From the IMG/VR virus record IMGVR_UViG_3300050010_000596: a stretch of DNA of 64,000 nucleotides. The stretch is one strand, 5' to 3'. Every line of letters begins with the position of its first letter. Positions within the stretch are counted from its first letter, which is position 1. The notes beneath the pieces are model-generated. The model was not told the DNA's origin. It saw only the letters and a list, made by a program, of their open reading frames with translations, and ran no database searches. This document shows positions 1-64,000 of this stretch, piece after piece. The position numbers and the translations under genes were made by a program. The stretch is from an uncultured virus (IMG/VR IMGVR_UViG_3300050010_000596). Lineage: Duplodnaviria > Heunggongvirae > Uroviricota > Caudoviricetes.

Positions 1-289
1 TGAAGTCGCTGCCCGAGAGCACGTTGCAATACTCCATGAACACCCGCAGGCGTTTGAAGAAGTCGTTGGTGGTCACCAGGCCGATGCCTACCATCAGCTT
101 GTCGAGGTTGCTCTTGGGCAGGTCCAGGGCGAAGTCGTCCCGGATCTCCTGAAACAACGTCTTGTCGGTCCACTGAAGGGCATCCATGCCGTAGAGGTCG
201 AGGACGATGGTCAGAATGACTGTGGCAAAGGTGTCCTCATCCGCCAACTTGTCCTTCAGTTTCTGCCGCGACGTCAGTCCGGTTGACAT
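1..289 (-). CDS. Hypothetical phage protein, runs off the left edge (MSTGLTSRQKLKDKLADEDTFATVILTIVLDLYG...)
   Basis: Hand-translated open frame from ATG at 289 to the window edge; not in the ORF track because it is incomplete. Confidence 0.7.
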   Translation of the reverse strand, partial: MSTGLTSRQKLKDKLADEDTFATVILTIVLDLYGMDALQWTDKTLFQEIRDDFALDLPKSNLDKLMVGIGLVTTNDFFKRLRVFMEYCNVLSGSDF

Positions 290-770
290 AATTGGTATTC
301 CTTACCTTGCGGCTCTGGCCCAGCTGCCGCAGCGACAGGAACCAGAGCACGTTGACATCCAATGCCACGAGAAACAGTGACGGCCGAGGGGGCTTGGTCA
401 TCCACACCGCGTTACGGATGTCCCACCACTCCCCTAGCTCCGGCCAAGTCGCGTATTTGAACTCGGCCAAGTTCAGTAGCAGTGGTGGGACCTCCGCACC
501 TTCTTGCAGGCCGATGAGCCGATCTGCCTGAGAACAGAGGCGGGGCTTGAATTGCTGAAGCAGCAAGCTCTGTTCGAGTTCACCCAGAGGGGTCAAGGAC
601 GATAGCCAGTCAGACACACACAGGACAATGAACTCCCGTGAGGTGATCAGGGCGCGCTTGAACCGATCCGGCTCCCCGCACACCGCCCGACGCATCCGTT
701 CCAGTTGCGGACCCTTCAAGGCTCGCAATAGCAACGCCGTCTCTTCGACAGTCGGCTCGGTCCAATTCAT
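237..770 (-). CDS. Hypothetical protein
   Basis: 177-aa ORF; its start overlaps the stop of 767..1129 (ATGA). Confidence 0.65.
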   Translation of the reverse strand: MNWTEPTVEETALLLRALKGPQLERMRRAVCGEPDRFKRALITSREFIVLCVSDWLSSLTPLGELEQSLLLQQFKPRLCSQADRLIGLQEGAEVPPLLLNLAEFKYATWPELGEWWDIRNAVWMTKPPRPSLFLVALDVNVLWFLSLRQLGQSRKVRNTNYVNRTDVAAETEGQVGG

Positions 771-1129
771 ACCAACCTCCCGTTGATCTTCACGTCGATC
801 CGGTAACCGGCGACCTTCTGGACCATCGGATTGAGAATCTGATCGCCGTTGATGTCCACGGCGTAAGGCGGTCGGGCGAACTCCAGACGCGGGTCCGAGA
901 TCCCACGCTTGGCTGCTTCCAGCTGTGCCGCCCGCTTGGTGTCCGGCCCTTGCAGGTCGGTGATCGCCAGGCCGAACTTGGTCTGGTCGGTCTCGGTGTG
1001 CTGGAAGCAGATCACGCCGCTGTTCCCCTTGATGATAGTACCCAACATTTCACCGTTCTTCTCGAACGGTTCGATTACTCGTAGGCCCACTGTTGACTCC
1101 TTGGCTTGGGCATGCTTTATGCTGGGCAC
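767..1129 (-). CDS. Hypothetical protein
   Basis: 120-aa ORF with normal protein composition, operon-like packing. Confidence 0.7.
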   Translation of the reverse strand: MPSIKHAQAKESTVGLRVIEPFEKNGEMLGTIIKGNSGVICFQHTETDQTKFGLAITDLQGPDTKRAAQLEAAKRGISDPRLEFARPPYAVDINGDQILNPMVQKVAGYRIDVKINGRLV

Positions 1130-1153
1130 CTATTGCCCAGCCACGGAGTCATT

Positions 1154-1729
1154 CTAGCCGGGCCGCTTCTTTCTCGCCAGATGTCCTGCCTTGCGCAGCT
1201 TCTTTACTTCCTCACGGGTTTGCCGCAACAAGATCTTGTCGGCGTGGTTTCCTAGCAGGTAGTGCGTGAAGATCTCCTTCCGGCTCTCGAAGGCCTTGAG
1301 CACGTACACCAGGTACTGGTCGGTGAAGATTTCGTCTAGCAACGGCAGGAGTGCCTTGAGCGCGGGCTTGCGGCGGTTCTGCTTGTACGCACGGGCACAG
1401 ATCGCTTGCACGCGCGGGTCTTTGCGGCACATGGCTATGAACAGTTGCGGGTCCATCCAGGTGGGCGGCAGTTTGGGCTTGTCCAGATACGTCAGGTAGT
1501 CGTACTCGTAGCGGCCGTCCACGAAGGCTGGAGCGTTCCCTGTATCGGTGTGCTGCATGGCGTGCATGAGCGGATAAGGGAAGAGTTCGCTAACGGAGAA
1601 CTGCAACAGATGATTCGGGGGTGGCATGCTGTTGGGGCTTTCGCCGATGTAGACCGGGTCGTCTACGACCCGCTTGGGCTGTTTGCGTGGCGGCGGGGGA
1701 TCGAGGGTTTTGCGGCGACGACGACGCAT
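1154..1729 (-). CDS. Hypothetical basic protein
   Basis: 191-aa ORF, AAGGA SD upstream, Arg/Lys-rich termini. Confidence 0.7.
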   Translation of the reverse strand: MRRRRRKTLDPPPPRKQPKRVVDDPVYIGESPNSMPPPNHLLQFSVSELFPYPLMHAMQHTDTGNAPAFVDGRYEYDYLTYLDKPKLPPTWMDPQLFIAMCRKDPRVQAICARAYKQNRRKPALKALLPLLDEIFTDQYLVYVLKAFESRKEIFTHYLLGNHADKILLRQTREEVKKLRKAGHLARKKRPG

Positions 1730-1975
1730 AGAGGGTTCCTTGTTGATATATAAAGTTGCAGCTCCCGGATCTGCAACGAAACAGACGGCCCAACGGCTCG
1801 CTGGTGGAAAGAAGGAGGGGAGTCCGACGCGAACGTCAGAATCCAGCCTCGCTTCTCTCCACCAGGAGTGTAAGCGAACAGTTTTAGGGGAACAAGCGAA
1901 AGACCGCCAGGCGGGCCACGCAATTCAGCTGGCCCAGCCTGGCAGCCCGTTCACACCAGTCCCCCAACGGGTGTG

Positions 1976-2263
1976 TTATTCCTCGCCGAACAGCAAGCAA
2001 TACAGGTAGACGACCGGCGAAGCAACGATGTCGAGGATGCTCTCACTGGCACCGCAAGCGAAGCCCACGGCCGCCCCAGCCGCGTAGGGCACACCGCCTT
2101 CCACGAACGCATTTCCTGCCTCGCGGCCGTGGTTAAAGCCTTCGATGGTTCTTTCGGGAATCACCGCCGCAGCCTTGTCGAGCAAGGTGGGGCGGTGAGC
2201 GGCAACAGCAACGGCAGCCGCGAGTGAAGTACGGGAACGGGTAGCACGAGGAGTACGAGCCAT
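1976..2263 (-). CDS. Small Ala/Gly-rich, possibly membrane, protein
   Basis: ATG (MARTPRA) preceded by AAAGGAG; hydrophobic C-terminus. Confidence 0.6.
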   Translation of the reverse strand: MARTPRATRSRTSLAAAVAVAAHRPTLLDKAAAVIPERTIEGFNHGREAGNAFVEGGVPYAAGAAVGFACGASESILDIVASPVVYLYCLLFGEE

Positions 2264-2354
2264 AACAAAATCTCCTTTGGGGAACAAATGGAACGAAAAC
2301 AGTCATCCCTTCACCACCAAGGCGAGGGTAAAAATTCAAGGTTGGACGAACAGC

Positions 2355-2391
2355 GGGGACGGCCAGGATGCGGGTCCTGGCCGTCCCCTTT
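2355..2391. terminator. Perfect 14-bp hairpin, probable intrinsic terminator
   Basis: ggggacggccagga-tgcggg-tcctggccgtcccc followed by ttt on +. Confidence 0.55.
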
Positions 2392-2409
2392 GTATCGTGT
2401 CCGGGGGGA

Positions 2410-2730
2410 CTATGCGTTTGCCAGTTCGTGATCCATTTCGGACTGGCGATTACCGCGTAGCAGCTCAACCAACAGTTCGCGGGGCATCCTGCGCCGCAAC
2501 ATGTCGATGACCGTCTCAGGCATCTCATCCTTCCACGCCGTGACCGGCATGGTGATTTGGATGGGGGTGATCGCTGAGGAGTCTCGGAAAATTACTAGGA
2601 CGTTCTTTCCGGGGTCGTCGGCATAAGCCGAGACGCCGATGTCCATTAGCAAAGCCGAGAGCCACTTGGGAACCCGGATGTCTACCACAACATCCGCCTG
2701 GTGCGCTGGAACACAACTACTGTACGACAT
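2410..2730 (-). CDS. Hypothetical protein
   Basis: ~106-aa ORF with AGGAG SD, first gene downstream of the 2858..2888 motif. Confidence 0.6.
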   Translation of the reverse strand: MSYSSCVPAHQADVVVDIRVPKWLSALLMDIGVSAYADDPGKNVLVIFRDSSAITPIQITMPVTAWKDEMPETVIDMLRRRMPRELLVELLRGNRQSEMDHELANA

Positions 2731-2857
2731 GACCAAACTCCTGGGTCAGCGGGGGAACGAGAAACGAGAACAGGATAAAGCCGGGTCGTTTCCCAGGAGA
2801 TAGGCCAAAGGCCAGTGCACCAAGATTTGGGGTAGAAGTAATCGCCTACACCAATGC

Positions 2858-2888
2858 TTTATGCCCCATTTCACCCCTTTATTTAGCT
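2858..2888 (-). promoter_or_regulatory. Sigma28-like promoter, copy 1 (CTAAA-N15-GGGCATAA)
   Basis: 26/31 identical to 48557..48587; spacing matches the FliA consensus TAAA-N15-GCCGATAA. Confidence 0.55.
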
Positions 2889-2889
2889 C

Positions 2890-3195
2890 TCAGAATTTGA
2901 GCTTTACCTGCTGCCCATTGGTCCGCTGGAACTGCACTACCACCTGGTCGGTGTTGAGCAGTTGCTTGATGGCCAGCTTCTTCTCGGGCGGCAGCTCGCT
3001 GACTTGGCGGCGGACCAGACCGAAGTCGATGGGGCGGGTACGGTTCTTGCGGCGGCAGCTGCCACAGCCCTTGGAGGGATTCTCGGCACGGGCCAGGGTG
3101 GTGGCCAAGAAGGGGAACTTGTTGGTGAAGTTGGGGTCCCGCATCATCCGCAACAGTACGTCGTCGCTGAGGGCTACTTGGGGCAAGCGTGACAT
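2890..3195 (-). CDS. Small basic protein with CxxC (GCGSC)
   Basis: 101-aa ORF, AGGAG SD. Confidence 0.7.
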   Translation of the reverse strand: MSRLPQVALSDDVLLRMMRDPNFTNKFPFLATTLARAENPSKGCGSCRRKNRTRPIDFGLVRRQVSELPPEKKLAIKQLLNTDQVVVQFQRTNGQQVKLKF

Positions 3196-3196
3196 G

Positions 3197-3643
3197 TCAG
3201 TCTCCTATCGTCTCGGTAATCGACAACGGCAGCTGTTCACCGCAGCGTACCTCGGCGCCCAGCTGGAGCACATCGAGCTTGTTCAGGGACTCGATCATCA
3301 CCAGCACCTCATGGTAGATGGCGGTCCAGGCTTCAATGGCCATGGATTGGCCTGGCAGAATGATGTCCAGGTGATCCTTGCGGAAGAACTGCGGGAACTG
3401 GGTGGGGTCCGGTTCGTTGGCTGGGTAGATCGTCAGATCAAAGCAGGAACACACACAGACGAAGGTGTCCTGCTGTTCGCCGGTCTTCGGGTCCACCAAT
3501 TCTCGCTGGTGGAGAAAGATCTCGGCGACCATGTCTACCGGTTGGCTGGCGTCGATCCGCAGGCGGAATCCTTCGCCGCGATTAGGGACGAACAGCCGCT
3601 GCTGGGGCTGTCGTACGAGCGTGACGCCGCGTTGGCTGGCCAT
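3197..3643 (-). CDS. Hypothetical protein
   Basis: 148-aa ORF, AAGGAGG SD. Confidence 0.75.
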   Translation of the reverse strand: MASQRGVTLVRQPQQRLFVPNRGEGFRLRIDASQPVDMVAEIFLHQRELVDPKTGEQQDTFVCVCSCFDLTIYPANEPDPTQFPQFFRKDHLDIILPGQSMAIEAWTAIYHEVLVMIESLNKLDVLQLGAEVRCGEQLPLSITETIGD

Positions 3644-3659
3644 GTGCGCCTCCTTGCGC

Positions 3660-4040
3660 CTAGAAGATCAATTCGAGCAACTCTCCATGTTCCTTATATC
3701 GTAGCACAACCTTCTCGGGACAGTAACCCAGACAGGTCTCCAGGTAGTCGCGGAGTGGCTTGAGCAGCGTCACGTCCAGGTCGTGCAGCAGTGCTACGTG
3801 CTTGACGAAACTGGCAACTACCAGCCCCAGCTCCCATCGTGCAGCTGACTCGCTGGGCAGCTTCGGATCGCCTCGGTGGGCAATGACGGCGGTCAGCTGC
3901 TTGCTGGCAGCGGTCCCTTTCCGAAATAGGTAGGAGAAAGCAACACACGAGGTGTAGAACTCCGGGTCGGCCAGTAGCTGGCCGATGGTTTGTTCATTCA
4001 GTTCGTACCACTTAGCGACTGTACCAGGGGAAGTGTTCAC
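3660..4040 (-). CDS. Hypothetical protein (start uncertain)
   Basis: Frame 3660..4115 fills the gap after the glycosyltransferase; true start likely near 4010-4040. Confidence 0.5.
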   Translation of the reverse strand: MNTSPGTVAKWYELNEQTIGQLLADPEFYTSCVAFSYLFRKGTAASKQLTAVIAHRGDPKLPSESAARWELGLVVASFVKHVALLHDLDVTLLKPLRDYLETCLGYCPEKVVLRYKEHGELLELIF

Positions 4041-6033
4041 GGTAACCTCTGCGTCCGTTCGGAGGCGTAAAGATGTACATCTTGTCCGTGTTAAAAGCGC
4101 GCATCGAGTAGCCACCCTGATAGAGCTGTTCTCCTATTGTACAATCACCGCCGTTGTGATTCAATCTCCTATCGGGAATGTCGCAGGCCCGCATGGCCTC
4201 AGTCTTCAGGCACCAGAACCAGCCTACCGTAAAGTGGATCGTGGAGCCGTTGGGAGCCGGGTTGCCTTGGGCGGTCCTAAACGGGCGACCCTTGTGCCAA
4301 GGGGCGGTGCGGAACCAGTTCAAGGGGTCGGGGCCCAGGTTGAGCTGGAGGGGATGGTACTTGACGATCCCCAGCATGCCCAAGTTGGGATCTTTGCAGG
4401 CGATGATGCTCTCGGCCAAAGTCGAGAGCCAGTTGGTGGCCTCGGGGCGGACGTGGGTGTCGTCGTCGAACCAGCACAGCCAGGGCGTGGTGATCGGGCA
4501 CTCTGGGTCCCAGAACATCTCTCGCATCGCTGGGTACTTCCGCCGTTCGCCGACGTCGGTATAGAGCTTGGTGTAGGGGATCGACCGCAGGAAGCTGTGG
4601 GTCTCCGCGCCGATCTGGTTGCAGGCGATCCGCAAGTCCATTCGCGACGGCGGCACCGAGGCCAGGATGGTGTTCAGGCAGTTACGGTGGTAATGCACCT
4701 CCTGGCCGTGCAGGAGGACACAGATCGTAATCTTGCCGCCTACCTTTTCGTGGTCGAGCACAGAGAGCCGCTGGGCGGCCGGGTGCACGGTGGACTTGAT
4801 TGCAGGAGGCAGCGGCTTGGCGGGAATGTTCGGCGGCGGCGGGGCCTTGTTGCTTCCCTCCTGAAGCATTTCGGTGGGCCGAATCATCTGCGGTTCGGGC
4901 GGCACCACCACCGGGGCCTCACCGGAGCGGATCAGGAAGTGGTTCAGGGAGGTGCTGCAATGGGGACAGATCGCCGGAGGTTTGCCGGTGGGCGGTTGGT
5001 CGTAGGCGTGGGTCGGGTCTTTAATCGGTTCCATGAGGGGGCTCGTAGGCGGCGGAAGCTGACCGCGTTCGTAGTACCGCATCACTGCTTCCACAACGTG
5101 CGCGGGTTGAATCGAGTTCATGCACTCGGCCACCGGGTACGGCAGCCGGATCGGACGTACACAGGGGTCCACGTCGTAGGCCGTGTTCCCGTCGTCACGG
5201 GGCACCACCCGGCGCTTCCAACAGCCATGGACCTTGCAGCAGGCGTACTGCCCCAGTGTGTGCAGGTACTCGTGTGGAACCTTGACTGGAGGACACTCCG
5301 GGCCGAAGGCATTGTAACAGTTCGAGTATTCTTCCCACCACGGCTCCTCGCGGCCGCCTGCGATAACCACGCAGGGCTTGTCCAGGGCAGCAGCCAGGTG
5401 CATAGGGAAGCTCACCCCACAGATCACACCCTCGGCGTGGTACATGTTGACGATCAAATCCCGCATGCTCGTTAGCCCCACGCAGTTGAGCACGTTGTTC
5501 AGCGGTGGATGTTCGTGCATGGGCTTCACCGCCCCCTCTTGCACAAACCGCAGGCCCCACGGCCGCAACATGTCCACCACAGCTTGGTAACGATCTTGGG
5601 GCCAGTATTTGATGGTCATGTCTGCCTTGCCGCCTGGCACGATCAGCCAGTAGCGCCCCTTGATGTAAGGGTTCTGCTTCTCTTCGTCGGTCAGGTGCAG
5701 GTCGCCTTTGGGGAGGCGACACGGTACTGGCATGCGAGTCATCTGGGTGAAGACCTCATGGAAGGCGGTCACGAAGTGCAGACGACGACCCAGCTGCGAG
5801 GCCTTCATTTGCTCCTTGTAGCTGATGACCAGTGGCCGCACGCCAGGGTCCTGCCGTCGCAGTGGTGTGCAGTAAGGGTTGTGCCGCCAGATGTTGCCGA
5901 ACTGGCTCTTGACGTCGAGCTGGATACCGTCACCGTAAAGCAGCTTCAAGTCCCGTATCACGGCGGTCACCATTAGCGTGTCGCCGGGTGCCATGGGGAT
6001 GTTGAACTCAAGTAGAAACCGCTGTACAGTCAT
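4012..6033 (-). CDS. Two-domain glycosyltransferase: N-terminal GT9 (heptosyltransferase-like), C-terminal GT-A/GT2-like
   Basis: PGDTLMVTAVIRDLK start and GVSFPMHLAAALDKPCVVIAGG (GT9 signature); Pro-rich linker; WLCWFDDD DxD motif. Confidence 0.8.
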   Translation of the reverse strand: MTVQRFLLEFNIPMAPGDTLMVTAVIRDLKLLYGDGIQLDVKSQFGNIWRHNPYCTPLRRQDPGVRPLVISYKEQMKASQLGRRLHFVTAFHEVFTQMTRMPVPCRLPKGDLHLTDEEKQNPYIKGRYWLIVPGGKADMTIKYWPQDRYQAVVDMLRPWGLRFVQEGAVKPMHEHPPLNNVLNCVGLTSMRDLIVNMYHAEGVICGVSFPMHLAAALDKPCVVIAGGREEPWWEEYSNCYNAFGPECPPVKVPHEYLHTLGQYACCKVHGCWKRRVVPRDDGNTAYDVDPCVRPIRLPYPVAECMNSIQPAHVVEAVMRYYERGQLPPPTSPLMEPIKDPTHAYDQPPTGKPPAICPHCSTSLNHFLIRSGEAPVVVPPEPQMIRPTEMLQEGSNKAPPPPNIPAKPLPPAIKSTVHPAAQRLSVLDHEKVGGKITICVLLHGQEVHYHRNCLNTILASVPPSRMDLRIACNQIGAETHSFLRSIPYTKLYTDVGERRKYPAMREMFWDPECPITTPWLCWFDDDTHVRPEATNWLSTLAESIIACKDPNLGMLGIVKYHPLQLNLGPDPLNWFRTAPWHKGRPFRTAQGNPAPNGSTIHFTVGWFWCLKTEAMRACDIPDRRLNHNGGDCTIGEQLYQGGYSMRAFNTDKMYIFTPPNGRRGYREHFPWYSR

Positions 6034-6038
6034 TGGTA

Positions 6039-7952
6039 TTACTGAGAAGGAAACGGTTGATTGAGATCTCTTTCACGAAACACATTGGCCAGGTACTCTG
6101 AACAGTGTTTGGGTAGAATGCGCGGCTTTGGTTGTAAATCCCAATCGGCGGTGTCGTAGCCAAACAACTCCATGTACGCAGCGAACTTTTCTCGTAGCCA
6201 CTCACAGTCTTCAGGTGTAAGCCAATGTCGCCAATCACCTGCCGTACCGGTGCGAAGGACACGGCGGTAACCGGGATAGATACCTGCGGGAGCCAGACGG
6301 AATCCTAGATATTGTTCCAATGCTGTGACGTCATCCTGGATCAGATCTTCGTAACGAATGACGTGCTTCTCAATGGCAACAATGGCCGGGCTCTTTGCCC
6401 ATTGTGCAGCCCAGCGATCACAACTCGTCTGTGGAATGTAGTGTTTATACCCCAAGTAGTCGGCCAACTGTCGGCAGGTGACTGCGCGAGGATCTTGCTC
6501 TTTCTTTCGCAGCAGTGCTAGGTACTCGCGGATTTGCTGACACGTATCAAACAAGGCGTATGGCGCATACAACAAGCAGCTTATTAGTCGATCTCGCGGA
6601 TCACGGACAATGAATACTCGTCGGTCGAACTGCGGAAGTTCGGCGGTCAGCTCACGGTAAAGAAGACGCTTACAGACGAGATGACTCGTACCGGGATCGG
6701 CAGCTGTCTCGAAATACCGCTTGTGATCGGGCACTGCCGCGGCAATCCGCTGTAACATGAGCGTAGTGCCGGATTTTGGTAACCCGAAAACAAGAATTCG
6801 CGAAGTGCTCGGGCCGTTGGTCGCCATCACAGTCTTGGGACTTGGGCTGATCGAAGATTCTGAACTGGCGATGTAGTTATCGAGATTCTTCCGAAGCCGT
6901 GAGTTATGAGAATCTCGACGAACGGCTTCGGTGCCCCAGCGGATTGCGTCCGAAATCCGGCCAGCGCGATAGGCACAAATCGCGGTGACGTCGGCAACAC
7001 TAGCGCCATAAGCACAGGTGTCAATGAACAACCGATCCTTTGCTGGGTAAGGAATTGCCAAAGCAGCGGCACCGAAGAGGTAACCTGAGGCCCATTGGTG
7101 CGTGTTGTAGCAGTATCTCGCTAGGCGATACAGCGGTTCGGCGCGGTGAGGACGCATTGCATGCGCAGACAGATAGGCCACAGTCGGATTGCAACAACCG
7201 CTGGCCTCTTCGCACAGACCGACACTATACTGAGCAAAAAACTGTTCTTCAAGCCAGCCGCCCAATCGAACTCGTTCACGAAAGGCGGCAATTGCCTGTG
7301 GCCAGTCTCTTAGACATTCATAAGTGCGTCCAAGGTAGAACCAGGTACGAGCGTTGTCTGTGTTTTCTTTCAGATCTTGTTTCAAAAGTGCGAGTTCGCG
7401 TGTGAGCTTAGTTGCCCGGTTACTGCCGTCACCGTGGTGGTGGAGGCCAGTTTCAGTCAGCAATACCCGTGTTTGCGATCCGGTAGCTACAGCGTGCTCA
7501 TGCGCGGCACCAACGTATTGCCAGTTTAATTCGCTGCGCAGCAGAAATGGTCTGTCGAATTGCAACGCGCAACCTGGGTCCCTTGCGTAATAGCTATCAG
7601 CGCACAGATCGGCTTTGTTGATCGCTGCGCCGTTCACTACGACGTCGTCTGCATCGACAATTAGCAGATAGGCCCCATGAGTCTTGGCAAGATCTAAGCA
7701 CTGAGAGCGGTTGACGCCATAGTTGATCCAAGATTGTTCATGCAGCTCGCCAGGAATATCTGCCAAAAGACTGCGGATAATCGCCTGGGTGCCGTCTGTC
7801 GAGCCAGTGTCGCAGATGACCCAGTAGTCTAGCAACGGTTTCACGGTCAGTAAGCATCGTTCGATGACCTTCGCCTCGTTTTTGACGATCATCGCCAGAC
7901 AGATTGTCTTCGATCTTGCGGTATCAGCTGCGGGCTCGATCCCAGAAGGCAT
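6039..7952 (-). CDS. GT2 glycosyltransferase-TPR-sulfotransferase fusion
   Basis: [22 protein letters not shown] (GT2); TPR-like helices ([16 protein letters not shown]); [25 protein letters not shown] (PAPS-dependent sulfotransferase motifs). Confidence 0.85.
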
Positions 7953-9663
7953 TGTTATGGTCCATCTGTTGTTGTGTGAATCGCGGAAAACGAGCCAAGT
8001 ACCCGCGACGAACGCCGCTAATCAAGACGGTCACCTGGACAGGCTCGCATGGTGTTTCGGCTAGCGTGATTACTAGCTGGCTATTGCAATTGACGACAAC
8101 ACCCAGCGAAACGGGCTGCGAAGGAACCACACCGACAACCAACAAGCTACCAGGTTCACAGACAAAAACAAAGTCTGCACAAAGAGTCGCGTAAGTAATC
8201 TTTTCAGTCAACGTCGTCTGCACAACGTCCAGGAAACGAGCCTGAGGCATTTCTGTGCAAAACAGACCCAAATACTCGATCTCGGCGTTTCGTACCACAG
8301 GAACAATGGCAGTTTTAAGCCCTGCTGGTCCTCTCGGGCCAGGAGGTCCCGCTGGCCCTGCTGGCCCGCCAGCACCACCGGCACCGCCAATACCGGCTGG
8401 GCCCATCGGACCCACGATTCCTTGCAAACCTGCCGGGCCACGACAACCGGGCAGACCCGTTGGACCCGTTGGACCAGTTGGGCCGGTTGGACCTGTAGGC
8501 CCCGTTGGCCCTGACCATCCTAGGCCATCAGCCCCTGTTGCTCCTGTTGCGCCTGTTGCTCCATTTGCACCTGTTGCTCCCGTAGGGCCCGTAAGGCCCG
8601 TAAGGCCCATAGGGCCTCCGGATGGGCCGGTTGGACCTGTAGGCCCCATTGGCCCTGACCATCCTAGGCCATCAGTCCCTGTTGCTCCCGTTGCTCCCGT
8701 TGCTCCCGTAGGGCCCGTAAGGCCCGTAAGGCCCATAGGGCCTCCGGATGGGCCGGTTGGACCTGTAGGCCCCGTTGGCCCTGACCATCCTAGGCCATCA
8801 GCCCCTGTTGCTCCTGTTGCGCCTGTTGCTCCATTTGCACCTGTTGCTCCATCCGCTCCATTTGCACCAGCTGGAATGCCAAATATGAAACTAATTCGTT
8901 CATCACAGCAACAATCGAGTGTGGCATCGTCGCAGTGACAATCCGGCGCAGGTAAAAGATCAAGAGCGATGTCTACCCAGGGGGTCGCGCCTGCTTCGAG
9001 CGGGGTGACGACATTCAAAAGGGGGTCCGTCCAGACGTAAGGGGTACAACCCTCGGGACCTTCAGCGCCTGCCGGACCAGGACCGCCACCACCGCCACCA
9101 CCGCCAGCTGCACCCGCAGGACCAATCGGACCGGTCGGACCGGTCGGACCTTGTCCACTGCCACCACCTTGCGGCCCAGGTAATCCACGCGGGCCTTGTG
9201 CACCGTGCAGGCCGATACCGGGCCGACCCATCAAGCCTCGTATACCTTGCGGACCCTTCTTGCCTTGCGGACCGCCCGCAGGACCCTTTGCGCCTGGTGG
9301 TCCTTGCTTTCCGGGAGGACCACCAGAAGGACCCTTTGGCCCTTGCAGACCATGCTTGCCTTGGGAACCCGGTGGGCCGCCAGGCGTACCGGGTGGACCT
9401 GCGGGTCCCGCAGGTCCCGCAGGTCCCGCAGGTCCCGCAGGTCCCGCAGGTCCCGCAGGTCCCGCAGGTCCCGCAGGTCCGGGTGGCGGAACTACAGGAG
9501 GCGCAGGCAGCAATGGAATGGTGGGATTGGGACAGTCTTGAATCGGCGGCGGCACCTCAGGCATATTGCAATCGCCGATGTTGGGGATTGGGGGAATCGG
9601 CGCGATCGGCGGCACGGAGCAGCGGGTGGGTTGGAAAACGGGAGTGAAATCACCATTGGACAA
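7924..9663 (-). CDS. Collagen-like fibre protein
   Basis: Long G-X-Y runs split by a Cys-rich island; globular C-terminal domain; likely TTG start at 9663 after AGGAG. Confidence 0.85.
8479..8850. repeat. Three near-identical blocks encoding DGLGWSGP(T/M)GPTGP... in the collagen gene
   Basis: ggccctgaccatcctaggccatcag occurs three times with conserved flanks. Confidence 0.85.
9404..9480. repeat. 9-bp tandem repeat (ggtcccgca) x8.5 encoding (GPA)n
   Basis: Perfect tandem array read directly. Confidence 0.95.
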
Positions 9664-9673
9664 GGTTCTTCTC

Positions 9674-10702
9674 CTACGCAACGGGGCCACACATTGCCAC
9701 ATAGGACGCGGAGAAGGAGCAATCGTTGTCGGCGTTCTCCCCCGTGTCCGGGTTGACCTGGGTGCACACCGCCATGTTGTGCATGTTGACATCCACGACG
9801 ATCTGATGGTGTTCTGTGTCGAAGGTCAGGTTGACACCGTTGCCGCTGGTGATGTTGACCACTCGGCCACCGACGCCGTTGACCGAGGTGAAGACCTCGT
9901 CGCAGTTCAGCGCGCCGTCCAATCGCGTACGGCCATCCGGGGGTGTTTCGCCGTCGAACAGGGGCACCTCGACACAGGGCTGTCCTGCTTGGGATTGCGC
10001 TACAGTCGGATCGACTCCGCCAATCGTGATCGTGTTGTTGGGTGTGTCTTGGGTGATCTTGCAGTTGTAGCCTGCTTCCAACCGCACGTGTCCCAGCAGG
10101 CAGGTGGCCTGGACATGGGTTAGCCCATCACTGTCGTTGTCTGTCAATGGCGTGCATTGAGCAGGGGCAGTGGCGCGCGTGCGGTCGTCGTTGGCCAGGT
10201 TGATGGTCCGCACATAGGCCATCACCAGGCTGCGAATCAGCGCTGGCTCCACTGTGCTGCCGTCTTCCAATTCGTCGGGGGGTCCAGCCAGTAGCGCCGC
10301 CAGCGGGGCCAGCGAACCGATTACCATGAACCCGGACCACAGGGTGTCGTTGAGACAAGAGGACATGCTGGCGGGGCCTTCGATCAGCTGACACTCAGCA
10401 TACTGCCTCGCGTAGCGACTGTCGGTCAGCGCGAACTCGAAGACCAGCTCGTAGCTGGTCAGGCCCAGGGCATCGGATCGGAACGTGAAACGGAACATGT
10501 TGTCTGCACGGACTACACTGTGCAGCCAGATCGAGTGCTGGCCTTCCACGTAGCCCGATTCGATACCCATCAGGGCCCCGAAGTCTACTACGGTAGCCTT
10601 GGGCAGCAGGGGTAACGTCGTGCCGGGGACCAGCAGGCCCGTGCCTAAGACAAAGGGATAGGCCCGGTTGGCGTTGTCGTTGAAGAAGATTGTGCGTGCC
10701 AT
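9674..10702 (-). CDS. Cys-rich tail/baseplate-associated protein (paralog family)
   Basis: N-terminal [17 protein letters not shown] motif; position between baseplate and fibre genes. Confidence 0.65.
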
Positions 10703-10711
10703 CCTTGGCTC

Positions 10712-11545
10712 CTAGTTCGTGATACTCCGCAGCACCTCGCCTACGGTTTCCACGACGATCCCGTCCGGGGTCGCTCGAATACGCAGGACCGTGTCGGCTG
10801 CTTCCTGGTGGCCGACAGTGATCTTGAAGTCGCCATCTACGTCTGGATAACAGACGACTCGGCGGCAACCGTCTTGAACAGTGATCTGTTGCAAGTAGGG
10901 TGAGGTGGCAAATACCCCGGTGCACAGACGACGCCGGAACAACGGGTCGCCTACGATGTCCACGTGGACGGTGTCGAGCACCTCGGGCCCACCCAAGATC
11001 CCTGACCGGTTGGTACTGCGATCCACGCGGGTCAAAGCGACCCCATCGCCACCGATCAGCCACACGTCGCCGGTGAAGAGGCTGCCGTCTGCCAGTAGGA
11101 TGCCGCGCACGCCAATCTCGGGGGTGGGGATGCAGCACGTTGCAGCAAACTCGGTTTCGTCCACGGTGAAGTTGTGTGACCCCACCGGCCACGACTGAAA
11201 CACAGCCAGACCAGTAGGAGTGCTGATGCCCAGCCCTGCGGGCCTACCGTAAGCATCCAGGAAGCGGACCTCGCTGGGTGGCGATAGTAGGGAAAATGAT
11301 GCCGAGGCCAACGAGTCGTTAGTATTATCACCGATCCACAACGTCACAGTCTGGTAGTCGATGACCACCGACGAGAGTCGCAGCTGCTCCTGTCCTCCAA
11401 TGGGGTAGAACGTGGCGTCGAGAAACAGGTCGGGCGGCAGCAGCATACTATCCGCGCTGACCAGGGTCGCCCGGTCCGCAAAGGGATACCGGCTCGGGCC
11501 CTGCTCGTCACGCCACTCGGGATGTAGGATGCGTTCCGTCGCCAT
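10712..11545 (-). CDS. Cys-rich tail/baseplate-associated protein (paralog family)
   Basis: WRDEQGPSRYPF; LFTGDVWLIGG; PDVDGDF. Confidence 0.65.
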   Translation of the reverse strand: MATERILHPEWRDEQGPSRYPFADRATLVSADSMLLPPDLFLDATFYPIGGQEQLRLSSVVIDYQTVTLWIGDNTNDSLASASFSLLSPPSEVRFLDAYGRPAGLGISTPTGLAVFQSWPVGSHNFTVDETEFAATCCIPTPEIGVRGILLADGSLFTGDVWLIGGDGVALTRVDRSTNRSGILGGPEVLDTVHVDIVGDPLFRRRLCTGVFATSPYLQQITVQDGCRRVVCYPDVDGDFKITVGHQEAADTVLRIRATPDGIVVETVGEVLRSITN

Positions 11546-11548
11546 TCG

Positions 11549-11562
11549 CTTAAACCTTTAAG
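11549..11562. promoter_or_regulatory. CTTAAA-NN-TTTAAG palindrome, copy 1
   Basis: cttaaacctttaag 3 nt upstream of the ATG at 11545. Confidence 0.7.
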
Positions 11563-11566
11563 ACCG

Positions 11567-12151
11567 TTAGTAGCAGATCGGCAGGTTACGGGTCGCGGCA
11601 TTCGCTTCCCGTTGAAAGACGGGGGCCTCGTCGTGGCTCACTGTTTCCACCTCCGTATCATTGCCTAGGGCCGTGTCCGGCAAGGCGGCCAGCTCGGGGG
11701 CCACTTCTGTGGACAGGGCCCAGCTGAAAGGCTCCAAGGCCGCTTGGAGCTGCTGCACCTGGTGCGGCGTGAACTTGCCCACCGGGATCAGTAGGGTCTT
11801 GGCCGAGTTGGCCAGCAACAGTTCTTGGGTGATCAGCCCGCAGTCGTAGATCAACCGCAGTACATCCTGCGGCAGAGAAATGAGAAACTTCTCCCACTCC
11901 GACTGCTCGCGGAGCGGCGGGGCGCTGGGCAGGTCGTCGAACTCGTGACCCATCGGATTCTCGTCGTAGGGTTCGGGTTCCGGGGTCTCATTGCTGACGG
12001 CTTCGGGCTGCGACGTTTCGATGTCGGCCGGGGCCAAGGCGTCGATCTCTTCCACCGGGGCCCCTGTGCTCCGCTTGGGACGGCGCTTCTTGCTGGGCTT
12101 CTTGGCGTCGGTCTGTTCCATGGGAAATTTGTCGAGGATGTCATCAGGCAT
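11567..12151 (-). CDS. Acidic protein with a possible RNAP alpha-CTD/HhH-like domain
   Basis: 194-aa ORF; central LPQDVLRLIYDCGLITQELLLANSAKTLLIP pattern. Confidence 0.55.
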   Translation of the reverse strand: MPDDILDKFPMEQTDAKKPSKKRRPKRSTGAPVEEIDALAPADIETSQPEAVSNETPEPEPYDENPMGHEFDDLPSAPPLREQSEWEKFLISLPQDVLRLIYDCGLITQELLLANSAKTLLIPVGKFTPHQVQQLQAALEPFSWALSTEVAPELAALPDTALGNDTEVETVSHDEAPVFQREANAATRNLPICY

Positions 12152-12167
12152 GAGCTAATTCCTTATG

Positions 12168-13970
12168 CTAGCGAGTTTCTACGCCAAACCAGAAGAAGTT
12201 GGCGCGGGACTGCTTTGTGTGCAGCCCACTATAAGTCGTCCCATCATCTGCGCCTACATCAGCAACGGCGATGGGACCGAGGATACGCATCGAGTCGTCT
12301 AGGGTTCCTACCCCGTTTAGTTCGGCAATCACCCACACATCGTCTTCGCCGTGCGGATAGATGATCAGCGAGACCCGATACAGAAGGCCTAAAGAGAGGT
12401 TCGGGACCGGGATGGAGGCTAGCGTAAACCAGCTGCTGCCGTTGAAGCGGGCGATGCGGAAGAGCTTCTCTCCTTCGCGGAACGCATCCCAATCGATCTC
12501 GGCCGCCAAGGCGGTGTACTCGCTGGAGTCTGGGGAGGCAAAGCGAATGGCGGACAATAAGGCGGCGTTGTGTGCTGAACCCACGGTCCCCTGATCTACA
12601 CTGAGGATCGCGGAAACTTTGCGGTGTTTGAAGTGGGCAGTGTCGGGTTCCTGGCAAACGGCGAGGTTGGTGCCCGCGGCACTGTCGGCGAAGTGCGTGG
12701 AGTAAGCGTGGCCTACGGTGGACATTACAGTCGGGGCCAGAGCGAAGTAACCAATTAGCGCTTGCCAGGCATCGGCTGTGAGGAACGAGTCATCGTAGAT
12801 CAGGTTGTGCTCGCCAATGGTCGTGATCCGTTCTACGATGCTGACTTCGCCCTCGGACGTGTTCTCGGAAAAGCTGATCGATAGGGAAATTTCCGGTACG
12901 TCGTCAATCGAGTCGAAGCTGAAGCTGAAGCTCCAGGCAGGCGTGTAGAGGGTCTCGCTCAAGGAGATCGCGGGTAATACCGAGAGGCTGCTGCACAGGT
13001 CGTCGTACTGATTGGGGAGCTTGCCGTGTTCATCGGGCAGATAGTCGGCCGTGACGCAGGACTGGAGCATACCCAGTCCGCAGTCGATGACCACGCCGTT
13101 GTCGGTTGGAACGACTGTCTGCGAACCGTCTGGGTTGATCGTTGCCGAGGCGGTGATGGCGCTCACCGTGGCACAGCCCCGGAACTTGATGGTGATGTTG
13201 CCACAGCAGTCGGGCTGTACCGGGCCTAAGAACTCAATCGGCGGCGGATCGCCGCAGGTCTCGCTCTCGGGAGTGTTGAGGCAAGGGCTGGCATAGACTG
13301 CGAAGACGTTCCGAGCCTGGGCGCTGTTGGTGCTGGTGTTCTTCAGCCGGATGACAATGCACGGCCGTCCGGGGGTGTTGTGTAGCAGGTCTTCGCAGGT
13401 TTCCCAGGCATTGGCCGGATAACCAGGAATCGTGCGGCACTCACCCACGATCTCGATGTCGTTGCCACCGAGCAACATGATCAATCCAGTGAGCGCTGGA
13501 TCTTGGTTGAGGTTGCCCAGGTCGGTCACCGGCAGGGGGTCGTAAGCCTTTGCCGCCCGAGGCGTGAAGAAGCTCTGCTGGGCGGTGGAGAAGCGGGCAG
13601 AGAACCGTTGCACGTCTTCTACACCGTGTCCAAATACGATCCAGCCGCCGACGCCAGGATAGAGGGCTTCCACCGGGTACTGCCGCCACGCATCAACCGG
13701 GCCAGGAATGCTGACTGAAGCCAGCGGGATCGGCCGGGGATCGGTCAGCGACTGGGCTCCGAGGATGACCACGGTGACGATCTGGCTGGTGACCGTGATC
13801 GCTCCCAGGTAGGCGTAGTTGGCGGCAGTGCTAGGGAACTTCAGGTACAGGTCCGCCAGGAAGTGGCTGGGGAGCCGCCGACCGTCATCGGCTACACAAG
13901 TAGCCACCGCGTCGAGAGGGTAATCTCTCGCGGAGTTCAGGTCGTACCAGTTCATGTTTCTCACAGCCAT
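12168..13970 (-). CDS. Cys-rich tail protein (paralog family) with a C-terminal beta-rich, possibly lectin-like domain
   Basis: WYDLNSARDYPL; LTGLIMLLGG; PDCCGNI. Confidence 0.65.
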   Translation of the reverse strand: MAVRNMNWYDLNSARDYPLDAVATCVADDGRRLPSHFLADLYLKFPSTAANYAYLGAITVTSQIVTVVILGAQSLTDPRPIPLASVSIPGPVDAWRQYPVEALYPGVGGWIVFGHGVEDVQRFSARFSTAQQSFFTPRAAKAYDPLPVTDLGNLNQDPALTGLIMLLGGNDIEIVGECRTIPGYPANAWETCEDLLHNTPGRPCIVIRLKNTSTNSAQARNVFAVYASPCLNTPESETCGDPPPIEFLGPVQPDCCGNITIKFRGCATVSAITASATINPDGSQTVVPTDNGVVIDCGLGMLQSCVTADYLPDEHGKLPNQYDDLCSSLSVLPAISLSETLYTPAWSFSFSFDSIDDVPEISLSISFSENTSEGEVSIVERITTIGEHNLIYDDSFLTADAWQALIGYFALAPTVMSTVGHAYSTHFADSAAGTNLAVCQEPDTAHFKHRKVSAILSVDQGTVGSAHNAALLSAIRFASPDSSEYTALAAEIDWDAFREGEKLFRIARFNGSSWFTLASIPVPNLSLGLLYRVSLIIYPHGEDDVWVIAELNGVGTLDDSMRILGPIAVADVGADDGTTYSGLHTKQSRANFFWFGVETR

Positions 13971-13971
13971 G

Positions 13972-15630
13972 CTAACCGTCCTCGCCGGTATATTGGGCAG
14001 GCGTGTCGGGGTCCCCGGACAAGCAGCAACCCGTTTCGGTGTTGGCCACGATCAGCCCGCTTTGGGCTATCACGACGCTGGAAACGATCCGCGCAGCCAA
14101 GGCGGCCGGGGTGCTGGGGTCTTGCCCCAGTGCGTGGCCTGGCACAGGCGATAGGCCGGGGGAGACCGGGCCAGGGTGGGCCACGGTGTAAGCGTCACCC
14201 ACGGCAATAATGTTCCATGCGGTAGTCGCACTCTTAAAGTGGAAGCGGGCCGTAATGGACGCCAGGGCACCGGGGTCCACGGCGTCGAAGTAGGCCCAAT
14301 AGTTGGGCCATTGGCCACCCAGGGCGTATTGTTCCAGGCGGGACGCGGTGCGCCAGCTGGTGCCCGCCTTGGTGGCTCCCTGGACGTTGCCATTACGGTA
14401 GGTGCTGCCGCAAGTGATCTGCGACTGGGCAGTGTTTTCGGTGGGCCCTGTGCTACTCAAGCTGCCGTTGCCGCCTTGGTATTGGAAGCTGAGCATCAAG
14501 TAAAGATTCTTGATACACGCGCCGGTGTTGTTGCAGTAGCCAATGGCCACATCCAGGCCGTTGGGGCATTGCGGAATGAGCTGCACCCGCAATGAGTCAG
14601 CCTTGCGGCAAGCTGCCTGATCCATGAACCGTTGGCGGTTCTTGAGATAGGTGTCGCGGGCCGTCTGGGCACGGGCTATCAACGCCGCGTAGGTGTTCCG
14701 CAATACACGGAGCGCCTCGTAGACGTTGAGGAAGTCCTGGCATGAACAACAAGGGCCACAGTCGTTGAAGCACTGGAGGGCGTGGTCCTGGATCAACACC
14801 TCACGGGGGTTCTCCTGGAGTATCGCTAGCACCGGCCGTTCCACGCGGTAGCAGTCGGTGGCGTCCCAGATGAAGTTCCCCGAGGCTGTGGGACCTCGCC
14901 CGTTGATGGTCTTGATACCGACGTAGGCGGGTGGGCCGGGATCATAAAGCCCCTGGCCTTCGCCGGGCAACATCTCAAAGGCCACATTGGTTACCAGTCG
15001 CGTGCCGTCCGCAGGCGTGGGGGCGGCGACGGTGATGCTGGTGTTGTAGCCGCTCTGGAAGACCACCCCGGTGCCCCGGATCTCGGTAAGGCCTACCCGC
15101 AGCGAGCGGAGTTGCAAGGGGAGCTGGATGCAGGCTCGGTCGTCTAGGGTCCCATCGCGAGGCTGACAAGGCGAGGGCAGAACCACTACGGGATCGTCCG
15201 GGTGCTGCGACCAGTATTCCACCGCACGCAGTACATCGTCCGCCTGGAGCCATTCGTGGATTAACAGACGAGGACCCCAGGGATGGCCCTGGTAGGCGGT
15301 ATCCTCAGCCAGGGTATCGAACACGACTTCGCCATTGGCATCTACGATACGTAGTTGCCGGTCAGTGGTGGTCGAGCCGAAGCCCGAGAGCTGTTGCACC
15401 GAGAAGGGTCGCGGATGTACATTCTGATCGTCGCGGTAGGTCAGGTGCAAGTCGCCAATGACTTGCTCGATCTGATCGGACGGGGAGCAGAACGGGTAGT
15501 TGACGCCACCTTGTGGCTGGTCCACGGCAATCTGCCGCCGCCTGGTGTTAGCAAGCGGCGGCAGCAGCACCATTGAAAGCGTGAGAGGCCTCGACGGACC
15601 TTGAGGCGATGGAAAAATCGACTTCTGCAT
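13972..15630 (-). CDS. Cys-rich tail protein (paralog family) with coiled coil
   Basis: VNYPF; KTINGRGPTASGNF; NDCGPCCSC followed by a helical segment. Confidence 0.65.
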   Translation of the reverse strand: MQKSIFPSPQGPSRPLTLSMVLLPPLANTRRRQIAVDQPQGGVNYPFCSPSDQIEQVIGDLHLTYRDDQNVHPRPFSVQQLSGFGSTTTDRQLRIVDANGEVVFDTLAEDTAYQGHPWGPRLLIHEWLQADDVLRAVEYWSQHPDDPVVVLPSPCQPRDGTLDDRACIQLPLQLRSLRVGLTEIRGTGVVFQSGYNTSITVAAPTPADGTRLVTNVAFEMLPGEGQGLYDPGPPAYVGIKTINGRGPTASGNFIWDATDCYRVERPVLAILQENPREVLIQDHALQCFNDCGPCCSCQDFLNVYEALRVLRNTYAALIARAQTARDTYLKNRQRFMDQAACRKADSLRVQLIPQCPNGLDVAIGYCNNTGACIKNLYLMLSFQYQGGNGSLSSTGPTENTAQSQITCGSTYRNGNVQGATKAGTSWRTASRLEQYALGGQWPNYWAYFDAVDPGALASITARFHFKSATTAWNIIAVGDAYTVAHPGPVSPGLSPVPGHALGQDPSTPAALAARIVSSVVIAQSGLIVANTETGCCLSGDPDTPAQYTGEDG

Positions 15631-15682
15631 ACTGCGCCATCCTTGGCCTCCCGTGTACTCCGTTACTTGGCTCGCAGACCGA

Positions 15683-16051
15683 CTAGGCGGCCGGGGCGGG
15701 GGCCGGAGCGGGAACTGCGGTGACCGTCGCTGCGCCTGTCGTGGGGTCGTAGCTCACCGTGTACGTGCTGGGGATGGCTGTGCACTTCGCGTTGACACTG
15801 CCCGGCTTGACCAGGTTGAGGTAGGCGATGGTTTCCGCGTGGGCCTGGAAGACGGCGGCCGTGTTGGTGCCAGCGAGCAGGGCCTCCGACTGGATGATGT
15901 CGCACGCCTGTTGCGGTGTCAGGTGATCCGGGTTGGCCCAGACGAAGGCCCAGCCCTGGGTCGCGACGTCAGCTTGGGCCGTGAGCAGGTTGAGCGACCG
16001 CGTCATCAAGGCCGTGTATTTGGTGCGAGGAGTCTGATCGAAAACACCCAT
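15683..16051 (-). CDS. Hypothetical protein
   Basis: 122-aa ORF, GGAG SD, PA-rich tail. Confidence 0.65.
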   Translation of the reverse strand: MGVFDQTPRTKYTALMTRSLNLLTAQADVATQGWAFVWANPDHLTPQQACDIIQSEALLAGTNTAAVFQAHAETIAYLNLVKPGSVNAKCTAIPSTYTVSYDPTTGAATVTAVPAPAPAPAA

Positions 16052-16148
16052 TGCAATGCTCCGTTAAAGAAGAACTAAATGCGGTTTCACTGTGTGACGA
16101 AATGCACGCTTATCAGCTTACCTTGTTTCGCTTTTGCGGCCAAGAGCA

Positions 16149-17129
16149 CTAGGACCCGCCCACCTGGTTGGACTGACACTGGATGCAGCCTCGGTCGCCC
16201 AAGGTGCTGCCCAACACCACCTGGTCCATCTGCGTAACGCGGGCCTCTAGGCTTACCAGGAAGTTTTCCAAGGTCGTGGCTTGTGCGCCGAACTGGGCCA
16301 GGGCCTGGGTCACGGTCTCCAACTCGGTACAGCCACAGCAGGGTTGCGAGCAGGAGTCTACCAGCTGAATGCCGTTGGTGATCGGTTGCACCGTCAAGCA
16401 GTCGCTGCCCAGCACAGTAAAGTCGCCATCCGGGGTGGGACCGATCTGGTCGATGGTCTGAATACAGCTACCCAGTGAGTTATCTACACAGATGCAGTTG
16501 TTGTTCAGTCCGGCACCGTCGATGGCGTCGAACACGATTACCGCGTCCATGCCTTCTTCCAGAATCGCCGTGATGCGTGTATTGGACCCCGCTTGCAGGA
16601 TTACGTCGCCGTAGATCGGGGCGCTCATGTTGCTGCCATTCTGGATGATCAATCGGGAGACGTTGCGGATGTTGGGAAACAAGGCGTCTTGTTCCAACCG
16701 CGTCGAGGCGAAGGCGAACTCCCATTGGCCGGGCGGCTGGTTGTCAATCGAATCTAGCGTGCCGATGACCACGTGCCCTACGGCGTCTGCGAAGTCACCG
16801 ACACCGCCCAGCCGGTATTGCTGGTTACGCTTGGTCTGGGCAGCGCGGGCAATCATTGCCGAGGCCACCGGCAAGACGGTGGAACCGTCGCTGGTGGCGT
16901 AGCCGACGACGATGCTGTAACCCGAGGCGTAGGAAGCGACGGTCTTGATATAGAACTGGCCCGGCGAGACGTTCAGTCCCGCACTGATCGACAGCGACAG
17001 CTCGACGATGAAATCGGTGGGGATCTTGAAGGTCCCGGTGATGTCGGTCTGGTTGCCGTCATCAGCCAGCGGATAAATCCGCTGGCTGTTGTGATTCAAC
17101 CACTCTAATTGTCTGACTTCTACGGCCAT
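16149..17129 (-). CDS. Cys-rich tail protein (paralog family) with coiled coil
   Basis: WLNHNSQRIYPL; IYGDVILQAG; PTPDGDF; DSCSQPCCGC plus coiled coil. Confidence 0.65.
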   Translation of the reverse strand: MAVEVRQLEWLNHNSQRIYPLADDGNQTDITGTFKIPTDFIVELSLSISAGLNVSPGQFYIKTVASYASGYSIVVGYATSDGSTVLPVASAMIARAAQTKRNQQYRLGGVGDFADAVGHVVIGTLDSIDNQPPGQWEFAFASTRLEQDALFPNIRNVSRLIIQNGSNMSAPIYGDVILQAGSNTRITAILEEGMDAVIVFDAIDGAGLNNNCICVDNSLGSCIQTIDQIGPTPDGDFTVLGSDCLTVQPITNGIQLVDSCSQPCCGCTELETVTQALAQFGAQATTLENFLVSLEARVTQMDQVVLGSTLGDRGCIQCQSNQVGGS

Positions 17130-17132
17130 CGA

Positions 17133-17146
17133 CTTAATCCTTTAAG
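17133..17146. promoter_or_regulatory. CTTAAA-NN-TTTAAG palindrome, copy 2 (one mismatch)
   Basis: gacttaatcctttaagtc; contains the AAAGGA SD of the ATG at 17129. Confidence 0.7.
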
Positions 17147-17149
17147 TCT

Positions 17150-18982
17150 TCAGTTCCCAGGGACGATCAGTACACCGTACTTGCGGATGACGTCCAGCTC
17201 TCCGTCGTACACGTCGGTGGAGCTGCGGGTAATCGAGAACATCACGGTATCGCCACTGGCCACGTCGAACGGCTCGGTCTCCATGAGCACATACTGGTCG
17301 GTATCCACTGTCACCGCCGTATCCAAGGTGAGATCTGTGTCAGTCAACGGCAGGTCTAATGGCGTCAGCGTGGCAGACGGCATGGGAATGCTGCGGTACG
17401 TCGCCGAGAAGACTGCGTCGGGGATCGCACCAGCCGTACGGGCCAGGACCCAGAACTGGAGCTTCATCTGCGTACCCACAGGCAGCGTGGGCCAAGCCCG
17501 TACACCGATGCGTCCGTAGAAAGTGGAGTCTTTACCGTAGTCGAAGCCTAGACCGATCACATCGTAGGGAAAGACTTCATAGGCTCCCGCTAACCGCACT
17601 GTCTCCACCGGCAGCTCCAACCCGTTGAGTGAATCCTGTACGCTGATCGTCAGCTGCCCGGCTTGGAAGCCTTCGTCATCGGCAATGCTCTGATTGGGCA
17701 CGCCGGTGATGGTGACGTTCGAGGTGCCTGCCTGGATCTTTTCTACCACCGGGCCCAGGTTGAACTGCTTGCCAGTGATGGTTTTCATCGCCAGCCAGCC
17801 AGGAATGTTGGTGGCCCCGATTAGCAGCTGGAGGTCGAAGTCGATGTCTAGGTTGCCGACGTTGGCAGGCGTGTCGGTGCCTGTGCAGTACGTGGTCAGA
17901 CCACTGCCTGCACGCGGCGTCAGGCTCAGCACACAGGATTGGTTGTTGGCGAAGATTGGCCGGGTGAACCACAACGTCAACATCATGTACGTGTCGCGGG
18001 GACATTCGTGGTGGGCGATGGATTCGCTCATTGGCGTATCAGTGGTCAAGCCCATCGGCCATGGCACATCGTCTTGGCAATCGCTGAGCCACCAGATACC
18101 GGTGCTGTTGATGACCGCCAGCTCGGTATCGCCCAGCGGCACACCCATCCCTAGCAAGTCTGTGGATTCGCCCTTGTTCCACTCCAGGTAGGCCCCGTCT
18201 ACCGGGATCGGCGGCCAGAGGTTGATCAGCTTGGAGGCTGCGATGTTGTAGCCGAAACGGGCTCCACGGGGAATGGCTGCGTCGGGAAAGAACTCGGGCG
18301 TAGCGGGCAGCCAGCCCTCGACCGTGGGGTCGGGATTGAGGACACCCTGCCGCAGCCGGTCCGCATCTTCGTATGTAGTGGGCGTACCTGCGGGGCAGCA
18401 CAGCAGCGGCACCTTGTAGTGTCGGTGACCTTCCAGCATGTCGCGGAGGTTGGTGTTCACGAACACCGTGGTGGTTCCTGACAGTATGCCGGGACCGGCC
18501 AGCAGGGCAACCGGGATCGAGACAGGCGGTTGCTGGGACACCAAGAAGCCTGGTTGCACTCCCGAGAGAAAGTACATGCCAGGGTTTGGTGAACCGACAA
18601 TCGCCGCCGACATATCGATCTCGGCCACGCCGTGCAGAAGAATATCCCCCTTGTCGGCTGCCAGCTTCCGCTTGACGATGCCCCAGGTAAAGGTCGAGGG
18701 GGCCATCAAGAGCGTGCCTGTGAGCGGGTCGTTGAAGGTCGTCGCCAAGGCCTGCTCGTATCGCTGGGATAGCGGATTGTAGTACACCGCTTGGCCGATG
18801 TTGGCTTCGGGGTCGATAGTCCGGTCGCGCGCGACCAGGGTCTGCCCGGCGAAGGCCTCTTCCAGAATCTCTTTCAGGTAGTCGATGTTGCCCTGAAGGG
18901 CGCTGGGAGCCCGGTTAGTGACCCCAGCGGTCACCAGTTCGCCATCGACGATCATCTTGATCAGAGTTTGGTAACCGGACAT
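17150..18982 (-). CDS. Baseplate/tail-fibre attachment-type structural protein
   Basis: 610 aa; N-terminal DGELVTAGVTNRAPSALQGNIDYLK resembles tail-fibre N-termini; synteny. Confidence 0.6.
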   Translation of the reverse strand: MSGYQTLIKMIVDGELVTAGVTNRAPSALQGNIDYLKEILEEAFAGQTLVARDRTIDPEANIGQAVYYNPLSQRYEQALATTFNDPLTGTLLMAPSTFTWGIVKRKLAADKGDILLHGVAEIDMSAAIVGSPNPGMYFLSGVQPGFLVSQQPPVSIPVALLAGPGILSGTTTVFVNTNLRDMLEGHRHYKVPLLCCPAGTPTTYEDADRLRQGVLNPDPTVEGWLPATPEFFPDAAIPRGARFGYNIAASKLINLWPPIPVDGAYLEWNKGESTDLLGMGVPLGDTELAVINSTGIWWLSDCQDDVPWPMGLTTDTPMSESIAHHECPRDTYMMLTLWFTRPIFANNQSCVLSLTPRAGSGLTTYCTGTDTPANVGNLDIDFDLQLLIGATNIPGWLAMKTITGKQFNLGPVVEKIQAGTSNVTITGVPNQSIADDEGFQAGQLTISVQDSLNGLELPVETVRLAGAYEVFPYDVIGLGFDYGKDSTFYGRIGVRAWPTLPVGTQMKLQFWVLARTAGAIPDAVFSATYRSIPMPSATLTPLDLPLTDTDLTLDTAVTVDTDQYVLMETEPFDVASGDTVMFSITRSSTDVYDGELDVIRKYGVLIVPGN

Positions 18983-18998
18983 CCGTGTCCTCCTGCGG

Positions 18999-19685
18999 TT
19001 AAGCGAACTGGATCGGCCACTTCAGGCCGACTTGGCTTCCGACCAGTTTCGAGAGTTGTTTTACGGGATCGTCGAAGTAGAACCGGCTGAAGATCCGGTC
19101 CTGGGTCGCGTCGGAGAACTTGGGGGTAACAATCAAGGCCCCACCGTAGATCCGGCTTTGCATGCTGTCCGAGAAGATCCGGTTGGGATCACTGTAGACC
19201 GGAGCCGAGCTGTCTGTCTGGGCAAAGCAGGTAACCTTATTGCCGTTGGGGAACTTGACGGAGTCGGTGCTCTCCATGATCACGGCCGTCAGCGGCACCC
19301 GAAGGTAGTTGCGGGTGGCGCTGGTGAGCAGGCTGTCGTAGTAGGCCCGGCCCACGGTCGGATCGGTGTTGCTCGGCGGCGAAACTTCCACCCCGCCATT
19401 GTTCTCGTACTCGATATACATTGCCGCCAGGTTGTAAGGCCGCTTGTCGGGGGCTCCTCGCAACAGCTCACAGAGGATGCCTGCGTATTCGTCCAGAATC
19501 AGATTGGAGGTGAAGCTGCCGGTGGGGACCCAGTCACCAGGGAGATTGAGTCGGTGCTGCTTGCCACCCAGGTCATAGAGGTAGGCCGAATTCCTGCGAG
19601 GGCCGAACTCCGCGGGCTCGCCTGCGGGGAAAACGCGAAATGGGTGTACACAGCCAAACAGTTTGTCGCGAGAGAGGGAGTCCAT
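18999..19685 (-). CDS. Putative baseplate protein
   Basis: 228 aa; C-terminal RIFSRFYF...KWPIQF pattern; synteny. Confidence 0.55.
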   Translation of the reverse strand: MDSLSRDKLFGCVHPFRVFPAGEPAEFGPRRNSAYLYDLGGKQHRLNLPGDWVPTGSFTSNLILDEYAGILCELLRGAPDKRPYNLAAMYIEYENNGGVEVSPPSNTDPTVGRAYYDSLLTSATRNYLRVPLTAVIMESTDSVKFPNGNKVTCFAQTDSSAPVYSDPNRIFSDSMQSRIYGGALIVTPKFSDATQDRIFSRFYFDDPVKQLSKLVGSQVGLKWPIQFA

Positions 19686-19696
19686 TCCTGAGATCC

Positions 19697-21220
19697 TTAG
19701 ATGCAGAGCCCGTCCACGTAGTACAGCTCGGGGTGCTCATTGATGCGGCCCCGCTCGAAATCTTCACACCCAGGCTCATTGGCAGTGAACGTATCGGGGG
19801 TCTCCACGTAGCGACCCGCGTTCATGGTAAACAATTCCGTCTTGGCCTCCAACTCCAATAGCAGGATCATCGCGGTGTGGGGCGGGATAATCCGGCTCAG
19901 AATCTTCAGCACCGCCAGCGGGGCAGCTTCGCGGCCCACGGCCGCCATGCGGACCTTGACGATGAAGGCGTGGTTGCGAAGGACATTGGCCAGGAGGAAC
20001 TGGAGGGGGTTGATGGTAGCCGGGAGATTCGCGGCGGTGGGCTCGCCTACCTTGTTGGCCCGCTGGTCCAGCAAATGAGCCAAGGTCTGTCCGGCTTCCA
20101 GCCCACGCTGGTGCATGTCTTCCCAGAACTTGTCTACATCCAAGGGCCAGCCACCCAGCTTGAAACGGACCGTGGTGAAGGTTCCGTCGCTACCCACAAC
20201 CACCGGCACGGTTTCGTTGATGAAGGTCACACCGTCGTAGTAGCCCTCGACCAGGAAGTTCCGCGAGAGTTGCACAGCCTGGACAGCGTCCGGTACCTGG
20301 CCCCGGTTGCACTCGAAATACTGCACGGCATCCGTGAGGGCCGTTCCCGCCTGGATCGCCTCGCCGACTTGCACCAGGGGTACGGCAGCCGGGTTGAAGC
20401 GGTACACGTTCTGGTCGGTTACGACCAGCAGATGACGGGCGTCGGTGGTAATGAGTTCGACGGTCTCGTCGGCCAAGGCCAAGGGCACATCCATTGCCGC
20501 CGTGAGGGCCCCGTACACCTCTTTCGCCGCTGTGCCTCCTACAGCCGCATCCCACAAGGCATTGAGGAACCGCTTGTAGGTGGCCGACGAGGGTAGTTCT
20601 AGGCCCCACTGATAGCCCCAGTTGGTGAACAGTACCTTCCGGTCTACATCGCCGTGGTAGAGCCACATCGCCAGTTCGTAGTCTACGACGACCCCTGCCT
20701 CGTCATACACTTCACGGGTGGCAAACTGCTGACTACTGAAGGGATCGTCACGGAATACGATCACGCCCGAATGTGGCTCGATGGTGTAGTCGATGCCCGT
20801 GAACAGTACGGCCGAGGGTTCCGTGATCCGGTTGCAGATCATCGGCACGCCACAGACTGCGGCGGCGAGCGGGTAGGCATTGGCGTCGGGTCCAGTAACC
20901 TCGGCGTAGGCATGTCCGTCCCCGTAGCGGGCCCCGTCGCCGTATCGCAGAATGCTTCGCGAGGCGTCCTGCTGGGACTGCAACAGGATCAGCTCTTGCC
21001 AGCGTTCCTGGTGAAAGACAGGAGTAGTGTAGCGAGAGAGGCAGGCGGTGGCCTCTCGCATGTCAGAAATGGCTTGCCGTTCCAGGGTCGATAACCCGTA
21101 GACGTAGGTTGTCGTAACGTCGTTGCCTTCGTACAGCTCGGCCCACAGGGTACCCATCGTCCCGAGCAGGGCACTGGCGTTGTCTAAATCGTCCTGGGGG
21201 AAGCGGAAAGCGGTGGCCAT
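19697..21220 (-). CDS. Baseplate wedge protein (P2 gpI/T4 gp7-like)
   Basis: NWGYQWG, YKRFLNALW and C-terminal RIIPPHT (PAH-like) motif; lies downstream of the J-like gene. Confidence 0.6.
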   Translation of the reverse strand: MATAFRFPQDDLDNASALLGTMGTLWAELYEGNDVTTTYVYGLSTLERQAISDMREATACLSRYTTPVFHQERWQELILLQSQQDASRSILRYGDGARYGDGHAYAEVTGPDANAYPLAAAVCGVPMICNRITEPSAVLFTGIDYTIEPHSGVIVFRDDPFSSQQFATREVYDEAGVVVDYELAMWLYHGDVDRKVLFTNWGYQWGLELPSSATYKRFLNALWDAAVGGTAAKEVYGALTAAMDVPLALADETVELITTDARHLLVVTDQNVYRFNPAAVPLVQVGEAIQAGTALTDAVQYFECNRGQVPDAVQAVQLSRNFLVEGYYDGVTFINETVPVVVGSDGTFTTVRFKLGGWPLDVDKFWEDMHQRGLEAGQTLAHLLDQRANKVGEPTAANLPATINPLQFLLANVLRNHAFIVKVRMAAVGREAAPLAVLKILSRIIPPHTAMILLLELEAKTELFTMNAGRYVETPDTFTANEPGCEDFERGRINEHPELYYVDGLCI

Positions 21221-21360
21221 GGCCCCATTCTACCGCAAGCTGGGTCGCAGCGAAACGGATCTGGAGGCGGAGACGTCTTGACCATCATCCTTGACTCCTG
21301 CTCTAATTCCCCTCTGGTGTTCGTCTATTCGTTCAAAGTTTTCTGAAGGAGACATGCTAC

Positions 21361-21705
21361 ATGTCCGAAGAGAAGTGCTGCGGAACGTCCGCCTCCATAC
21401 CCCCGGAAGCTGTCCACCTGCTGTGCAAAGCCATTGCCGCAGGTTGCACTGCCGATCCGGCCAAGGCCAACGGCGTCGTGGTTCAGAGCCTGACCGCCCT
21501 GGGTCCGTGGGTGACGGCGGTTATCGACTTGATCAAGAAGGGCATCACGAACCTGCCCCAGATCCTCCAAATGCTCACCGCCGCAGGCATCGTCCTGCCG
21601 TCGTGGGCCTCGCTGGTCATCAACATTCTGATCTCGCTGTTGCCCCCGACGCCCGCCCCGGCCCCCACGCCGACGCCCGCGCCGACTCCGGCCCCAGCGA
21701 CCTGA
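21361..21705 (+). CDS. Small membrane protein, holin-like
   Basis: AAGGAG SD; amphipathic/hydrophobic helices; PT-rich tail. Confidence 0.5.
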   Translation: MSEEKCCGTSASIPPEAVHLLCKAIAAGCTADPAKANGVVVQSLTALGPWVTAVIDLIKKGITNLPQILQMLTAAGIVLPSWASLVINILISLLPPTPAPAPTPTPAPTPAPAT

Positions 21706-21788
21706 TCGCACGGCCGCGTGCCTGGTGCGAGGTCTCGGAGGCCCGCACCGGGCACCCCCGGCGCGCGATAACACAAGGAGGTGTTGCA

Positions 21789-22550
21789 ATGCAACGTCTT
21801 ATGCTCTCTATGGTCCTACTCGGGACCATCATCTTCTCCGCTCCAGTGCGTGCCGACGACAAGCCTGCGGTCCCCAGCAAGCATGCGGAAGCCAAGGAGC
21901 AGCTGATCCTGGATGTTAAGCCGGTTTGCAAGGACAAAGTTTGCACGCCGCCTGCCAAGGCTCAGCAAGCTGCCCCCGTGGCCGCCTCTGATGCCGATCC
22001 GATCAAGGTCGCCAGGGCCGCCCTCGACGCTGATCAAACTGCGTTGACCAATGCAATTGCCCAGATCAAGGCATCCAAGGCACTCGTAGCCGATGGTGTA
22101 ACCAAAAAGGCCGCTGCCTTATCTGCCGTCACCAAGGACCGGGCTGCGCTGTTGGTCCTCATTGACCAGCTGTACCCGATCCCTTCGCCTGATGTACCGC
22201 CGCCCGATGACCCGCCTCCGTCGCCGCCCGATGACCCGCCTCCGTCGCCGCCTACGCCGCCTGCGCCGCCCAAGCCCAACTTCACGCTGACACTGATCTC
22301 GTCGTTACCGACTGATCCTTGGCAGTGCGGTACCTGTGTAGATGTGCGTAACAATACGCTGCCCAAACTTTCTCTGGGCGATCAGCTGAAGCTCATCAGC
22401 TACAGTGATCCCCAGTCCATGACCCTTTATGGCGAGACGAACGTCGTCCCGCGCTGGGTCCTGGTTCGTGACGGTGGAGTGACGGAGAAGGTCGAGGGTG
22501 GCTTAACTGCTGACCAGGTTATGGCCTGGATTGGAGGCAAGAAGCCATGA
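21789..22550 (+). CDS. Exported protein: signal peptide, coiled coil, Pro-rich linker, thioredoxin-like CxxC domain
   Basis: AAGGAGG SD; MQRLMLSMVLLGTIIFSAPVRA signal; WQCGTC and VVPRWVL (cis-Pro-like). Confidence 0.7.
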   Translation: MQRLMLSMVLLGTIIFSAPVRADDKPAVPSKHAEAKEQLILDVKPVCKDKVCTPPAKAQQAAPVAASDADPIKVARAALDADQTALTNAIAQIKASKALVADGVTKKAAALSAVTKDRAALLVLIDQLYPIPSPDVPPPDDPPPSPPDDPPPSPPTPPAPPKPNFTLTLISSLPTDPWQCGTCVDVRNNTLPKLSLGDQLKLISYSDPQSMTLYGETNVVPRWVLVRDGGVTEKVEGGLTADQVMAWIGGKKP

Positions 22551-23617
22551 ATCTCACCATCACTCGCGACTACGACGCAATGCTCGCCCGGAAGACCGTG
22601 ATCCTTCCCGGCGTAGATGAAACGACCTTCGATCACCCGACACGGAAGAAGGGCTACAAGTCCAGTGTGGAAGGTAGACGGTTGCAGGCTCGTGCCCGCA
22701 ACATGTTCGAGTTCGTCTGCGATCTGCCGCCGCCCCCTGCCGAGTTCGACGCCTCCAACGGCTTCAACAGCTTCCAGATCTTTGGCAACGACACCTACGG
22801 CGACTGTGTCAAGGCGGAAGACGGCAATGCGGCCTTAGCGCTGACGTTCGGGGCCACGGGCATCGCCTGTACCATCGACCCGACCGTGCTCGTCAAGGAT
22901 TACTTCACCGAGACCGGTGGCTGGGATTCCGGCCTGGACCTGGCCACGGACATGGACTGGGACAACCAGAACGGCCTCGCCGATACAACGGGCAAGATTC
23001 ACCGGCCCGGTGTATACGGCTCGGTGGACGCCACCAACATCGACGAGTTCGCCTACTGCTGCTACTACTTCAAGCGGCTGAAGATCGCGATTGCCACGCC
23101 CTCTTCCTTTATGAATAGTAGCGACGGAGATGTGCTCGACTGGACGGCCGGACGCAACGCCGGGTCCAGTGATCACTGCGTGCTGGTCTGTGGCTGCAAA
23201 CAGATCAACGGCAAGCGGTATTGGAAGCTCGCGACCTGGGGCGGTGTGCGCTGGGTCTCGGACGACTGGATCGTTTGGGTTTGTGGCAAGGTGGGCGAAG
23301 CCTGGGCCACCTATGGGGATCTCGACATGGTCAACCCGGCGACGGGCAAGACCATCGACGGCTGGGATGGAGCGGAGATCGCGCAGTATTGGGCGATCTA
23401 CCACAATCAACCGACGCCCACCCCGACGCCCACCCCGACCCCGACCCCGACGCCTCCGCCAACCCCCGTGCCGCCGATGCAAGCACTGGGTACGGCGTTG
23501 ACGGGGCTGCAAAGCTCCTTGAACGTGCGGTTCATGGGTATCAGTCGCGTCGAAGCGGCCCGTACGCAGCTCTCGGCCGCGCAAGCGGCCTATGCCCAGC
23601 TGTCGGTGCCAAGCTAG
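22547..23617 (+). CDS. Papain-like (clan CA) cysteine peptidase
   Basis: GNDTYGDCV (Cys), DHCVLVCG (His), LATWG; PT linker and C-terminal helix. Confidence 0.7.
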   Translation: MNLTITRDYDAMLARKTVILPGVDETTFDHPTRKKGYKSSVEGRRLQARARNMFEFVCDLPPPPAEFDASNGFNSFQIFGNDTYGDCVKAEDGNAALALTFGATGIACTIDPTVLVKDYFTETGGWDSGLDLATDMDWDNQNGLADTTGKIHRPGVYGSVDATNIDEFAYCCYYFKRLKIAIATPSSFMNSSDGDVLDWTAGRNAGSSDHCVLVCGCKQINGKRYWKLATWGGVRWVSDDWIVWVCGKVGEAWATYGDLDMVNPATGKTIDGWDGAEIAQYWAIYHNQPTPTPTPTPTPTPTPPPTPVPPMQALGTALTGLQSSLNVRFMGISRVEAARTQLSAAQAAYAQLSVPS

Positions 23618-23619
23618 CA

Positions 23620-25266
23620 CTAAGTCGGCAAAATGCTGATGGCAACGTCGGCGGGATCGAGGAAGAATACAACGGTGCGGGGACTTGTGCCCCGCACCGT
23701 TTCTTCTGGTACGAGCAAGGTCTCGGTGCTCCGCAGCAGTCGCCAACTCAGGTCCTGGTGTTGGAGCTTGCCCACCATGTCGATGGCGTCCACGTAGGAG
23801 GCCCCGTTTAGCTGGTCTTGTACGGTCTGCGACAGTTGAGACGCAGGCAAGGCCCCCGTGAAGCCGGTCTGGTTGACCAGGGCAGCCAGGGCATTCTGAA
23901 TGGTAGGCACATCGGGGGATAGCTGCCCCGGTGCCAGGCGGATGACGAGGGAAAGCCGGACGAAGCAAGGCACGGCGGCTCGAACCAGGCAGTCCCCCAT
24001 CGGATTGCGGGTCTTCTGGGCCACCACCGCGTCCTGGATGGCGGCAATCAACGGCAAGGCCCTTGCCGTCACGTTGTAGGCCTGGGTGCTCTGGAGGACA
24101 GTTAGACCACTCGTGGGCGTGTCCGTGTCTCTGAAGCGAACTGTGGCGGTCTGGAAGCGGCTGTAGCGGCCTTCCAGGTCGTTGACGATGTCCGGCAGGA
24201 ATCCATCGTTGTCCAGCGGGGACAAATCGACGCTCCGCTGATCGCTGACGATCTGGTAGGTGCCCAAGATGGCCCCACTGGTGGGGAGGCAGATGAGAGG
24301 AAAGTCGTAGAAGCCAGGGGCATCGTCCCGGCCCACTGAGAACTGCCACAGGCCGACCCCGTCCGTGTCGGGCCCCACATAGGTGGCGGTCTTGGCTAGC
24401 ACGATGCTTTGCGGGAGGGCCTGGGTACGGATGTACCAATCGATCTTACCCCCGGTAGTGCCGGGGAAGATCGAGTGCTTGTCACGCTTCATCTCGGGAG
24501 CCCCCATGCCGACCACTGAGTCGGCAACCACCCGCGAGAACGCGGTCTGCTGGATGAGGGTCGCCTCCATGTTCACCGGGCCCGAGAGGGCCGAGGCGGC
24601 GATCCCTGGCAAGAGTCGGTTGATGAGCGAGGTGTTCGACTCGGCGCTGTAGCCGCCCAGGAAGTCGCTCGTAGCGAAGGCCTTGATAAAGTTCGCAGGC
24701 GGGTTGGCCGGAGTTACCACGGCATTCTGCTTGAGCATTCCTGCCAAGCCTTCCGTGGTACATTGCACGTCGATCACGAAGGCGTAGGTGCCATCGCTCA
24801 ATGGCACCAGCAGCCGGTCGGTGGGCAACTGCACCAGCGCCGCTACATCGCGGGCGGTAAAGGAGGTCAAGGTCTGGAAGGTCTGTCCGTTGGCGGTGAA
24901 AGTCGCTCCCGAGGAAACCGTCATCGGCAGGTCTTCGGAGAGGATCATGGTGATCTGCCCCGAGGCTTGCTCGCCCGTCAACCGGGCAACGCGGTAGTTC
25001 GAGGCCACGGCGTCCTCCAAATCCGGGTCGGCGATCTCCGGGTTCTGACTCAAGGCCAGCAGGCTCATCGCCTGCTGCACCTGCTGCCACAAGGTGGTGT
25101 GCAGCGTGGAGTACATCGCGGCAGGGTTGAGTACGTAGTCGAAAATCACACCCCGCTTGACATAGATCGTCGGGTGCATTTCCTGGAGCAGCTGCGCCAG
25201 CTGGTCGCAGCGGGAAGCCACCGTGGGCTGATCGAGATCGAACAGATTATCAACGTCCAGAGCCAT
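23620..25266 (-). CDS. Baseplate J-like wedge protein (T4 gp6/P2 gpJ)
   Basis: NYRVARLTGEQASGQIT, VQCTTEGLAG, GGYSAESNTSLINR, GGKIDWY. Confidence 0.8.
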   Translation of the reverse strand: MALDVDNLFDLDQPTVASRCDQLAQLLQEMHPTIYVKRGVIFDYVLNPAAMYSTLHTTLWQQVQQAMSLLALSQNPEIADPDLEDAVASNYRVARLTGEQASGQITMILSEDLPMTVSSGATFTANGQTFQTLTSFTARDVAALVQLPTDRLLVPLSDGTYAFVIDVQCTTEGLAGMLKQNAVVTPANPPANFIKAFATSDFLGGYSAESNTSLINRLLPGIAASALSGPVNMEATLIQQTAFSRVVADSVVGMGAPEMKRDKHSIFPGTTGGKIDWYIRTQALPQSIVLAKTATYVGPDTDGVGLWQFSVGRDDAPGFYDFPLICLPTSGAILGTYQIVSDQRSVDLSPLDNDGFLPDIVNDLEGRYSRFQTATVRFRDTDTPTSGLTVLQSTQAYNVTARALPLIAAIQDAVVAQKTRNPMGDCLVRAAVPCFVRLSLVIRLAPGQLSPDVPTIQNALAALVNQTGFTGALPASQLSQTVQDQLNGASYVDAIDMVGKLQHQDLSWRLLRSTETLLVPEETVRGTSPRTVVFFLDPADVAISILPT

Positions 25267-25273
25267 GGGACCC

Positions 25274-25747
25274 TCACAGGTTGAGCGAGATGGGGATGAG
25301 AACGGATCGCGAGGCTCCCGCTTGGCTGGTGAGCGTCACGTAGATCTTGGCCAGTCCGGGGGACACCGCAATGGAGTTGATGGTGGCGTTCCCGAAGCAT
25401 TCGTCAGGCGGGTCGGTGGCAACTTCGTCGCCGATCAGGTTCACGGCGATCTGTTCCAAGGCCTCGGCAAACGCGCCGCACACATCGAGCTGGGTGTTGA
25501 GCAGGCCTTGGCGGGCCTCGGTCATAAACGTGGTGCCCCGCTCTGGTGCGTAGAGGATCGAGCCCTGCTCCGTCAGCAGCTCCAACAGGAACCGCTGGGC
25601 GAGCTTCTGGATACCGGCCGTGACCTTGCCGCCTTCGTCGGGCTGGGCCAGCACTTGCTGGAGCATCACTTCGCCAAACTGCGTGGCCCCGTCAAAGGCC
25701 AGCACATCAGCCTGGCGGCCGGTATAGTCGATGGAGAAGACAGTCAT
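25274..25747 (-). CDS. gp25-like baseplate wedge/sheath initiator
   Basis: GIQKLAQRFLLELLTEQGS...PERGT pattern; adjacent to the J-like gene. Confidence 0.75.
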   Translation of the reverse strand: MTVFSIDYTGRQADVLAFDGATQFGEVMLQQVLAQPDEGGKVTAGIQKLAQRFLLELLTEQGSILYAPERGTTFMTEARQGLLNTQLDVCGAFAEALEQIAVNLIGDEVATDPPDECFGNATINSIAVSPGLAKIYVTLTSQAGASRSVLIPISLNL

Positions 25748-25755
25748 CGTGGCTC

Positions 25756-26226
25756 CTACGCGGGCTTATCCTGGCCGGTCTGTTTGAGGATGAATTGGAG
25801 GTAGCTCTTGAAGCCTGTCTGGAACACACCCAGGTCGTGCTGATGGCCGTAACGACGGGCGTTGGAGTGGACCATCATCCGAGGCCAGCTCTTGTGCCGT
25901 TCGCGAAAGGCCCGCTCCAAGGTCCCCAAGTAGTCGCCTTGCAGCTGGATCGCCATCAGGTCACCCACGCAACCGGGGCTGTTGCCATCCTTGGTCACGC
26001 TGTCGAAGTCGTTGAACTGATCTTGGCGGTCGAAAGGCTGGCTCATGCCAGTCAGGTCGAACAGGTCCTTGTTCCATCCCTGGGCGTCGGGTTGATACCA
26101 CATCCAGACTGCGCCCAGCTTCATGGCGGTCCAGTCCTTCTTGGCGTAATCGACCATTCGCTGGTGTTGCTTTTGCCAGTGTTGCCCAATGTCGCTCTTC
26201 TTGGTTTGTTCACCTGGATCGGCCAT
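25756..26226 (-). CDS. Hypothetical protein
   Basis: 156-aa ORF in the baseplate cluster. Confidence 0.7.
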   Translation of the reverse strand: MADPGEQTKKSDIGQHWQKQHQRMVDYAKKDWTAMKLGAVWMWYQPDAQGWNKDLFDLTGMSQPFDRQDQFNDFDSVTKDGNSPGCVGDLMAIQLQGDYLGTLERAFRERHKSWPRMMVHSNARRYGHQHDLGVFQTGFKSYLQFILKQTGQDKPA

Positions 26227-26230
26227 GTTG

Positions 26231-26244
26231 CTTAAACCTTTAAG
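26231..26244. promoter_or_regulatory. CTTAAA-NN-TTTAAG palindrome, copy 3
   Basis: cttaaacctttaag 4 nt upstream of the ATG at 26226, overlapping the stop of 26232..26438. Confidence 0.7.
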
Positions 26245-26438
26245 TCAGTAATGCCTTCGCCTGCGATCTCCACCTCAACAGGGACCACCTCGATTCGCAG
26301 GTGTGGTACCATGTCTATGGCGTCCATACTGAACTCTACTCGCTGCACGAAATCGAGCCGTTCACCTGTATCGGCATTGAGGATTTCACATGTGCAGGGC
26401 TCGTTCTTACCTTCGCGGTATAACAGCTTGATCCGCAT
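26232..26438 (-). CDS. Small hypothetical protein
   Basis: 68-aa ORF, AAGGA SD. Confidence 0.6.
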   Translation of the reverse strand: MRIKLLYREGKNEPCTCEILNADTGERLDFVQRVEFSMDAIDMVPHLRIEVVPVEVEIAGEGITDLKV

Positions 26439-26447
26439 GATAGGTCC

Positions 26448-27197
26448 TTAGAAGAGGTTGAAGTCTTGGGCCTCGTCGAGCTTCTGCTGGAGGAGGGCCT
26501 TGCGTTGACTGATAGCTCCAGGGCTCAGCCGCAGACGACGGGCCAAGTCCTGGTTGGAAAGTACCGGCTTGCCGAACAAGCCTAACGAGCCTTCAAGGAT
26601 CTTCTGCCCCACCGGATCAACATCGTGGTACACCAGCTCCACCGAAGGATGGATGTGTTGCTCGGTGCTGGGGCTGCGGGTGGCGGGCGTCATAGGACCG
26701 GACTCGGCGTCCATGGTGGCGGCCTCCATGGTCCCTTCGGCGATGGGCGACTGCATCTGCTGGATGCGTTGCAGGCGGCGCACCGACAGGCCGGTGGCAT
26801 CCGCCAGCTCGACCATCGATGGCTCGCGGCCCAGCCGGTCGGACAACTCAGCCGTGCGCTGGGTGATGTGTCCCGCGTCCATCGACATTCGTTCGGGCAC
26901 TGACAGCACCTGCTGCTCTTGTCGCATTACCCGCCGCAGCCCTTGCAGGTGATTGGTGAGGTGGGTGGCGAGCTTGGCCTGACTAGGATCGTAACTCTTC
27001 AGGGCCTGAAGGGCGATGCGGCGCGCCCGGCTACGGGTATTGGGACTGGGGTTCGGTCCGGCGTAGGCCGCCACCCCCTTGTCCAGGACCGGGCTCACTG
27101 CCTTGAGCAGGGCCGAGGTGGATTCGGGCGAGGGCGACTTCTGCCATTGCGAAAATGGCTCGGTAAAGTGCTCTTCCAGCAAGCTTTTCTTGGCCAT
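26448..27197 (-). CDS. Sigma70-family (group 3, FliA/WhiG-like) sigma factor
   Basis: ALKSYDPSQAKLATH (region 2), LSDRLGREPSMVELADATGLS (region 3), SNQDLARRLRLSPGAISQR (region 4 HTH). Confidence 0.85.
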   Translation of the reverse strand: MAKKSLLEEHFTEPFSQWQKSPSPESTSALLKAVSPVLDKGVAAYAGPNPSPNTRSRARRIALQALKSYDPSQAKLATHLTNHLQGLRRVMRQEQQVLSVPERMSMDAGHITQRTAELSDRLGREPSMVELADATGLSVRRLQRIQQMQSPIAEGTMEAATMDAESGPMTPATRSPSTEQHIHPSVELVYHDVDPVGQKILEGSLGLFGKPVLSNQDLARRLRLSPGAISQRKALLQQKLDEAQDFNLF

Positions 27198-27206
27198 CCT
27201 TGCCTC

Positions 27207-28904
27207 CTAGTCGCCTTCAAACAGGTATTCTTCTACCAGCGGGCAGCCCTTCCAGGCCGCGTTGTTGTAGATTGGGTTGCCCGGCACACTGACGATGCCG
27301 TTATCATTCTCGGTGTTTGTGCGGACGCTCGCAAGCTGAAAGCCGGTTCCGGCCCGCGATCCTTCGGCGTCGATCTCGATTGAGACCCGTGTTACCATGC
27401 CCACATAGTTCTGGTTGCCTAGAGCATCGCTGGCTGCCAGGTGGATCTCTTGGGTGTTCTCGACGGCAATGGTGCTGCCCGGTGCAATGTCGAAGCGGAG
27501 CTTGCCGTACACCACACCGAAGCGACCTCGCAGACATTCTGCGGCGTACCAAACGTGGGCCAAGCGGTCGTAGGCGGAGTTGCAGGCTACGTGAGTGTCG
27601 GCGGATGTCTTCCCATCTTCACCACCGCGAAACCCAGCACCCGGTGTGGTGGCTGTTGGTGTGGGCTGGCGATTCTTGCCCATGGATGTGTTGTTGGCGC
27701 TATGTGATGTTAGCCCCACATTGGCCATCCAATCTGGGCAGTCTTTCACCAGGATCAGCCCGTCGTCTTCGATGCCTGGTGGCGCGTAGCAGCCCCCAGC
27801 ACCCACCACGTTGAAGACGGAGGGACCGTTACGGTCGTGGTTCGACATGCGAAAGCCATGCTTGCCCAGTACCTGCACACTCCGTAGCGGCTTGGAGAGC
27901 GCGGCATCAATGCCCAGGTAAGACACATCGACCGCTTTGAGCTCCTTAGTGTACGTCGATTGCAACGCAGCCGTGTAGGGGAAGACAATGGCCGACTCTA
28001 CTCGCGGAGATACTGCGAAGAAGAAGTTCGCTCCGTAGTCGCCAATGAGCTTGCTCCACAACGTCTGCGATACGCAGCTGTCCAGCCGCTGGTGACCGAT
28101 GTAGTCGCTGATCGATTTGGACAGTTGCGAAGCAGCTTCTTCGACAGCCATTGCCAGCGGGACGTACCACTGCGAGGGCGACGTGCCGCACTGGCTGTTA
28201 CCCTCCATCAGCTGCAAGGCAGCCAAGCCCCGCTTGTTGGTCTTGCCCGCTCCGGCAAAGCAGGCGTTGTTGGGTTTGAACTTGAAAAGGTCTTTGTTGG
28301 CGATGTTGCACAGCAAAGGTTGCAAACACTGGCCCCACAAATCTGCGCTGATGTTGCCTGGCGTCAGCAGGGCGTGGCCTGTGTGTTGGCCCAGGTTGGT
28401 AGGTTTACCTGTAGAGGCCGTCAGGCCATCCTGAACATAGACCGCCCGGCTGCTGAACTGGAAGCAGCTGCTAGGGTGGGTCTGGTTGCTCAGTGAGCTG
28501 GAGAACTCCAGGTCCGCCAACCAGTGCACCATGTTGAGGGTGACCCGCATGGAACCCCGTACCTTCTGCGAGCCGAAACCGGTCACGTAGCCTTTGAAGA
28601 TCCGTATCCAACCGCCCGGCCAAGACTGGCCGCCCGGTGTCCATTCGCCGTCCGCCTTGAAGTACACCGAGCAGGGCTGCATCCGTAAGATGCTCCCAGC
28701 TGTCTGGTGGATCATGGCCGGGCTGTCTTGGCCTACACTGGTCTCGCCAGGCAGCACACATACGCCGACCGACAAGCAGGCTTGGGCCATGGGAATGCCG
28801 CTCAAGGAGTAATTCATACTGAACGATGCGCAGTCATAGATCTTGCCGTCGATGACGATCTTCAGATCCATCTGCATGTAGGCAACAGCAACAGTGTCGC
28901 TCAT
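27207..28904 (-). CDS. Baseplate hub protein (T4 gp27/Mu P-like)
   Basis: RIFKGYV near the N-terminus; GKLRFDIAPGSTI...GMVTRVSIEI at the C-terminus; start MSDTV overlaps the upstream stop. Confidence 0.65.
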   Translation of the reverse strand: MSDTVAVAYMQMDLKIVIDGKIYDCASFSMNYSLSGIPMAQACLSVGVCVLPGETSVGQDSPAMIHQTAGSILRMQPCSVYFKADGEWTPGGQSWPGGWIRIFKGYVTGFGSQKVRGSMRVTLNMVHWLADLEFSSSLSNQTHPSSCFQFSSRAVYVQDGLTASTGKPTNLGQHTGHALLTPGNISADLWGQCLQPLLCNIANKDLFKFKPNNACFAGAGKTNKRGLAALQLMEGNSQCGTSPSQWYVPLAMAVEEAASQLSKSISDYIGHQRLDSCVSQTLWSKLIGDYGANFFFAVSPRVESAIVFPYTAALQSTYTKELKAVDVSYLGIDAALSKPLRSVQVLGKHGFRMSNHDRNGPSVFNVVGAGGCYAPPGIEDDGLILVKDCPDWMANVGLTSHSANNTSMGKNRQPTPTATTPGAGFRGGEDGKTSADTHVACNSAYDRLAHVWYAAECLRGRFGVVYGKLRFDIAPGSTIAVENTQEIHLAASDALGNQNYVGMVTRVSIEIDAEGSRAGTGFQLASVRTNTENDNGIVSVPGNPIYNNAAWKGCPLVEEYLFEGD

Positions 28905-29767
28905 AAGGCCCCCAGTCGCACTTGCTCGGTGTAGTAGATCAGCCCCAGCACCAACCCACCCAAGGCGTACTGCACCTCGGGATGCCGCAGCCACAGGTTG
29001 TAGAAGGTGAGCCAGGGCTCCTGGGTCGCCCGTGGGCTGCCTACGCCGAAGAGGGTAAGGATGTTTGGCTCGCCGATCTGTCGCAGGCTACTTTCCAGGT
29101 CGCCTAGCGAGAAACGGGGTCGCGTCACCGCCTGCACCGCCCAGCTGTAATTGGCCATTGGCCCACCACCCAGCTGCGTCCAGTCCAGACCGTCCCAGGC
29201 GCTGAACGCCAGGTCGTACCACTCCACCGGCTCGATGTCGTTCTGGAAACGGAAGAACAGGCTGGAGTCTGGCAAGGCCAGCAGGTTGCTCAGCCAGTCT
29301 GTCAGGGTGTAGTTCAACGTCACCTGGGCCCGCCGTGGCAGGATCTCCTTGACCAGCAGTTGGGTATCCGACGTTGCCGCCAACTGCCAGGCCCGCACAC
29401 AGATACCGCTCACGTCCGACGTGCCCAGGTCGCCTGTCACCCAGACCTTGTCGGTGGGCGACACACGGGCCCCGAAGTTCTGTGAGGAGAAGAAGCTGTC
29501 GTCGCGCACGTCGTAGGTGATGCGGGGATCGAGGTCGGTGACGAACCCGCCTAGCTCCGTGGCCGCCAGCATCGCCAGCAGCTGCTGGGCTCGATAGTTG
29601 TACATCACTCGGTCCGGCCGGGCCCCGAACAAGATCGTGCGGATGCGTTGCAGCTCCGTAGGCAGCACCAGGGCCTTGTAGGCAGGTGGGATGTACTGAT
29701 CTCCCAGGCGACCGCCGAAGCCGTTGCCGTTGATATTCATCAGGAGCGTACGAGCGTGATTGATCAC
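28901..29767 (-). CDS. Hypothetical tail/baseplate protein
   Basis: 288-aa ORF; synteny. Confidence 0.6.
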   Translation of the reverse strand: MINHARTLLMNINGNGFGGRLGDQYIPPAYKALVLPTELQRIRTILFGARPDRVMYNYRAQQLLAMLAATELGGFVTDLDPRITYDVRDDSFFSSQNFGARVSPTDKVWVTGDLGTSDVSGICVRAWQLAATSDTQLLVKEILPRRAQVTLNYTLTDWLSNLLALPDSSLFFRFQNDIEPVEWYDLAFSAWDGLDWTQLGGGPMANYSWAVQAVTRPRFSLGDLESSLRQIGEPNILTLFGVGSPRATQEPWLTFYNLWLRHPEVQYALGGLVLGLIYYTEQVRLGAL

Positions 29768-29784
29768 AGCGGAATCCTTCGTAG

Positions 29785-30270
29785 TTAGCCGCGTTTGGGA
29801 ATCAGAGCCAGCGTCAGGTAGAACTGGAACATCCGTTGGCAGACGTCCAGCGTATCACCGCGCATATCTACGAGGTAGCCTTTCAACACCTCGCCGGGCT
29901 GGAAGCGGAAGGTCAGTGGCGTTCGTCGTACGGCCACGCGGTTCTCTCGATACCAGTTGATGACCTTGCTGATGCCGTCTTCCTGCAAGGGGTCTTGGCA
30001 GTTGTCGTTGAAGGTCACGCCGGAGATTCCCAGCTGACCGATCCGGTCGCCGAACACATACAGGTAGATATGGTTGCCCAGGGTATGCAGGAACTGGTAG
30101 TTGCCATGCTCCTCGGTGCTGACCTTGGTGATCAAGGCCGATAGTCCCTCGAATTCGCCCCAGTTGTCGAACTTGATCTTTACCGTGGGGTTCCATTTGC
30201 ATACGGCAACGGCCCGCCCTCGGTTCTGGAACTCCCCCGCCCCGTCCATGGTAAATAGGGTTACGCTCAT
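29785..30270 (-). CDS. Tail-tube-like initiator protein
   Basis: YQFLHTLGNHIYLYVFGDRIGQLGISG, tube-fold pattern; directly after the tape measure gene. Confidence 0.6.
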   Translation of the reverse strand: MSVTLFTMDGAGEFQNRGRAVAVCKWNPTVKIKFDNWGEFEGLSALITKVSTEEHGNYQFLHTLGNHIYLYVFGDRIGQLGISGVTFNDNCQDPLQEDGISKVINWYRENRVAVRRTPLTFRFQPGEVLKGYLVDMRGDTLDVCQRMFQFYLTLALIPKRG

Positions 30271-33200
30271 TGACTACCCTTTCCTGTGTTCTGTGCGGGC
30301 TCTTGCACACTCTCGCCAGATCCTTCTGCCGAACCGTCGCGCTTCATCTCCATGTGCAGGACTTTGAAGGTCACGGTCCGGGCCGCTGCCGAATCGCCGT
30401 GGTCAGAGGCCACACTATCCTTGTCCAAGCCCAGGGTCTTGGACAGCTCCTGCACTCGGTCGTCGATGTCGATCTCACCCTTGTCGTCCTTGTGGGCTGC
30501 CGAGAAGGCCTCCAGCTTGGCCTGTGCCTCCACCGAAGCACTGCCTTGTCCCTGGGCCAGCGAGACGATCCTGGCCAGGGCGGGGCTCTCTTCCACCATG
30601 TCGGCAAACTCGTCCTTGTCGGTATCCTTGCCTTTGCCCATCAGCTTGCGAACCAGGTCGCTGCCCTGCTGGGCTTGGGCGGTGCGCAGTGCTTCGTTGG
30701 CCTCCGTCTCTTTCTTTTGAGCCCCAAAGAACTTGTGCAGTCGCTCCTTGTCTTCCTTGGCAAGGGGCTTGCCGTTGGCGTCTGTCCAACCGGCGACATC
30801 TTCTTCGTCTACATCGCCGGTTGCCATCTCTTGGAAGGTCGTGCCATGCTCCTTGGCGATCTTGCGGAGGAAGGACCGCTCGTCCTTGTCGCCCGCCCAG
30901 CCCCAGCGTGGACCCTTACCCTCTTCCACGTTCTTGAGGAAGGTCGCCCCGGCGTCCAGCCGCTTGGTGAGGGCCTCGTCTTTGGCCTTGAGGTCCTTGT
31001 CGGTGCCCAGCTTGCGCATGTAGGCGTCAGCTCCGCCCGCTTCGGCCACCGCCTTGGCCCGTTCGGATCGGGCACTGGACATGTCTTGGATAACTTTGCG
31101 TCCGTCCTCTCCGACCGCCATCATGGTCTCGTTGTCGCCCAGCACCTTGGCCGACAGGTCGGCCATTCCCTGGTCTCCCTTGGCGTAGCCCGTCCGTAGC
31201 CGTTCGTTGTGTTCTTTGCGGGCGGCGCGAACCGTCTTCTTTTGCTCGGCGTTCATGTCGCCGCCCTCAACACTCTTGTTGAACTCCTCTTCGTTCAGGC
31301 CCATGGCCTCTTCGGCTGTGAGGCGGCTGCGGAACCGGGAAAGGATACCACCCGAGCCGCCGATGGCAGTGTCCAGCTTCTTCCGGTCCTCTGTGGCCAT
31401 GTAGGACAGATCGGCCTTGCCTTCAGCTCCCAGGGCGGCCTGCTTGGAGACCCAGTTCTGGTCTTTGATCGCCTTCTCCAGTTCCTTCTTCTTGATCGGC
31501 GACTCCACCTTGATCCCGGCGTCCTTGAGCGACTGTCGCATTTCGGTGACGTGCCCCTCCATGCCGGAGATCACACCCGTTAGCTGGTCCATGATCTTCT
31601 CGCGAGCGGCCCCTGGCGGAGCTGCTGCGGCCTGCTGTTGCAGGTCCTGGATCTTCTTCCGGTCGGCTTGTATCTGTTGATAGAGCGGTTCGCCGTCCTT
31701 GGTCTTGGCGTCTACCAACGCATCAGCCAGGTCGCGGCCTTCGATGCCGCCTACCGCCTTGCCCAGCACTTGTCGAATATCGTCGCCGGGTTGTGCAGTC
31801 TGGATGGCGTCGATGGCCCGACGAACTAGCCCGCCCTTGCCCAGCCCGCCCATCGCCTTCTGCACGCGGGCGTCGATTCCGGCCTTGGTGGTGAGCTGCT
31901 GCATCCGCTTCTGGGCTCCCTTGTCATTTTGGGTCAGGTAGTTTTGCAAGCTACCGAAATTGCCTTGGATCACTTCGTCCTGTTCCATCTCCCGATAGAT
32001 GTCGGAGGCCTGGCTTTGAAGGAAGACGTTTTTCTCCTCTCGGGACATGCCACTCAAGATCTTCCGTCCGGCGTCCGAGCCGCCTTCGACTTTGCCTGTC
32101 TCGGCGTTCAGCTTGCCTGCCATCTGCTCCTCGATAGCCCGAGCCATGATCTCGGTACGCCGTCGCGGGTCGGATCGCTGCGAGGCCTTCATGTTGCCCA
32201 GGGCATCCACGGCTGCCCCCGAGATCCCCTTGGTCATTTCGATTCGCTGGGCGTCGAGCTTCTGGCGGTCGGCAGGGGCCATCTTCTGCAACGTCTTCTC
32301 GTCGGGCATCATCGCCCCGTAGATTGCGCCGTTCGCGGTGAAGGCCGTCGCCTCCTTGGCATAGGCCATGAACTCATCTCGCTGGGCGCGCTGGATGTCT
32401 TTGGTGGCCCCGGCCTTGAACACTGCCTCCTGGTTGCCTTCAGTCTGAGTCAGCATGCGCGCCACGCGGTCCTCGCTCATGCCCTTTACACCCGACACCA
32501 TCATCCCGGTGAATTCGCTGCTGCTGAGGTTCTGGATGTGCCCCTGCTTCATCTGCTCGAAGTATTCCTTGGCCTTGTCTCCCTCGGGACCCTTGTTGAA
32601 CATGGTCTTTTCATTGAGCCCCATCTCTGTTTGCATCCGCAGGGCTGTGCCGACTTGCATGGCGGCCGTAGAGTTGGCGGCGCGCAGGTTCATTTGCTCG
32701 CTGCCACGGCGGATCTCGTCGATGTTCCCCAGGCCCCAGGCCTGTACTGCCCCCAATCCTTCCCGTTGGTAAGCACCCTGCATCGCCAGCCCTTGCTGGG
32801 CAGCCTGGCCAGCGAAGGCCTTGTTGACGCCCATTGCCTGGGCCATTTGCGACGACTCGTTTACAGCCATCAAAGCCCCTTCGGGTCCTACGCCTGCCGA
32901 CTTGGCCAGGTTGGCTGTGGTTCGCACCATGTGTTCTACGGTGGCCGGATCGACTTGGGACACGGTACCGCCCGACATCTTGTTGAGCGCCTCGATCAGT
33001 TCGCCCATCGGTGCATCGGGGCGACCTGCTTCGCCGAAGATGTCTTTCATGGCTACGACTGCCCCTTGGTACTTCTTCAAGGTATTGGCGATCTTCTTGG
33101 AGTCGAACTTGTCCAGTTCGGCGGCCACCTCGGTGTTGTTGCTCAAGGATTCCATCTGCTTAGGGTCGAGGCCTCGCAGCGCGTTCTGTAACTCGGCAGG

Positions 33201-33986
33201 AGAGCTGCCTGCTTTGAGTCCCTGCTGTGCCAGGCCCTTGCGGATCGCATCGGAGCCGTGTTGAGTCTCGGCCAGTTCGCTGACCGTGACGGGAGCCGAC
33301 ATCATGCCGCGCGATTGCAGCTCGGCATACATCTGGCCCATGGAAGTAGCACCCATTCCTTCCCGGTCCTTGTACCGCGAGCCGCCGTACAGCTCGTTGA
33401 ATACGCTGGAGGCGATCTGCCCGGACTTCTTGCCTCCACCAGCCAACATGTCTTGACCAGTGACTGAGTCCGCACGCATCTGGTTTCCCCGGAACATACC
33501 CTGACCCATACCCACGGCGCTGCCCCGTTTGCCCATCAGCGAGTCCACGAAGTCGGGAGCGATCATGCTGGCCATGGGCATTGCGGCAGACAGCGCGCCG
33601 GTGGCGGCCGAGGCCGTCTTCTGTTGCTCAGTGCCCCACTGCTCGCCGCTCAAGTTGGCCAGGCCCTGGACAGTGGCCATCATCGACTTCTGGTCTTGAC
33701 CGGCTAGTCCACGCAACATTTCGTCGTGCGCCCCAGTCAATCGCTTCTGCTGGAAGCGGTCGTACATGTTGCGGTCGGTCAGCCCCATGGGGGTCATGTT
33801 CAGAGAGGCCATGATTCCCTGGGCCCCCATTCCCATCGCGATCTGGGCCATGGTGCCCATCACGCCGCCGCCGAAAGACGGAAAGCCTTCCGTGCCGTAG
33901 AACGGCTGGTACTGCTGCGAAGCGGCAGACGGAGGCAGCGGGCTAGCGCCCTGCCCGAGATAGCCGGAGGTTTCGCCCCAAGGCAT
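30267..33986 (-). CDS. Tape measure protein
   Basis: ~1239 aa, helical, rich in Ala/Gly/Met/Gln; follows the chaperone pair; AAGGAG SD before MPWGE. Confidence 0.75.
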   Translation of the reverse strand: MPWGETSGYLGQGASPLPPSAASQQYQPFYGTEGFPSFGGGVMGTMAQIAMGMGAQGIMASLNMTPMGLTDRNMYDRFQQKRLTGAHDEMLRGLAGQDQKSMMATVQGLANLSGEQWGTEQQKTASAATGALSAAMPMASMIAPDFVDSLMGKRGSAVGMGQGMFRGNQMRADSVTGQDMLAGGGKKSGQIASSVFNELYGGSRYKDREGMGATSMGQMYAELQSRGMMSAPVTVSELAETQHGSDAIRKGLAQQGLKAGSSPAELQNALRGLDPKQMESLSNNTEVAAELDKFDSKKIANTLKKYQGAVVAMKDIFGEAGRPDAPMGELIEALNKMSGGTVSQVDPATVEHMVRTTANLAKSAGVGPEGALMAVNESSQMAQAMGVNKAFAGQAAQQGLAMQGAYQREGLGAVQAWGLGNIDEIRRGSEQMNLRAANSTAAMQVGTALRMQTEMGLNEKTMFNKGPEGDKAKEYFEQMKQGHIQNLSSSEFTGMMVSGVKGMSEDRVARMLTQTEGNQEAVFKAGATKDIQRAQRDEFMAYAKEATAFTANGAIYGAMMPDEKTLQKMAPADRQKLDAQRIEMTKGISGAAVDALGNMKASQRSDPRRRTEIMARAIEEQMAGKLNAETGKVEGGSDAGRKILSGMSREEKNVFLQSQASDIYREMEQDEVIQGNFGSLQNYLTQNDKGAQKRMQQLTTKAGIDARVQKAMGGLGKGGLVRRAIDAIQTAQPGDDIRQVLGKAVGGIEGRDLADALVDAKTKDGEPLYQQIQADRKKIQDLQQQAAAAPPGAAREKIMDQLTGVISGMEGHVTEMRQSLKDAGIKVESPIKKKELEKAIKDQNWVSKQAALGAEGKADLSYMATEDRKKLDTAIGGSGGILSRFRSRLTAEEAMGLNEEEFNKSVEGGDMNAEQKKTVRAARKEHNERLRTGYAKGDQGMADLSAKVLGDNETMMAVGEDGRKVIQDMSSARSERAKAVAEAGGADAYMRKLGTDKDLKAKDEALTKRLDAGATFLKNVEEGKGPRWGWAGDKDERSFLRKIAKEHGTTFQEMATGDVDEEDVAGWTDANGKPLAKEDKERLHKFFGAQKKETEANEALRTAQAQQGSDLVRKLMGKGKDTDKDEFADMVEESPALARIVSLAQGQGSASVEAQAKLEAFSAAHKDDKGEIDIDDRVQELSKTLGLDKDSVASDHGDSAAARTVTFKVLHMEMKRDGSAEGSGESVQEPAQNTGKGSQ

Positions 33987-34485
33987 CGTTTCTTCTCCTT
34001 CGTGGCTGACCCGTACGCTCACGGGCGTCGGCCCGCTTCTTGCGATTGGTCAAAATGTCGTCTGCCGAAATCTCACTGGCGTTGTCCGCCGCCTGCTTTC
34101 GCATGGCCGCTGCTGTCGCCGCAATCTTCCGCTGGGTCTCCGGGTCGTCCAGTTTACCCCACTGCCGCTCCCACAAGGTCTGAAGCCGCTTGGCCTCGGC
34201 CGTCTTTTGGGCCTCGTTACTCTCCGGGGTGACCCAGGGCCGCCAGGCAGCCTCCAGCCTCGTTCGCGTCCGTTCCAGTAGTTTGACCACGTCGCCAAAG
34301 AGGTCCGGTTTCAGGTTGGGGATGTTCAGCAGGCTGAGGTAGTAGCTATGGTCGGACTTCAGCTCCTCTCGTCGATTCAAGTCTTGTAAGCCGCCGATCA
34401 GGTACTTCACGCGACGTCGCCAAGCGGGGTCGAAGAACTTTGCTTGGCTAAAGTCTACGATGCCCCTTGTGGCGGCTTCCACCAT
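33943..34485 (-). CDS. Second tail assembly chaperone (gpT-like)
   Basis: ATG overlaps the upstream TGA; lies in the -1 frame of 34485..35639. Confidence 0.55.
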   Translation of the reverse strand: MVEAATRGIVDFSQAKFFDPAWRRRVKYLIGGLQDLNRREELKSDHSYYLSLLNIPNLKPDLFGDVVKLLERTRTRLEAAWRPWVTPESNEAQKTAEAKRLQTLWERQWGKLDDPETQRKIAATAAAMRKQAADNASEISADDILTNRKKRADARERTGQPRRRRNDALGRNLRLSRAGR

Positions 34486-35639
34486 CAAGTGGAGGACGAC
34501 GTCGCTGCCCAGAAATCCGGGTTTGCCGCATTGGCCTCCAGTTTCGATACCAGCCGATTGAAATCGCCGATTACTGCACCGACGTTGCGCGCCATGGTCT
34601 CGGTGCACAAGACGTCGGCGTAGACTGCTGCCCGAATGTCTTTGACAGTGGTGTCTTCGCCTTCACCTTCTTCGCGGCCGTTTGCCCACTCCTTGACCGA
34701 CTTGGGCATATCGTGCACCATCTGCCCGCTGCGCACGTCGACCAGCTGGAGGCAAGCGCGGTTTCGCATCAGCGACTCCCAGAAATCCTTCTCGGTTTGG
34801 ATCTCGCCACGGCGGCGTTCTACGTAGCACTGCCGGTAGCACAGGTCCAATTCGTCTGCCCGCAACGTGCGAGCCGTGATCTGAAGCTGCCCGGCGTACA
34901 GCTCGAAGGTCTTCTGGAAGGGGATGTTCCCCAGGATGGCTTGGAGGAAGTTCTGCTTGTCCACGTCGGTGGGAATGACTGTGTCGGGGATCGTGCGATC
35001 CCAGCCGCAATGCACACACTCGTTGGACTCGGCTTCACTGGCAGTATTGAACGCGGCGTTCGGGGCTTGCTTGGGCACCTCGGTGTCGGTGTAGGTCTCT
35101 TGTTGGCGGTCGTCTACCACAGGGATCGCGGGCGGCGGCGGAGCACGTAAGGCTTGCTCGGCTTCCTGCACTGCGTGGGCCACACTGGGATGGGTGTATT
35201 GTGGTTGAGGCTGGCGGCGGGCCTGCTTCAGCTGTTCAAATTGCGACTGGGCGTCCTTCATTGCCGCCATCGCTTCTATCACCTCACGCTGCTTGGCAGG
35301 TGGCAGCTTGCTGATGTCGGTCTCGGGCGGGATCTCCAGCGGCGGCGTGTCGGGCGGCACCGGCAACGGCATTTCCTCCAGAGACTCCTGGGCGGCCTTC
35401 TGGGCGGTGGCCAGTCGCTGGGCCATGTCGGAGGGGATCGCCATGCCCGGTTGCCATCCGGCCTGCTTGAGCATCTTCGCTTCCATTGGCGTGGGGTTGT
35501 TGATGATGATCGGCACGGCCGCAGGCAGCGGCGGGTTGCCGGTGATGCCAGGGATCGGTCGGGCGGGTGGCGGGACTTGGAAGGCGGCCTTGGTGGGCTT
35601 GGGTGGCAGGCCGTGACGGACGTGGGTAGGTTCAACCAT
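34485..35639 (-). CDS. Tail assembly chaperone with Pro-rich N-terminus and CxxC
   Basis: FQKTFELYAGQLQITARTLRADE pattern; CVHCG; position before the tape measure gene. Confidence 0.55.
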   Translation of the reverse strand: MVEPTHVRHGLPPKPTKAAFQVPPPARPIPGITGNPPLPAAVPIIINNPTPMEAKMLKQAGWQPGMAIPSDMAQRLATAQKAAQESLEEMPLPVPPDTPPLEIPPETDISKLPPAKQREVIEAMAAMKDAQSQFEQLKQARRQPQPQYTHPSVAHAVQEAEQALRAPPPPAIPVVDDRQQETYTDTEVPKQAPNAAFNTASEAESNECVHCGWDRTIPDTVIPTDVDKQNFLQAILGNIPFQKTFELYAGQLQITARTLRADELDLCYRQCYVERRRGEIQTEKDFWESLMRNRACLQLVDVRSGQMVHDMPKSVKEWANGREEGEGEDTTVKDIRAAVYADVLCTETMARNVGAVIGDFNRLVSKLEANAANPDFWAATSSST

Positions 35640-35649
35640 GAGAATCTCC

Positions 35650-38412
35650 TTACGAGGTTTTGACGATCAGGTATTGATCGTCGGGGATAACACGGGTCCA
35701 GCTCTTGAGCTGGGGGGTTTCGTAGGCGGAACCGGAGCCGGAGCCGTGTGGCTTGTCGAGGCCCTTGTTCACGTCGTGGTAGTTCAGATCGAGTTGCAGG
35801 TGGTCCTTGGTCACCTTCCAGGCTGTACGGCCGGGGTGCGGGGTCATCTTCTCCCCTTGGTAGATGATGTCTGGCTCCTTCCAGGTGCCGGGCTTCTGTT
35901 CGCCCAGGCGGGCCAGCTGCTGCCAATAGGTCTCCGGCAGCCACCACTCTTCGGTGTCCATCTGCTTGGCGGTGCGGGGGGCGAACTCTAGCTTCAGCTC
36001 CATCTCATCCGCCCCGATCTTGCCATCGGCCAGGAACGCTTGCTGAATGTGTTCGTCGTAATCCTCGTCGAGTTTGTCGTTCCAATCCTTGAACTGCCCC
36101 AGCACGGTGTCGATATTCTGGTTGACTGTGTCTAACCGGGCCCCATCCAGAATGTCCACCAGTTGGTTGTATTGTGGGGCGTATTCGGTGGCGATGTGGC
36201 CCTTGGCTACCAAGATCCAATCCCGCATCTGGATGCCGTTCTTGCAGATATACAGGCCACCCAGGACTTCATGGGCGGTGGGTGTCATGGCCAAGATGTC
36301 CGAGCGGAAGTGCACCGTCTTCTTGCCTTCGTCCTGGGGGAAGGCGTCGGCGCACCATAGCTGCACGTGGTTGGCCAGTACGCGGCTGTGGGTACGAATG
36401 TCGGCGTTGCCCTCGTCGGCGTCGAGCACGATGTTGCCCCCGCCGATCTTCCCGCCGCTGCTGCCAGTCCGCAGATAGATCTCGTCGGCCAGGGCGGCAA
36501 ACTGCGAATTGCGGGCCTTGACCAGCACGCCCGAGCTTTGCACGTCTTCACCCTGCTTGCCAATGTAGTCGTGCTTAATGGCGGCAGCCTGGCACTCCAG
36601 AAGCAACCGGCCTTGTTGGCCATTGTTGCCCGCCAGGATGTCGCAGTTGTACTCGGCCTTGATTCGCACGTCGTGGTTGGCGGCCGCAATGTCTACGCTC
36701 TGGCGGGCCCGCAGTACCACGTCGTCGCCGCCGTAGGCCACAATGTTGCGGCCGGACTGGAAGTAGATGTCGCCCGGTGCGGAGAGGAACCAGTTGCCAC
36801 CACCGCTCTTCAGCTCTGCTCCGTAGGCATCGCGGATGACGACGCAGCCATCGGGCGTGATGCTAATCCCGGCCGTGGTCTCAAAGTAGTCCTGATCGCT
36901 GTAGCGGCTGTCCACCCAAGCGGTCTTCGGATCGGGCCGCGTGAGGGTGGCCTTGGTCTGGAGGTCGCTGAAGGTGGGCACCTTGAGCAGCGTGGTGAAG
37001 GGTTGAATCTTGTCCTCTTCGGGCAGGTCGAAGTCCTTCTGGTGATAGACGAAGGGGTGCAGGCTCTTCCAGTTGAAGGCGTAGGCCTGAAGGTCGGTCA
37101 GCGCCGCCGCCATCTGGTAGTGCGGCTGGCTGTCCTCGGCCTTGGGGTTGGTCACCTTGTGCTCGGGACCATCGCCCCACTGACTGGCAAACTTGTAGTT
37201 GCCGCCGCCGTCCCAGGGTTGCATGTCGCCGGTCTTCTCATCTTCGATCAGCCGCAGCCGCTTGGGGATGGGGATCAGTATCCGCTTTTGGATGTGGATC
37301 GAGTGGGCGCTGGTCAGGGCGTAGCTGCCGTCGTAGCCGATCTGTTCACGGAACACACCGATGCGGGCGTCGGTGTCGGCGTAGCGGTTCAGCCCGCTCT
37401 TCTTTCCTTGGGGTGGGAGCATCACCTGCCGCATGAAGCCCTGGCCGCAATAGCCCTCGTACTCCTCCGTGCGGTAGAAGGGCATCAGGTCTTCCTGCTC
37501 CGGCTGGACCTCGTACTTGCTGTAGGGCTTTTCGTACTGCACGTCCTTGTCTTCGACTTCGCGGTGCGGTGTGTCGCTGGGACCCCAGGCCCCCATGACC
37601 TGCCAGGGGTAGCCGTTGTAGCCATAGAAGCCGTGCCCTTCCCCTTGGTCGTTGCGGATGACCCGCTCGCTGATGGACGTGCGAATGTCCATGTTGTAGC
37701 CGCAGAGGCGGGCCAGGTGGTCCATGTAGAACAGCCACAGGCCGCAGGTCTCGTCTTGCCGTAGGAAGGCCATGAAGGGGTCGAGGTGGATACCGCCGCC
37801 CGTGTGGGTGAAGCGGCCCCATTCACCCATCGCTGTGGCATCCATGGGGCGGTTGCTGGAGAAGTCCAGGCAGCCCCCTTCGCGCTCCAGCTGCGTCAGC
37901 AGTTGCCAGTAATACTTCTCTCGCTTGAAGCCCACGTTGCTGCCCTGGCTGATCCAGTCGGGCTGCACGAAGTTGCTGTCCTCTACCAGGTCCGGGATGC
38001 AACAGAGGATGACGCCATAGCCCCCGTGGTGCGGTACGTGCACCAGGACTTGGCAGTTAGGTGGCAGCAGGTCGGCCGAGGCGGTGGCCATTGGCAGTGA
38101 GGCCAGCGGCGAACCGCGACAGCAGCCAATGTCGCCCTTGGCTCCGTCCAGGGCCACCTTGTACCAGTTTAGGTAGGGGACGACCTGGCTGATGCGGCCA
38201 GTGTAGATTCCGCCTGTGATGGCCGGGGTGGTCTCGTGGAGGCGGTTGGATTGCCGCTCGTCGTTGGCCATCTCGTGCTGGACGCGAGTACGGCCGGGGA
38301 ATTCTCCCACATACACTTCGAGCTGGCGAGCGCGGTCCTGCTGGTACGGCGGGCGGACGTACATGCCGCTAGGGGTGCTATCATGCTTGCCCGCAACAAA
38401 ATCAGCCATCAA
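35650..38412 (-). CDS. Baseplate spike/hub protein (gp5/VgrG-like)
   Basis: N-terminal OB-fold pattern (GRISQV...YKV...QVLV...GVIL); beta-helix-like repeats (GNWFLSAPGDIYFQSGRNIVAYGGDDVVLRARQSVDI). Confidence 0.65.
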   Translation of the reverse strand: MMADFVAGKHDSTPSGMYVRPPYQQDRARQLEVYVGEFPGRTRVQHEMANDERQSNRLHETTPAITGGIYTGRISQVVPYLNWYKVALDGAKGDIGCCRGSPLASLPMATASADLLPPNCQVLVHVPHHGGYGVILCCIPDLVEDSNFVQPDWISQGSNVGFKREKYYWQLLTQLEREGGCLDFSSNRPMDATAMGEWGRFTHTGGGIHLDPFMAFLRQDETCGLWLFYMDHLARLCGYNMDIRTSISERVIRNDQGEGHGFYGYNGYPWQVMGAWGPSDTPHREVEDKDVQYEKPYSKYEVQPEQEDLMPFYRTEEYEGYCGQGFMRQVMLPPQGKKSGLNRYADTDARIGVFREQIGYDGSYALTSAHSIHIQKRILIPIPKRLRLIEDEKTGDMQPWDGGGNYKFASQWGDGPEHKVTNPKAEDSQPHYQMAAALTDLQAYAFNWKSLHPFVYHQKDFDLPEEDKIQPFTTLLKVPTFSDLQTKATLTRPDPKTAWVDSRYSDQDYFETTAGISITPDGCVVIRDAYGAELKSGGGNWFLSAPGDIYFQSGRNIVAYGGDDVVLRARQSVDIAAANHDVRIKAEYNCDILAGNNGQQGRLLLECQAAAIKHDYIGKQGEDVQSSGVLVKARNSQFAALADEIYLRTGSSGGKIGGGNIVLDADEGNADIRTHSRVLANHVQLWCADAFPQDEGKKTVHFRSDILAMTPTAHEVLGGLYICKNGIQMRDWILVAKGHIATEYAPQYNQLVDILDGARLDTVNQNIDTVLGQFKDWNDKLDEDYDEHIQQAFLADGKIGADEMELKLEFAPRTAKQMDTEEWWLPETYWQQLARLGEQKPGTWKEPDIIYQGEKMTPHPGRTAWKVTKDHLQLDLNYHDVNKGLDKPHGSGSGSAYETPQLKSWTRVIPDDQYLIVKTS

Positions 38413-38531
38413 TCCACCTTCAGTTCAGGTCTGGGCTTAACGCCCTCGGGGCCGGTATCCGAACCCCAAGCCACTGGAGCAGTCGGGGTGTGTGAGCACC
38501 CCAACTGCCCCAGCAATAGCAAGGTGAAACA

Positions 38532-39080
38532 CTAGCTACTAGAAACGTCTCCGCCGTTTCCTTGACCGTACTCGGTGTACTGCACGTTGCTGGTCATAAT
38601 CCGCAAGGATTCGTTGATCAGCATGTCCTGTGCCGAGATGGTGACCCCCAGCGAGGTGATCACGCACATGGCACAGGTGTACGTCACACCTTCCGTGTAG
38701 TTGCCGCTGCTGCTCACACCTTCCGTGTAGTTGCCGCTGCTGCCCACGCAGGACGTCATAATGTTCAAGTCCAAGGTGTTGGTCCTGGCATTGCACAGAT
38801 CGCCATACGTCTGGTAGAACGCGGCCGAGATTGCCTTGGGACCGACGACGCGGTCCACGCTGATTTCGCCACTGGTTCGGCCACCTACGTAGTAGATGGC
38901 TTCGTGGCCCACTTCGTAGAGCCGCGTGATCTGCTGCTGGTAGGCTACGCCGAGCCGCTGGATGAGCAGCCCGATTTCACCGCCATCGTCGCCGATCTTC
39001 GGAAACGAAATGGCGCATTGATCGGCGGCGAAGCCGCCACCGTAAACATCGGTTTTTCGGGAAAAGACGTCCAAAGCCAT
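38532..39080 (-). CDS. Tail tube protein
   Basis: YQQQITRLYEVG...YYVGGRTSGEISVDRVVGP; immediately after the sheath gene. Confidence 0.75.
   Translation of the reverse strand: MALDVFSRKTDVYGGGFAADQCAISFPKIGDDGGEIGLLIQRLGVAYQQQITRLYEVGHEAIYYVGGRTSGEISVDRVVGPKAISAAFYQTYGDLCNARTNTLDLNIMTSCVGSSGNYTEGVSSSGNYTEGVTYTCAMCVITSLGVTISAQDMLINESLRIMTSNVQYTEYGQGNGGDVSSS
38684..38743. repeat. Perfect 30-bp tandem duplication in the tube gene (SSGNYTEGV twice)
   Basis: tcacaccttccgtgtagttgccgctgctgc x2. Confidence 0.95.
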
Positions 39081-39187
39081 TTGAAGGAACCTCCTTGTTC
39101 AAGTCGCGGTTTGCCAACACCGTGACGGTTCAGGGTAAAGCCGACAACCCCTGGGGCTTTGCGGGCCCCAGGGGCAGCTGGGTGGCA

Positions 39188-42100
39188 CTAGACAACCAAG
39201 TGGATCTCGATGTTGTTCAAAGCGTACGGAATCGTCAGGCTCAGAACGACAACGATGCGGTCGAGCAACACGGCGTGCGGGCGCAAGTCGGTGATCGTAG
39301 CGTCGATAAGCTGCGAGCCGATCCGCGTGACGTAGTTGTTGCTCTTGAGGAACGTGATGGCGCTCATCAACTCGGCCCGCAGCAAGGCCATCAGCGACGG
39401 GGTGACGTTGCTGATGCCGATATACGGATCGAGGACGCTGCAGAAGTAGTAGCTGATGGCGTCCACGTTGCGGGTCACCATCTCTTCCCGTTGGTTGATG
39501 TCGTCGGTGGGTCCAGTCGTTACCGCATGCCGTGTGAAGACATTCCCCGCCGCGTCCTGAGTCACGATCCACATACCGTCGCCCGCTATCACATTGAGCT
39601 GCGAGCGGTTGAACCAGCTAGTGGTGTGTGACAGGTCGTCGAAGCCTGAGATGGCCAGCCGGGTCAGACCTTGCTGGGAGACCACGCCGCCGCTCAAGGC
39701 AGCCAAGGCCGCACAGAGGTGGTAACCCTCCATCATCGTACCGCCGTCGCCAATCTCGTCCGGCCAGACGAACCGCACACGGCGGTTGTCCCACGCCCCG
39801 GCTTGCTGTCCGATGAGGGCGGCCTGGGCATCGGCGGTCAGATTCCGCCAGACCTCTACCCGGAGGGCCACATCGGCGTAGGCCCGGTCGGGCCCGAACC
39901 GCAGGATCAGCGTATCCTGGTTGACTACCGAATCCACGACGTACTCGGTGTACGTGGTGTCGCCGTACTGGTCGGTGCTGTACGAGAAACGGACAATGTC
40001 CCCCGCTTGCACGCCATTGGTAATGAACTGACCGTTGGTCAATCCCTGGGTCGTCGGGGCGACCCGGACCATGGTATACTCCGTCTCGGCCGCCAAGGGG
40101 TTCTGGATGATGGTGGCCATTACAGTGCCCTTGTCGGTGGACGTGGCAGGGCTGACAATGGCTTGCTCGGTGGCCGAGGTGCCATTGAACCAAGCTACCC
40201 GCCAGCGGCCCATTTCCGGTGTGGATTGGTCGCTGACGTGGCCCTGCCAGGCGTTGAGCACGACGGGGTCCTTGGTCAGCGGCACCAAGCCGTAGACCTG
40301 GTCGTTGCCGTCCAGCAACTCCAGCACATTGAGCCAGCTCTCCTCATCGGCTGTATTGCACACCGAGGTGAACAACACCGGCACGCCGTTGTTGTTCTGA
40401 AGGGCCTTGTAGACCGCCCACTTCAACGGGTTGTCGGGGTCCAGCGCGCCGCTGATGTAGGTGTCCAATTGGCCTTCGTCGTAGATCGAGGCCACATCGT
40501 TGCACAACTCACTGCGCCACGCCCGGTACTCGACATAGAGCTTGGTGTATCCCAAGGCTTCGTTGGACATCACCGGCAGCGGCATCGCCACACCATTGTC
40601 GGTCCAGGTGGAATCGTAGGCGACCATGCCGTCGTTGATGGTGATCTCCAGAGCGGTCTGTGTCCAGTTGAAAATGGCATCGCTAGTGTTCAACCGTCGC
40701 TGCGAGGGAATCTGGAGGCTGGTCTCCGGGATGTACAGCTCCAAATCGATTTCGACCCCTTGGGTCACGTCGGGATTGCCGTAGGCGTCGAAGACGGCCA
40801 GGGCGTCCGAGGCGGCTTGGATCGCGGTTGGGAAGCTGTGGCCCAGAATCAGGGTCTGCTGGGAGCCGTAGCTCTTTGCCTTGACCTTGATGTAGAACAC
40901 ATCACCCTTGCACAGCCCGGTGCCCTCGAAGTAGGCCGTGACATTCTCCGTGCCAATGGGTACAGTCTGCGAGCGATTGCCGCTGAGGAAGGGCACCTCA
41001 ATGGAGCCGCTCATGTCGGAACCCTTGTCGGTCGTGACCGAGATCGTGGGCGGGTTGACGCCTTGCAAAATGGCCCCCGTGACCGGATCTTGCCACAATC
41101 CGCCCTGGGTGACTTCGACGATGTAGGTGCAGTCGGTGTCGCCGAAGTAGGTGGCCCCCTGGTCGGAGACGCACTGCGTGGGCTTGTTCCCGCCAATGTT
41201 GATCCCCCAGGCCTGACCCACTTCCACAGTCCACTGCTGGCCGACGATTAGATCGACGGGGGCAACGTCTTCTTGCTCCGCCGAAAGCGAGCCTGCCGCC
41301 TTGGCCGCGCCGGTCTTGTCGCTGAAGGTGACGAACACACCTCGTTCGCCAATCGGGAAGGAGATGTTGTACCCGGCCGGAACCAGGCTCGTCTGGTCGT
41401 CGTTGCCCGAGGCCGAGGTGATCCGCAACAGAGCGGTCTGGAGTTCCCGGTCCTGCGAAGACTGAATCACCTTGATCGTGTAGGTTTCGATCAGGTCACC
41501 CGTGACGCTGCCATCGTACTCGCTGGCATCGACATGGCTGATGGTCAGGGCATTGATTGGCGTACCGGGGGTCTGCGTGACAATGGGCGTCATCTCGGCC
41601 CGGTAGCTCTGGTTGTTGGAGTCCAGTGTAGCAGCTCCGATGGACGAGGCGGCAGCTTCACCGGCGAAGCCTGCGACATAAGTCCACAGGTCGTAGTTGA
41701 CGCCGCTGACTACTGCACGCACGTGGGCGATGTCGCCCAGCTGCACGTCGCGGTCGTAGAACACGCCGGTGCTGCGGGGCCAGTTGACTCCGTTGGCGCA
41801 GAAGCTGAGGGTCTGCGAACGAACCTGGTTGTGGGTCCCCGCCACCGTCTGGATCAGCGAGCCGGAGCCGATGTAGTCGGCGAAATACTGGAGGATGGCA
41901 TTGTCCACGAAGACCTTGGTGTAATCCGGGTCCAAGGTCGCCCCGGCCGGGCGCTGCGGCCAATCGTAGACGTGGGCGCTGTTGGGATCGTAGAAGGCGT
42001 GCGGGATGATCCCGCCGTGGCCGTCCGATTCGGTCCAGGTCAGGCGACCGATCTCGATCTCCTGCGTCTGGCTGTGCCGGACCAACCAGGCGTGGCCGCC

Positions 42101-42205
42101 TGCGATGTGGGCACACAGTTGTTGCAGGTTGGCTTGCGGAATCAGGTTGAACTCCTGAAACACCAAGACCTGCGGAACTACATAGGTACTAGCGGCGCTT
42201 GCCAT
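39188..42205 (-). CDS. Tail sheath protein
   Basis: YVVPQVLVFQE N-terminus; C-terminal EEMVTRNVDAI...IGISNVT...PYALNNIEIHL. Confidence 0.85.
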   Translation of the reverse strand: MASAASTYVVPQVLVFQEFNLIPQANLQQLCAHIAGGHAWLVRHSQTQEIEIGRLTWTESDGHGGIIPHAFYDPNSAHVYDWPQRPAGATLDPDYTKVFVDNAILQYFADYIGSGSLIQTVAGTHNQVRSQTLSFCANGVNWPRSTGVFYDRDVQLGDIAHVRAVVSGVNYDLWTYVAGFAGEAAASSIGAATLDSNNQSYRAEMTPIVTQTPGTPINALTISHVDASEYDGSVTGDLIETYTIKVIQSSQDRELQTALLRITSASGNDDQTSLVPAGYNISFPIGERGVFVTFSDKTGAAKAAGSLSAEQEDVAPVDLIVGQQWTVEVGQAWGINIGGNKPTQCVSDQGATYFGDTDCTYIVEVTQGGLWQDPVTGAILQGVNPPTISVTTDKGSDMSGSIEVPFLSGNRSQTVPIGTENVTAYFEGTGLCKGDVFYIKVKAKSYGSQQTLILGHSFPTAIQAASDALAVFDAYGNPDVTQGVEIDLELYIPETSLQIPSQRRLNTSDAIFNWTQTALEITINDGMVAYDSTWTDNGVAMPLPVMSNEALGYTKLYVEYRAWRSELCNDVASIYDEGQLDTYISGALDPDNPLKWAVYKALQNNNGVPVLFTSVCNTADEESWLNVLELLDGNDQVYGLVPLTKDPVVLNAWQGHVSDQSTPEMGRWRVAWFNGTSATEQAIVSPATSTDKGTVMATIIQNPLAAETEYTMVRVAPTTQGLTNGQFITNGVQAGDIVRFSYSTDQYGDTTYTEYVVDSVVNQDTLILRFGPDRAYADVALRVEVWRNLTADAQAALIGQQAGAWDNRRVRFVWPDEIGDGGTMMEGYHLCAALAALSGGVVSQQGLTRLAISGFDDLSHTTSWFNRSQLNVIAGDGMWIVTQDAAGNVFTRHAVTTGPTDDINQREEMVTRNVDAISYYFCSVLDPYIGISNVTPSLMALLRAELMSAITFLKSNNYVTRIGSQLIDATITDLRPHAVLLDRIVVVLSLTIPYALNNIEIHLVV

Positions 42206-42245
42206 GTTGGCCTCCTTGCCTTACGCGAATTGTGTTTGCTGGTTG

Positions 42246-42881
42246 TCAGAAATCGAGAATCATGGAGAGCGAAATGTGCTTGAGGACCGGAGCCTGCTGC
42301 CGGAGCACCCAACGCTCCTGGTAGGCATAACCCACGTTGACGGGAACCACAAAGTTCTCCGTCGCTTCCTCCAGCTCCGCAATCGCGCCAACCTCAATCA
42401 CCGAAAAGCGATGAAGTTGCATTTTCTCCCGGATCAAGGGGCCGAACTCAGTCAGCTCCCGTTGGACCTCTGTAGCAAGTAACTCGACTTGCGCTCCTGA
42501 CCCGCCAATACAGAACAGGGAGTGGCTGCCTAACCACAACGTGGAATAGTGCCGATCCCCCTGGTCTCTCCGGGTCGGTTGATGCCTGTCGTCAATCGCA
42601 ATCCTTTGGTTCTGATAGGTGTTTCGCTTCAGAATCACGGCGGGCCGCTTTTCCATCGTGCGCGGGTCCCAACGGTGATAACTCTCTACCAATATACCCG
42701 TAGTCGGCGCGTCTTGCCAGATGAGCTGTCGCAGGTCGGGCTCTTCAATGTACTGGGGTGAGCAGAAGTGCCGCGTGAGGATGTCCCGCAATATCCCAGT
42801 CATAATGAGCGGTCGGGGCAGCAGCGAACAGATCGAGCTGGGATTCGGGCCGATGAATTGAGGGGTGGCGTCCGTGCTCAC
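42246..42881 (-). CDS. Tail terminator/completion protein
   Basis: EKRPAVILKR motif; directly upstream of the sheath gene. Confidence 0.6.
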   Translation of the reverse strand: MSTDATPQFIGPNPSSICSLLPRPLIMTGILRDILTRHFCSPQYIEEPDLRQLIWQDAPTTGILVESYHRWDPRTMEKRPAVILKRNTYQNQRIAIDDRHQPTRRDQGDRHYSTLWLGSHSLFCIGGSGAQVELLATEVQRELTEFGPLIREKMQLHRFSVIEVGAIAELEEATENFVVPVNVGYAYQERWVLRQQAPVLKHISLSMILDF

Positions 42882-42887
42882 GCAAAG

Positions 42888-43322
42888 TTACTCCGTGGGG
42901 TAGCCAAAGGCCTTGGCAACTTGCGAGGTGGGAATGGTGTACTTAGCGATGCTCAGCCGCTCCATGTTGGGGATCGGCTTGAGCGGCTCCTGGGGCACCG
43001 GCTGCTTGGGCACAGCAGGCTTGTTCCCTCGGACCGGTACGGCAGGCATATCCAGATCGGGCACGGGAGGCATTCCCCCATGGGGGTGGGACGCCATTGG
43101 GGCCATCGCGGTAGGCGCGGGCTTGGTACGGTGTCTGGGCTGGGGTGGAATGTACGGCATTGCTGGGAGCCCCGCCCGGAGGGCCTCCAGATCGCCCCAG
43201 ACACCGTGAGGGCTGGTTAGTCGATCCTGGAGGCCACTTCCGGCTCGATTGCTTCTAGGGGCCGTCTGAGAGCGTTGGATGATCGCTCTCGTCGGCGTCT
43301 GAAGCTCATGGGGCTTGATCAC
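42888..43322 (-). CDS. Pro-rich hypothetical protein
   Basis: 144-aa ORF overlapping the upstream stop. Confidence 0.55.
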   Translation of the reverse strand: MIKPHELQTPTRAIIQRSQTAPRSNRAGSGLQDRLTSPHGVWGDLEALRAGLPAMPYIPPQPRHRTKPAPTAMAPMASHPHGGMPPVPDLDMPAVPVRGNKPAVPKQPVPQEPLKPIPNMERLSIAKYTIPTSQVAKAFGYPTE

Positions 43323-44179
43323 TCCTGGGGTACAAGGTCGGGAATGGGGATGTCGTAGATGATGTTTGTGAAGGGGGCGAGGCGGAGTTCCACCGGGTCG
43401 TACACCAGGGGCACCCCCTTGATTTCGCAGGCCGACTGGATTGTATGAACGATGTAACGGTGGTCCGTGGTCTTGTTGATCCAGACGTCCTTCTCTTGGA
43501 GCTGGGGCAGGGCCAGCATGCGGGCCTTGACGATGATGTCGCCGCCAGCGCCACGGGGCCCCTCGGCTTCGATGTGGGAGTGGGTCGCCTGCTCAGACAA
43601 AGCCGCATAGACACAGCCTAGCGGCTGGAAGTAGCCACCCACCCAGCTGGTGCCGTAGCAGATCAAGCAGTCAGGATTGCGGCACTCTTGAGTCAAGGGG
43701 TCCAGGCAGCTGCACGGTTCGCCCTGTACGCGGCGTTTGAGCAGGTAGCCTTCGGGGGCCTCGCCTGCCCGGAAGTTCAACATCTCGTTACGCAGGACGC
43801 CGCAGGCTCGCCGCCATTGCCGGAAGTCCCACAGGCCCAGGCAAGGTGCGGGATCGGAGTAGTAGGTACCCTTGCTGGTGACCAGTTGCACGCGGTAGTG
43901 GGTCCACTGTTGCAGCCCAAAGACTCGCTCCTGGTCATCGAGCAAGTACCAACCGTTGACGACCGTGGACCCGACCGGCGTCCAGTCACTGATGTCGTGG
44001 TCTCCGGCCGTGCCGACTTGCAATTGGAAGGTGTAGGGGAGGGGGTCGGTAAAGTCCCGGTCCATGAGCCATTCGACCCGCGTGCCGCCGCGAATACGGG
44101 GAAAGACGAGCAGTCGCTCGAACACCTCCGGGCAGCTCGGTGCACAGTCGCTGGGTAGGCACTCGTGGGGAATCGACAT
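43319..44179 (-). CDS. Neck/head-closure protein with Zn-binding motif
   Basis: LLKRR..GEPCSC...CLICYGT.WVGGY; AAGGAG SD before MSIP. Confidence 0.65.
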   Translation of the reverse strand: MSIPHECLPSDCAPSCPEVFERLLVFPRIRGGTRVEWLMDRDFTDPLPYTFQLQVGTAGDHDISDWTPVGSTVVNGWYLLDDQERVFGLQQWTHYRVQLVTSKGTYYSDPAPCLGLWDFRQWRRACGVLRNEMLNFRAGEAPEGYLLKRRVQGEPCSCLDPLTQECRNPDCLICYGTSWVGGYFQPLGCVYAALSEQATHSHIEAEGPRGAGGDIIVKARMLALPQLQEKDVWINKTTDHRYIVHTIQSACEIKGVPLVYDPVELRLAPFTNIIYDIPIPDLVPQE

Positions 44180-44207
44180 CCTTGTCTCCTTCAACCCCAT
44201 GATAGAT

Positions 44208-44248
44208 AAAAAAACGGGCAGCGGAAAGCCCGAAGCCCTCCGCTGCCC
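44208..44248 (-). terminator. Intrinsic terminator of the Ro60 island
   Basis: gggcagcgga/tccgctgccc 10-bp stem followed by a U7 tract on the minus strand. Confidence 0.75.
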
Positions 44249-44269
44249 CTAGGCGCAAGCGCAGATCGC

Positions 44270-44283
44270 CTTAAATGTTTAAG
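44270..44283. promoter_or_regulatory. CTTAAA-NN-TTTAAG palindrome, copy 4
   Basis: cttaaatgtttaag. Confidence 0.6.
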
Positions 44284-44395
44284 CAGCCCCGAACGCCTTG
44301 GAGACGTGGGGGTGTACGGCCAGCGACGGAATCTTCTTCGTCTGGCCATCTTCGATGATCATGCAGAACCCCGGCAGTTGGTCCAAGCAGGTCAC
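44279..44395 (-). CDS. 38-aa ORF coupled to Ro60 (MTCLDQLPGFCMIIEDGQTKKIPSLAVHPHVSKAFGAA)
   Basis: GTG overlaps the Ro60 TGA (GTGA); GC-rich third positions; ends before the terminator. Confidence 0.45.
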   Translation of the reverse strand: MTCLDQLPGFCMIIEDGQTKKIPSLAVHPHVSKAFGAA

Positions 44396-45903
44396 TGTAC
44401 AGGTTGCGCATCCGCTTCCTCCTCATCACGGACTTCCGCCCCTTCCAGCGCGGCAATGAACTTCAAGAAGGCCTCAGACCAGCCCGAGATCTCCGCATCC
44501 CACTTCCCGGCGTAATTCACGCCATGGCTGTGGGCCGAGACGTCGATGATGTAATTCCGCTTGCCGGGAGGAACCGGCGTGCGGCGGTTCGGCAGGTCGC
44601 AGTCCTGCGAGTCGGTAAAGAAGATCGTCCGGTCGGGCTGTTCCGCCTCGTGTTCGCGGATGTAATCGCACACCTGGCGGGTGAAGATCCCGCCGCCACC
44701 CAGCACGCGGGTCTGCTTGTCGATCTCATTGGCCAAGGCAAAGCCCCGGACGGGCGTCAGCTTGGCTGTCTTGTGCACCCGCGTAGTGTCGTTCCCGGCC
44801 GTGGCGTAAACCGAAATGTGCTCGCACATCTCGGTCGCCAGGATGCACATGCTGGCGGCCGCTGCGATCCGGTTGTGCTCCGTGCGGCCGGACAGCGCTT
44901 CGTTCATCGATCCGCTGACGTCTACGACGAACACACTCCAGCCCTCGAACTTGGGCAGGCCCGCGCACATCCGAAACATCAGCTGCTCAATCTCTCGCGA
45001 CCAGTCAGGAGCCGCGTCCTTTGCCCGGATGAAGTCGATGGGCAGGAGCCAATCCACGCGACAGGTCTCGAAGGCCTGGGCCATGATCTTCCGGGAGACT
45101 TTCGCCTGCGTCATATTCCGCAGGTTCTTCAACAAGGCAAAGCTCGGCATCTTGCCGGTGGTGATCAGTCCCTCCCACACTGCCTTCTTGTCCTCGTCGG
45201 ACTTGGCGGCGCTCATGCCGACTTCCCAGGTGTTGGCCGTCTTCAGCTGGTCATTGATCAGCCGCGACAGTAACGCCTCGGGATGCCGCATGACTTTGGC
45301 CACACCCGCCCGGTACTTTCGCTCGATCTCCTGCCCTTGCTGACCCTGCACGTCACGGGGCTTGGGATGGGAGAGGAACACGACATCCCGGAGTTTAATC
45401 TCCTTGTCGGTCTTGTTCCATTTGTCCAACTGGTATTCGTCGAACTTGCCCATGGCCGCAGCCAGGCCTTTCTTGACCTGGGCGCTGAGGGTCTTCTTGC
45501 CGTCGTTGGTGGCCCAATAGATCGAGAGGAACTCGCTGGCCTCGTCCGGCCGCCGAATGATCTCCGGCAGCAGGCCCGCGACCAGATGTTTATGTGAGGC
45601 GTGGCGGGCCATCTCGCGGGCCAGCAACAGCGGCACGTGCCGCAGCTTTTGCTGGAAGCGGGCTTCCTTGGCAATGGCGGCCACGGCCTCGGCGGGCACC
45701 AGGGGCACCGTGGCCTGGATCATCCCTGCCACCTGTTCACCATCGCAGTAGGCCAAATCTTCCCAGAGGAGGTTGGCCATCACCAGCCGCCGCAGCTTCA
45801 TCTCGTCCGATTGCTTGGCAGCGTGAGGGCCGAAGCCCCCGGCCAAGCGCGTGGTGGTATCCAACACATGGGAACGCTTCGTCTTCGGATTCTTAGTGGC
45901 CAT
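44392..45903 (-). CDS. rsr: Ro60/TROVE-domain RNA-binding protein with C-terminal vWA domain
   Basis: LLWEDLAY, KLRHVP, RRPDE, KFDEYQLDKW, KLRDVVFLSHPKP, NTWEV, ALLKNLRN (TROVE); VVDVSGSM and FFTDSQ (vWA/MIDAS); AAGGAG SD. Confidence 0.92.
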   Translation of the reverse strand: MATKNPKTKRSHVLDTTTRLAGGFGPHAAKQSDEMKLRRLVMANLLWEDLAYCDGEQVAGMIQATVPLVPAEAVAAIAKEARFQQKLRHVPLLLAREMARHASHKHLVAGLLPEIIRRPDEASEFLSIYWATNDGKKTLSAQVKKGLAAAMGKFDEYQLDKWNKTDKEIKLRDVVFLSHPKPRDVQGQQGQEIERKYRAGVAKVMRHPEALLSRLINDQLKTANTWEVGMSAAKSDEDKKAVWEGLITTGKMPSFALLKNLRNMTQAKVSRKIMAQAFETCRVDWLLPIDFIRAKDAAPDWSREIEQLMFRMCAGLPKFEGWSVFVVDVSGSMNEALSGRTEHNRIAAAASMCILATEMCEHISVYATAGNDTTRVHKTAKLTPVRGFALANEIDKQTRVLGGGGIFTRQVCDYIREHEAEQPDRTIFFTDSQDCDLPNRRTPVPPGKRNYIIDVSAHSHGVNYAGKWDAEISGWSEAFLKFIAALEGAEVRDEEEADAQPVQ

Positions 45904-45951
45904 TCGCCACTCCTTTGTAAAGAGGGAAAGGTGCCAATAGGGAAAAAAAGA

Positions 45952-46088
45952 CCTCCGGGAATGTACGGGAAGACTTCGTGGAGACCGCCGTCCTTCCAAT
46001 TAGACGAACGGACCTTGCGGCCCGTAGAGGAGTCGAACCCCTATTTGCGGTTTGAGTTACGAAGTATGTCTTCTCTACGCCACGGAGG
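45952..46088 (-). ncRNA. Y RNA-like (YrlA-type) RNA 1 with permuted tRNA-like domain
   Basis: Terminal stem CCUCCG/CGGAGG; UGGCG, UACUUCG and AUUCC motifs; T-arm AGGGGUUCGACUCCUCU, GCAA-capped acceptor-like stem, D-arm CGUCUAAUUGGAAGGACG; adjacent to Ro60. Confidence 0.85.
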
Positions 46089-46092
46089 ATAG

Positions 46093-46460
46093 TGGAGGCG
46101 GCGGGAATCGAACCCGCGTCCTAATCAGTTTCAATGTCGCGTCTACGTGTGTTTTCGCCTTTTGGTTCTCATCTCACAAGACCCGGACGACGCGGTTCTT
46201 ATGGGACCAGCTCGCTGTTCGCATATCCTCGCCCCGTGAGCACGGGCTCTGGATGGTCTGAACTTTGTGTCTGGCTTTTGGACCCCCTCAGACGTAGGTT
46301 CCGCAGTCAGGTCGCGGCGAGTTAGGCCGCGACGGCGAAGGCCGAGGCCTTCAGGTTGCTGTTGGCAACTAAAGTGTGGTCCGCTTTTAACGTGGCCTGC
46401 TGACCAACCACGACACGCAGCAAACATCTCTGCTCGACCAGTCGAAACCAATTCGCCCCC
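46093..46460 (-). ncRNA. ssrA: tmRNA; tag (A)ANSNLKASAFAVAA at 46366..46322
   Basis: 5' GGGGGCGAAUUGGUUUCGAC; 3' GGACGCGGGUUCGAUUCCCGCCGCCUCCA; G3.U alanine pair; resume codon GCC after UUAGUU; CCA not encoded. Confidence 0.96.
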
Positions 46461-46462
46461 AA

Positions 46463-46552
46463 GCCTGCACCGACGATTGTTCGTTCGAGCCCGCAGGTCC
46501 AGGCCTGCTAGCGTGTAGAAAAGGAGAAAGCCACGCAGCTCGCGGTGCACGC
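46463..46552 (-). ncRNA. Unassigned ~90-nt structured RNA
   Basis: Closing stem UGCACCG/CGGUGCA enclosing two hairpins (GCGUG/CACGC and GCAGG/CCUGC). Confidence 0.45.
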
Positions 46553-46590
46553 ATCGCTACAACAGACCAGAACCAACACACGAATAAAGG

Positions 46591-46679
46591 AACCGAGGGA
46601 ACCGCTCGAAAGCCGTAACTGCCCCGAGGGGCAATCGAATCATCGTATCGAAGTAACGGCTCTCTATCGCCACTCGGTT
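46591..46679 (-). ncRNA. Y RNA-like RNA 2 (short form)
   Basis: Terminal stem AACCGAG/CUCGGUU; UGGCG, UACUUCG and UUCC motifs; inner stem AGCCGU/ACGGCU. Confidence 0.75.
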
Positions 46680-46686
46680 GTAAGGG

Positions 46687-46770
46687 ACCGGAGGAATCTG
46701 CGAGACCAGGAAGTGCCCTTGCGGGCGCTCGATTAAAAGACGAAGTACCTTGTCTCTTTCGCCATCCGGT
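46687..46770 (-). ncRNA. Y RNA-like RNA 3 (short form)
   Basis: Terminal stem ACCGGA/UCCGGU; UGGCG, UACUUCG and AUUCC motifs; GCCC-GCAA-GGGC hairpin. Confidence 0.75.
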
Positions 46771-46778
46771 TGTATGGG

Positions 46779-46896
46779 ACTCGGGGAATGTACGGCAGGG
46801 GAAATGCCTGACCAACTAGGCTGTCCCGCCACGCCTTTCGGCGAACAGGAATTGGACTCGAACCAACGAAGTAACCCCTGACTAACGCCACCGAGT
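46779..46896 (-). ncRNA. Y RNA-like (YrlA-type) RNA 4 with tRNA-like domain
   Basis: Terminal stem ACUCGG/CCGAGU; same motifs; T-arm UUGGUUCGAGUCCAA, GAAA-capped stem, D-arm GCCUAGUUGGUCAGGC. Confidence 0.82.
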
Positions 46897-46900
46897 TGTT

Positions 46901-47431
46901 TCAATTATCTGTTTCACGGAGAAGACGCCACAACAAGAACCTTCGCTCGCGGGCCGTCTTCACTGCGTGACAATTATGACATCGTACGTCGCATTTGGCA
47001 ATCTCCGCAAGTACCGATTTCATGCTACGGCTTCTGCCTGCGCACGAAATGTTGAACCGCTTGGTTCCGCGAACATGGTCGAAGCTCAATTTCAGCGGGT
47101 CAGGTTCTCCACAATCTACGCACGGGTGTTCCAGCAAGTACACCAGGATGAACTCCGCAAATGCTCGTCCAGCCTTCAGCGTTCGTTGCTTCCGCCGTAA
47201 CAAGCATAGCTCGTGGTTCTTCCAGTACCAATTCCGCTGGAGCCTCCGTTGCAGTTGTTTGTACTCGGTCCGCCCGTTCCGCTTCCGATTGTGTTTCACC
47301 TGGGCCAACCGGTACTTTTCCCGATTGGCCTCTCGCCATCGTGTGTTGCGGTCGTTGTGACACTTGACGCAGCACGTTCCCTGGCTATTGAACTTCTTTC
47401 TACGCTTCTTGCAAACCGAGCACCGTTTCAT
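46901..47431 (-). CDS. HNH endonuclease
   Basis: CSVC...CVKC N-terminal Zn finger; CVDCGE...LSFDHVRG...KCDVRCHNCH; AAGGAGG SD. Confidence 0.85.
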   Translation of the reverse strand: MKRCSVCKKRRKKFNSQGTCCVKCHNDRNTRWREANREKYRLAQVKHNRKRNGRTEYKQLQRRLQRNWYWKNHELCLLRRKQRTLKAGRAFAEFILVYLLEHPCVDCGEPDPLKLSFDHVRGTKRFNISCAGRSRSMKSVLAEIAKCDVRCHNCHAVKTARERRFLLWRLLRETDN

Positions 47432-47530
47432 GGAATTCCTCCTTGAAAAGTGCTTGACTCCCGAAGGACCACCTAGTTTTATCCAGGAGCCCTCCTTCCG
47501 CGCGATAGAAGACCACAACAGTTTGTACGA

Positions 47531-47737
47531 CTAATAATCCGCAGGTGGCAGCCCGAGTACGATTCGCCGGACTCGGGCTCCGAACGTGGCCGCCTGATAA
47601 TACGCCTCCATCTCCTGGCAGAACTGGGCCAGTTGCCGCTGCCACGCATAGCGCTGCCTGACCCTGCGATAATAGTCAGGACCTATGTCCTTGAACGTGG
47701 ACTCGGGCAAGTCTTGCCAGATGTGCGCATCTTTCAC
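47531..47737 (-). CDS. Small hypothetical protein
   Basis: 68-aa ORF, GAGG SD, overlapping the upstream stop. Confidence 0.55.
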   Translation of the reverse strand: MKDAHIWQDLPESTFKDIGPDYYRRVRQRYAWQRQLAQFCQEMEAYYQAATFGARVRRIVLGLPPADY

Positions 47738-48021
47738 GATGCACCTCGCTTCCGGCTGCCGAGCAACGCTGTGATCACGAATCCCGCCGTGATCCAGGGC
47801 CCGATGAGTAACGCACTGGCTCCCACCAAGGCCGCGTTGGTAACGCCGGTCGGGATACCGGTGGCGGCCTCCAACACTCGGCTGGGGGCCATGATGGTGT
47901 TATGCAGGATGGAGGCGGGGGCCACGTTCAAACATGGGGCCGGTGGTGCCACGATCTCGGGCTCAGCGGTTGTACCGCTCTTTTGTGCTTCCAAAGCATC
48001 GAGAGTTTTTTTACGGGACAT
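47734..48021 (-). CDS. Small membrane protein
   Basis: 95 aa with hydrophobic C-terminal segment. Confidence 0.55.
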   Translation of the reverse strand: MSRKKTLDALEAQKSGTTAEPEIVAPPAPCLNVAPASILHNTIMAPSRVLEAATGIPTGVTNAALVGASALLIGPWITAGFVITALLGSRKRGAS

Positions 48022-48051
48022 GATGTTTCCTTGGGGGAAGAGGGAACTGGA

Positions 48052-48219
48052 TTAGCGACGACGCAACAACAAGTAGCCGATGATGGCGGTCTGGCCAAGC
48101 AAGACCAGCGGCAAGGCTACGCAGAAGATCCAGACGTTGATCTCCTTGTAGCTCATGCCGGTCAGGGCTGCCAACCCCATCAATAATAATACACACAGGT
48201 CGAAGGCCTGGTCGATCAT
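48052..48219 (-). CDS. 55-aa two-TM membrane protein (MIDQAFDLCVLLLMGLAALTGMSYKEINVWIFCVALP...)
   Basis: Hand-translated, below the ORF-track cutoff; AAAGGA SD; ATGA overlap with 48216..48413. Confidence 0.7.
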   Translation of the reverse strand: MIDQAFDLCVLLLMGLAALTGMSYKEINVWIFCVALPLVLLGQTAIIGYLLLRRR

Positions 48220-48413
48220 GGAAGTTTCCTTTCACGGGTCGGAGGCTCCTTGAGGAAATCATCAACTATCCTCTTGGCTTCCAACATCTTGCCGCAATCT
48301 CGCGGTAACACTGGTTCTACCCGTCCTCTGCTCACGACGGTTATGAACAGCAGGCCCGGACTGCGTTTACGCAGCTGCGCCACCTTGCGGTAACGAGTGG
48401 TTAGAATTGTCAT
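48216..48413 (-). CDS. Small basic hypothetical protein
   Basis: 65 aa, AAAGGAG SD. Confidence 0.55.
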   Translation of the reverse strand: MTILTTRYRKVAQLRKRSPGLLFITVVSRGRVEPVLPRDCGKMLEAKRIVDDFLKEPPTRERKLP

Positions 48414-48556
48414 GGCTGGGCTCCTTTCAGAAGGGGACTGGTTGGGCCCAGAGGTGAGATCATTGGCCCAGAACTAAAACGGTCGGCATGCCGACGAGGC
48501 ATTCATTCCCAGACCTTGCGGTCCAAGATCGTCCGTAATTGACCTCACATCATTGA

Positions 48557-48587
48557 TTTATGCCCCGTTTGACCTGATTATTTAGCT
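48557..48587 (-). promoter_or_regulatory. Sigma28-like promoter, copy 2
   Basis: AGCTAAATAATCAGGTCAAACGGGGCATAAA, 26/31 identical to 2858..2888. Confidence 0.55.
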
Positions 48588-48615
48588 TGACATTCAGACC
48601 CTGGTGAGGTAACAT
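48587..48615 (+). promoter_or_regulatory. Sigma70 promoter for the HNH gene, probably giving a leaderless mRNA
   Basis: TTGACA-17-TAACAT; GTG start 7 nt after the -10; no SD. Confidence 0.6.
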
Positions 48616-48622
48616 ACACTAC

Positions 48623-49201
48623 GTGAGCAAACAACAATATCCTAGCGAGTACGCCGCGTGGACAAACGCAAAGCAACGATGCAGCAACCCGCGAAATCGT
48701 GCCTGGTGCAATTATGGCGGTCGCGGCATTAAAGTGTGCCGCCGATGGCGAGGCCCTTACGACTTCGCGAATTTCCTCAAAGACATGGGCCCGAAGCCAC
48801 GGCCAGAGCTAACACTAGAGCGGAAGAACAACGACAAGGGGTACACACCCAGCAACTGCGTCTGGGCCACGCGGACTACACAGATGCAGAACCGGCGTAA
48901 CAGTAGCCCCAAGCTCACTTTTCAAGGACAGACACTGACCTACCAAGCGTGGGCCAAGCAAATCGGCGTACCTTGGGAGACTATTCGATGGCGGCATCGG
49001 CAAGGATACCCTATCGCCCGTGTCTTATGTCGAGATCACGGCAACGCAACAGGCCGGACAGGGATTCAGGTTACATATCGCGGGAAGACTTGTTCGCTAA
49101 CGCACTGGGCGCAGGAGCTAGGCTTCAAGTACATGTGCCTTCTAATGCGATACTACCGAGGAGATCGTCCTCCCCAATTGTTCCGGGCGCTAAGGACTTA
49201 A
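48623..49201 (+). CDS. HNH-type homing endonuclease with repeated C-terminal DNA-binding motifs
   Basis: KQRCSNP...YGGRGIKVCRRW...FLKDMGPKP...TLERKNNDKGYTPSNCVWAT. Confidence 0.88.
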   Translation: MSKQQYPSEYAAWTNAKQRCSNPRNRAWCNYGGRGIKVCRRWRGPYDFANFLKDMGPKPRPELTLERKNNDKGYTPSNCVWATRTTQMQNRRNSSPKLTFQGQTLTYQAWAKQIGVPWETIRWRHRQGYPIARVLCRDHGNATGRTGIQVTYRGKTCSLTHWAQELGFKYMCLLMRYYRGDRPPQLFRALRT

Positions 49202-49210
49202 AGGTTTAAG
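49197..49210. promoter_or_regulatory. CTTAAA-NN-TTTAAG palindrome, copy 5
   Basis: cttaaaggtttaag between convergent stop codons. Confidence 0.65.
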
Positions 49211-49213
49211 GCA

Positions 49214-50116
49214 CTAGTAGTACGGGCCGTTCAAGGTGGAGTAGGCGCGGGAGATATTGATCCGCACTTTCTGCGCCCTGGCAAACTTGAGGAATTCCTC
49301 TGTGTACTGGTCACCGATCCGCTGATACTCCGCGTTTTTATTCCGGTCGTCGGTGCTGATCCCAGCGTGAGTGGTCTGCATCTTGTTTCTTTGGTACCAG
49401 AGTGCAGCCGTGCGACAGAGTTGCCCGATGCAACCCTTAATCCAAAGTTCCCTGAAAGGAAACGTCTGGCAAGTAAACGGGGCCACAGGCGGTAAGAGTT
49501 CGTTCCAAGTTCGCACAGGGCCTACGATGGCCATGATCAGCTCTTCGTCGCTGAACTCCACGTCCTTGAGGAAGTCGTTCTCGGTTCGCGTGTCCCGCAG
49601 GTAGGCCCGCAGCTCCTTCAGCGACGGCGGCCCGCCGTTGGCCAGGTTGACGTCGCCCCACAGCCCCGGCTCTACGAACAGCAAGCCGTTCTCCAGGCAA
49701 GCCAGTTGTCGCTGGTGATCCAGCACACCGATGCTCAGCCGGTAGATGCCGGTCTTCTGGGTGACGACAGGGGGCAGCTTGAACTGCACCGTGGCGGTGG
49801 AGGGTGAGGTGCACACGGCCGGGACCTCCGCCATTCCGCCGATGCCTGGCACGTCCACCACCAGTATCCGCACCTTCACCGAGCCGAAGCCCCCCACGTC
49901 GATGGATTCCGACACCGAGACCCCTTCCGGCAGTGCCGGTTCGGGAAGCACTCCCGAGAGGTTCCGCGTCTGCCCCTTGGCGTCCCGCATGGACCACTCC
50001 ACGATGGCGGGCACGCCTGCGTCGATCACGACGTTGCGGGTCTTGACCCGGACAGGGCAGCCCTCGTGGAACGGGTCCTCGGGGCTGATGGTACGCAGCA
50101 GGTCGGCGTTGGACAT
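49214..50116 (-). CDS. Head-tail adaptor/neck protein with Ig-like N-terminal domain
   Basis: ELRAYLRD...NDFL...EFSDEEL...WNELLPP pattern; AAGGAGG SD before MSNA. Confidence 0.6.
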   Translation of the reverse strand: MSNADLLRTISPEDPFHEGCPVRVKTRNVVIDAGVPAIVEWSMRDAKGQTRNLSGVLPEPALPEGVSVSESIDVGGFGSVKVRILVVDVPGIGGMAEVPAVCTSPSTATVQFKLPPVVTQKTGIYRLSIGVLDHQRQLACLENGLLFVEPGLWGDVNLANGGPPSLKELRAYLRDTRTENDFLKDVEFSDEELIMAIVGPVRTWNELLPPVAPFTCQTFPFRELWIKGCIGQLCRTAALWYQRNKMQTTHAGISTDDRNKNAEYQRIGDQYTEEFLKFARAQKVRINISRAYSTLNGPYY

Positions 50117-50144
50117 AGGTTCCTCCTTGAACGCTAATCCTATT

Positions 50145-51362
50145 CTACTCGGCAAACGGCTGGACCCCAACCGGGCCACAGTGTCGCTGCCCTTTCAGGG
50201 CGCACAGGTCGGCGTAGACATGGACGCCTAGCCCCTTGTTACCTTCGGGATAACCCTCGAAGCAGCGGACCCGCTGAAAGGCCAAGGGAGGCTTCCCCAT
50301 GTCTGCCCAAAAGCGGCCGTTGCAGAAGTAGCGGAAGGCCTGTTTGTTCCAGTGCGAACGGGCCACCGGGCTGAAGGCGGCAAAGCCTGAGGTGGAAGGT
50401 GTACAGCTGCGGAACCAGCCTCCAGGGACCAGCACCCGGTATACCTCGGCCATCAGCTCACCCACGTCTTTCGTGGGAATGCGATGCAGGAAGTTAAAGG
50501 CTTCGACGTCGCCGATGGAACTGGTCTTGAGGCTCTTTAGCTCGTTCAAGGCGTAGATATTGACCAGCCGCACCCGGTTGAGCTTCTCCCGCTTGCACCA
50601 CTGCTTGATTAGCTCGGGCAGGTACTTGTCGCAGTTGGCCTGGCTCTGCACCTGCACGGCGTCGTTGTACCGCAGGTAGCTCTGGGTCTGGTGGTTGCGA
50701 TAGAGGTAGCCGCAGGTGCCGGTGTGGGCGAAGGGCACGCCTGCCAAGTAAGTACGGCAGACCAGGTCGTGATCGTCGCCGACCAGCAGCGTCTGGTTGT
50801 GGCCACCTGCGGCGTAGTACGCCTCGCGGGACCAGACCCGGATGTGGTCGGGGGCGTAGTGGATCTGGCACAGACTGCGAGCATCCACGGCGAAGGATCG
50901 CTGGGCTTGCACTTCGTGTTCGTAGATCCGCACCGGGTAGCTCTCCCAGCCGAACTCCTCACTGTAGACGTCCGAGCGAAGATTCTGCTCCGCATCGAAA
51001 TCGAATTGGGCCGCGTCTGAGAAGACGAATCCGGCCCCCTTTGCCAGCTCTTTCGCCACGTCAGTGAGAATGCCGGGGATCAACAGGTCGTCGTGGTCGA
51101 ACTCTACGAAGGCCGCCCCTCGGCAGGCATCACAGGCAAACCGCTTGAGGGCTCCGATCCGCAGGTCCTCCGTGCGATCTCGGTAGGGCACTACTGTCAC
51201 GCGGGCGTCGTCGGTGATCCGCGCGGGTAGCGGGGCGTTCAAGGCGGGGCCATTGGGCACGATCACCCACTCCCATTCCTTGTGCTCCTGGAGCAAGAGC
51301 GAGTCGTAGGCTTCATCGAGCCATTGGGGATTGTTGGTGGGTGTGAACAGCGACAGCAACAC
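50145..51362 (-). CDS. GT2 glycosyltransferase fused to a class I SAM-methyltransferase-like domain
   Basis: SLFTPT, WEWVIV, EFDHDD, GDDHDL; FNFLHRI...EVYRVLVPGG. Confidence 0.8.
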   Translation of the reverse strand: MLLSLFTPTNNPQWLDEAYDSLLLQEHKEWEWVIVPNGPALNAPLPARITDDARVTVVPYRDRTEDLRIGALKRFACDACRGAAFVEFDHDDLLIPGILTDVAKELAKGAGFVFSDAAQFDFDAEQNLRSDVYSEEFGWESYPVRIYEHEVQAQRSFAVDARSLCQIHYAPDHIRVWSREAYYAAGGHNQTLLVGDDHDLVCRTYLAGVPFAHTGTCGYLYRNHQTQSYLRYNDAVQVQSQANCDKYLPELIKQWCKREKLNRVRLVNIYALNELKSLKTSSIGDVEAFNFLHRIPTKDVGELMAEVYRVLVPGGWFRSCTPSTSGFAAFSPVARSHWNKQAFRYFCNGRFWADMGKPPLAFQRVRCFEGYPEGNKGLGVHVYADLCALKGQRHCGPVGVQPFAE

Positions 51363-51377
51363 AGAACTTCTCCTCAT

Positions 51378-51420
51378 TAAAACGACAGACGGCGGCCGGG
51401 AATGTCCCAACCGCCGTCTG
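51378..51420 (-). terminator. Hairpin terminator after the head module
   Basis: cagacggcgg/ccgccgtctg stem followed by UCGUUUU on the minus strand. Confidence 0.55.
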
Positions 51421-51451
51421 AGTATAGCTACTGTCGGCCTGTGACACCACG

Positions 51452-51817
51452 TTAGACGTGGTACGGGGGCTCGCCCAAGGTGACCGAGTGGTCAAAGGAC
51501 GGGCTCAGCAGGTGCAGCACGTTGTTGTTGACCTGGAGCTGCCGGGGCTTCTTGGTCGCCACGTCGAAGAAGATCGGCGCGGGGGTGCTCAAGATTTCCA
51601 GCAGTTGATTGTCCAGGGCATCCCGGAGCGCCTTCATGTTTCGGTTGCCGAAACGGTCGCCCCGGTTGACAGCCTCCGTGATGGAGCCGAACACCGTGAC
51701 CTGGGCGTCCACTGCCAGCATCTTGCCGTGTGGGGGCAGGAAGCCGAAGAACAGTGCTTGCCCAGAGGTATTCTGAATCGTCGTCACCAAGCAGGTGATG
51801 TCGGGAGAAGCAATCAT
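51452..51817 (-). CDS. Hypothetical head-associated protein
   Basis: 121 aa, GGAGG SD. Confidence 0.7.
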   Translation of the reverse strand: MIASPDITCLVTTIQNTSGQALFFGFLPPHGKMLAVDAQVTVFGSITEAVNRGDRFGNRNMKALRDALDNQLLEILSTPAPIFFDVATKKPRQLQVNNNVLHLLSPSFDHSVTLGEPPYHV

Positions 51818-51846
51818 TTATGTACCCTCCAAGGATCGTTAGAGGC

Positions 51847-52260
51847 CTAGCCCGCTTGCTGGGCCGCTGCCGCTTGCGCCGCTTGCGCCGCCTTCACCAC
51901 AAGGGCGGAGGCGAAGATCTGCGGATCGCGGGCCAACTCCAAGGCCCCGGCGATGGAGACATCGTCGAGACCGGGCGCGCTGGAGACCGAAGCCTGCTTG
52001 ATGCCCAGGAAACGATCCAGGGCGGCATCGGCGAACGCATAGGGGCCAGGCTGGGCAGCCGCTTCCTTGTTCAGGACCAAGTCCTGCTCACTGGCCGCGA
52101 CCTTGAAGCTCATCTGGTACAACCGCTCGGCTTCTTCGGACGACGTGGGAGCAGGCATACCTAGCTCCCGCATGCAGTCGAAGAAGGCCCGCTTGTCGAT
52201 ACCCTGGATGACCGTCTCCAGGGCCGTGTCCACGTCGGGAAGCGTGGCTTGGTTACTCAT
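51847..52260 (-). CDS. K-x-A-rich head-associated protein
   Basis: 137 aa, GGAGG SD; DKRAF, FKVAA, NKEAA, IKQAS, VKAAQ. Confidence 0.7.
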   Translation of the reverse strand: MSNQATLPDVDTALETVIQGIDKRAFFDCMRELGMPAPTSSEEAERLYQMSFKVAASEQDLVLNKEAAAQPGPYAFADAALDRFLGIKQASVSSAPGLDDVSIAGALELARDPQIFASALVVKAAQAAQAAAAQQAG

Positions 52261-52314
52261 AAAACCTCCGTGTTGATCTAGTGCCGTCCTTGGTCAGGTT
52301 CAGCACTCAGTGTA

Positions 52315-52551
52315 CTACGAATCTTTGGGTAACGGAACTCCGGCGTGTGCCTTCTTGTTGCAGGTGGGGCAGAGCACTCGGTAGCCCGAGAGATCATCTT
52401 GTCGCAGTAACCACAGGTAAAACTCATTTCCACCGGACAATCCCAGTTCCTCTCTCTGTCGGCGGCCACCGCCGTGAATGTGGCCGATTTCCAGAATTGC
52501 CACGTCCGTCTCGGGACAACCCGCACACTCTCGGCCGCCACAGGCATCCAA
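52315..52551 (-). CDS. Minimal HNH endonuclease (nuclease domain only)
   Basis: CGGRECAGC...LEIGHIHGGG...FYLWL...YRVLCPTCN; TTG start after AAAGG. Confidence 0.7.
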   Translation of the reverse strand: MDACGGRECAGCPETDVAILEIGHIHGGGRRQREELGLSGGNEFYLWLLRQDDLSGYRVLCPTCNKKAHAGVPLPKDS

Positions 52552-52588
52552 GTTCGTACCTTTCGTTAAGAAGTAAATGGGGCCCTAT

Positions 52589-52617
52589 ATTATGACCTCA
52601 TTCCTGCCAAAGTTCAA
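52589..52617 (-). promoter_or_regulatory. Sigma70-like promoter for the minimal HNH gene
   Basis: TTGAAC-17-CATAAT. Confidence 0.5.
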
Positions 52618-52683
52618 GACACGACCATGTATGTTTCACACACAGGAGTTCCGTTACCCAAATTGTCAAAGAGCGAAACAGGT

Positions 52684-52713
52684 GGTGCGAGTGCCCCGAA
52701 GAGCACTCGCACC
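52684..52713 (-). terminator. cUUCGg hairpin after the capsid stop codon (terminator or stabiliser)
   Basis: GGUGCGAGUGCUC-UUCG-GGGCACUCGCACC. Confidence 0.65.
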
Positions 52714-52723
52714 GTGAGCACGA

Positions 52724-53671
52724 TCAGACGAAGTCTGCGAGAGCCAAGCCCGAGGTATGGCCGAGCGACGCGCCGTTGGTCTCATACGCAAAGAATTCGA
52801 GCATATATGCTTCCCTACGGATATACATGGTCGTGTCTTCGAGCGTGAAATGCTTGCCGATAAATTTCGGATCGGCGAACATGTAAACGCTGTTGGTGGC
52901 GATGATTTCCTTCTTGATCGTGATGATCCACTTGACGCCTGCAAACTCTTGCATCGTCCAGCCGTTCTTCATCACGTCTTGGGACATGTCGCCGCCCATT
53001 TCGGTGCGGCCCCACTTCATCAGTTCCTTGACGGTGATGTTGTTGATCAGGCAGGTCTTCACTTCCAAGTTGGAAGGCGTTCCGGGCATGATCTTCAACA
53101 TGTCGCAGACGGTATCGCGGGTCAAACCGCCGACCAGCTTCTGCCACTGGGGCACGCCGGAGGTCGGCACGATCCAGCCTTGCGATACCAACGCCGCGCG
53201 GAACGCGGTGATGAATTTGGTATCTTCTTCCGCCAGCATATCCTTGATAGCATTATCGCTGAGGACCTGGCGAATATCCATGATCCACGACCGCAGTTCG
53301 TCGGTGTCCTTCGTGAATCGTGGGGTCACGATCCGGTCGAGCATGACGAGGTAACGGGGACCACGAATGTACAGATTCATGGGCAGCGTGGCGAAGGGGA
53401 TGGAGATCGCGGCGGGCGAATCCGGTTCCTTATCCACGACCTTGACGGGCTTGTCCGTCGAGACCTGCCGGTCCAACTCGTCGTTGGAAATCGGTACGGG
53501 CGGCATGATCTTGCGGAGAAAGCCGTCTTCACGCATCTTGGTCCGGGTAAAGTCGTTGACCGCGTCGATGGCTTCTTTCTCCATCATCGGGTCGCGCGAC
53601 GCCAGCTTCTCGAAAAGAGCCGCGTTGACGTCCTGGGACTCTTCGCGGGTTTGAATGGCTTGGGGCATCAC
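52724..53671 (-). CDS. Major capsid protein (HK97-fold)
   Basis: 315 aa; TRTKMREDGFLRKIM...DMLAEEDTKFI...VYMFADPKFIG...FFAYETNGASLGH; order protease-scaffold-decoration-capsid; GGAGG SD. Confidence 0.75.
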   Translation of the reverse strand: MMPQAIQTREESQDVNAALFEKLASRDPMMEKEAIDAVNDFTRTKMREDGFLRKIMPPVPISNDELDRQVSTDKPVKVVDKEPDSPAAISIPFATLPMNLYIRGPRYLVMLDRIVTPRFTKDTDELRSWIMDIRQVLSDNAIKDMLAEEDTKFITAFRAALVSQGWIVPTSGVPQWQKLVGGLTRDTVCDMLKIMPGTPSNLEVKTCLINNITVKELMKWGRTEMGGDMSQDVMKNGWTMQEFAGVKWIITIKKEIIATNSVYMFADPKFIGKHFTLEDTTMYIRREAYMLEFFAYETNGASLGHTSGLALADFV

Positions 53672-53747
53672 TGCACCTCCATGTGTTTTATGCTGAAAGG
53701 TAAAAAGCGAACTTCCGTGTCTCTCCAGTGATTACTCAGCGGGGCAC

Positions 53748-54401
53748 TTAGGCTCCGGCGTTGTTCGTCGGCAGCCACACGGGCCAGAACGACAAGGCGT
53801 TGACGGCGTAGGAGTTCTTGCGAACGCCACGGCTGACCACGCCGCACAACGGGACGTTGTAGGCCACGCCCTTGGTGACCAGCCCGCCGTCGCCGTTGGT
53901 GTTGTTCTGGATGGCGGTGAGCCCCGAGCCCGGCGTGTACGTCGAGCCCAAGGTGGCCTCGGGTACGAACTCGGTGGTCTCCAGCTCGTAGGCACCGGCG
54001 GCCACAAGGCCCATGATCTTGCCGGTGGGCGAGACGGCGACCCATACGCCCACATCCGTGGCGGGATTGCCGCCAGGGTTGCTCACGTCGGGATCGTCGC
54101 TGTTCTGGAAGAGGAAGATGGGCATGTCGCAACGACCAATGTTGCCGGTCGGGTTGGCGGCATTGCCCACGGCCGTCGGCGCACCCAACAGGCCCAGCTC
54201 GTACTGCGGGGTATTGCTCACCACGCCCGCCAGGTTGGTGACCTGGGCGAAGACGAGGTGCGCAACACGACCGGCGTACACGGCGTTGCCGTTATTGGTG
54301 ACGTTGGCGCTCAGGGTCGCGGCAAAGTCCACGGCATGCGGGGACGGCCAACCCTTGATAGCTTCCAACGTGTGCGACGTCATTTGACGAGGTGTTGCCA
54401 T
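53748..54401 (-). CDS. Capsid decoration/cement protein
   Basis: Beta-rich, Gly/Asn-rich; AYELETTEF...YTPGSGLT; directly upstream of the capsid gene. Confidence 0.6.
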   Translation of the reverse strand: MATPRQMTSHTLEAIKGWPSPHAVDFAATLSANVTNNGNAVYAGRVAHLVFAQVTNLAGVVSNTPQYELGLLGAPTAVGNAANPTGNIGRCDMPIFLFQNSDDPDVSNPGGNPATDVGVWVAVSPTGKIMGLVAAGAYELETTEFVPEATLGSTYTPGSGLTAIQNNTNGDGGLVTKGVAYNVPLCGVVSRGVRKNSYAVNALSFWPVWLPTNNAGA

Positions 54402-54467
54402 AGTAGACTCCTCCTTGAGTCATCCCGGAATGGCTGCTCCGGGGATGAACTTCCTTGATTGGTGAAA

Positions 54468-54923
54468 CTAACCCACGCCCAATGCGCTGGCGAACTTGGT
54501 CCACGATTCGGGCTGATCGCCGTCGCCGTGGCGTGCGCCCACGAAGGGGCTTGCGGAACTGTTGCTGGAGGCCTGCTTTTGCTGGCCTTCCTTTTCTCCC
54601 TTGCCCTGCTGGAGCATCTTGATCGTCTGGTTGGCGACCTTCTGCTGTTCGCTGAAGATCTCCAAGACGTTGTGCAAGACCTCCAGGGCGCCCTGGTGGG
54701 ACGAGAGCTTGGTAACGGCCGCTTGCTTCTCGTTGGAATCGATCAGACTCGATCCATCGAGCAGCTTAATGCCCGCCATGGCGTCGGCATCCACGGGGAG
54801 CAACGAGGCGACCTTCTCCTGCTCGCTGGCGATGGATTCGGCCAGCTGGCGGGAGGCGTGAAGAGCACGACCGGCCTTCTCGACGAAGCCCAGGACGTCC
54901 TCCATGATTGGCTGCTTACTCAT
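54468..54923 (-). CDS. Helical head protein (K-x-A-rich)
   Basis: 151 aa; EKAG, EKVAS, EKQAA, QKVAN, QKQAS, TKFAS. Confidence 0.7.
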   Translation of the reverse strand: MSKQPIMEDVLGFVEKAGRALHASRQLAESIASEQEKVASLLPVDADAMAGIKLLDGSSLIDSNEKQAAVTKLSSHQGALEVLHNVLEIFSEQQKVANQTIKMLQQGKGEKEGQQKQASSNSSASPFVGARHGDGDQPESWTKFASALGVG

Positions 54924-54997
54924 TCTGTAGTCTCCTTGCGAAACCGAAGGGATCGTGTGCCGCTAAGGCGAGGAACCCCGCGGGTAATAGTTGGGGG

Positions 54998-56383
54998 TTA
55001 TCGACCCAGAAGTTCCGTGACGAATTTGCTCATCGCCTGGTAGCGCTGCGCTTCGGCAGCGGTCTTCGGCTTCCAGCCTTGCTTGCTGGCTTGCTTCTGG
55101 CGTTGGACCAGGTAGCGGGCCACATAGGCCGCTGCCTTGGCTTCCATGCCCTTAGGCTCTTCTTCGCCGCCCGGAGGGCCACCGGTTCCCGGAGGAGGAC
55201 CACCGGCTCCCGGAGGACCACCGGCTCCCGGAGGTCCGCCAGCACCGCCGCCACCCTGCTCCAGCTGTTGGAGAATCTGCTCCAGCATCTGGATGTCTTC
55301 GGGGCTCAGCTGCGACAGCTCTTGCTCGATGCCACCGGCACCGCCGCCTGCTTCGGCACCACCAGGGCCACCGGCTCCGGCACCAGGACCACCGGCCCCG
55401 CCACCTTGCCCGCCCATGAGTGCCTGGATCAGCGACGATTCATCCCCGCCTCCACCGCCAGGCCCCATGCCTTGGGCGGCTTCACTGGCCCCCGGCGCTG
55501 CGCCGGGACCCGAAGGGACCGGGGGCATTCCCCCATTCCCCGGCTCCGCCCCGCCGTCTTCGGTGGGCGGTCCGCCAGCGGCCTGCTTGGTTTGCAGGTC
55601 GGTGAAGAACTGGTTCACGAATTGGGCCGTCTTGACGGCCCGGTTGCGGGCACCCTGAATGGTCCACGCGATGTCCTGGACAATGGCCTGCTCCAGAGCT
55701 TGCTTCTCGGCCAGGGGAGCCTGGGCGATGATGCTGGCCAGGTCGCTTCCGGCGTCGGCCGCTTCTTTGGCGGTCGGCCAGGCAGCGGGCGTCTTGGGGC
55801 CGCTGCTGGCGAGCTTCTGGGCCCGCTGTTGCAACATCCCGTTGGCTTCCACCGCGATGCGGGCGACCAGGTCGCGGCCCGGATCTTCGGCTTCCTTGAT
55901 CAGGCCCAGCAGATCGCGGGCCGAGGAATACTTGCCGCCACCGAGCGACTCGTTGTCGGTGCGGGCCGGGTGCGTGGTCTTGCCACGGCCCTGACTGCCC
56001 TTTTCACCTTCGCTGGCATCTTCCTTGCCGCCCTTGGCCGAAGAGGTCTCGATGGACGAGTCTTCCCCGGTGGAGGATTGGTGCATGCCCAGGTTGGTGT
56101 TGGTTTCGTCCTGTCCCTGATTGATGGTGTCCGGGACCGAATTGACGGAAATCGCACCTTCCTGCTCTTTCACGTCCGATTCGTTTTCCGCCGAGCGGGC
56201 CCCCTTGGGGGTCTCGTGGAGATTGTCGTCTACGCTCTTGACAGGGTGGCTGGTGCCGCCCTCGTAGCCGCCCGCTTCCGACTTGGCTTCGGCAGCCTTC
56301 TGTCGTTGTGCGGAGGCACTGACTTGGGCGAGAAAGCCGTCAATACTGGTGACGACCGACGCCTGCTTTTGAAGCGATTTCAT
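54998..56383 (-). CDS. Low-complexity scaffold-like head protein
   Basis: Gly/Pro/Ala-rich disordered segments, GPPGAG repeats, many K-x-A sites; follows the protease. Confidence 0.6.
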   Translation of the reverse strand: MKSLQKQASVVTSIDGFLAQVSASAQRQKAAEAKSEAGGYEGGTSHPVKSVDDNLHETPKGARSAENESDVKEQEGAISVNSVPDTINQGQDETNTNLGMHQSSTGEDSSIETSSAKGGKEDASEGEKGSQGRGKTTHPARTDNESLGGGKYSSARDLLGLIKEAEDPGRDLVARIAVEANGMLQQRAQKLASSGPKTPAAWPTAKEAADAGSDLASIIAQAPLAEKQALEQAIVQDIAWTIQGARNRAVKTAQFVNQFFTDLQTKQAAGGPPTEDGGAEPGNGGMPPVPSGPGAAPGASEAAQGMGPGGGGGDESSLIQALMGGQGGGAGGPGAGAGGPGGAEAGGGAGGIEQELSQLSPEDIQMLEQILQQLEQGGGGAGGPPGAGGPPGAGGPPPGTGGPPGGEEEPKGMEAKAAAYVARYLVQRQKQASKQGWKPKTAAEAQRYQAMSKFVTELLGR

Positions 56384-56548
56384 CCTTGACTCCTTGCAAT
56401 GGCAAGTGGGGCATCCGTGTCCTGCGCCACAGCGGGCGACTGACTACTCCTTATTCTGCCCTGCGGCAGGGGGCTCGTCAATAGCTCGCTACGGAAGACG
56501 TGGGGCGAATTCCCCGGTTCATGTAAGTTCAACCCGGTCCGATCCGGG

Positions 56549-58075
56549 TCACGCGATGTAGTTTTGGAGAACGGTCAGCTCACAGAGGTCCGCAAAGTCG
56601 GGCTCCGTGGCCAAGGCTCCCAGGAAGGCAAGTTTATAGAACGCATACTGCCGTACAACCTGCTCCGCATCGGCAGATGCTTCCTTGGTCTGACCGGGAT
56701 AATTGAACCCCGGAATAGGCAAGGAACGTAACGCTGACCGCAGGACGCGGGTCTCGACGGCCGCTCGATCCAAGGAATACCATTGGGCGTTCTTTTCCGC
56801 CCACCTACGCTGCGACACGGGGGCCAGTTGAGGTGCAGGGACGTAGGGGTTGGATGCGAGCTTTTCCGTCAGACAATTGTCTAAGGCCAAGCGATTGAAC
56901 ACTCCAGGAAGGCGCTGGAACACGCTCTCCGACAGGGCCGCCGCTTTCACGACGTCCCCTTTGCAAACCAGCCGCACGAAATCGCGAACAGGCATGGCGA
57001 TCTTCTGGCCCGCCAACGCATGCAACGCCGTAGCCAGTTTCCTGGAGCCAGGCTCCCCTAGACCGGTGAGGTCCATGGGAGGCTGCAACGACGACGTGAA
57101 CGCGCAGGCGACCGCCCGCTGACGCAGCGACGGATCTGTTTCCACTTGTGATTCGATGGACGCCAGCTTGTACAGCAGGGCGTTCCGTAAGGTCTGCTCC
57201 GCCGACTTGTTCGAGAACAGCGAAGTCTCTCCGTTCTCAATGGCGTACAGGTCAGCCAGCTCGGCACCGCCGATGACATGGCCGTCGCTGGCGGCCTTGG
57301 TGAGATAGTCCGCTTTCCAGCCGTAGCAGTTGTGATACGCCGGGCGGATTACCTCGGAGAGGTCGAAGAAGTCGGAGTCGGGATTCTCGACGTACTGTTG
57401 GAAGCCGTCTTCGCCGACCTTGGTCAGGCCATGCTTGCAGCCGAACATGTGGCGGCCGGAGTCGCTGATACAAGTATCGTCGGTGCAATACTCGTCGCGG
57501 TTGGCGGCCTTATTGCCGCAGTTGGCGCACACGTCGTGGGCCACCTTGCAGGCCATGCTCCAGGCCACGTCGTCGCCCCGTTCGATGCGGGCCAGGCTCT
57601 CGGCCAGCATCGGTAGGCCACCATTGCGCTCGGCCGCTTCCTTGTCCATGTTGCCGATGGTGAGGCATTCGATCCGCCGCATGGCGTCGTTGTACGCGGC
57701 CAGCTTGACGTTGCCGTAGTACGGATCGCCCTTCTCCGCCTTGTTGCGGTGGTGGCGGAAATACTTGGCGTGCTTGGCAAAGGACTGGAAGCAACCTTTG
57801 CAAGAGGCTTCCTTCCAGGCGTCACCGTTGCGATTGGGGCCGTAGCCCTCGGTGGAGCCCACGGCCAAGATGTGGATCGGCAGGTCGCCCTTGGCGAGCT
57901 TGATAAGGCCCCGGTCCAGGGCGTCCACGAAATGATGGTGCCCGGCACGCTTCTCCAAGAAGGCACGGCGGTCGTTGCCGATCAGGCCCCGCGAGGAGAC
58001 CTTGACGATCTGCACGCACTGGTCCGCCATGCGGGGCCAGCTGCCAATGGGTACGATCTTTTCCAACATCGTCAC
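56549..58075 (-). CDS. Prohead (capsid maturation) serine protease with Zn-ribbon insertion
   Basis: GPNRNGDAW, FRHHRNK (His), WSMACKV.HDVCANCGN (Ser + CxxC), FFDLSEVIRPA. Confidence 0.75.
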   Translation of the reverse strand: MTMLEKIVPIGSWPRMADQCVQIVKVSSRGLIGNDRRAFLEKRAGHHHFVDALDRGLIKLAKGDLPIHILAVGSTEGYGPNRNGDAWKEASCKGCFQSFAKHAKYFRHHRNKAEKGDPYYGNVKLAAYNDAMRRIECLTIGNMDKEAAERNGGLPMLAESLARIERGDDVAWSMACKVAHDVCANCGNKAANRDEYCTDDTCISDSGRHMFGCKHGLTKVGEDGFQQYVENPDSDFFDLSEVIRPAYHNCYGWKADYLTKAASDGHVIGGAELADLYAIENGETSLFSNKSAEQTLRNALLYKLASIESQVETDPSLRQRAVACAFTSSLQPPMDLTGLGEPGSRKLATALHALAGQKIAMPVRDFVRLVCKGDVVKAAALSESVFQRLPGVFNRLALDNCLTEKLASNPYVPAPQLAPVSQRRWAEKNAQWYSLDRAAVETRVLRSALRSLPIPGFNYPGQTKEASADAEQVVRQYAFYKLAFLGALATEPDFADLCELTVLQNYIA

Positions 58076-58081
58076 AGACTC

Positions 58082-59098
58082 CTAAGTGAGGTCGCCGATC
58101 TCGTGCATCGTCTTGCGCAGCAGGTAGTGGTGCAGCAACGGCAGGCCCAGGTAACCCGCTCCGCGAATGCCTAGCGACTTGGGGTTCGCCAGCAGGTCTT
58201 TCAACATGCTGGGGGTCATCTCCTTCCCAGCTAAGCGGGCCGTCTGCCCCTCTTCCATAATGTTGCGCAATGCTTGTTGGCCAAATTCGGCCGGAGCCTC
58301 TGGCATTGTCGGGCGAGGGCCCCGGCCGTCATAGCCATGCCAATCATTCAACTCGCGATAGTGCTGCGCCATTGCGTTGGCGTGCGAATCTTGTCGCGAG
58401 TCTAAGAAGGGCTGTAAACTCGGGGGTGCGTTGCCCTTACCTGTGGCGTGGTGTAACAGCTGTTCCTTTTCGTTCTCGGGAATTTCGCCCAGGTAACGCT
58501 GCACCTCACTACGCACACCTTCCGAGCCCACGTGACTGTCTTTGCCAGGGATCAAGTCGGTGTACACTGGCTTGCGGGCGTGCTGACCCATCGCATAATC
58601 GATACCAGCTGCACCGGCAACCAATGGCGAGTCCATGGTCGCAGTGCCTAACAAAGAAGGTCCAGTGTTCTTCGCATTGAGCTTGTCTGCTTGTTGATTG
58701 AGCCCATCGAGCTGTTTCTGTTTGGCAGGGTCTAGGCCGGGTAGCGATCCGCCCTGCTCGCCTTTCAAGTAGGGCAGCAAGTAGCTGCCGCCCAGACCGA
58801 CTCCGGCTCCTGCCAGGGCCCCGGTGAGCATGCTGTTGCCGGTCTGCCGCTCTTCGGGATCTTTCCCCAGGCTCGACAGGCCGCCCAACAGCGCACCGCC
58901 CCCCGCTCCAGCCAAGGTGCCGGTGAGCTGGGGGTGTTGCGACATGTAGTCCATCGCCTGGCCTCCGTAGTCCTTCAGCTGCGACATGTCGAAGCCGAAG
59001 GCCTGCTTCTGGAGCTGGCGAACCTCGCGCATCACAACTGCCCGCTTGGCGAGCAGTTCGATGGCTTCTGGAAGTGTGCTAGGAGAGAAGGTAGCCAC
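58082..59098 (-). CDS. Glycine-zipper internal virion (ejection-type) protein
   Basis: GTLAGAGGGALLGGL and GALAGAGVGLGG after LAKRA/QKQAF. Confidence 0.55.
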   Translation of the reverse strand: MATFSPSTLPEAIELLAKRAVVMREVRQLQKQAFGFDMSQLKDYGGQAMDYMSQHPQLTGTLAGAGGGALLGGLSSLGKDPEERQTGNSMLTGALAGAGVGLGGSYLLPYLKGEQGGSLPGLDPAKQKQLDGLNQQADKLNAKNTGPSLLGTATMDSPLVAGAAGIDYAMGQHARKPVYTDLIPGKDSHVGSEGVRSEVQRYLGEIPENEKEQLLHHATGKGNAPPSLQPFLDSRQDSHANAMAQHYRELNDWHGYDGRGPRPTMPEAPAEFGQQALRNIMEEGQTARLAGKEMTPSMLKDLLANPKSLGIRGAGYLGLPLLHHYLLRKTMHEIGDLT

Positions 59099-60467
59099 GG
59101 AGTGCCCTCGCTTCTTTCTGTTCTGCCTTGGTGGGATTTTCCGTCTGGCGAATGGTCTTCTCGATGTTCGCCATCTGTTCCGCCTCGAAGGGCTCGACCG
59201 ATCCGGCCGTCAGCCGCTTGCGGAGCAAGGGCCGCATGATCGCCGGTTGTGTGGCGGCACGCGGACTGAGCTGTGCGATCTCGTTGTAAGCCTTGGTCAC
59301 TTCTTCGGGGTGGAACCCGGCGATGACCTCGTCATTGGACAAGAAGTCCGAAAGCATGGTCCGCGATTGGATCTGCCGCAGTTCGTCGGTGTGGGTCGGG
59401 TCGTTCAGCTCGTTGACCTCGTCCTGGATCAGGTCGCTCTTGGGCTTGAGCTTGAAGGCATCGCCCAGGCCGCTGGCCATCGCTCCGCCCACCATTCCCG
59501 AGATCATGTCGGCGGACTTAACGGAGGACGCGGTTTGCATGCCCCCCAGCACCGACCGGCGCGGGGTAGTCTGGGACTGAGGGGCTCCTACGAAAGGGCG
59601 TTGCAGCTCGGCGATCTTTCCCCCGCTCTCATTGAGCAGCTGCTGATAGCGGTTGTTGATGGAAAGCATCGCGGCGGCCTTCTCGCAGCAGGCGATCAGC
59701 AGCGAGTAGGGCTCGGCGGTGAGATCCACGGCGGTGGCCACCTTGGGCAACCCCTCGGCGTGGCTGTCGCGCAGACCGTTGGCCGCGTAGACGAAGTCCA
59801 GCAAGGGGCTCACATCGGCCCCGATGGCCCGTGGGGCGTTGAATTCCACCTCGGCGAATGGCAGCCGGTCGTAGGAGGCCCGCTTGAAGTAGCCCCGCAC
59901 GGCTGTCAGCGACTGAAGGAAGCTATCCTTGGCCACGCCAACCTGGTGGCGGGCGGCTTCCACAGCCTGCTTGATCTTCTGCACCTGGCCCGAGGCCTTG
60001 GCCATCTTGATCATGGGGTCCCCGGCCGAGTCGTAGGTGTTGCGTACCTTGAGCGGCTCTGCTGCCGCAGCGGTCTTCTCGCGAGGCTTCTGCGGCAGCT
60101 GACGACTGACGGCCCACATCGGCATGTGGTTGTACTCGTCGGAGACCTGGACGCTGGCGGTCTTCAAGGCAGGCGACTGGGGCTGTGACGGAAAGAGCTT
60201 CTCCATCACGTCCTCGACCCGTGCAATGGGAAAGTCCGCCGTCTTGGCCAACACGCCGCTGCCGCCGTGCTCACGTTGATAGGTGCACCGGCCCACATTG
60301 TAGGCCTGCACCAGCAACGGCACGTAGGTCGCGGGAAGCGCATGCTCGCTGGCCACTTTGACGATGGCATCCGAAGGGCTCATCCCCTCGGAATCCACGC
60401 AGCCGGTGACCTCCCGTACTGCGTCGAGCAGCTGGGCTTCGGCTTTCTTGCTGAAGGACTTTGCCAC
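59079..60467 (-). CDS. Helical head/inner-body protein (K-x-A-rich)
   Basis: 462 aa, GAGGAG SD, many K-x-A sites. Confidence 0.65.
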   Translation of the reverse strand: MAKSFSKKAEAQLLDAVREVTGCVDSEGMSPSDAIVKVASEHALPATYVPLLVQAYNVGRCTYQREHGGSGVLAKTADFPIARVEDVMEKLFPSQPQSPALKTASVQVSDEYNHMPMWAVSRQLPQKPREKTAAAAEPLKVRNTYDSAGDPMIKMAKASGQVQKIKQAVEAARHQVGVAKDSFLQSLTAVRGYFKRASYDRLPFAEVEFNAPRAIGADVSPLLDFVYAANGLRDSHAEGLPKVATAVDLTAEPYSLLIACCEKAAAMLSINNRYQQLLNESGGKIAELQRPFVGAPQSQTTPRRSVLGGMQTASSVKSADMISGMVGGAMASGLGDAFKLKPKSDLIQDEVNELNDPTHTDELRQIQSRTMLSDFLSNDEVIAGFHPEEVTKAYNEIAQLSPRAATQPAIMRPLLRKRLTAGSVEPFEAEQMANIEKTIRQTENPTKAEQKEARALRGYLLS

Positions 60468-60469
60468 GT

Positions 60470-61435
60470 TTACTTCTCCTCTGCTAATCGCAGTTCCAGA
60501 TCCTTGATCTCTTCCAATGAGACGGGGGCCACTCCGGCCGCCAGCTGCAATGCCTCGTCGGCGCGCGGCTCGACCGCTGTGTTGTCGTACATCAGTTCCA
60601 GCTCGCTCTTGTCTTTGAAGCCCTTCTGCCCGAACCGCCAGGGGATCTGCTTGAGCATCGCCTCGGCGTTGCGATGGTAGTCAGCGGGAGCCCCGCCGCT
60701 GGCCATCTGGGCCTGCTTCTCCATCTCGATGAACTTGCCATGCAGGTTGAACAGTTCGGTGACGGTGAACTTGTTGAAGGGGAAGTCGTGCATCATGGTC
60801 GCCGAGCGACCCCGCGTCTCGCGCATGAAGCCCTTGTCCACGTAGCCGTCGCCGTCCGCTTCCTTCCAGGCCCGGCCCAGCCCCTTGAGGCTCCGCACCA
60901 GGTAGTCGAGGATGATCGGCCCGCCGTAGAAGGCGAACATCTTGACCATCATGCTCTTCTGGTAGAAGGTGGTGCTGCCGTCCGGGTTCGACTGCCGGTC
61001 GTCCCAGCGACCGACCACCACCTTGTCGATGTAGTCTTTGCAGTCCAACCGATCGCGCACGTCGAAGAAGAGCTTGTTGTACCAGCTCACCGTCGCCGGA
61101 AGCGTGCCCCAACACTTGCGGGCGATCTCGGTGTCAGTTTGCCCGGCCAGGATGCGTGCCTGGACCCAGGTGCGGTATTCCTTGTCGGGGTTGTGGTGCA
61201 GCAGGTGGGCGAAATACAAGGCAGGATCGCTGCCGAAGATCTCCATCTGCGAGTCCCGCGTCTCTCGGCCTTCCAACTGGGTGAGGAACTTGCGGTAGGC
61301 GCGGATGTAACGGTCGTCGCTCCGCGAGGCTCGCTCGGGGGCCGGGCGACGGCTGACCAACGACAACACCCGCTCGAATCGCCAAGCGGGCGATCGGAAA
61401 GGGTTGTAGAGTTCAAACGTAGCACGCAACGACAT
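60470..61435 (-). CDS. Hypothetical protein
   Basis: 321-aa ORF. Confidence 0.7.
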   Translation of the reverse strand: MSLRATFELYNPFRSPAWRFERVLSLVSRRPAPERASRSDDRYIRAYRKFLTQLEGRETRDSQMEIFGSDPALYFAHLLHHNPDKEYRTWVQARILAGQTDTEIARKCWGTLPATVSWYNKLFFDVRDRLDCKDYIDKVVVGRWDDRQSNPDGSTTFYQKSMMVKMFAFYGGPIILDYLVRSLKGLGRAWKEADGDGYVDKGFMRETRGRSATMMHDFPFNKFTVTELFNLHGKFIEMEKQAQMASGGAPADYHRNAEAMLKQIPWRFGQKGFKDKSELELMYDNTAVEPRADEALQLAAGVAPVSLEEIKDLELRLAEEK

Positions 61436-61439
61436 GGGA

Positions 61440-61453
61440 CTTAAACCTTTAAG
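61440..61453. promoter_or_regulatory. CTTAAA-NN-TTTAAG palindrome, copy 6
   Basis: cttaaacctttaag 4 nt upstream of the ATG at 61435. Confidence 0.7.
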
Positions 61454-61456
61454 AGA

Positions 61457-62053
61457 CTACCCGTACCAGTCCGAAAGACTCATCACCGTGACCCGATAGG
61501 TGTCGGCCACACTGAAGTTGAAGTAAATCTTCTGAGCCTGCCGGAAGCTGGTCGGCGGATCGTGGCAAACGTACGGCGTGCCATGCGGCTCATCGTAGCG
61601 CCAAACATGATCGCTGTCGGCGGCCTTGGTGGCTTGAAATTCGTAGTTGCCGTAACGGGTCGAGGGGACGGACATGGTGCCCGTGCCACCTTGGCTCCCA
61701 CCGACGAAGGCCTGGTCGGTGACCACGTTGCAAGGATCAGGCACGGCGGTCACCACGTGGGCCACGTTGTAGGCAGGCACGCTGCTGGAGGCCACGGTGC
61801 AGGTGTCGCCGACCGTCAGCCCGTGCGGCGTCTGGAAGGTCAGCAACGCGCAGGCTCCGTCCAAGGAGCTGACACCGAACAACGGTACGGCCAAACCTGT
61901 GAAGGCCTTGTTGTAGACCGCTGCGTTGAAGGCCCCACCTTTCAAGCCCGTGATGCGGATCTTGCTGATGCCCACCCGTGACGGAAAGTCCATTTCGTAG
62001 AACGCCGTACCGTCGCTGACGATGTCCACGATTCTTTCATACGGACGACCCAT
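61457..62053 (-). CDS. Beta-rich virion protein
   Basis: TFQTPHGLTVGDTCTVAS...YN...VTAV motif typical of beta-sandwich virion domains. Confidence 0.6.
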   Translation of the reverse strand: MGRPYERIVDIVSDGTAFYEMDFPSRVGISKIRITGLKGGAFNAAVYNKAFTGLAVPLFGVSSLDGACALLTFQTPHGLTVGDTCTVASSSVPAYNVAHVVTAVPDPCNVVTDQAFVGGSQGGTGTMSVPSTRYGNYEFQATKAADSDHVWRYDEPHGTPYVCHDPPTSFRQAQKIYFNFSVADTYRVTVMSLSDWYG

Positions 62054-62065
62054 AGTTCACTTCTC

Positions 62066-64000
62066 CTACATTGCTTCCGCAGATTGCTGAAGGTCGGGCG
62101 AGCTGAATTGCATCCCAGGGATCGGGGCAACGTCCTTTTCCTTGAGAAATAACACCACGTCTCCAACACTTTCAAAAGTGTTCCGCAGGGCGTCTTCGAG
62201 TTCGGGCAGCTCGGCCGTGCCGTACTTGTCTTTGAACTCGTCGTTGTGCCAGTAGAACACGAACAGCAACCGGCCCAGGCGATCCAATGCCCGCAGCAAG
62301 TCGCCCAGGTAACGGTTGACCAAGTTGTCTTGCCGCGAGGTGCGGATCAGCCCGGAGATCATCGCCGTGTCGAAGACCTCCTTCTGCCCTTGCTGTCCGG
62401 CCTGTTGTGCCGCCTGCATCGCCATCGGATCGGGCGGCATGTACTGCGGCAAGGGGTTGTAGGTGTTGGGGTCGGTGTTCATCGCCGACATTTCCGGCAC
62501 CGGCTGGGTCTCTTCCTGGGGGTACTGCGACATGACATCGCCATAGGCACTGTCGGCCCCCGTGGGCGGCGGATTGAAGGCTGGTGCGCCCGGACCGGGA
62601 CCTACCCACGGGCCCTGGGTGCTGGCGTAGCCGTTGTCAGCGTACTTCACGCGGAAGCTCGCCGCCTTGCCACGCAACCGCATCCGCTCGGCCTCGGCGA
62701 TGAACTCGCGGGCCTCCTTCTCGCGGAAACCGCCCCGCAGGATCAGCGAGAACAGCGCCGACCGCTTCTGCATCAGCGGACCCCGGTTGATGGAGATCTC
62801 ATTGCCGTTGCTGTACACCCGCAGCTCAGCGGTCTTCCGCATGATCTCCAACTGGATGTCGGACAGGTTGCCTGGCTCCAGTGGCGAGTCCTTGCTCTGG
62901 GAGTCGCCGCCACAGCACGGGATGTCGTCTTTCTTCTTGGTGTCCGAGACACTCTTCTCCACGCGGATGATCTTGATGTCGCTGGGGCAATAGAGCGTGC
63001 CGCCCGTGGCCCGGAACTTGGTCCCTTCCCGCTCGCTGAGCGAGATGATGTCCGCACCGTAGTAGTAGTCGCGGTCCCAGTTGTTCTGTCGGTCGATCTC
63101 CGGCATGTAACGCGGCCGGTCGTGGGAGGCATAGTCCTTGAAGCTCACCCGGTACTTGTCCCCACCCAGATCTTCCTCTACCCGGAAAGGACAGGTACCC
63201 TGGCTCTTCTGACTGAGGATCACATACACGCCGCCCTTACTGAGGCTGGCCTTGCCCTGCTTGTCGAACCAGGTCTTCCAGCCATCCTTCTCGTCCTCGA
63301 TCATGGGCTTGGCGTAGAGCGTGGAGCGGTGGGCGTTGATCCAGTCCTTGGGTTCCAGGCGGACCACGGTGGAGAAGTCCTGCTGGCCTTCGTTGTTGAA
63401 GGGCTGGGCAATCACCAGGCACTTGGCAAAACCCTGCGGCTTGACCAGCATCTCGTAGATCCCGGTCGCGTCGGGGTTGGACAACTCAACCATCACCTGA
63501 GTGTTGTACTTCTTGGAGACTTCTTCGCCGTCCCGCATGTCCTTGACCAGGTAGCCATCCCGCTTGAGCTTCTGCTTGTCGCCGTCCTGGAGCTTGACGT
63601 TATGGGTGATAGCAGCGTCTTCATCCACATGGATCTCGACCTTGGGCCCGGCTGCCTCCTTCACCGGCTCGGGACCCCGCAGCACGTGCGAGACCTTCAT
63701 CCGAGGCGGAGCCTTGGGTAGCAGGCCACCCAGGACATTCAGGCGCGCAGGCTTGGCCTCTGCCTGCTTCACAGCCAGGGCCCGGTGGTGCAGCAAGGCA
63801 TCCTTGAGCAGGTCGTCGCCATAGAACCTCCGCGCGGATGAGGCCAAGGCCGGATACCGTTCAAAGGTCTCCATGGCGGTCTTGCACATGCCCAGGTCGG
63901 CACGCAAAAACTCGGCCAGCGTCAACCGCTGGTCTAGCCCGGCATACTTTTCCAACTTGGATGGCTGCTCGGTCAACAGGCTGCCCATGATTGGGGCGAA
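62066..64000 (-). CDS. Large head-associated protein, 5' end outside the window
   Basis: Frame open to the window edge; EKYAG, CKTAM, VKQAE, VKEAA, RKTAE, VKYAD. Confidence 0.7.
   Translation of the reverse strand, partial: FAPIMGSLLTEQPSKLEKYAGLDQRLTLAEFLRADLGMCKTAMETFERYPALASSARRFYGDDLLKDALLHHRALAVKQAEAKPARLNVLGGLLPKAPPRMKVSHVLRGPEPVKEAAGPKVEIHVDEDAAITHNVKLQDGDKQKLKRDGYLVKDMRDGEEVSKKYNTQVMVELSNPDATGIYEMLVKPQGFAKCLVIAQPFNNEGQQDFSTVVRLEPKDWINAHRSTLYAKPMIEDEKDGWKTWFDKQGKASLSKGGVYVILSQKSQGTCPFRVEEDLGGDKYRVSFKDYASHDRPRYMPEIDRQNNWDRDYYYGADIISLSEREGTKFRATGGTLYCPSDIKIIRVEKSVSDTKKKDDIPCCGGDSQSKDSPLEPGNLSDIQLEIMRKTAELRVYSNGNEISINRGPLMQKRSALFSLILRGGFREKEAREFIAEAERMRLRGKAASFRVKYADNGYASTQGPWVGPGPGAPAFNPPPTGADSAYGDVMSQYPQEETQPVPEMSAMNTDPNTYNPLPQYMPPDPMAMQAAQQAGQQGQKEVFDTAMISGLIRTSRQDNLVNRYLGDLLRALDRLGRLLFVFYWHNDEFKDKYGTAELPELEDALRNTFESVGDVVLFLKEKDVAPIPGMQFSSPDLQQSAEAM

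Follow-up and report, generated by a model that had tools for sequence, protein, structure and literature searches.

A Ro60-linked array of four Y RNAs with an embedded tmRNA in an uncultured tailed phage, and probable display of tRNA anticodon loops by related RNAs

The stretch of DNA analysed here, 64,000 nucleotides of an uncultured virus and called the window throughout, raises the question of what four structured RNAs are doing next to a phage gene for a Ro60-like protein, and which parts of a tRNA they present. Judged by its sequence, the window belongs to the genome of a large tailed phage; genes for a major head protein, a baseplate wedge and a tail fibre were recognised among its ORFs, and the contig that encodes its Ro60 protein has 148,159 bases. 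When viral contigs were scanned with a single protein, no match was returned. The run of virion genes is interrupted by a cassette of Y RNAs, tmRNA and Ro60 (Table 1), and two HNH endonuclease genes are placed upstream of the array (46901-47431, minus strand, and 48623-49201, plus strand). The promoter candidate is located about 75 nt upstream of Y4, within an HNH gene, and is weak because three such sites occur in the region against 1.4 in shuffles. A fifth RNA was considered in the leader and in the 131-nt linker and was unsupported in both (folding z-scores -1.46 and -0.09, respectively).

Table 1. Features of the Y RNA, tmRNA and Ro60 cassette, in the direction of the array.
Feature	Position	Strand	Description
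Sigma-70-like promoter candidate	46973-47001	minus	TTGCCA, 17 nt, TG-extended CATAAT; 10/12 matches
Y4	46896-46779	minus	handle and permuted tRNA elbow
Spacer Y4-Y3	46771-46778	minus	reads CCCAUACA
Y3	46770-46687	minus	short unit with Lys(UUU)-type anticodon loop
Spacer Y3-Y2	46679-46686	minus	reads CCCUUACA
Y2	46678-46592	minus	short unit, non-canonical loop
131-nt linker	46461-46591	minus	without significant structure; no Rfam match of note
One-piece tmRNA, intact	46460-46090	minus	Rfam match, tag, G3.U70
Y1	46088-45952	minus	handle and complete permuted tRNA body, then U run
Ro60 gene (TROVE and vWA), 503 aa	45903-44392	minus	Pfam, Foldseek
Intrinsic-terminator-like hairpin	44216-44248	minus	downstream of Ro60 gene; 15 pairs and U run

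The protein gene of the cassette codes for Ro60, as its predicted structure indicates. Its product matches Pfam TROVE (E 7e-12) and shows a TROVE domain followed by a vWA domain, with a ring fold. The best Foldseek match of the structure model (mean pLDDT 78.6) is the Ro60 of phage phiLo (E 7e-16), and all 12 matches listed with E of 0.001 or less are Ro60 structures. The window and phiLo proteins share 19-23% identity; on this low-identity alignment three of the four phiLo residues that contact RNA (R137, K141, K142 and R178) have basic equivalents in the window protein, namely K144 (kept in 40/40 homologues), K145 and K181, and the position of R137 is taken by Ser140. The gene starts 48 nt after the end of Y1, on the same strand. 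A hairpin with GGCGAAUG (45895-45912, minus strand) spans its start codon; autoregulation of Ro60 through this hairpin was rejected, as one loose pattern match was obtained among 33 relatives.

The sequence-only reading of this stretch had described a 5' strand with UGGCG...UACUUCG and a 3' strand with UUCC common to all four RNAs, and both are present in each unit. They belong to a handle made of a terminal stem, a bulged UGGCG/UUCC element, an inner stem and UACUU. The pattern TGGCG-N8-22-TACTTCG is matched four times in the window, once per unit, against 0.05 expected, and none of 100 shuffles of the window reached four matches. Terminal and inner stems that differ in sequence and still pair had also been proposed, and are borne out by folding as well as by covariation across relatives; the folding z-scores of the four units are -3.2, -1.9, -3.9 and -2.8, with the ends paired in each.

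What is carried on the handle agrees in part with the earlier description. The permuted order of T arm, closed acceptor stem and D arm was confirmed in Y1 and Y4. Y4 has a 7-bp acceptor stem and the Levitt pair G15:C48, and is the sole unit of the window without an anticodon arm, which is the classical form. The lack of such an arm had been claimed for Y1 as well; Y1, however, contains an anticodon stem of 5 bp (ACCGC at 46051-46047 pairing with GCGGU at 45988-45984) that is opened in the loop, with remnants of the anticodon loop retained on both sides of the break. The GNRA-capped acceptor stem holds for Y1, whose 7-bp stem ends in GCAA, whereas in Y4 the GAAA caps an extension beyond the 7-bp stem. 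Y1 also has the Levitt pair A15:U48 and may preserve a trace of how Y RNAs arose from tRNA. No isotype could be assigned to it: on re-ordering, the best joins, Glu(CUC) and Trp(CCA), tie at 116.4 in a test that is permissive because 96/162 joins were called as tRNA, and the nearest body is tRNA-Glu by the narrow difference of 25 to 23 points.

The description of Y2 and Y3 as carrying a short hairpin only has to be given up, since each has two hairpins on the handle. The first hairpin of Y3 has the loop CUUUUAA (46739-46733), identical to that of eight ARAGORN tRNA-Lys calls in related loci and closed by a U.U mismatch followed by G-C and C-G pairs; its second hairpin is GC-rich with a tetraloop, and its handle contains an exact GNCGAANG motif. 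In Y2 the first hairpin has a non-canonical loop that matches no real anticodon loop and looks decayed, and the second is again GC-rich with a tetraloop.

The spacers between Y4 and Y3 and between Y3 and Y2 are nearly identical, as had been noticed. A common processing site, which had been deduced from them, finds no shared sequence signal: the CCC(A/U)UACA spacer is not conserved, with none of 72 short spacers in relatives within one mismatch of it, and the 3' flanks are merely U/A-rich. The near-identical spacers of the window therefore look like a local duplication. By analogy, cutting is likely to take place in the single-stranded spacers.

The same stretch holds a complete tmRNA which the sequence-only reading omitted. 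It is matched over its full length by Rfam RF00023 with 159 bits (gathering score 47), its tag ANSNLKASAFAVAA is in a frame ending in AA and its acceptor stem has G3.U70, so that it agrees with RF00023 in all three features tested. It differs in its location, between Y2 and Y1 within a Y RNA array, and in an encoded 3' end that reads ACUA rather than ACCA, the CCA being incompletely encoded. Trimming of this 3' end could release Y1, because Y1 begins 1 nt away. ARAGORN reports tmRNAs in 15/187 Ro60 loci, 14 of them on the Ro60 strand, and Rfam confirmed 11 of the 12 calls tested; several of these loci nearly duplicate one another, and the majority are clusters of tRNA genes. The closest relatives show no tmRNA within the Y RNA array and no match to the window tmRNA was found among cultured phages. 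The link between tmRNA and Ro60 is thus recurrent but loose. Brevundimonas phage Kikimora has a permuted tmRNA 2 kb downstream of Ro60 (L189:5832-6177) that is absent from its annotation.

Small shares of the region are present in three RNA runs. In run X1 a contig of 361 nt (depth 30.6) matches 46567-46904 without difference and spans Y4, Y3 and Y2, bridging both spacers. This is a hint that fits a precursor, from contigs that carry no strand, ends or level and in a run where DNA may be present. A 300-nt contig of run X2 matches 278 nt of the tmRNA without difference; high depth at 46366-46479 comes from tmRNAs of other organisms. Y1 is uncovered by the contigs listed for X1-X4, and the Ro60 and HNH flanks have no depth in X1, missing cover that in either case proves nothing.

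Modular Y RNAs, with one stem for Ro60 and variable effector domains, were the main claim of the earlier reading. This claim is supported, and it is the published model (PMC4201824; 10.1101/312249). YrlA has been reported in 254 bacteria and 22 phages, the three characterised species have at least two Y RNAs each, one tRNA-like and one hairpin-like, and long and short Y RNAs are processed out of one precursor (PMC4201824). Y RNAs have been described as modular, with YrlA lacking an anticodon loop and many having long variable loops, a dimeric tRNA origin has been proposed for them, and the same structure paper calls the function of both YrlA and phage Ro60 unknown (10.1101/312249). The modular long and short Y RNAs being already published, the headline of the earlier reading is established biology.

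That Y1 to Y4 are the Y RNA partners of this Ro60 can be regarded as highly probable. As is expected of YrlA, they lie less than 4 kb from Ro60 on the same strand, and their 5' and 3' ends pair in a long terminal stem that has a G-N-C-G motif; moreover Y1 and Y4, and these two only, share its T arm, closed acceptor stem, D arm and Levitt pair. The published motif GNCGAAN0-1G is exact in one of the four units (Y3), whereas Y1, Y2 and Y4 deviate after GGCG. The putative YrlA published for phage CcrColossus (108824-108959, PMC4201824 supplement), which corresponds to a match of our covariance model R1 described below (L003:2979-3114), departs from the motif as Y1 does and displays the anticodon loop CUGUUAA. 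The Rfam YrlA family (RF02553) was rejected as an identifier of these RNAs since scores fall far below gathering: Y4 obtains 21.1 bits against 69 and there is no proper match on Y1, the best of the matches in eight phage loci is 50 with none reaching 69, and the CcrColossus RNA is absent from the matches at E 0.01. Salmonella YrlA has no anticodon loop and its upstream hairpin is called a variable arm; this absence holds for Y4 and fails for Y1, which has the full stem and split loop remnants. Because of this stem and of the whole loops in relatives, Y1 is better described as a YrlA variant than as a canonical member. The window RNAs probably work like YrlA and YrlB with Ro60 while standing outside RF02553 by score. 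The short units may correspond to YrlB/Yrn2, a short hairpin-shaped partner from the precursor of the tRNA-like RNA, for which the account in PMC4201824 mentions no anticodon loop, whereas Y2 and Y3 carry two hairpins on the handle. The handle of the short units is present in both, and the contig that spans Y4, Y3 and Y2 shows no ends.

The family was followed through 184 loci around Ro60 relatives and three from named phages. A search of the loci with the handle pattern gave 75 distinct units, 74 of them on the Ro60 strand. The model R1 was built from 33 short units and run against the window and 183 loci, four duplicate loci having been left out; it gave 296 matches, of which four are the window units and 292 are in the Ro60 loci, all of these (292/292) on the Ro60 strand. 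In the 64-kb window R1 finds just the four Y units, with 41.9 bits for Y4 and 35 bits for Y1, and with 42.9 bits for Y3 and 39.2 bits for Y2, which belong to its own training set. When the 35 weakest matches were left unaligned the remaining 261 fell in 111 loci with one to seven distinct units each. Proteins with DUF7873 are found near Ro60 in 3/71 loci (L026, L082 and L083) and with DUF6745 in 2/71.

In an alignment of 28 long units, 95.4% of cells are paired over 40 pairs, against 38-48% in slid controls, and 35 pairs change on both sides. The Levitt pair itself covaries, being CG in 15 and UA in 10 of 26. Of the helices, the terminal stem alone served as a selection criterion for this set; since the sequences are kin, these figures are counts and not probabilities. 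Pairing of the inner stem is 95% in the long-unit alignment, whereas a model-fitted alignment that mixes lengths gives 48.5%. In crAss001 (L001:5193-5336) and a relative (L053:5043-5169) this handle occurs in tRNA order downstream of Ro60; by eye this layout is a circular permutation of that in the window, and Rfam scores the two RNAs as long tRNAs.

What these relatives add to known biology is an anticodon stem-loop displayed on the handle. Across them the hairpin that opens after UACUU is very probably, in many cases, that of a tRNA anticodon arm. As reference 70 anticodon heptamers were taken from 197 ARAGORN tRNA calls, nine calls that overlap units having been dropped; one or more of the calls retained were false, among them the His ATG of L085, which gives one discovery match. 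A match meant an exact real heptamer closed by two pairs. Exact loops were found in 11/55 discovery clusters and in 27/152 held-out clusters, the latter against 1.0 (maximum 4) in a segment shuffle and 2.3 (maximum 8) in a loop shuffle; R1 was trained on the discovery units and some composition bias may enter the held-out set. In the held-out short units, where every other part of tRNA is missing, exact loops number 18/105 against 0.7 and 1.8 in the two shuffles. The position is specific as well, for with one mismatch allowed at 31:39 the short units have 30/137 matches at this place, 2/137 when shifted by 12 nt and 0/90 when shifted by 20 nt.

In tRNA numbering the consensus of the anticodon loop has U33 and a purine at position 37, which fits 181/206 ARAGORN calls in the Ro60 loci. 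A sequence-blind rule places a hairpin in 147/201 clusters and none in 54. Among these hairpins 60/147 have loops of 7 nt, other lengths having 12-17 each, and the 7-nt loops show U33 in 45/60, a purine at 37 in 49/60 and A38 in 41/60. Nevertheless an exact real loop is found in just about 18-20% of clusters and most loops are degenerate. The 44 matching loops are led by Asn GUU (8), Lys UUU (6), Ser UGA (5), Pro (4) and Gln (4), unlike the real tRNAs of the phages themselves, which are led by Arg UCU and Met. Differing anticodons within one array (12/12 loci with two matches) were set aside, since chance alone gives this about three times in ten. Three loci (L022, L108 and L111, at 3278-3411) have bodies that are almost identical yet bear a loop of either Leu(UAG) or Gln(UUG) type, and in one unit (L098:1998-2132) the displayed anticodon reads UUA, which is complementary to a stop codon.

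Re-ordering of long units gave best joins that in most cases keep three bases past the D arm and resume at about the end of ACUU. In many long relatives the handle is thus grafted at about tRNA positions 28/29, so that the hairpin published as a variable arm is the lower anticodon arm. Because the units begin with an anticodon arm, they attract false tRNA calls from ARAGORN (L008, L018, L072, L073, L081 and others), and loop display accounts for such calls beside phage Ro60 genes. In the literature searched we found no description of anticodon-loop display by Ro60-linked Y RNAs, a point that figures or reviews may already note.

Decoys had been offered as one possible use of these RNAs, and that suggestion gains support from the display of anticodon loops across the family, the function itself being what we infer. 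We tentatively prefer, as quite possible, that they are displays of tRNA parts stabilised by Ro60 which may serve as decoys for defences that cut or modify tRNAs. The cassette would then protect translation of the phage. As in the family, the array would be co-transcribed, its precursor cut in the single-stranded spacers and each Y unit bound and stabilised by Ro60; the resulting particles would be uncharged, stable tRNA look-alikes that absorb the tRNA-cutting or -modifying defence enzymes of the host, and the tmRNA would free stalled ribosomes. The part on display is an elbow in Y4, a whole tRNA body with its anticodon loop opened in Y1, a Lys(UUU) loop in Y3 and a decayed loop in Y2. Decoys are favoured because the RNAs are unchargeable as encoded, the loops are canonical and the commonest loops differ from those of the phages' own tRNAs. 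By plain counts, the displayed isotypes overlap known nuclease targets. AriB cuts Lys, Thr and Asn tRNAs at U36AAUC (PMC12409363; PMC11455837), a site which Y3 keeps, and the target of PrrC is the Lys(UUU) tRNA (PMC10264068). Real phage tRNAs have been proposed to avoid cleavable loops (PMC10264068). Nuclease-resistant phage tRNAs are likewise an RNA counter to tRNA-cutting defences for the same isotypes (PMC10264068; PMC11455837; PMC12409363), but those still function as tRNAs and have changes in loops or stems, whereas the RNAs of the present family have a canonical loop and acceptor ends that are sealed or missing, which fits a bait rather than a replacement. A Ro60-like gene of phage Bas63 counters the Ppl defence; Ppl, however, is proposed to act on DNA and not on tRNA, which speaks against decoys (PMC11482910). 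AriB moreover requires contacts outside the anticodon arm (PMC12409363), so that bare loops may be poor decoys. Also against decoys, a clean anticodon loop is found in the window just in Y3, and there with a U.U closing mismatch, four in five clusters are without an exact loop, and a tmRNA is missing from the arrays of the closest relatives.

Finally, the sole phage Ro60-Y RNA system reported as tested in vitro points to PNPase and not to decoys (PMC12135203). In phage phiLo the Y-like RNAs Yrl1 and Yrl2 are also upstream of Ro60 and bound through a stem-bulge-stem; they differ from the window array in being two, with a function assigned to PNPase, and the main text of that paper is without the word anticodon (PMC12135203). 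The Y RNAs of the window might similarly act as a tether or sponge of RYPER type that links Ro60 to the host PNPase or to another protein binding the elbow, by which RNA decay would be redirected or dampened and the exact loop sequence would matter little. Ternary complexes of phiLo Ro60, Yrl1/2 and host PNPase attenuate PNPase in vitro (PMC12135203), Yrn1 and YrlA associate with PNPase (PMC4201824), and the basic equivalents at three of the four RNA-contact residues point the same way. We nevertheless hold such a tether to be somewhat unlikely, as it leaves unexplained why short units that have lost all other tRNA parts keep canonical 7-nt anticodon loops in one set position (the 18/105 against 1.8 given above) and as the two Ro60 proteins have so low an identity; a PNPase tether would in any case be compatible with decoys.

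The degenerate state of most loops, together with the decayed aspect of Y2 and the remnants on either side of the break in Y1, would also be expected if Y RNAs were rebuilt repeatedly from neighbouring tRNA genes, so that the loops are recent leftovers and selection acts on the handle and some stable hairpin only. Ro60 loci are rich in tRNA genes and the dimeric tRNA origin (10.1101/312249) agrees with this, yet the isotypes on display do not track how common the real tRNAs are in those loci, short units hold the loop in register after UACUU, and U33, the purine at 37 and A38 persist while positions 34-36 vary; we therefore think such a relic origin of the loops unlikely. Very doubtful is a repair platform, in which Ro60, together with mimics of nicked tRNA (Y1 would be one), recruits or controls an RNA ligase for the mending of cut tRNAs. 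Jumbo phages (PMC7824862) and Rsr-Yrl-RtcB operons (10.1101/312249) have both been suggested to work in this way, and RNA ligases (PF09414) occur in 4/71 loci and Thg1 in 1/71, but no RtcB was found in 142 neighbouring ORFs (142/234 same-strand ORFs, 3.5-kb flanks) and scans of 11 and of 27 ORFs of the window detected no ligase.

Returning to decoys, a wider version is possible and is put forward with more reserve: that phages with Ro60 possess a programmable library of tRNA decoys, with a constant handle and interchangeable loops, elbows or opened bodies matched to the tRNAs that nucleases cut. If true, such phages would have a counter-defence made of RNA, the loops of an array keeping a record of the defences encountered, and what is called the variable arm in many YrlA RNAs would be re-read as an anticodon arm. 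The displayed loop makes protection against a tRNA-cutting defence directly and cheaply testable, and CcrColossus is a cultured phage with eight such units by R1, the row shown in the published supplement giving one. These eight units stand in a row (L003:2243-3438); one of them is annotated as tRNA-Gln and another consists of a Cys-type anticodon arm and a T arm only.
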